Shown: positions 1-27,706 of the stretch, in pieces | Position numbering within the stretch: the stretch's first letter is position 1 | Layout: the number at the start of each line of letters is the position of its first letter | Source: a virus | Lineage: Duplodnaviria; Heunggongvirae; Uroviricota; Caudoviricetes | IMG/VR virus record: IMGVR_UViG_3300028888_000003 | DNA length: 27,706 bases | Direction: 5' to 3' (one strand) | Made by a program: the position numbers and the translations under genes | Notes under the pieces: generated by a model | What the model saw: only the letters and a program-made list of their open reading frames with translations | What the model was told of the DNA's origin: nothing | Database searches by the model: none

Positions 1-731
1 TCTCGCGGATTCTATTCACCGTAAGTATCTAATAATCTTCCAAAAGAAGTTCCGTCTTGTAATTCCGTTTCACCAAAAACACTCAACTTCTTTCTTTCTT
101 CTGGATGGTCAGGATCGCCTACGTTTACACCACCCTTAACTGTAAGTGGCTACGAATCATCGTCTAGTCTACGATCGTGTATATCAAGAATTAACGGTTC
201 TTCACCTTTTGCTTCTCTATTTTCGCCAGAAAAAGCATATACCCAATCATTATGAATAGTACCACTTGAATACAAGATGCCACGAATTACAGAGTTATAT
301 TGTTCTTTAGTAATTAATCCATAAGTAAGCCATTTTCTAACTTTAGCTTCAAAATTCTACTCATCAGGTAAAGAATTGTCCTCACCAAAATTATAATTTA
401 CATCTGTTTGTGACAATCTTAAACCATCATTAATTTTTAATACCATGTGGTTATTGTCTAATGAATCTACATATTTTGGCACACAAAGCTTTGATTTAGG
501 CGTAATAACATTATTCTCATTATCTTCAGTACTAATATATCCACCAGCTAAATAATGTGATTTAACCCTACCATTCTATCGCGTATAATCACATAAAGCT
601 TTCCATGCAGCATCGGCCTATTCTTGAGTTATATAAAGCACAAGATTATTAGGAAGTACTATTATTCCCTAATTATCATATGTTAAATTTAAATCTAGCC
701 TTTGCTGATAAATTTCATTACCCATACGCAT
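1..731 (-). CDS. Hypothetical protein, probably virion/tail-associated (runs off the window); TAG read as Gln
   Basis: ATG at 731 after GGAGGTAAG. The frame stays open for 243 codons with no TAA/TGA but 6 in-frame TAG (MRMGNEIYQQRLDLNLTYDN[Q]GIIVLP...). The structural role is inferred from operon context only. Confidence 0.8.
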
Positions 732-752
732 CTTACCTCCTTATAAAAGATT

Positions 753-820
753 GCCCCAGAGTGACTCGCGCGGCAGGCTCTTGCCTCCGAGCTCACAGTT
801 GTCTGCTGCCACAATGGGGC
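753..820 (-). other. GC-rich intergenic structured element (possible cis-regulatory RNA or terminator)
   Basis: Ends pair (GCCCCA/UGGGGC). Internal stems are UUGU/ACAA, GUGA-CUCG/CGAG-UCAC and AGGC/GCCU. It sits between a TAA (826) and the next RBS (736-740). Confidence 0.5.
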
Positions 821-825
821 TTATA

Positions 826-1038
826 TTATTCCTCTTCAGGTGACGACTCTATATCCACAATTTCCCAAACCAAATCTTTATCTCTAAGATAAGCCGCTTG
901 ATTTTCTCCAACTTGTGGTGCTTTAGCTAAAGCCGCACTAATTTTTCTATATTCACTTTTAGTGATCGGAATACCGCAATCGCAGTTAAAGCCGATACCA
1001 AGAATATATCCATTATAAACAATTTTATATCTCTGCAT
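826..1038 (-). CDS. Small hypothetical protein (70 aa), possibly tail-fibre associated
   Basis: ORF track; RBS GGAGGTAAG upstream; ends in TAA. Confidence 0.75.
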   Translation of the reverse strand: MQRYKIVYNGYILGIGFNCDCGIPITKSEYRKISAALAKAPQVGENQAAYLRDKDLVWEIVDIESSPEEE

Positions 1039-1051
1039 TTAACTTACCTCC

Positions 1052-2794
1052 TCAAGTCTACATAATATAGTAAATATTTGCTGAACCAGTTTCTGGTAAT
1101 TCTTCTACTGTTCTAATTATTCCGCCTACTGGAACTTCATGTTTAGGCATTGTTTTCCAAACGAATGCTTCTAAATCTTCATCATAAGTATAATAATATA
1201 CCATTTGATATAAGATAACTCTAATTAGATATTTACCAGCGGCAAGTTTTGCATTTGAAGTTGGCGCCGAAGTATTATAAAAATTATTTGTAGCACTATC
1301 ACGATAGAAAAATGCACCATTTTTTCTTATACCATCAATTAAACCCGTACAAGCAAAACTTTCTGTAGTGTTAAACAAACATCTTGAAACATAAACAACA
1401 GTTTTTTCACGCTCTTTTTCTTCTGCTGTCATTCTTAATCTTCGTGCATCTTCAAGAGCCTAAATTGTATCAAAAATACCTGAACCACTAACTACAGAAG
1501 AAACTTCAATTAAGTCAAAACCACCATTTCTATATTCATTAACTTCTGCTTCAAGTTCTTCAATATAATCAAGCAGATCATCAATTGTAATAATTAATTT
1601 CTAATCATCGGTTAAATCTTCCCAATCAAGCTCTTCTTCATCCATTAATGTGTAAATTTCTTCTGCCTTATCATCAAAATACTGATCGGCTGATTCACGG
1701 CTTTCTGTAAAAGTATAAACTGTATATTCATTATATTCTACATCTGCTGGATCGCCTTCAGTAGGCTAGAAATCTATTTCATCTTCTTCAGTATAAATTG
1801 AAGGATCGATTTCTTCTTCTTTAATCAATTTCCATTCACCATCTACTACTACATAGTAGTATGTTTCTGGATCTTCTTCATCTGTATAAACAGCAACTTC
1901 ATGAATAATTTTTTTAATTCGCTTTATTAAATCTTCAAATTCGTTTTTTAAATTGATTATATCAGCTACATCTTCAACAACATCATCTAAAGACTACGAA
2001 GGTCGATCTAATTTATATACAACATCATCAGAATATCCTTCTGTTGGAACATTCTCTTCAATTGGATTAACTGAAATATCTACAATAGTAGCTTCTTCAA
2101 GCTCTTCTGGTGTGGGATATATTTGCACCCACTCATCATCTTCTACTACGAAATAATAAGGATAACCTGGATTAACAAGATCTTCAAGAATATCTTTATT
2201 TTCTTCAATATTCTCAATTAAGTCTGAAGGGGAATCACCTGTAGGTTGAGTAGGATCGCCATCGACAATATCATCTATTCTATCAATTAAATCCTTAATT
2301 TCATCAATTACGTCATTAATTGGTTGATCTTCTTCTTCGTCATTCGGATCAACTATATCATTAATTTCATCCTAGACATCTTCAATTTTATTTTCTATTT
2401 CTGTGACCGGACCATTATCCAATATATAAATTGTTCCTTCTTCATATCCTTCTGTTGGAACTTCGTCTTCTACTGGATCTACGTCAATTAGCTCTGTAGT
2501 AGCTTCTTCTAATTCTTCAGGCGTTGGATAAATTTCTATCCACTCATCATCTTCTATTGTAAAATATCTATGCTCTGCCGAATCATTATCGCCAATTATA
2601 TCACTTAATCTTTCTAAAATAGTTTTTAATTGAGTTAAATTGGCTACATAGTCCTTAGTCCATTCATAAGCATACTTATTAGTATAATTATCAGAACCAA
2701 ACTGCGGCTAACCCATCAAAACCTTAATAGCATTAGCAATTGCAGTATATTCTTCCACTTTAGCTTTGTAATAATCGCCGCTTTTAATTGCCAT
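1052..2794 (-). CDS. 580-aa highly acidic repeat protein, putative structural protein; TAG read as Gln
   Basis: ATG at 2794 with RBS AAGGGGG. Single frame with 7 TAG (2710, 2374, 1996, 1768, 1603, 1462, 1060), ending at TGA 1052-1054. Includes track ORF 1058..1432 as its C-terminus. Internal repeat EDDEW..IYPTPEELEEAT...VPTEGY. Confidence 0.88.
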
Positions 2795-3066
2795 TAGAAT
2801 CTACCCCCTTCTTTATGAACCTCTGAAGCTAAGGGTATTTTTTCGGTTACTTTTATAATTGTGGTTCCGCCACCACCACCACTAGATAATATACACCAAT
2901 CAGACTCGCCCTTTTCCCAAGTAGCCTATTCCTCAATTACTAAACAAGTACTACCAATAGGAATAGCGGTATTTTCTTTTAATTCTTCAAAATCTTCATT
3001 AGTATCACATATATAATGCTAAGCGGGAATATTATATGAATTTCCTACCTTGCTAAGATACACCAT
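2794..3066 (-). CDS. 90-aa hypothetical protein (MVYLSKVGNSYNIPA[Q]HYICDTNEDF...), putative structural protein
   Basis: RBS GGAGGC; 2 in-frame TAG; its TAA stop overlaps the next ATG (TAATG coupling). Confidence 0.8.
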
Positions 3067-3101
3067 ATTATCGCCTCCATTTGGCATTATTCTTACTATA
3101 C

Positions 3102-3130
3102 TAAGTAAACTTTTCAATCTGCGGGTACAA
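3102..3130 (-). promoter_or_regulatory. Candidate phage-specific (late) promoter TTGTA-N18-TACTTA
   Basis: Same two boxes and 18-nt spacing as 7862-7890; lies 35 nt upstream of the ATG at 3066. Confidence 0.45.
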
Positions 3131-3422
3131 TATTTTGATTTAAAACTATCTCCAATCGCTTATCCAATTCAACGGCCAATTTTTCTAATAAATTTTTATT
3201 AGTAAATATAAGGTGCGGCACAGCAGTTTTCTTTCCTATTATTTTAGCTCCATAATAGTCTCTACAATAACGAAGATAGTCTACATAGTCAATTTGGAGC
3301 AGTCGCGCGCCAAGTATGCCCATATGGCCCGATAATTGTCCCCAACCATATTCGTTTATTTTAAAAAAGAGAAGATAAGTTCCTTCATAATAGGGATTTT
3401 CATCTATATATAAATATTTCAT
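3114..3422 (-). CDS. Hypothetical protein (102 aa)
   Basis: ORF track; ATGA overlap with the upstream HTH gene; TGA stop. Confidence 0.75.
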   Translation of the reverse strand: MKYLYIDENPYYEGTYLLFFKINEYGWGQLSGHMGILGARLLQIDYVDYLRYCRDYYGAKIIGKKTAVPHLIFTNKNLLEKLAVELDKRLEIVLNQNIVPAD

Positions 3423-3706
3423 ATTAAAATTTCCTTTCTTAAATTAATTAATTTTTCTTTTTCTTCGTCAGTTAAATAGAATAATTCTTTTTTTGTTAAT
3501 ATGTTGAACTGCGCGACCTCGAAAGACGATGGTGATATGGTCGTCTTGGGAATATCAACGACAATATCTTCAAAGTCTGGATCTACATATTTTTTAACAG
3601 TACCTGGCGATATACCAAGCTCGCGCGCAACAGCAGCGTAAGTCTTTTTGGCTTTATAAAGTCGATTAATTTCTATTATTTTATCAGCAGTAATTTTAGT
3701 AGCCAT
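3419..3706 (-). CDS. Helix-turn-helix DNA-binding protein
   Basis: TYAAVARELGISPGTVKKYV is a typical HTH pattern; RBS AAAGGA; directly downstream of sigmaA-type promoters. Confidence 0.8.
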   Translation of the reverse strand: MATKITADKIIEINRLYKAKKTYAAVARELGISPGTVKKYVDPDFEDIVVDIPKTTISPSSFEVAQFNILTKKELFYLTDEEKEKLINLRKEILI

Positions 3707-3738
3707 TTTACAATTCCTTTCAATTCATTTCTATAAAT

Positions 3739-3767
3739 ATTATATAATAAATTAAAAATTTTTTCAA
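3739..3767 (-). promoter_or_regulatory. sigmaA/sigma70-type promoter
   Basis: TTGAAA-N17-TATAAT followed by ATTTATAGAAAT. Confidence 0.8.
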
Positions 3768-3830
3768 GTTTTATTAGTATATTTTATTTTTATTTTTTCC
3801 TTACTTATTGCGCACGCACACATGTGCGCG

Positions 3831-3859
3831 ATTATAACAAAAATTTAATAAAATTTCAA
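3831..3859 (-). promoter_or_regulatory. sigmaA/sigma70-type promoter (tandem upstream copy)
   Basis: TTGAAA-N17-TATAAT with TG extension; followed by a GC hairpin. Confidence 0.7.
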
Positions 3860-3889
3860 ATTTTCTAATGGTCGTAGCAAAATTAAAAC

Positions 3890-3918
3890 TTGAAATTTTT
3901 TAAAAATTATAGTATAAT
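3890..3918 (+). promoter_or_regulatory. sigmaA/sigma70-type promoter (divergent)
   Basis: TTGAAA-N17-TATAAT followed by ATTTATAGAAAT; RBS GGAGGT before 3951. Confidence 0.82.
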
Positions 3919-3950
3919 ATTTATAGAAATAATAAGATTGGAGGTGTATT

Positions 3951-4415
3951 ATGAAAGCAATTATTCCAGAAGTAGAGCAATTTAAACTTTATGACAAAGC
4001 AATTGCTAAAGACATAGAAGCAATCGCAGAACTTGCAAAATTTAATAAAGAGCATAGTGCTATGCATATTGGTATGGTTTATAATAACAGTGTTAAAACT
4101 CAATATCTTTTTCAGTTAATGAAGATTTATAATAGTTGCGTTAAGGGCTGTGTTGTCATTTATGTTGAAGCCAATAGAAAGAACTTTAAGCGATTAAAAA
4201 AAGAAAATCCTTCAATTAATTTAAAAAGGATTAATCTGTTTAATAAACCTAAAACATTATATGTAGTAGATCCCAAGTATTTAGAAACTTTAAATAAGGA
4301 TAATTTTTCAAAAGAAAGATTTTATACAGATGAATTGATTTTTGATATTTGGTATGCTTACTACGAACCTAAAATTGAAGAGGAAGTATTAGATGAAATA
4401 TCAGATTTACTGTGA
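3951..4415 (+). CDS. Hypothetical protein (154 aa)
   Basis: ORF track; strong RBS; TGA stop. Confidence 0.8.
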   Translation: MKAIIPEVEQFKLYDKAIAKDIEAIAELAKFNKEHSAMHIGMVYNNSVKTQYLFQLMKIYNSCVKGCVVIYVEANRKNFKRLKKENPSINLKRINLFNKPKTLYVVDPKYLETLNKDNFSKERFYTDELIFDIWYAYYEPKIEEEVLDEISDLL

Positions 4416-4839
4416 TGGTAGTTGCAAGATGAATGGTCGGGATGACGCTCGCGCACACTACGCATATGTCATATTAGATGAGAATGACGTACTTCTGCGC
4501 GAGCGCCATGGAGATTGCGATAAAAATACAAACAATGTTGCAGAAATGACGGCTATGCTTAAAGGCCTTGAAGATTGGAAAGAAAATTTTGGAAACTCTG
4601 TAATTGTTTATACTGACAGTGCATATATTAGTAATGCTTATAATCAACGTTGGATTGATAAGTGGGAAGTTAACGGGTGGATGACTGCTAATAGAACTCC
4701 CGTTAAAAATAAAGAATTGTGGATTGAACTCCAGAAATTTTTTAAAAATAGTAATGTGCAAATTGTGAAGGTTAAAGGTCATCAAGGCGTGATCTGGAAC
4801 GAATATGTTGATAAAATTGCTCAAGGAGGTGGTTTTTAA
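4393..4839 (+). CDS. rnhA: Ribonuclease HI
   Basis: YCDGS, TNNVAEMTA, VYTDSAY, WEVNGW...PVKNKELW and KVKGHQG..NEYVD motifs. Confidence 0.95.
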   Translation: MKYQIYCDGSCKMNGRDDARAHYAYVILDENDVLLRERHGDCDKNTNNVAEMTAMLKGLEDWKENFGNSVIVYTDSAYISNAYNQRWIDKWEVNGWMTANRTPVKNKELWIELQKFFKNSNVQIVKVKGHQGVIWNEYVDKIAQGGGF

Positions 4840-5387
4840 TGGATGGTGTTAATGTAGTAATAGTTAATGGCTATCCTCGCTAACGTGCGGGAAAAGATAC
4901 TTTTGTAACTTTTTGTCTTTGGGAGTTAAAAGAATATGGTTATGCAATTTCAACGGTAGATTCTATAAAAGAAATTGCATATAAAGCCGGTTGGGATGGT
5001 GAAAAGACACTAGAAGCAAGAAAAGCCTTAAGTGATCTTAAAGATATATTTAGTAAGTGGCTTGATTTGTCTTATAATGATGTTAAAAGAAAAATTAGAG
5101 TAATTGAAACAAATGCTAATTCATATGGATTAGATCCAAATCAATTCTTTTTGTTCGTACACTCGCGCGAGCCTGAAGAAATTAAACGATTTGTAGAAGA
5201 CTTTAATGCTATCACCGTTTTTATCGACCGCGCGCAGAACGACGTAGAATACTCAAATCATGCAGATGAAAAAGTAAAAAATTATGAATATGATTTTATC
5301 ATATCAAATGATAGTAGTTTAAGTCAATTACAAACAAATGCTAGGCTATTTTTAGCACAAATTAAAAATGAAAGAGGTATAAAATAA
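4839..5387 (+). CDS. Deoxynucleoside-monophosphate-kinase-like P-loop protein with an in-frame TAA at 4881-4883 (recoded gene or pseudogene)
   Basis: ATG overlaps the rnhA stop. MDGVNVVIVNGYPR*RAGKDTF continues in frame through STVDSIKEIAYKAGWDGEK, HSREPEEI and SNHADE...YDFIISND into track ORF 5067..5387. Confidence 0.8.
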
Positions 5388-5409
5388 ATTTTAAATTTGG
5401 ATGGATTTT

Positions 5410-5438
5410 CTATATTATCCATATAAATTTATTACTTA
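5410..5438 (+). promoter_or_regulatory. Candidate phage-specific promoter CTATA-N18-TACTTA
   Basis: TACTTA at 5433-5438, 16 nt before ATG 5455; the upstream box is a weaker match. Confidence 0.35.
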
Positions 5439-5454
5439 TATATGGGTGATGAAA

Positions 5455-6345
5455 ATGAGTAAAAAAATAGATATGACAAATTGGATAATGAAAGAACATG
5501 GGGTTCCAGATAGTAAGTGGACAGTTATAGATTATGCTGGAAATAGTAAATGGAATTGTGTTTGCGAATGTGGAACCCATAAAGCAGTTGCAGGTGTAAC
5601 TTTACGAAACGGTACTAGTAAAAGTTGTGGTTGTGATAGAGTAGCACCAAATTTAAAAAATGAAATTGGAAATAGATACGGCAGATTAGTTGTTTTACGC
5701 GAAGATGGGTTATCAAATGACAAACATAAGAAATGGATTTGTCGTTGTGACTGTGGAAATGAAGTTAGTGTAATAGGTAAAAATTTAAGAGCGGGTTTAA
5801 CAACTTCTTGTGGTTGTTATAGAGCAGAAAAAAGAACAGAACATAATTTTAAAGACTTATTTAATTAGACTTTTGGAAAATTAACTGCTTTAGAATGTAT
5901 AGGTAAAAATCAAGATAATCAATTTGTATGGAAATGTTAGTGCGAATGCGGATCAATAGTAAATGTTGTTGCTCACTATTTACTGAATGGAAATACAACT
6001 TCGTGTGGATGTAATAAATCCAAAGGCGAACTTAAAATTAAAAATATATTATTAGAAAATAATATTGAATTTAAATAGCAATTTACTTTTGATAATTTAA
6101 AATATAAAAGCCCACTAAAATTTGATTTTGCTATTTTTAAAAATAATTAGCTTTTATGTTTAATAGAATACCAAGGCATTTAGCATTATGATGAAAATAA
6201 TTTATGGTTTTCTGAAGAAAATCAAGTTAGAGATACTTTAAAAAAAGATTATTGTGAACAAAATAATATTTTATTAATTGAAATTCCTTATTGGGATTAT
6301 GAAGATATAAATTTTAAATATTTAAAGGAGAAATGTAATTTATGA
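5455..6345 (+). CDS. Free-standing endonuclease (296 aa): three CxC-G...SCGC repeats plus C-terminal Vsr/DUF559-like PD-(D/E)XK domain; TAG read as Gln
   Basis: 5 in-frame TAG (5866, 5938, 6076, 6148, 6181) fall in WKC[Q]CECG and IEYQGI[Q]HY; FDFAI and IEIPYW motifs; TGA overlaps the ligase ATG. The start is chosen from the GGTGAT RBS. Confidence 0.88.
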
Positions 6346-7460
6346 CTTGTAATATAAATGGAATAGATTGGATTAATTGCGAACCAATGCGATACTGGTC
6401 TTATCCAAAATCTTATAAAGGAGACTACAAGACGGAAATAAAAAATTATATATTTAGTGGAAATTATTGCGGCGCGCTCAAGCGTGACGGATATTATCAG
6501 AGATGCTGCGTTGATGAAAATGGACAAGCATATATGATTTCAAGAAACAAGTCTGTATCGGGTGAAGCAATTAATAAAATAGAATGGGTTCCTCATCTTA
6601 AACCATACTTTGATTCTTTACCCCCTAAGACGGTTCTTCTTTGCGAAGTATATCTTCCCGGTAATGAAGGTTCAAAGAAAATTACTTCTCTTCTTGGTTG
6701 CTTAAAAGATAAATGTATCGCTCGTCAAGAAGCTGATCAAAAACTTCACCTTTATGTATTTGATGTAATGGTATCAGATGGCAAGGATTTAACAAAAGAA
6801 GGAATGTGGGATAGAGCTGATGAACTTGATTTACTTTCTCGCGCTTATCCTAATCCTTATGTAGAATATGCAACTTATTATGATGGTGCAGAACTTTGGG
6901 AAAAACTTAATGAGTATCTTGCTGCTGGTAATGAAGGTATGGTAATCCATCGTAAAGATTGCCCCGTTTATTTTAAAAGAACTCCCGCACGTCAAACAAT
7001 TAAGGTCAAAAAAGAAATAGCTAATACAATTGATTGTTTCTTTACAGGCCGCGCGACCCAACCTAAAAAAGAATATACTGGAAAAGAAATTGAAACTTGG
7101 CCCTATTGGATGAATGTGGTTGCTGAATTAAAGCTACCTATCGATCCTATGGCGAATTATTATAAAGACTATGTTGAAGGTGATCCAATTATACCAGTAA
7201 CTAAATCTTACTATAATAATTTTGCAGGTAGCCTTGAAATTGCAGTATTAAAAGACGGAAAAATATTCCCGATTGGACTTCTCAGTGGACTTACTGAAGA
7301 AATTAAAAAAGACCCAGAAAAATATAAAGGGCGTTGTATCGAGGTTAATGCGATGGAGTTAGATCCAGAAGCACATTCACTTAGACATGCAAAAATGATG
7401 CAATTTAGAGACGATCTTACAATTAAAGATTGCACTTATGAAAAAGTATTTGGTGATTGA
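6342..7460 (+). CDS. ATP-dependent DNA ligase
   Basis: Motif I ALKRDG, motif III CEVY, YVFDV, motif IV EGMVI, motif V IKVKK, C-terminal SLRHA. Confidence 0.9.
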   Translation: MTCNINGIDWINCEPMRYWSYPKSYKGDYKTEIKNYIFSGNYCGALKRDGYYQRCCVDENGQAYMISRNKSVSGEAINKIEWVPHLKPYFDSLPPKTVLLCEVYLPGNEGSKKITSLLGCLKDKCIARQEADQKLHLYVFDVMVSDGKDLTKEGMWDRADELDLLSRAYPNPYVEYATYYDGAELWEKLNEYLAAGNEGMVIHRKDCPVYFKRTPARQTIKVKKEIANTIDCFFTGRATQPKKEYTGKEIETWPYWMNVVAELKLPIDPMANYYKDYVEGDPIIPVTKSYYNNFAGSLEIAVLKDGKIFPIGLLSGLTEEIKKDPEKYKGRCIEVNAMELDPEAHSLRHAKMMQFRDDLTIKDCTYEKVFGD

Positions 7461-7461
7461 T

Positions 7462-7857
7462 ATGAGTGATTTAGAATTAAAAATTCTAAAAGTTCTATAG
7501 AAAGATAAAGTTAAATTTGAAAGAGAAAAAACCTACTCCGATTTACGTCGGGGTAGGTACCGTTTTGACTTTTTCTGCCCAGAAATTAAAGGCGGCGCGC
7601 TAATCGAAGTACAAGGGGAACAACATTATAAGCGTAATACTAAGTTTTTTAAAACCTTAAAGGATTTTACTGCCGCTCAAGAGCGCGACCGCAGAAAAAT
7701 TCAATATTGCCTTGCCCATCGAATCCCGTTATATTGTATTCCTTACTGGGAAGTTGAAAACATTAAATCTTCAAAAGATATATTTTAGGATAAATTTCGT
7801 GCAAAGACAAAATGGAAAAATGATGAAGATTGGAGAAATTTCCAAAAGAGTAATTAA
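7462..7857 (+). CDS. Vsr/DUF559-like PD-(D/E)XK endonuclease (131 aa); TAG read as Gln
   Basis: YRFDFF...IEVQGEQHY...DRRKIQYC...CIPYW; TAG at 7498 and 7786; TAA at 7855-7857. Confidence 0.85.
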
Positions 7858-7861
7858 TTTT

Positions 7862-7890
7862 TTGTATGGATACGGTCATTCTTTTACTTA
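7862..7890 (+). promoter_or_regulatory. Candidate phage-specific (late) promoter TTGTA-N18-TACTTA
   Basis: Intergenic; 22 nt before ATG 7913; same architecture as 3102-3130. Confidence 0.45.
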
Positions 7891-7912
7891 TTATTAAGCG
7901 GAGGTGGCCGAA

Positions 7913-8446
7913 ATGAGTTTTGTTGATTTTATCTAGCAGTACAAGCTATTAGAATATATATTAACTGGAGCTTTTGTTATAGGCATTTGTGTTATAATAC
8001 TTTTTTCTTCTCCGATAGAAAAATTAAAAGACTGGGGTCGAAAAAGATATAAAAGGAAAAGAAAATCTTAGCTGCTATTAATGCAAGAAGCTAATAAAGA
8101 ATTAGAAAAATAGCTTGAAAATTTTGTAAAAGAGCAGAAAGAATTTCATGATAGTTATATAGATGAATCAAGAGAATTTCATGCTTATGTTGAATCTAAT
8201 TTTGATGAAATTCATTATACTCTTGGCCAGCAAAAAGAAACATTAAAGTAGCTTGAACAATCTGATCAAGAGCAATTGCGTCAATTAATGGACGGTATTT
8301 ATTATAAATATGTGAATGAAAAAAGGATTCCACAGCATAAATTTGATCGTTATTAGGGATTATATAATAATTATAAAAAAGAAGGCGGTAATGGAAAATA
8401 TGATGCCTAGTGGAAAGAAGTGCAAAATTGGGAAAAATATGTATAA
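7913..8446 (+). CDS. Putative holin-like membrane protein (177 aa); TAG read as Gln
   Basis: RBS GGAGGTGG; hydrophobic YILTGAFVIGICVIILF segment; coiled coil; C-terminal Y..Y...GGNG pattern resembling putative Firmicutes-phage holins; 6 TAG (7934, 8069, 8111, 8249, 8354, 8408). Confidence 0.65.
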
Positions 8447-8485
8447 GAGAGGAAATTTGACTTTCCTCTCTTTTTATGTTATAAT
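8446..8485 (+). promoter_or_regulatory. Terminator-like hairpin overlapping a sigmaA promoter
   Basis: AGAGAGGAAA/TTTCCTCTCT stem with a T-run; TTGACT (8457)-N17-TATAAT (8480) with TG extension. Confidence 0.8.
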
Positions 8486-8528
8486 CTATATGTAAGGGAA
8501 AAGAATTATATATAGAGAGGTAATATAT

Positions 8529-9548
8529 ATGATATATTTTATAATTTTATTATGTATAAGTAATATTATAAGTATTATATACTTATATAAAGAAAGAAAG
8601 AAAATTATAAAAGAAAGAAAGAAAAATCAGGCTACGATAAAATAGATGGCTAACGAAGCCTTCTAGCAATTATGTAATTCAAATAAATCAAAAATAGAAC
8701 AGGAACTAAAGTAGTGGCGCGAAAATCAAGAAAACATAATTTACTCCGATTTGGAAAAAGAAACTCGTATTGCTAATTTACAAAAAGAAAATTTAAAAAA
8801 CGAAATTAATGCTCAAAAAAATCAACTATCTTCTTTAAAAGAAAATCAAGAAGAAACTTTACGAGAACATTAGAAAAAAGTCGAAGTACAAGTAGAGTTA
8901 GCGATTAACGAAAGACGTGCTCAAGAATTTGATAATATGGTTGCTGATATTGAAGCTTTTCTTACTTCTGCGGCCGCTCAAAAATCAGCGGCATAGAATG
9001 AAATTAGTGAAATTTTAGAATAGCTTGAATAGTTTAAGAAAAAAAGAGATGCTATTAATGAAGAAATTTTACGAAGTCGCGCAATTGAAGAAAAGGAAGA
9101 CTTTTTTAAGGTTCAACTTGATTCTCAAACCTTACATGATCTTGCTATAATTGAAGAAATTCGTCCTCAATTAACCAAAACTGATTTTTTAGATAAATTT
9201 ATTTACGATATATATATTGCTAAACCAGCTACTGAAATGGTTAAAAGAGTTTTAAATGGTGAAGCACCAAGCGGAATTTACAAAATTACTAGATTAAAAA
9301 CTGGAGAAATTTACATAGGTAAGTCTACTGATGTAAAAGCACGCTGGATATAGCATATAAAAACTTGTTTTAATTGTGGAACAATTAGCCATTCTTCTCT
9401 TCATACTATTATGAAAAAAGATGGAATTTAGAATTTTACATTTGAATTATTAGAAAAAGTAGAAAAATCTAAATTAACTGAACGAGAAAAATATTATATT
9501 GATTTTTATGATAGTAAAAATTTTGGTTTGAATGAAAGAAATGGTTAA
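8529..9548 (+). CDS. N-terminal TM, coiled coil and C-terminal GIY-YIG nuclease (339 aa); TAG read as Gln
   Basis: MIYFIILLCISNIISIIYLY; SGIYKITRLKTGEIYIGKSTDVKARWI[Q]H; FTFELLE...EREKYYID; 9 TAG (8643, 8664, 8712, 8871, 8994, 9021, 9030, 9351, 9429); absent from the ORF track. Confidence 0.88.
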
Positions 9549-9593
9549 AAATAAATGGGAAGTCCTGAACCATAAGGTCAGGCGGAGGTCAAA

Positions 9594-10649
9594 ATGAATT
9601 TAAGTCAAAAACAAAAAGAAATTATCAACACAAATGCAGACAAAGTTGTAGTTATGGCGGCAGCTGGATCTGGAAAAACCGCTGTATTAACCGAAAGAGT
9701 TAAAGAACTTTTAAGAAGAGGAGCGGATCCAAGCAAAATAGTAGTAATTACTTTTACTAATGCAGCCGCAGACGAAATGAAAGAAAGAATTGAAAATCCT
9801 AAAGATTGTTTCATTGGTACAATCCATTCATATGCAAATTATATTTTATCTTGTAGCGGCTATGAAACACGTAAATTGCTTGATGATGAAAAATTTGATG
9901 AACTTTTTGAAAAAGTAAAGGAGCATCCAGATTGTATTCGTCCTGTAGACTATCTTTTACTTGATGAAGCGCAAGATTCAACAGATCAGCAATTTGAATT
10001 TTTACTTGATATGGTGCAACCTAAGTCGTTCTTTATAGTAGCAGATATTAGACAAAGTATTTATTCATTCAATGATGCGGATCCAGAGTATGTTTATAAT
10101 CTTTCTAAAAGGTCTGATGTAACTTACTATGAACTCTTAGATAACTATAGAAATGCACCACAAATTCTTGACTATGCTAAAGAATTTCTTGATCCACTTG
10201 GTTATAAGTATTATGACGATTCAATTGCTAAAAGTACCGAATATGGTCAAATCTATCGGATACCATATTCACCTGAAAAAATCGGTCGTTTTATTCTTGA
10301 TAGCAGTGATAATTTTGGTGATTGGTTTGTATTAACAAGAACAAATGCTCAACTTTCATTAATTAAAGATACTTTAGAAGATATGGGTATACCTTGCGAT
10401 TCCTTTAAAAAAGCAGAACTTGGTTATAAAGGATTAAAAGAAAAAATGCAGAATAATACTGTTAAAGTCCTCACAATACATACAAGTAAAGGACTTGAAG
10501 CTAAAAATGTTGTGGTCGCGGGCGCGCAATACTATAATGGAGAAGAACGAAGAATTAATTATGTTGCGGCTACCCGTGCTAAAAAGCTTTTAGTTTGGTG
10601 TACTCAGCCGCAAAAGAAGAAAAAGCCCAGAATGATGAGTTGGGAATAA
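9594..10649 (+). CDS. Compact UvrD/Rep-like SF1 helicase
   Basis: AAAGSGKT, ITFTNAAA, LLDEAQD, DIRQSIY, NYRN, LTIHTSKGLE and YVAATRAK motifs. Confidence 0.93.
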   Translation: MNLSQKQKEIINTNADKVVVMAAAGSGKTAVLTERVKELLRRGADPSKIVVITFTNAAADEMKERIENPKDCFIGTIHSYANYILSCSGYETRKLLDDEKFDELFEKVKEHPDCIRPVDYLLLDEAQDSTDQQFEFLLDMVQPKSFFIVADIRQSIYSFNDADPEYVYNLSKRSDVTYYELLDNYRNAPQILDYAKEFLDPLGYKYYDDSIAKSTEYGQIYRIPYSPEKIGRFILDSSDNFGDWFVLTRTNAQLSLIKDTLEDMGIPCDSFKKAELGYKGLKEKMQNNTVKVLTIHTSKGLEAKNVVVAGAQYYNGEERRINYVAATRAKKLLVWCTQPQKKKKPRMMSWE

Positions 10650-10660
10650 TATAAGTTTTA

Positions 10661-10704
10661 GAGAGAAAGTTAAATTTGACTTTCTCTCAAATTTTTGATA
10701 TAAT
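10661..10704 (+). promoter_or_regulatory. Hairpin overlapping a sigmaA promoter
   Basis: GAGAGAAAGT/ACTTTCTCTC stem; TTGACT (10676)-N17-TATAAT (10699). Confidence 0.8.
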
Positions 10705-10733
10705 ATTTTTAGAAATAGAAAGGAGAAAATAAT

Positions 10734-10979
10734 ATGGAACATTATCTTGAAACAAATGATGTTTTTACTTTTATAAAATCTATTGAACATAATGGTCGCA
10801 TATATGAAATCTATCTTGATGATTATGGCCAGTCTTATTTTATTGGATATAAAGATGTTATAACTAATAAAATTGAAGAGATATGCTGTGGCACTTATTG
10901 CGAATATGAAGACACGCTTGAATACATAATTAAAAAACAAGAAAGGAGACTTAAAAATGTTCAAAGTAAAAAGAATTAA
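10734..10979 (+). CDS. Hypothetical protein (81 aa)
   Basis: ORF track; RBS AAGGAG. Confidence 0.75.
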   Translation: MEHYLETNDVFTFIKSIEHNGRIYEIYLDDYGQSYFIGYKDVITNKIEEICCGTYCEYEDTLEYIIKKQERRLKNVQSKKN

Positions 10980-11133
10980 AGACGGTGAAATCGTTCAAGT
11001 ATTGGATACTTTTCTTGATAATGTGTATGGTGTAACATATTTCTTTTTATGGGATAATGATGGCTGGCGTTGGCGCTCTGCTAAAAATTTTGTTCCACCG
11101 AATTATGAAATAAAGGAGTCAAATAATGACTAA
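10957..11133 (+). CDS. Hypothetical protein (58 aa, MFKVKRIKDGEIVQVLDTF...)
   Basis: Read by hand; RBS AAAGGAG; fills the gap between neighbours; not listed in the track. Confidence 0.75.
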   Translation: MFKVKRIKDGEIVQVLDTFLDNVYGVTYFFLWDNDGWRWRSAKNFVPPNYEIKESNND

Positions 11134-11314
11134 TTATAAAATTAAAGAATTACACGACGCGCTTGACCGCATAGAAAATGGTAAACTAGCAATTCATTCA
11201 CTTGATTGGTGTATTAATCGAATTGATTGGCTTTGGCGCTTTCGTCATATTTCTGAAAAAGAAAAAGATCAGTTATGCGACCAAGCAATTAGAATTTTAG
11301 AAAGGAGAGATTAA
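11126..11314 (+). CDS. Hypothetical protein (62 aa)
   Basis: ORF track; RBS AAGGAG. Confidence 0.72.
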   Translation: MTNYKIKELHDALDRIENGKLAIHSLDWCINRIDWLWRFRHISEKEKDQLCDQAIRILERRD

Positions 11315-11317
11315 ATC

Positions 11318-11599
11318 ATGGATATAAGGCCATATAATAGACAATGTGATATATGTGGAGTTACAGATGAAGATAAAAAAATTATGTCAAGACCTTGTAT
11401 TGGCATTCCTATTTCTGGATTTTATTGTGAAGATTGTCTTAAAAAAGAATATATGGATCTTTTAGAGTGGTTTTATTTTATTGCTAATTCTGATAATAGA
11501 GATTTTATTATAAATAATATTGATTTTATGATAGAAAACTTTCAAGTAATGACAAACAATAAAAGAGCCATTTTATCATTAGATAGAGAGGAGAATTAA
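11318..11599 (+). CDS. Small putative Zn-binding protein
   Basis: CDIC...CEDC; RBS AAGGAG; stop abuts the gyrB ATG. Confidence 0.7.
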   Translation: MDIRPYNRQCDICGVTDEDKKIMSRPCIGIPISGFYCEDCLKKEYMDLLEWFYFIANSDNRDFIINNIDFMIENFQVMTNNKRAILSLDREEN

Positions 11600-13459
11600 A
11601 TGCAAGAATATGGTATTAATGAAATACAGTCCTTATCTTTTAGAGAAGGCGTAAGAGAAAGAATACAAATGTATCTCGGTTCTGATGATCTTGACGGCAC
11701 TTATCAGGCATTTAAAGAGATTATAAACAATTCTACTGACGAAGCTCTCGCGGGATTTGGTAAAAGAATTGAAATTGTAGTTAATGAGAAGACAAATGAA
11801 ATAGCGGTGCGCGATTACGGTCGTGGAGTGCCATTTGGAACGCGTGAAGATGGAGAAAATGTATTAGTATCAATCTATTCTAAATCCCATACTGGCGGAA
11901 AATTCAATGACGCCGTTTATAAAAATGCGTCAGGGTTGAATGGTGTAGGGGCCAAATGTGTATGTTTAAGCTCTGAAATTTTTGAGGTTTATTCATACAG
12001 AGATAATAAAGTGGCTTATGCATGTTTCAAAGAAGGAATTTTAGAAAAATATAATGAAACTACTATGAAGAAAACTGATAAAAATGGAACACTTGTAAAA
12101 TTTATTCCAGATAAAAAAGTTTTCAAAAATGGTGAGATTGGCTACTCATATGATAAAATTTGCACTGATATAAAAGATATAAGTTATCTTTATACTGGAA
12201 TCGAATTTGTGGTTACAAATCAACTTACAAAAAAATCTCAAATATTCTGCGCAAAAAATGGTATAATGGATTTTGTAAAAGATAATATGCCTAAACCATT
12301 ACATAAACATATAATTTATCATAAGATTTCAGATGGTTCTGATACTCTTGAAATAGCTTTTCAATGGGGTAGTCCAAAAGAGCAATCATTTGTCTTTGTA
12401 AATGGTCTTCGTTGCCCTGAAGGTGGTACCCCAATAACTGGCGCTAAAACAGCAATTACGAAGACTTTTAACTCGCTTGCAAAGCAGAAGTTTGACGGAG
12501 ACTCAATTCGTGATAATCTATTTTATGTAATTAACTGCTCTGTTGCGCAACCGAGCTTTGCAAATCAGACTAAATCAAAAATTAATAATGCTAATTTAAG
12601 AACTATGGCGTCTAATTGCTTTAGTGCGGCTTTAAAAGAAATGGCTATTAAATATAAAAATGAATTTGAAACTATTACTGAACTTTTAAAGAAAATAGAA
12701 AAAGCAGAAGCCGCCGCAGAAAGAGCTAGAAAACAAGTATTAGACGCCGCGAAAGAAGTAGAAAAAAATCAGAAAAAGAAAGTATTCGCTTCAAACAAAT
12801 TAAAGGATGCCGAATTTCTTGGACAAAACTCTACACTTTTAATTGTAGAAGGCGATAGTGCTATGGGCGGTATGAGCCAAGCAAGAGATTATAAAAAATA
12901 TGGTATTCTTGCTATTCGTGGTAAAATTATTAATTGTCTTTCTAATCCCGAAGAAAAAATCTTCCAAAATGAAGAAATTAAATTATTACTTTCTGCTATG
13001 AATATAACACCAGGCAGGTATAATGCAAATAAGCTTCGTTATGGCAAACTTGCAATTTGTACTGATGCTGACTCAGATGGCTATCATATAGGTCTTCTTA
13101 TAATGGCAGCGCTCACATATCTTGCACCAGACTTCATAAAAGAAGGACGACTTTGTTGGCTGCGGTCACCGCTTTATATAGTAACAAATGGAAATAAAAA
13201 ATCTTATTATTTTACTGATGAAGAGTTTGAAAAAAATAAAAGCAAAATTAAAGGCAAAATATCAAGAGCTAAAGGATTAGGTGAACTTGATCCAGATGTT
13301 GCACAAACAAGTATGTTTAGTGAAGAATTTCAAAGAATGGATGTAATGGAATATAGTGATGAAGCTATTAGTCTATTATATGATTTAATGGGTGCTGATG
13401 TTGAACCGAGAACAAAATTTATAATGGAAAATGTTGATTTTAGTTTAGTGAGGGAATAA
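11600..13459 (+). CDS. gyrB: Type IIA topoisomerase B subunit (GyrB/ParE-like)
   Basis: GHKL motifs EIINNSTDE, DYGRGVP, GGKF, GLNGVG; TOPRIM motifs VEGDSA, IRGKIIN, TDADSDG; KGLGE. Confidence 0.93.
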   Translation: MQEYGINEIQSLSFREGVRERIQMYLGSDDLDGTYQAFKEIINNSTDEALAGFGKRIEIVVNEKTNEIAVRDYGRGVPFGTREDGENVLVSIYSKSHTGGKFNDAVYKNASGLNGVGAKCVCLSSEIFEVYSYRDNKVAYACFKEGILEKYNETTMKKTDKNGTLVKFIPDKKVFKNGEIGYSYDKICTDIKDISYLYTGIEFVVTNQLTKKSQIFCAKNGIMDFVKDNMPKPLHKHIIYHKISDGSDTLEIAFQWGSPKEQSFVFVNGLRCPEGGTPITGAKTAITKTFNSLAKQKFDGDSIRDNLFYVINCSVAQPSFANQTKSKINNANLRTMASNCFSAALKEMAIKYKNEFETITELLKKIEKAEAAAERARKQVLDAAKEVEKNQKKKVFASNKLKDAEFLGQNSTLLIVEGDSAMGGMSQARDYKKYGILAIRGKIINCLSNPEEKIFQNEEIKLLLSAMNITPGRYNANKLRYGKLAICTDADSDGYHIGLLIMAALTYLAPDFIKEGRLCWLRSPLYIVTNGNKKSYYFTDEEFEKNKSKIKGKISRAKGLGELDPDVAQTSMFSEEFQRMDVMEYSDEAISLLYDLMGADVEPRTKFIMENVDFSLVRE

Positions 13460-13461
13460 TT

Positions 13462-13674
13462 ATGGGAAGATTTAGCAAAGAAAAAGTTACATCAATTAGT
13501 TTGTCAATATATTCTATGGATGAATTAGAAGATTTAATTATTAAAATGGCAAAATTAATTGAAGAAGGATATTCAATAAATACTATATCTGATTTAAGAT
13601 ATGAATGTTCTACTAGCTTTGTATGGAATGATCCAATATTTACAATTGAGTTAACTAAATATGCAATTCGATAA
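13462..13674 (+). CDS. Hypothetical protein (70 aa)
   Basis: ORF track; directly after gyrB. Confidence 0.65.
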   Translation: MGRFSKEKVTSISLSIYSMDELEDLIIKMAKLIEEGYSINTISDLRYECSTSFVWNDPIFTIELTKYAIR

Positions 13675-13679
13675 AAAAA

Positions 13680-13723
13680 GAAGGAAAGTTAAATTTGACT
13701 TTCCTTCAAATTTTTGTTATAAT
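13680..13723 (+). promoter_or_regulatory. Hairpin overlapping a sigmaA promoter
   Basis: GAAGGAAAGT/ACTTTCCTTC stem; TTGACT (13695)-N17-TATAAT (13718). Confidence 0.8.
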
Positions 13724-13756
13724 ATTTATAGAATAAAGAAAGAAAGGAAAATTAAA

Positions 13757-14152
13757 ATGAATAAACCTATAAAAAAATTAATGGAAGTAGAATCAGATAA
13801 TTTTGTAAATGGTTATCTTATTCGTCGACGTGATAATTTTGGTGGTTATAGTGATATGCACCTTGCTTGTAACAAAGACGAATTACGAGAAGCATTTGAT
13901 AAATGTTATTGGCTTGGTGATAGAGAAAATGCTTCAAAGGGTGGAAAAATTTCCAATCCAATTTTTGAAAACTATTTTAATGAATTTATAAATAATTATT
14001 TTGTATCTATGCCTAATGATGCTTTCGTTTTAGTAGAAGTAGAAATACCTTTATGGAAAGGTAAAGCACAAGGATATTATTATGAAAACGATAAATTACA
14101 TGATATGTATTCATTATATAGACTAAAGCCTACAGGTGAATGCATAATCTGA
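13757..14152 (+). CDS. Hypothetical protein (131 aa)
   Basis: Start moved from 13661 to ATG 13757 (RBS AAAGGA), because the longer version overlaps a promoter. Confidence 0.75.
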   Translation: MNKPIKKLMEVESDNFVNGYLIRRRDNFGGYSDMHLACNKDELREAFDKCYWLGDRENASKGGKISNPIFENYFNEFINNYFVSMPNDAFVLVEVEIPLWKGKAQGYYYENDKLHDMYSLYRLKPTGECII

Positions 14153-14163
14153 GGAGAGATTAA

Positions 14164-14403
14164 ATGAAGGTTGATAATTATTATTGTGATATATGCGGAG
14201 AAAAGATAGATGCCTATCTTATTGAACATAATAAATTAAAGCCTTTAGAAGTGCCGATTTATTCCGCTAAAAATCTAAAATATAATCTTTCACCAACTTA
14301 TGAAAAAAGATGTATTTGTACAAAATGTATAAATAAAATAGCAGAAAGAATTTTTACTTTACAGATAGAAAAACATACCAATAAGGAGGAAATAGATGAG
14401 TAA
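14164..14403 (+). CDS. Small putative Zn-binding protein
   Basis: CDIC...CTKC; RBS GAGGAG; overlaps the gyrA start. Confidence 0.7.
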   Translation: MKVDNYYCDICGEKIDAYLIEHNKLKPLEVPIYSAKNLKYNLSPTYEKRCICTKCINKIAERIFTLQIEKHTNKEEIDE

Positions 14404-16744
14404 GCTAAAACCTATTATAGAACAATCTATGATACAATACTCAGGTGCGGTTTTACAAAGCCGTGCCCTTGTTGACGTACGTGATTGTTTAAAACCTTCT
14501 GCTCGTCAAATCTTCTATTCAATGCTTTTACATAAACTTACAAATAAAAATCCACCTAAAAAAACTGCAAATGCTGTTGGTATGGCGATGGCAGATTTTT
14601 ATATTCATGGCGATGCTTCTGCTGAAGGTGTTATAATGCGCGCGGCTCAAAATTTTGCTATGCGTTATCCTTTAATTGATGTTGTTGGTAATGCTGGAAC
14701 ATTACTTGAAAGCGGAAACTGGGCTGCTCAGCGTTATACAGAATCTCGTTTTTCAAAATTAACAGACTTATTATTTGAAGATATAGATAAAGATACAATT
14801 ACTGAATGGCGAGACAATTATGATAATACAAAATAGTACCCCGCAGTTTTACCAAGTAAAGGATTCTACAATATTGTAAATGGAACAAGCGGTATTGGTA
14901 TCGGTATGGCCAGTTCAATTCCACAATTTAACTTAAAAGAAGTTAATGAAGCATTAATTCACTTGCTTTGGAATCCTAACTGCAATTTTTCAGAAATTTA
15001 TTGCGCTCCAGATTTTGCAACGGGTGCAATTCTTTTAAATGAAAATCAAATTAAAGATAGTTTGAAAAATGGTACGGGTTTTGCTTGCAAGTTGCGCGCG
15101 GTCATAGAATATGATACGACAGAAAGATGTCTGATAGCAACTGAAATTCCTTATGGTGTTTATACTAATACAATTTGTAGCGAGTTAGAAAAATGTATGG
15201 AATCTGAGGATAATCCTGGAATTGATAGATTTAATGACTTGACGGGTAAAACACCTTTAATTAAGATTTATCTTGCTAAAAATGCGCGACCTGATAAAGT
15301 TATTAAATATTTGTATAAAAATACTTCTCTTCAGTCGCATTATGGAATTAATATGACTATGCTTGAAAATGGCCGCTATCCTAAAGTTTTTGGTTGGAAA
15401 AAGGCCTTACAAGCACATCTTGATCACGAAATTGAAGTATATAAAAATGGTTATAATTTTGATTTAACCAAAATAAAAGACCGTTTACACATAATTGATG
15501 GTTTATTAATTGCGCTTGCTTCTATTGAAGAGGTTGTCCAAACAATCAAATCATCATCTTCAACACCTGCAGCACAGCAAAAATTAATAGAAAAATTCTT
15601 ACTTGATGAAATTCAAGCAAAAGCAATTCTTGATATGAAACTTTCTCGTTTGGCGCACTTAGAGGTTGAAAAACTTGAAAAAGAAAAGTCCGAAAAAGAA
15701 GCTGAAAGAGATAGAATTGAAGCAATTTTAAATAATAAGGAATTACTTTATAAAGAAATTGAAAAAGGACTTCGCGCAATTGCTGATAAATTTGGTGATG
15801 CTCGTAGAACTCAAATCCTTAATGTAGAATCTGAAGATAGTGAACCGCTTGAAGTAAAGCAACTCTTAATTAATATTTCTAATAAAGGAACTCTTTATGC
15901 TACTGAAACAAGTTCACTTTATACACAAAAACGTGGTGGCGTAGGTACAAAATTTAAATTGCCTGAAGGTGAATATGTATGCACTACTACTACAGGATCT
16001 ACCGAAGATGTCGTTCTTTTCTTTACAAAGTTAGGAAATTTCTATCACATAAAAGCAAGTGAGATTCCCTTAGACGAAAAAGTCTATGTGGGTACATTAC
16101 TTTCAATACCCGATAAAGAAGAAATTTGTGAAAGTGTTTTAATTAAGCGGAGTGATTTGAGCAAGAATTTACTTATTGTTACCGCTTTCGGAAAAATTAA
16201 GAAGTCAGCGCTTAGCGAATATAACACAAATCGACGGGGTGGCGCGCGAGCGATAAATCTTGGTGATGGCGATGAAATTGTTTCAGTTTTAATTACAGAT
16301 ACAGATAAAATTGGTTTTGTAACTGAAAAAGGCCATTTAATGATTTGTGAAACAAAAGATATAACTGCAATTGGTAGAGCAGCTAAAGGTGTTATCGGCA
16401 TTAAATTAAATGATGGCGATAAAGTAGCAGCCGCACGCATAGTAATGCCAAGTGCAAAAGAAATTATAACTGCTTCAAAAGAAGGTTATATAAAGCGCAC
16501 AGCTATATCAGAATTTTCAACGACCAGCCGCGGAACAAAAGGCGTTAAGTGTCAAATATTAACTGATGACGATAAAATTGTAGATTTTATTCCTTATAAT
16601 GATGCTAAAGAATTATTCGTTGTGAGCGGTGCGTCGCAAATAAAATTAAAAATTGCAGACCTTTCTTTAAGTAGCAGAGGCGCGCAAGGCACACGTTCAA
16701 TTAAGTTAACTGGAAAAAATAAAGTAATCGGAATTTCAATTTAA
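14396..16744 (+). CDS. gyrA: Type IIA topoisomerase A subunit (GyrA-like, 782 aa) with one TAG read as Gln
   Basis: DCLKPSARQ, HGD, AAQRYTE (catalytic Tyr); DNTK[TAG 14834]YPAVLP...NGTSGIGIGMASSIP joins both track ORFs in frame; beta-pinwheel repeats; GyrA-box-like QKRGGVG. Confidence 0.93.
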
Positions 16745-16762
16745 AAAATCGGTTCTTAAAAT

Positions 16763-16791
16763 TTGAAATTTTTCAAAAATTAGTGTATAAT
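16763..16791 (+). promoter_or_regulatory. sigmaA-type promoter
   Basis: TTGAAA-N17-TATAAT. Confidence 0.78.
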
Positions 16792-16859
16792 AATATTGTA
16801 ATAAAGAGTGAGACCGCTCTTTAATATAAAAAATATTTTATTAAAAGGAGAAATGAACT

Positions 16860-17117
16860 ATGGCTAAACTTACTGAAAATTCAAACGCAATCTTTGAGTA
16901 CCTGAAGGCAAACGGCGGTCACGTATCTATCGACGAGCTTTGCTCGGCTTTTGACAAGACTCCTCGTTCAATCGGCGCTAACGTAACTGACCTTACTAAG
17001 AAACATCTTGCAGTTAGAGAAGATGTTCCCGTAGAAGGCGAAGATAAGCCTGCTAAGTACGTAAATCTTACTCCCGATTATGAGGCAGTTTTTGAGGCTC
17101 TTCCTGAGAGAAAGTAA
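16860..17117 (+). CDS. Putative winged-helix DNA-binding protein
   Basis: IFEYLKANGGHVSIDELCSAFDKTPRSIGANVTDL pattern; RBS AAGGAG. Confidence 0.65.
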   Translation: MAKLTENSNAIFEYLKANGGHVSIDELCSAFDKTPRSIGANVTDLTKKHLAVREDVPVEGEDKPAKYVNLTPDYEAVFEALPERK

Positions 17118-17134
17118 TTTTAAAAGAGAAAAAG

Positions 17135-17156
17135 AGGGCGAGGTAAAACTCGCCCT
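17135..17156. terminator. Intergenic hairpin AGGGCGAG/CTCGCCCT
   Basis: 8-bp stem; the U-tract is stronger on the minus strand, so direction is uncertain. Confidence 0.5.
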
Positions 17157-17206
17157 AAGTTTCGCAAGAACAAAGAAAAAAATAATAAGAATAGGAGAAA
17201 TGAAAA

Positions 17207-18106
17207 ATGTTAAGACAAGCAGCTAATAGTATTTATATTGAAGGTATCCTTGCGGAAAATGACTTGAACTACACTTCCTTTAACAAAAATGGAAAAACTG
17301 TAGAAGCAATTGGTGGTAAAATCACCGTTAAGGTTAATCAGATTATAAATGGAAAAGAAAAAGAACTTATGATTCCTGTTCATATGTTCTCAGCAAAGTA
17401 TAAGAACGACGGTAATCCGAATCCGGCTTATACTTCTATTGATAATGTTAAGACAAATATGGTATCAATCGCAGCAGGTGGAGAAGATGCGGCTGATAGA
17501 ATTCGTCTTACTGCGTCTCTTGAAATGAACGAATATTATACTGGTAATGAAACTCTTGTATCCTTCCCGAGAGTTAAGGCTTCTTTTGTAAATAAAGTAA
17601 GTAAGGATCAGTTTAATTCTAAAGCAGAAGGACAGATTGAGTTCTGTGTTGCAGAAAAGAAAGAAGAAATTGAAAATGATGAGCCGACTGGTCGTCTTAT
17701 CATAAGAGGTATCGTACCTCAGTATGGCGGAAAGGTTGACGTAATTCCTTTCTATGTGGAAACTCCGCAGGCAATTGATGTTGCTAATACTTACTGGTCA
17801 GAAGGCGATACTGTAAGAGTTAAGGTTAAACTTAACTTCAGTTCTACTACAAAAGAAATTATAGAAGAGGCTGATTTTGGTGAACCCACAATTAAAACTC
17901 GTACAATTAATGTAAGTGAAATTGTAATTGTCGGTGGTAACTCTGCTCCTCTTGAAGGCGATATGGCCTATGACACTAGCGATATCCAGACTGGACTCGC
18001 TGATAGAAAGGCAAGACTTGAAGCTCAGAAAGCAAAAGATATGTCAAGAGCAAAGTCAAAAGCAGCTCCGGCGCAGAGTTCTAAGAAAATAGATCTTGGA
18101 TTTTAA
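17207..18106 (+). CDS. Putative single-stranded DNA-binding protein
   Basis: Beta-rich, apparently two OB-like halves; flexible tail ending DLGF; adjacent to an AAA ATPase. Assignment rests on pattern and context. Confidence 0.6.
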   Translation: MLRQAANSIYIEGILAENDLNYTSFNKNGKTVEAIGGKITVKVNQIINGKEKELMIPVHMFSAKYKNDGNPNPAYTSIDNVKTNMVSIAAGGEDAADRIRLTASLEMNEYYTGNETLVSFPRVKASFVNKVSKDQFNSKAEGQIEFCVAEKKEEIENDEPTGRLIIRGIVPQYGGKVDVIPFYVETPQAIDVANTYWSEGDTVRVKVKLNFSSTTKEIIEEADFGEPTIKTRTINVSEIVIVGGNSAPLEGDMAYDTSDIQTGLADRKARLEAQKAKDMSRAKSKAAPAQSSKKIDLGF

Positions 18107-18126
18107 TTGATAGGGAGGCTTGAGTT

Positions 18127-19092
18127 ATGGCATTTAATTTGTTAGAACTTGAGCCTTCTGTCATTGACAGAAGCTTGAGTGGTAAAACTCTTTTGCTCGC
18201 GGGTCCTCCTAAAATCGGTAAAAGCGAATTCTGCGCGCAGTCACCTGATACATTAATTCTCGACTTTGAGAATGGTTATAATGCACATCCAGGTGTATAT
18301 AAATATACAATTACTAAATGGACTGATGTTAAGCAGATTATTCGTGAATTAAATAAACCTGCGGTTCAAGAAAAATTTAAAAATATTGTTTTTGATACTC
18401 TTAATGAAGCTTGGGATCTTGCTACTGCGTATGTATGCAGCCAGCGCGGAGTTCAAAAAATTAATGAAATTCCTTATGGTCAAGGATATAAGGAAAGAGA
18501 CGAAGAATTTGCAAAAACGCTTCGTACAATTATCACTCTTGGTTATGGCTTAATTGTTACTTGTCATACGAAAGAAAGTGTAATTGGAACTAAAGATGAT
18601 GTGGATATAAAAGCAATTGCACCTGACCTTGACAAAAGATGTATTCCAATTATAAATGGTCTTGTCGATGTAATGGGTATGATTACAACGGATTGGGATG
18701 AAGATGGTAATAGTCATCGTTGGCTTATTACTAAATCAACTCCTACAATTTCTGCGGGTAGTCGTTGGAAAAATCTTCCTGCTAAGATACCTTTCGGCTA
18801 TTCGTATTTGGAAGATGCAATTGTTAAAGCAATTGACACTTCGGCCGCAGAAGGCGCGCAAGTTGTTGATAAGGTTGAAAAGAAAATTGAAAATGAAATG
18901 TCCTATGAAGAAATTCGCGCGGAAGCGTCAGCGTTGTGGACACAGTTAGTGGCTGCTGATGAGGAGAATGCCGCAAAAATTCTGAAAAAGGTTGAAATAA
19001 TTTTTGGTCATCCTATTAAATTGTCTGAAATTATGGAGGATCAAAAAGACTTATTCTTCTTAGTTTTACTTGAAATGCGTGATATGGTGTAA
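18127..19092 (+). CDS. AAA_24/Sak4-like ATPase (putative recombination protein)
   Basis: GPPKIGKS Walker A; LDFENG; IVFDTL Walker B; IPYGQGY; TCHTKE. Confidence 0.78.
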   Translation: MAFNLLELEPSVIDRSLSGKTLLLAGPPKIGKSEFCAQSPDTLILDFENGYNAHPGVYKYTITKWTDVKQIIRELNKPAVQEKFKNIVFDTLNEAWDLATAYVCSQRGVQKINEIPYGQGYKERDEEFAKTLRTIITLGYGLIVTCHTKESVIGTKDDVDIKAIAPDLDKRCIPIINGLVDVMGMITTDWDEDGNSHRWLITKSTPTISAGSRWKNLPAKIPFGYSYLEDAIVKAIDTSAAEGAQVVDKVEKKIENEMSYEEIRAEASALWTQLVAADEENAAKILKKVEIIFGHPIKLSEIMEDQKDLFFLVLLEMRDMV

Positions 19093-19107
19093 TGGGGTAT
19101 AAATATA

Positions 19108-19139
19108 GAGGAGCGTCATTAGAAATAGTGGCGCTCCTC
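19108..19139 (+). terminator. Rho-independent terminator-like hairpin
   Basis: GAGGAGCGTCATT/AGTGGCGCTCCTC stem; T-run shortly downstream. Confidence 0.7.
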
Positions 19140-19143
19140 AAAC

Positions 19144-19172
19144 TTGACTTTTTTTAAAATTTATGGTATAAT
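19144..19172 (+). promoter_or_regulatory. sigmaA-type promoter
   Basis: TTGACT-N17-TATAAT with TG extension. Confidence 0.8.
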
Positions 19173-19203
19173 TATTATAGAATAAATATGAAAGGAGAAT
19201 AAT

Positions 19204-19875
19204 ATGGCTAAAGTTGACGAAAAAAAGTGTCCAGGCTGCAGCGGTATTATTAACATCACAAAAGAAAAATTTGTTCATAGAAGTAAAAGATATTGGCATG
19301 AAGAATGTTTAAAGAAAAAACACCCAGAAGAACAATATGAAGTATCTGAGCCAATTGTACGAGAAAAAGGGTCAAAAGATACAATTAAAAAATGTTATTA
19401 TTGTGGACAGCAGTTCGATATTAGTAAAGAAGAATGGGCAAAACCGGTAGTAAATAGATATGCTCATCAGAAATGTTATGATGAGAATTATACAGAAGAT
19501 CAAGCAAATATTGATGCAATTTATGCGTATCTTACAAGTCTTTTAATTAAATATGACTATCAATTGTGCGAAAAACAGAGACTAAGTTATATAAAGAAAA
19601 ATGGATATACTAATGAAGGTATTTTGTTGGCTTTAAAATATTTCTATGAAGTTAAAAAGCAATCTCCTGATCGGTCTGGAAACCGCATCGGGATAGTGCC
19701 ATATGTATATGATGAAGCGCAAGCCTATTTTGAAGAATTATACAAAAGAAAAAAGCAAATCGCCAAAGATGCGAAAAAAATAATTGGAAAAGAAAAAAAG
19801 AAAATAATTATAGAAGAAGACGATAATAATATCGTTAATAAAGGTTATATTGATATAGATAAGTTGGGTGAATAA
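19204..19875 (+). CDS. Double Zn-finger protein upstream of the helicase
   Basis: CPGC...HEEC and CYYC...HQKC; overlaps the dnaB start. Confidence 0.7.
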   Translation: MAKVDEKKCPGCSGIINITKEKFVHRSKRYWHEECLKKKHPEEQYEVSEPIVREKGSKDTIKKCYYCGQQFDISKEEWAKPVVNRYAHQKCYDENYTEDQANIDAIYAYLTSLLIKYDYQLCEKQRLSYIKKNGYTNEGILLALKYFYEVKKQSPDRSGNRIGIVPYVYDEAQAYFEELYKRKKQIAKDAKKIIGKEKKKIIIEEDDNNIVNKGYIDIDKLGE

Positions 19876-21547
19876 AATGGTAGATAAAGATACAATTATG
19901 CAGGTTATTTGTGGATTAATGAAACATCCGCAATATTTAAGTGAAACCGATAAGTATCGTTTAACTCCTGATGATTTTAGTTCTTTATTTGAAAAATATA
20001 TCTTTTCTGCTATTTATAATTTATATAAAGATGGCGCGACTTCTATTACAGTATTTGATATTGATAATTATTTAACAACTCATAAAGAAGCAAAGGCTTG
20101 TTTTGAAAAGAATAATGGTATTGAATACTTACAAGATGTGCTTGATTTTTCACAGGCAGAAAACTTTCCATTTTATTATAAGAGATTAAAGAAGTTTAAT
20201 TTGTTGAAAGAACTTCAACAGGAAGGTTACGATACAAGCAAATTATATTGTGAAGACTATTCTAATCCCAAAGCAAAAGAAATTAATGATAAGTTTGAAG
20301 AACTTGAAATTGCTCAGATTTTAGATATTATTAGAAGAGGAATTTTAAAAATAGAAACAGAGTTCACAATTGGTGATGCTTCTGAAACTAATGCCGCAAC
20401 TAAAGATGTTTTTAAATTAGTTAAAGCTTTACAGAAAAAGCCAGAGATTGGTGCGCCGTTGCAAGGTGATATTTTTAATACAGTTAGTAGAGGAGCGCGC
20501 AGAACTAAATTTTATATTAGATCCGCTTCATCTGGTACTGGTAAAACGAGAGCGGCTTTAGGAGATGCTTGCGCGCTAGCGTATCCACTTCGTTTTAATC
20601 CTCAAAACTGGAGATGGGAGTGGACTGGTTCTAATGAAAGAACTTTATTTATTGCAACAGAGCAAGAGTTATCTGAAATACAAACATTAGTACTTGCATA
20701 TTTAACTGGCTTTAATGAAGAGAAGATTTTATATGGTAGATATAACGAAGAAGAATATAAAGTTGTTTTAAGTGCAATTAAGGTAATGGAGCTTTTTAAA
20801 AATAACTTTTATATTGTGCGCTTATCTAATCCGAATATTGAGCAAATTAAAGCAGTTATTAGACAGAATTGGATGCTTTATAATATTAAAAATGTTTTTT
20901 ATGATTATATATTTTCAAGTCCAAGTTTGTTAAATGAGTTCCGAGATTTACATATAAGAGAAGATGTAGCATTAGGTATGCTGTCTACTGCTTTAAAAGA
21001 TGTAGCCGTTGAAATGAATTTATTTATAATGAGTTCAACACAGACAAATGCGAAAGCAGAAGAAGATAATCGTTTAATGAAGAATGAAACAGTTATTAGA
21101 GGTTCTCGTGCGATTATTGATAAATGTGATTTAGCTTGTGTTATATCGAGAGTAACAAAAGAAGAACTCGAAGTCTTAGAAGGTATTACAAATGAAATTG
21201 GCGCGGTTCCAAATCAAGTAATGGATATTTATAAAGTAAGACGTGGTAGATATACTAATGTAAGAATTTGGAGTATTGTTGATTTAGGAACTTGTAGAAA
21301 AGAAGATTTATTTATGACTGATGATAGATTAAATTTAATTGATCTTGAAATTCTTGGAATTGATTTTGAAAGTAGAAAAGATGAAGATTTAATTTTGGAT
21401 ATAATGAATAAATTAAATGATAATAAAGAAGTTGAAGATTTAATTAAAGAAGTAGAGTCTGCAGAGAATATTGAAGAAGTTTTAACTTTGGAAGAAATTA
21501 CTGAAGAAGATAAAGAACAGAAAGGATTTTTCGGTGATTTATTATGA
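19868..21547 (+). CDS. dnaB: Replicative DnaB-like helicase
   Basis: SASSGTGKTR Walker A; FIATEQ; VFYDYI Walker B; SSTQTN; RGSRAIIDKCD; KVRRG. The start may be GTG 19868 or ATG 19877. Confidence 0.85.
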   Translation: MNKMVDKDTIMQVICGLMKHPQYLSETDKYRLTPDDFSSLFEKYIFSAIYNLYKDGATSITVFDIDNYLTTHKEAKACFEKNNGIEYLQDVLDFSQAENFPFYYKRLKKFNLLKELQQEGYDTSKLYCEDYSNPKAKEINDKFEELEIAQILDIIRRGILKIETEFTIGDASETNAATKDVFKLVKALQKKPEIGAPLQGDIFNTVSRGARRTKFYIRSASSGTGKTRAALGDACALAYPLRFNPQNWRWEWTGSNERTLFIATEQELSEIQTLVLAYLTGFNEEKILYGRYNEEEYKVVLSAIKVMELFKNNFYIVRLSNPNIEQIKAVIRQNWMLYNIKNVFYDYIFSSPSLLNEFRDLHIREDVALGMLSTALKDVAVEMNLFIMSSTQTNAKAEEDNRLMKNETVIRGSRAIIDKCDLACVISRVTKEELEVLEGITNEIGAVPNQVMDIYKVRRGRYTNVRIWSIVDLGTCRKEDLFMTDDRLNLIDLEILGIDFESRKDEDLILDIMNKLNDNKEVEDLIKEVESAENIEEVLTLEEITEEDKEQKGFFGDLL

Positions 21548-22602
21548 CATTACAAGAACGTTGCGATGAAATAATAGAAAATTTAGAAGAAGATAAAGTT
21601 AAAGAGCTTTTAAGGCAACTTAATATTCCTTTTCAAGACAAAGGTCAGTTTCTACTTTGTAAGACAATGTGTCATCACGATAATGAAGAAGATGCGTCAT
21701 GGAAACTATATTATTATAAAGACACACACTTATTTATGTGCTACACTTCTTGCGGCGGCCAAAATATCTTTATGTTTTTAAAGCATATTTATGAGACACG
21801 TGGGATTGAATATGATTGGTATGAAGATGTCTTTTTAGTAGCACAAAATTGTTCTATTGATAAGAGTTACGCTTTCGTGCGCGCGCCCGCCCCGGAAAAA
21901 AAGGCAGAGAAATTTAAAGAAAGACACTGTATAGAATTACCGGCCTACGATGAAAAAGTTTTAGATGTGTTTATTAAATATTATGCGCCAGAGTGGTTGA
22001 ATGATGGTATTAGCAAAGAAGCTATGGATAGGTTTAATATAAGATATTCAATCCCACAAAATAAAATCATTATACCGCACTATGATATTAATGGTAGATT
22101 AGTCGGAATTCGAGGTCGCGCCCTCAACGTAGAAGAAGTAGAAAAATATGGTAAGTATATGCCAGTTCAAGTTGAAGATATTATGTACAAGCATAAACTT
22201 TCACAAAACTTGTATGGTCTCTATCAAAATAAGCAAGCCATAATAGAAACGGGCATATGTTATCTTTTTGAGAGTGAAAAATCTTGTCTCCAGTTGGATT
22301 CCATGACCATCCCGAATAGCGCGGCCGCTGTGTGCGGATCTTCACTCAATATATTTCAATTAAAATTACTAATGAAAACTTGTCATCCAAAGGAAATTGT
22401 AATTTGTTTTGATAAGGAAGAAATCAAGGGAGAAGACAAATATCTAAAAAAACTAATTGGTATTTGTAATAAATATAAAAATTATTGTAACTTCTCATAT
22501 GTATATGATAGTGATAATCTACTTCAAATGAAGGATTCTCCTAGCGATCATGGCGAAGAAGTTTTTAAAAATCTATTAGAAAAAAGGAGAATTGTTAAAT
22601 GA
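21544..22602 (+). CDS. DNA primase (Zn-binding plus TOPRIM)
   Basis: CHH...CYTSCG Zn domain; IPHYD..GRLVGIRGR; FESEKS; CFDKE. Confidence 0.85.
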   Translation: MTLQERCDEIIENLEEDKVKELLRQLNIPFQDKGQFLLCKTMCHHDNEEDASWKLYYYKDTHLFMCYTSCGGQNIFMFLKHIYETRGIEYDWYEDVFLVAQNCSIDKSYAFVRAPAPEKKAEKFKERHCIELPAYDEKVLDVFIKYYAPEWLNDGISKEAMDRFNIRYSIPQNKIIIPHYDINGRLVGIRGRALNVEEVEKYGKYMPVQVEDIMYKHKLSQNLYGLYQNKQAIIETGICYLFESEKSCLQLDSMTIPNSAAAVCGSSLNIFQLKLLMKTCHPKEIVICFDKEEIKGEDKYLKKLIGICNKYKNYCNFSYVYDSDNLLQMKDSPSDHGEEVFKNLLEKRRIVK

Positions 22603-22814
22603 ATGAAGAAAAATATATGATAAATGAAAAAATGCTTGAAAGTTTCTATCTCCAAGTTTTCATAAATAGATATGAAAAAAGAAAAGAAGAATTACTTTCA
22701 AATTCTGAAGAAAGGGTTATGAATTTAATGCGAGAAGGTATGGATCTTGATAGTGCCGTGAGTATAGCCGCAGAAGAATTAGTAAATGAAGTGTGGGGGT
22801 ATGGATACCGATGA
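22599..22814 (+). CDS. Hypothetical protein (71 aa)
   Basis: ORF track; ATGA overlaps on both sides. Confidence 0.7.
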   Translation: MNEEKYMINEKMLESFYLQVFINRYEKRKEELLSNSEERVMNLMREGMDLDSAVSIAAEELVNEVWGYGYR

Positions 22815-24559
22815 AGCATAAATTAATAAATAGTAATATACGCAAGGATTATATATCAACCTTGTTAAAAGAAAGAGGTATCGAAGATATTGAAAGATTT
22901 TTACACCCTACTATTAGCGATGTTGAGGATCCTTTTCTTCTCGATAATATGGAAAAAGGCTTGGAATTATTTGTATCCATTATGGAAAAAGATGAAGGAA
23001 AGATTTGCCTCATTGTCGATTGCGATTGCGATGGTTACTGTTCTTCCGCGATTATGTATCAATTTGTTAAAGAAATTAATCCTAAAATAGAAATTGAATA
23101 CTTAATTCATGAGGGTAAAGCTCACGGTTTTGAAGAGCATATAGATTATCTTCTTGATAAAGAATATGATTTAATTATATGTCCAGATGCGGGAAGTAAT
23201 GATAAAAAATATACCGATCAATTAAAATGTCCTATTCTGATTCTTGATCATCATATTCTTGAAACCGAAATAGGAGATAATGTTGTTGTAATTAATAATC
23301 AAGCTTCACCTAATTATACAAATAAAGATTTATGTGGTGGTGGAGTCGTTTGGCAATTCGTGCGCGCTTATGATAAAAAATATGGAACTTATTATTCTAT
23401 CCATTATACCGATTTGGCAGCTTTAAGTATTATAGGCGATATGATGGGATTAAACGTAACTGAAAATCAAGCTATTATAAAACTTGGAATGACTGAAATA
23501 TACAATAAATTTTTCCGAGAACTTTTAATTAAACAGAAATATTCAATTACAGGAAATCAGTTTGCTCCTTTTGAAGAGATATTGGAAAAAGCCACTCCAG
23601 AAAAATTAGCTTGGTATATAGTTCCTTTAATTAATGGCATGGTTAGAGCAGGTGCTTATCAAGAAAAAGAAAGAATGTTTATTGCTTTTATAGATGGTGA
23701 TAGACTTATTCCTTGTCATAAGCGTGGTGCTAAAGGCACTATGGAAAAGGCTGCAGTCGAAAGCGCACGTGAATGTGGAAACGCAAAGAATCACCAAGAC
23801 AAAGAAAAAATAAAGATTATTGAACAGTTAGAAGTAAAGATATTTAACCATAATCTTCTTGATAATAAAATTTTATTTGTAAGATTAGATGACGATGATG
23901 TTTTTCCTTCTGAATTAAATGGTCTTGTAGCTATGGGACTTGCTTCAAAATATAAGCGTCCTGCAATAGTAGCTAGATTAAATAAAGAAGGCTATGTACG
24001 TGGTAGTGCGCGCGGCCTTAATGAAAGCGAATTAGATTCTTTTAAAGAATTTTTAAATAGCACCAATTTATTTGAATATACAGCAGGGCATGATAATGCT
24101 TTTGGTATTTCTATACCAAGTTCAAATTTAACAAAGTTACATGAATTTGCTAATGATAAATTAAAAGACTTAGATTTTTCAGTAGATTCTTATGATGTAA
24201 ACTTTGAAAGACATGCCTTTGATGCTGACCTTTGTGATTTAATAGTGGATATAGCTAAATATAATCACATTTATGGTCAAAAGAACCCAACTCCTTTAAT
24301 TTATGTTGATTCAATTAATTTAAAGCAAGGCGAATGGAGAGTAATGGGTACAAATAAAGATACAGTTGCCTGGGAAAAGAACGGCGTTAAATATATTCAA
24401 TGGCGTGCAAGCGCCTTAATAGAAGAGTTAAATAAATATCCCGAAGTTCAATTAGAAATAGTTGGCGAGGCCGATATGAATGAATGGCCAAAGGGAAATT
24501 TTACCCCACAAATAAGAGTAAAAAATTATGAAGTTAAAAACGGCACTTTAGCTTTTTAA
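22811..24559 (+). CDS. recJ: RecJ-like ssDNA exonuclease (DHH family)
   Basis: VDCDCDG, ILDHH, VPLING..R, RGSARG and AGHDNAFG motifs; start placed at the coupled ATG 22811. Confidence 0.9.
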   Translation: MKHKLINSNIRKDYISTLLKERGIEDIERFLHPTISDVEDPFLLDNMEKGLELFVSIMEKDEGKICLIVDCDCDGYCSSAIMYQFVKEINPKIEIEYLIHEGKAHGFEEHIDYLLDKEYDLIICPDAGSNDKKYTDQLKCPILILDHHILETEIGDNVVVINNQASPNYTNKDLCGGGVVWQFVRAYDKKYGTYYSIHYTDLAALSIIGDMMGLNVTENQAIIKLGMTEIYNKFFRELLIKQKYSITGNQFAPFEEILEKATPEKLAWYIVPLINGMVRAGAYQEKERMFIAFIDGDRLIPCHKRGAKGTMEKAAVESARECGNAKNHQDKEKIKIIEQLEVKIFNHNLLDNKILFVRLDDDDVFPSELNGLVAMGLASKYKRPAIVARLNKEGYVRGSARGLNESELDSFKEFLNSTNLFEYTAGHDNAFGISIPSSNLTKLHEFANDKLKDLDFSVDSYDVNFERHAFDADLCDLIVDIAKYNHIYGQKNPTPLIYVDSINLKQGEWRVMGTNKDTVAWEKNGVKYIQWRASALIEELNKYPEVQLEIVGEADMNEWPKGNFTPQIRVKNYEVKNGTLAF

Positions 24560-24581
24560 GGGGTACAATTTGAGGTGATTT

Positions 24582-25298
24582 ATGAAATAGCAAAAAGTTA
24601 CCATTATAGGTTTCTCTTTAGTAATAATTATGCTTTTAACAGTAGGATTAAGCACACTAAAGGAAACTGAAATGGTAACTACAGAAACAGAAGTTATAGC
24701 TTCTACTTTTCCTACTACGGTATCTACTTCTAATAAAGTGGTTAGTGATACAGATAGTGTAAAAAATGTTGCTACTGCTACTATTGCTACTACTACTACC
24801 ACTACTACTACAAAAGTAGATACTACAAAAAGTATAACAACTATAACGGAAACGGTGATGCCTAAAGTAATTACAACGACAAAGGAAACCACGAAAAAAG
24901 CCACAACCGAAACTTATAGTCAAAAACAAAAACTAACTGCTTTATAGAATGAAATCTATGGATATGTGTTGTCCGTATGTAAGCAATATCCAAACGTTAA
25001 CCCAGCAATGGTTATGGCAATTATAGAGCATGAGTCCAATTTTAATAGATATGCCGTTAATTATAATGGCACTTGTTTTGGATTGATGCAGATTTATGTA
25101 TATTACCATCAAAGCAGAATGAATAGATTAGGCGTCACCGATATTTATGATGCTTATGGTAATATACTAGTAGGTGTAGACTTACTAGACGAGTTATATC
25201 GTTCTTCTGGAAATTGGAGCAATGCTTTATACCAGTATTCCGGTGGAATGAGTTCGTACTATTCTTGGGTAATGAATAGAATGGCGTATTACGAATAA
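24582..25298 (+). CDS. Signal/anchor, Thr-rich linker and SLT lytic transglycosylase (238 aa); TAG read as Gln
   Basis: RBS GAGGTGA; TAG at 24588 and 24945 fuse the two track ORFs; AIIEHESNFN (catalytic Glu), GLMQI, ALYQYSGG. Confidence 0.85.
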
Positions 25299-25339
25299 CA
25301 TGTATCAGGCAACTGTATCTTAATTAAAGGAGAATTAAT

Positions 25340-26056
25340 ATGAATGTTTTAATAGCTTGCGAAGAATCGCAACGAGTTTGTGAAGCTTTTAGAAATAAAG
25401 GACACAATGCTTTTTCTTGTGATATAATTGATTGCGGCGGAGGCCATCCAGAATGGCATATTAAGCAAGATGTTCTTACAATTTTGTCACCAAAAATATA
25501 TACTGTTATGCAAGATGGAAAAGAGATAGTAACTAATATAACTCCAATGATTATGTTTAAAACAGTAAGTGGAGATATATATAATATTCCGAAATGGGAT
25601 TTGATAATCGCACATCCGCCTTGTACATATTTAACTGTAACTGGAAATCGTTGGTTTAATGAGGAGAAATATGGCGATAAGGCGCGCGAGCGTAAAAAAT
25701 TGAGAGAAGAAGCAGTAGAGTTTTTTATGGCACTCGCTAATGCCGATTGTGATAAAATTGCAATTGAAAATCCAGTTGGAGTTATGAGTACACGCTGGCG
25801 CAAGCTGAACCAAATTGTACAGCCCTATTGGTTTGGAGACCCTTTTGAAAAAAGAACTTGTTTATGGTTAAAAGGGCTGCCTGAGTTAAAGCCAACTGAT
25901 ATGGTTAGTCCAGAAAAAAGAATTGAATTTAAAAGCGGTAAATCAATGCCTGCTTGGTACGCGGCCGCGGCAAATTTGCCTAAAGAAGAAAGAAGCAAAA
26001 TTAGAAGTCGAACTTTTCCAGGTTTTGCGAATGCAATGGCTGAACAATGGGGGTAA
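25340..26056 (+). CDS. Short C5-cytosine methyltransferase-like protein
   Basis: HPPC (motif IV), IENPV (motif VI), KRTCLW; motif I is non-canonical (ACEESQ). Confidence 0.7.
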   Translation: MNVLIACEESQRVCEAFRNKGHNAFSCDIIDCGGGHPEWHIKQDVLTILSPKIYTVMQDGKEIVTNITPMIMFKTVSGDIYNIPKWDLIIAHPPCTYLTVTGNRWFNEEKYGDKARERKKLREEAVEFFMALANADCDKIAIENPVGVMSTRWRKLNQIVQPYWFGDPFEKRTCLWLKGLPELKPTDMVSPEKRIEFKSGKSMPAWYAAAANLPKEERSKIRSRTFPGFANAMAEQWG

Positions 26057-26060
26057 TAAT

Positions 26061-26819
26061 ATGGTTTATATGGGTAGTAAAAATAAATATAGTTCAGAAA
26101 TAGTACCAATTCTTTAGGATATTATAAATAAATATAATATATAGGTTTATGTAGAACCTTTTGTTGGTGGTGCTAATATAATAGATAAAATTCATTGTGA
26201 TAAAAAATTTGGCTTTGATAAAAATAAAAGTCTAATTGAATTACATACTAAAGCGCAAGAAAACTTTGATGAAATTCCAGAAACTTCTAATGCTGAATGG
26301 TGGTATGAAGCAAAAGACTTATATAGAAAATTTCAAGGTTCAGCAGAAATTGAAAAATATATGCCATTATGGAAAGTTGGAGCTATTTAGTTTTTAGGTA
26401 GCTTCTCTAACGGAGGATTTTCAAGGGGCTATGCTAAGCCATCAAAAGGTCGCGATCCATATAATGAAGCTTATCGTAATCTTAAACAACAAAGCGAGCA
26501 AGAAGAATATAAAAATATTATATTTGACTCTGGCGATTATAAAATTTGGCCTGTTATAAAAAACTCTCTTATTTATTGCGATCCACCTTATGAGGGTACA
26601 AAACCTTACGGTTATGCTTTTGAAACTAAGTTTAATCATAAAGAATATTGGGATTGGGTACGTGAAGCATCAAAAATAGCATTTGTAGTCGTAAGTGAGC
26701 AAAATTTACCCGAAGATTTTGAAATAATTTGGCAAAAAGAAGTAAAAAGAACTACTAATAAAGATAATAATTTTAAAGCAACTGAAAAATTAGGATTTTA
26801 TAAAAATGGGCTATTATAA
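26061..26819 (+). CDS. Dam/D12-class N6-adenine methyltransferase (252 aa); TAG read as Gln
   Basis: YMGSK, EPFVGG, YCDPPY and VSE motifs; TAG at 26115, 26142 and 26388; TAA at 26817. Confidence 0.9.
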
Positions 26820-26831
26820 ATATAATTAAAA

Positions 26832-26860
26832 TTGATTTTTTATTAAAATTATGCTATAAT
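26832..26860 (+). promoter_or_regulatory. sigmaA-type promoter
   Basis: TTGATT-N17-TATAAT with TG extension, then ATATATAGAAT. Confidence 0.75.
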
Positions 26861-26895
26861 ATATATAGAATAAAAAGAAATGGAGGAAAGTAAAA

Positions 26896-27706
26896 GTGAG
26901 TGAAATGCACTACTATGGTTCGTTGCATAGCCACACAGAGTACTCAAATATTCGTCTGCGCGACTGCATTATAAAAATTGATAATGCTATGAAATATGCA
27001 CAAGAACTTGGTCATACAGTAATCGGTTTTACAGACCACGAATTTGTTGGTAGCTGGGTTAAAATTGAGCAAGCAGCAAAAAAGTATCCAGATTTAAAAG
27101 TAATTCGTGGTAATGAAATTTATCTATGCAGAAATGGATTAAATGCTCAAAATTATAATCGTGAATATGATAGATATTATCACTTTATTCTTTTGGCAAA
27201 AGATTTAATTGGCGCACATCAAATAATGGAAATATCAACCCGCGCTTGGGAACGTAGTTATATGGCGCGGGGTATGCGTCGTGTTCCAACATATTATCAA
27301 GATTTGTGGGATATAATCGCAGCTAATCCGGGTCATGTAATAGGTTCAACCGCTTGCCTTGGCGGCGCGCTTCCAACGCAGATACTTAGAGCACAAACCG
27401 ATAATAGAATTTGGGAAAAACTCGATATCTGGCTTAATCAAATGGAACAGATTTTTGGTAAAGAAGATTTTTATCTTGAAATGCAACCGTCAAAAAATAA
27501 AGAACAAATTATAGTAAATAAAAAGCTGATGGAATATGTTCATCAGCGTGGTAATAAAGTAATTATAACTACAGATAGCCATTATCTTAAAAAAGAAGAT
27601 AGAAAGATACATAAAGCATATTTAAATGCACAGAATGGTGATAGAGAAGTTGATGATTTCTATGCAACAACTTATATGATGGGAACAGAAGAACTTGAAA
27701 GTTTCT
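26896..27706 (+). CDS. dnaE: DNA polymerase III alpha subunit, N-terminal PHP domain (partial)
   Basis: GTG after GGAGG; LHSHTEYS, FTDHE, GNEIY, HFILLAK, STACLGG, FYLEMQ and TTDSHY; open to the window end with no TAG. Confidence 0.9.
   Translation, partial: MSEMHYYGSLHSHTEYSNIRLRDCIIKIDNAMKYAQELGHTVIGFTDHEFVGSWVKIEQAAKKYPDLKVIRGNEIYLCRNGLNAQNYNREYDRYYHFILLAKDLIGAHQIMEISTRAWERSYMARGMRRVPTYYQDLWDIIAANPGHVIGSTACLGGALPTQILRAQTDNRIWEKLDIWLNQMEQIFGKEDFYLEMQPSKNKEQIIVNKKLMEYVHQRGNKVIITTDSHYLKKEDRKIHKAYLNAQNGDREVDDFYATTYMMGTEELESF

Follow-up and report, generated by a model that had tools for sequence, protein, structure and literature searches.

How could a phage make an intact kinase from a gene whose nucleotide-binding loop is interrupted by an in-frame stop codon? 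The question is raised by a gene in a stretch of 27,706 nt (the window, meaning all of the DNA that was analyzed), which belongs to a complete IMG/VR phage record of 139 kb that has terminal repeats (genome G000). The gene lies at 4839-5387 on the plus strand, running from ATG 4839 to TAA 5385-5387, and has a single internal in-frame TAA at 4881-4883. Its codons 11-21 are GGC TAT CCT CGC TAA CGT GCG GGA AAA GAT ACT, giving the reading NGYPR*RAGKDT. An earlier note on this DNA had proposed that a tRNA hops from CGC over this TAA to CGT. Its coordinates and its reading of the loop proved correct by sequence and translation, and the remainder of the gene is intact, as it had stated, with the frame open from the internal TAA to TAA 5385-5387 and no other stop. 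From the comparisons described below, we consider it likely, and hold with good confidence, that the full-length kinase is made via a programmed +6 tRNA hop over the TAA (a "stop-hop"). The features of the locus, in order of position, are as follows.

4393..4839, plus strand: rnhA (RNase H; Pfam PF00075, E = 3e-31), whose TAA stop overlaps the kinase ATG (TAATG).
4825..4829, plus strand: Shine-Dalgarno GGAGG, 9 nt 5' of the kinase ATG, read from the sequence.
4839..4880, plus strand: kinase ORF part 1, 14 codons (MDGVNVVIVNGYPR), covering strand beta-1 and the first part of the Walker A loop, from the translation and the alignment of homologues.
4860..4874, plus strand: predicted hairpin AUAGUU-AAU-GGCUAU, from a fold of 4851-4915, with 3 nt (CCU) between the hairpin and the take-off codon.
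4874..4892, plus strand: the stem-loop of the earlier note, UCC.CGC / GCGGGA with loop UAACGU, the predicted minimum free energy (MFE) fold but not better than shuffles.
4878-4880, plus strand: candidate take-off codon CGC (Arg), the last codon of kinase part 1.
4881..4883, plus strand: in-frame TAA, next base C, the codon that would be hopped over.
4884..4886, plus strand: candidate landing codon CGT (Arg), synonymous with the take-off CGC; decoding would restart at GCG 4887-4889.
4884..5387, plus strand: kinase ORF part 2, RAGKDT... to the TAA stop, in which TTG 5067 is the first possible start codon.

The kinase product is a member of a family of phage P-loop kinases of about 170-190 residues. 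The window protein scored 21.7 bits against the DNMK profile PF21448, below the curated cutoff of 27.1, and this profile was matched at E <= 0.001 by 13 of the 25 aligned family members (best 2.9e-9). The PDB profile matches of the window protein were generic P-loop proteins only, and PHROGs gave no match for the kinase. We take the product to be, most probably, a P-loop (deoxy)nucleotide kinase of the DNMK type, with the substrate class being putative. The TAATG overlap of the rnhA stop and the kinase ATG is in line with the coupling of the two genes that had been noted before, and the order rnhA - kinase - (x) - ATP-dependent ligase is kept in L001, L003, L005, L060, and L288, which include distant relatives. 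Gene callers report only a 106-aa ORF from TTG 5067 at this place (P0004), and a contig search with this 106-aa ORF of the window gave no matches.

The comparison with homologues defines the insert exactly. In 24 of 24 aligned homologues, NG.P is followed directly by [RGQL][AS]GK, and all 41 database proteins in which the N-terminus is present have four residues between G and GK, while the window protein is two residues longer. In L001, the closest uninterrupted relative, CCC CGA GCG stands at the position of the insert. Because L001 and all homologues have the shorter P-loop, the window carries exactly 6 extra nt; their removal restores the Walker A spacing, as had been predicted, GxxxxGK[DT]T being the family spacing in all homologues compared. 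The sequence CCT CGC TAA CGT GCG is also present in three further assemblies (L003, L084, and L092), in which the gene is 72-82% identical. L003 is a different IMG/VR contig with 81% protein identity to the window protein, L084, assembled from another metagenome, belongs to the strain of L003 (100% identity over 2.4 kb), and L092 is an ENA scaffold in which the C-terminal half of the kinase is far more diverged. As the identical insert occurs in these other assemblies, an assembly artefact is excluded.

Two statements of the earlier note on the genetic code also hold for G000, namely that TAG is reassigned to sense and that TAA is still a genuine stop. Under code 11, 0.54 of this genome is taken up by ORFs of at least 100 aa, a share that rises to 0.85 when TAG is read as a sense codon, and TAA is the main terminator, ending 131 of 169 ORFs of this length. 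tRNA-Arg(ICG) decodes CGC and CGU alike. ARAGORN found 8 tRNAs in G000, none for Arg and none a suppressor; since the phage has no tRNA-Arg gene, the hopping tRNA would come from the host. When G000 was scanned for the arrangement synonymous-codon/stop/synonymous-codon, 22 sites were obtained, all of which except the kinase resemble ordinary gene ends or non-coding frames.

Interrupted P-loops are not confined to the window and its close relatives. At first inspection of 80 family loci from IMG/VR, two distant homologues were seen to be interrupted at the same place in the P-loop, L060 (CCT CTT TAA CTT GCC) and L005 (CCT TAA CTT AGA). A pattern scan of IMG/VR, which accepted any six codons between the NG and GK[DT]TF codons regardless of their content, gave 35 matches, made up of 23 unrelated proteins and 12 kinase-family loci. 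An in-frame stop was present in all 12 of these kinase loci, and six sense codons were found in none. A further group of carriers was found among miscalled proteins starting MA.LDSRAGK. The carrier set thus obtained comprises about 18 phage contigs from at least five or six lineages. P0029 and P0035, two shortened database proteins considered as carriers, were rejected, their P-loops being intact and their starts miscalled. A scan for a Pro-x-TAA pattern added only the chance matches L094 and L095, and a scan of genome contigs gave at least 119 chance matches, with no kinase-family carrier among the matches listed. When the L060 and L005 proteins were used as queries against IMG/VR, no additional carrier came up, and L113 came to light not there but in the subsequent pattern scan.

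The best explanation of the codons in these carriers is that the device of the window is one of at least four classes in the kinase family, putatively hops of 6 nt on Arg, Leu, or Pro codons and a hop of 7 nt on Arg codons. In every carrier TAA or TAG stands directly 3' of the take-off codon, and the take-off codon is codon 10-14 of the gene, giving a nascent chain of 10-14 residues. Class I (Arg, 6 nt) has CGC TAA CGT in the window, L003, L084, and L092. Class II (Leu, 6 nt) has CTT TAA CTT in L060 and CTC TAG CTC in L113; between these two loci both flanking codons differ together, along with TAA vs TAG, which amounts to a compensatory double change. Class III (Pro) has CCT TAA CCA in L114, L116, and L135, CCT TAA CCT in L126, and CCT TAG CCC in L131, L132, and L264. 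The near-match CCT TAA CTT was found in three lineages (L120, L005, and L110), with a G.U pair possible at the middle position; tRNA-Pro(UGG), which reads all CCN codons, could pair with CUU in this way. The arrangement of a stop between matched codons, which the earlier note had suggested looking for in related phages, is therefore kept in class I and co-varies elsewhere (CTT/CTT vs CTC/CTC). The pairs are imperfect in the three CCT/CTT lineages and in two class IV members with CGA/CGG, the latter pair not being canonical for tRNA-Arg(ICG). The matched codons could also partly reflect the origin of the insert (e.g., a duplication-type footprint) rather than selection for re-pairing.

Class IV (Arg) consists of three genes, 63-80% identical, and is farther from the window than several non-carriers. 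Its sequence is AAT GGC TGC CCT CGA TAG T CGT GCG, with CGG as the landing codon in the two others. The 4-nt spacer (TAG T) places MKVVVINGCPR and RAGKDT... in different frames, 7 nt apart. Because the frames differ, readthrough cannot join the two parts, while a hop gives NGCPRAGKDT.

These data bear directly on stop-codon readthrough (in class IV, with a +1 frameshift), according to which a near-cognate or suppressor tRNA decodes the TAA and the loop GYPRxRAGKDT works as it stands. The genome already reads TAG as sense, and termination is thus unusual here. A C after the stop is a weak termination context in E. coli, and classes I-III have C at this place. The products of hop and readthrough would differ by two residues only (PMC5009743), and the sequence of the window, taken by itself, would be compatible with readthrough as well. 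We nevertheless regard readthrough as improbable. The two extra positions are never sense codons, whether in the six-codon loci (0/12) or in the database proteins with 4-residue spacing (41/41), although a loop that tolerates two extra residues should sometimes appear in the family. Neither the matching of the flanking codons nor their covariation would be expected from readthrough, which also requires a change of frame in class IV, and no suppressor tRNA was found in the phage by ARAGORN. Moreover, carriers also occur in standard-code phages, where the TAG at the hop site is a true stop (G001 and G002), and L110, which is TAG-recoded, has eight sense TAGs in the kinase gene and TAA at the hop site.

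The 6 nt might instead be removed from the transcript by editing or splicing, or skipped by RNA polymerase, so that the ribosome would meet an uninterrupted mRNA. Such removal would equally explain the conservation of the insert, the purifying selection described below, and the exact restoration of the P-loop, and a hairpin beside the site could equally serve as the recognition element of an RNA enzyme. Yet the stop would not be needed, and every carrier has one right after the take-off codon; there is no homopolymer run for transcriptional slippage; and no system that cuts out 6-7 nt is known to us from bacteria or phages. The variation between the flanks is at wobble positions, which fits pairing with a tRNA and not a nucleic-acid repeat. 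In the sequences compared, such wobble-confined differences fit better with re-pairing by one tRNA than with a mechanism based on repeats, and we rate removal at the RNA level as very unlikely.

Sequence divergence among carriers shows that their genes are under purifying selection. The window and L003, which are 82% identical at the nucleotide level (18% divergence), differ by 52 synonymous and 48 non-synonymous changes, with dS of 0.75 and omega of 0.16, and omega for the window and L003 vs L092 is 0.14-0.21. L060 and its 66%-identical class II relative L113 have 69% nucleotide identity, with dS of 1.7 and omega of 0.15. In class IIIa, omega is 0.06-0.36, with the top value coming from a 98% identical pair that has only 10 differences, and it is 0.05 for L288 vs L289 in class IV. 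Between carriers with synonymous sites near or at saturation, omega is 0.05-0.25. No second stop or frameshift was found in about 18 carrier contigs, and the catalytic GK[DT]T is kept in all of them. The earlier note had named uninterrupted close relatives together with relaxed selection, as in a recent pseudogene, as the outcome that would speak against a hop: uninterrupted relatives exist, but omega of the carriers is ~0.15. A pseudogene was rejected on omega of 0.14-0.21 among the class I carriers and on the lack of a second lesion in any carrier.

Two other explanations can be weighed against this record. One is that ribosomes make two products, a leader peptide of 14 residues and, by re-initiation further downstream, a protein that lacks its N-terminal part. 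TTG 5067, the first start that follows in frame, does open a 106-aa ORF, as the gene callers report. However, this shorter protein would be without the P-loop and the first 76 residues, the stretch in which carriers resemble one another most; codon 77 is preceded by no start codon after the internal stop; and the upstream beta-1 strand shows amino-acid conservation across all carriers. We give this explanation next to no weight.

The other is that the kinase is dead or dispensable in carriers, the insert being a neutral or selfish scar (e.g., a footprint or an anti-homing patch) that is spread by recombination and the frame being open through recent origin. The distribution of the insert would be in line with this. 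In a tree of the protein downstream of the P-loop (102 rows), the carriers form at least five separate groups interleaved with non-carriers, and the carrier state changes at least 8 times, with 5 of these changes forced by well-supported branches (a minimum of 5-8 gains or losses). The class IIIa clade has eight carriers interleaved with six non-carriers, and its loci are colinear with ~93% identity. The difference between its carriers and non-carriers is confined to the first ~60 nt of the gene and consists of a 26-nt insert, making a Shine-Dalgarno sequence and a new ATG, in addition to the 6-nt P-loop insert; a patch of 50 nt is what differs between loci otherwise 93% identical. This 5' segment is identical in all class IIIa carriers, while the remaining gene is up to 18% different; likewise ~30 nt around the insert are identical among the class I carriers. 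In addition, a GIY-YIG homing endonuclease adjoins the site in L092, and L066/L067 have an intein in the same P-loop.

What speaks against a dead gene is, beyond the low omega (0.05-0.25), the freedom of about 18 contigs from a second lesion, and the constant GK[DT]T, that the stop stays a stop (TAA to TAG) while the adjoining codons co-vary. Carriers also tend to have stronger starts (ATG vs TTG, or a new Shine-Dalgarno sequence with ATG), which would be senseless for a dead gene. The scar explanation is accordingly judged highly unlikely, and a hop over the stop in a working gene is preferred.

The start-codon pattern is seen in the clade of the window as well, where carriers start with ATG and the non-carrier relatives with TTG. 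Because of the 5' patch and these start codons, the hop-bearing gene start looks like an exchangeable cassette with strong initiation signals. The best explanation is that related phages pass the classes to one another in the form of short 5' segments of the gene.

Such segments may have originated in mobile 5' cassettes or through homing endonucleases, and the link of the insert to homing traffic or to immunity against it is put forward here as a hypothesis. In L092 a GIY-YIG/NUMOD1 endonuclease gene is inserted between rnhA and the kinase, flanked upstream by a remnant of the old kinase start (NRVNVL*) and downstream by a duplicated rnhA tail and the hop-bearing start. In L066/L067, the intein in the P-loop is of the LAGLIDADG type and lies at GK|T. 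An endonuclease beside the kinase start was found in L092 only, and none in the window, L003, L005, L060, or class IIIa. A simple rule of an endonuclease next door was rejected, as only L092 fits it and the insert downstream in the window is also present in the non-carrier L001.

The device may be a tolerated remnant or an immunity patch of homing-endonuclease and intein traffic, or it may be a means of low or regulated kinase output. A wider and clearly tentative proposal, which we hold to be possible and somewhat doubtful, is that phage P-loop genes carry natural, selected miniature bypass cassettes, each a short 5' segment that combines a strong start and a hairpin with a gap of 6-7 nt containing a stop in the Walker A codons. 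Recombination would spread such cassettes, since a homing endonuclease or intein loses its target once the gap is there, with hopping as the cost to the ribosomes. If this were true, kinase output would, through the dependence of the hop on release-factor activity, report on the state of termination in the infected cell, a point of relevance for TAG-recoded phages.

The RNA around the insert was examined for a structure that might assist the hop. The earlier note had pointed to pairing of the flanks, UCC(U)CGC with GCGGGA. This stem is indeed the predicted MFE structure (-8.0 kcal/mol), but it does not stand out as a signal: with z = -1.1, it is equaled by 27 of 200 shuffles, and folding gave no counterpart of it in L060 or L005. 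The region 5' of the insert behaves differently. When the 33 nt ending at the codon before CCU were folded for every distinct family member, the median was -7.4 kcal/mol in carriers vs -1.3 kcal/mol in 56 non-carriers (Mann-Whitney p = 5e-4 for 5 lineage representatives vs the non-carriers). A hairpin of -3.0 kcal/mol or below was predicted for 5/5 lineage representatives vs 7/56 non-carriers, and the class IV hairpins have -4.5 to -6.2 kcal/mol. The geometry is fixed: the hairpin is followed by CCU, then by the take-off codon (classes I, II, and IV), and then by the stop. Of all these hairpins, that of the window itself is the weakest, with -3.0 kcal/mol in the 33-nt segment tested, and the non-carrier L001 has the same hairpin.

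The proposed course of the hop is as follows. The ribosome would start at ATG 4839 and read 14 codons, which would bring peptidyl-tRNA-Arg on CGC (4878-4880) into the P site and the slowly decoded TAA into the A site. The anticodon would then release, the mRNA would slip by 6 nt, and the same tRNA would re-pair with CGT (4884-4886). Decoding would restart at GCG and give ...NGYPRAGKDT..., the Walker A motif of the uninterrupted relatives, so that the junction of the hop product would read ...VNGYPRAGKDTF...; ribosomes that terminate would instead release the 14-residue peptide. By analogy with T4 gene 60, the hairpin formed by the beta-1 and NG codons 5' of CCU probably aids the forward slip by refolding behind the ribosome. 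Since only 10-14 residues have been made at take-off, a nascent-peptide signal of the gene 60 type is impossible. The idea first suggested in the earlier note, a hop that leaves CGC, passes over TAA, and lands on CGT so that GYPRAGKDT is restored, is thus supported by selection, by co-varying codon pairs, by the lack of sense variants, and by the 7-nt gap of class IV. That the skipping takes place on the ribosome, with what efficiency, and with which tRNA, we infer from the sequences, and a useful yield of the hop is assumed.

Searches of the full-text literature turned up neither a natural 6-nt stop-hop nor any account of phage dNMP kinases with interrupted P-loops, and a review of 2016 stated that a natural hop over an in-frame stop was not known (PMC5009743). 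The matter is also of practical concern for annotation, in which such genes are called as truncated ORFs or pseudogenes, as with the 106-aa call here.

Among the known systems, T4 gene 60 with MobA (Huang 1988; Bonocora 2011) is alike in that an insert interrupts a phage gene for an essential-type enzyme, and the endonuclease of L092 similarly adjoins the hop-bearing start. The insert of gene 60 protects against the MobA endonuclease and is part of a mobile segment (10.1101/2022.08.31.505936), and a stem-loop 5' of its gap has been proposed to drive the forward slip (PMC5009743). Gene 60 differs in its 50-nt gap, GGA codons, and 30-residue nascent-peptide signal, while the kinase gap is of 6 (or 7) nt with Arg, Leu, or Pro codons, and there is no sequence similarity between the two. 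Membership of the window in the gene 60/MobA cassette was rejected on its 6-nt gap, its Arg codons, and its 14 upstream codons; no HNH match was found in the neighbors of the window kinase, a TAG-rich ORF and rnhA. The window would thus work like this cassette without being a member. Should the link to homing hold, it would generalize the idea, drawn from T4 mobA/gene 60, of bypass inserts as immunity patches against selfish DNA.

The terminase of Streptomyces phages Hau3 and StrepC.1 has bypass gaps of 10 nt and 7 nt at a rare UUA, which can be replaced experimentally by a stop (PMC10732093). It resembles the kinase in being a short natural bypass in a phage gene with a slow-to-decode A-site codon, and class IV also involves a 7-nt shift. 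In Hau3, however, the codon is a rare sense codon and the frame changes, whereas in the window the hop would be in frame over a real stop, in another gene family, and inside a catalytic P-loop. The byps of Magnusiomyces capitatus mitochondria (Lang 2014; Nosek 2015) are inserts of 27-55 nt with mobile-element behavior and, at times, imperfect codon matching (PMC5009743). They are alike in being many independent short inserts that are bypassed to make normal proteins, with imperfect matches like CCT/CTT here; unlike the kinase device, they belong to mitochondrial translation, have an unused A-site codon, and are not confined to one motif.

The closest likeness is to the synthetic stop-hops, in which peptidyl-tRNA lets go of the codon preceding a stop and pairs again with a matched codon immediately beyond the stop. 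The hops described by Weiss in 1987 reportedly occurred at about 1%, and one of them is said to have been CUU UAG CUA, which is similar to the CTT TAA CTT of the Leu class. In E. coli, 9 nt specify one amino acid in such constructs (Weiss 1987; O'Connor 1989; PMC5009743; 10.1101/2024.12.09.627546), and the published hops without stimulatory signals are low-level (10.1101/2024.12.09.627546). Those were reporter constructs that lacked such signals, whereas the kinase layout is natural, conserved, selected, and enriched in a 5' hairpin. Stop-codon hopping has been known since 1987 from reporter constructs only, and the kinase family would be, by comparative evidence, a natural case, in which take-off and landing could be studied in a short and simple setting, free of the elaborate signals of gene 60.

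The genome from which the window derives (139 kb, G000) is clearly TAG-recoded, though ARAGORN found no CUA-anticodon suppressor tRNA in the whole genome; the eight tRNAs that it did find were Leu-UAG, Met, Glu, Phe, Asn, Gly, Trp, and Gln-UUG. The features concerned here and in related loci are as follows.

G000, about 133-134.5 kb (cluster) plus 107.2 kb: tRNA genes (ARAGORN)
L110:4161-4691 (IMG/VR 3300028833_000121): kinase gene with two recoding layers
L290:300-330 (ENA ERZ27297698 k141_844873): class IV (Arg, 7-nt gap) kinase start with TAG as second codon

In L110, a carrier of the stop-containing P-loop insert, TAG occurs in frame at eight conserved positions of the kinase gene, and the stop at the hop site is TAA; this single gene combines both recoding layers, sense TAG and TAA at the hop site. 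TAG is probably also read as sense in the L290 phage, because codon 2 of its kinase is TAG (ATG TAG GTA) where relatives have AAG. Despite this probable sense reading, the hopped-over codon of L290 is likewise TAG.

Several other features were noted, all but that of L186 in or around the kinase gene.

Window 5389-6348, plus strand (ORF 5401/5455-6345): TAG-rich ORF between kinase and ligase, with weak DUF2726/DUF5889 matches
L092:429-1350 (ENA ERZ28593764 scaffold_8915): GIY-YIG + NUMOD1 homing-endonuclease gene
L259:1440-1500 and other class IIIa carriers (Pro codons round the stop; alignment A4): mini-ORF at kinase start
L186:76-119, minus strand (Myxococcota MAG contig JBJTQF010000372.1): pattern-scan match outside the kinase family
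L067:2557-3408 (example; IMG/VR 3300010351_000784; also L066, 3300025748_000231): intein-like insert in kinase P-loop

The window ORF is probably a free-standing mobile nuclease gene. It contains repeated C.C.CG...SCGC motifs. This interval (~960 nt) is missing in the carrier L003, whose ligase directly adjoins the kinase, and a homologous counterpart is present in L001, the closest uninterrupted relative. In L092, rnhA and the kinase start bearing the hop site are separated by the inserted endonuclease gene, which itself has a TAG; this gene is preceded by a remnant, AGA GTT AAT GTC CTT TAA CTT (NRVNVL*L), and followed by a duplicated rnhA 3' tail.

Class IIIa carriers retain the former start as a 7-codon mini-ORF (ATG ATA AAA GGG GTG ATT GAA TGA), the stop of which overlaps the new kinase ATG and the codons of which hold a new Shine-Dalgarno sequence.

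The pattern scan hit L186 by chance (LVNGGISM*SGKTTFSKAL...IITIEDVHEL); this match resembles a secretion-type ATPase whose Walker A contains an in-frame stop.

In L066 and L067, the same P-loop as in the window is broken by the intein-like insert, which contains a LAGLIDADG motif (GLMDTDGSI). The insert ends in ...IVTHN and is immediately followed by TTFETMV, which places it between GK and T of Walker A.
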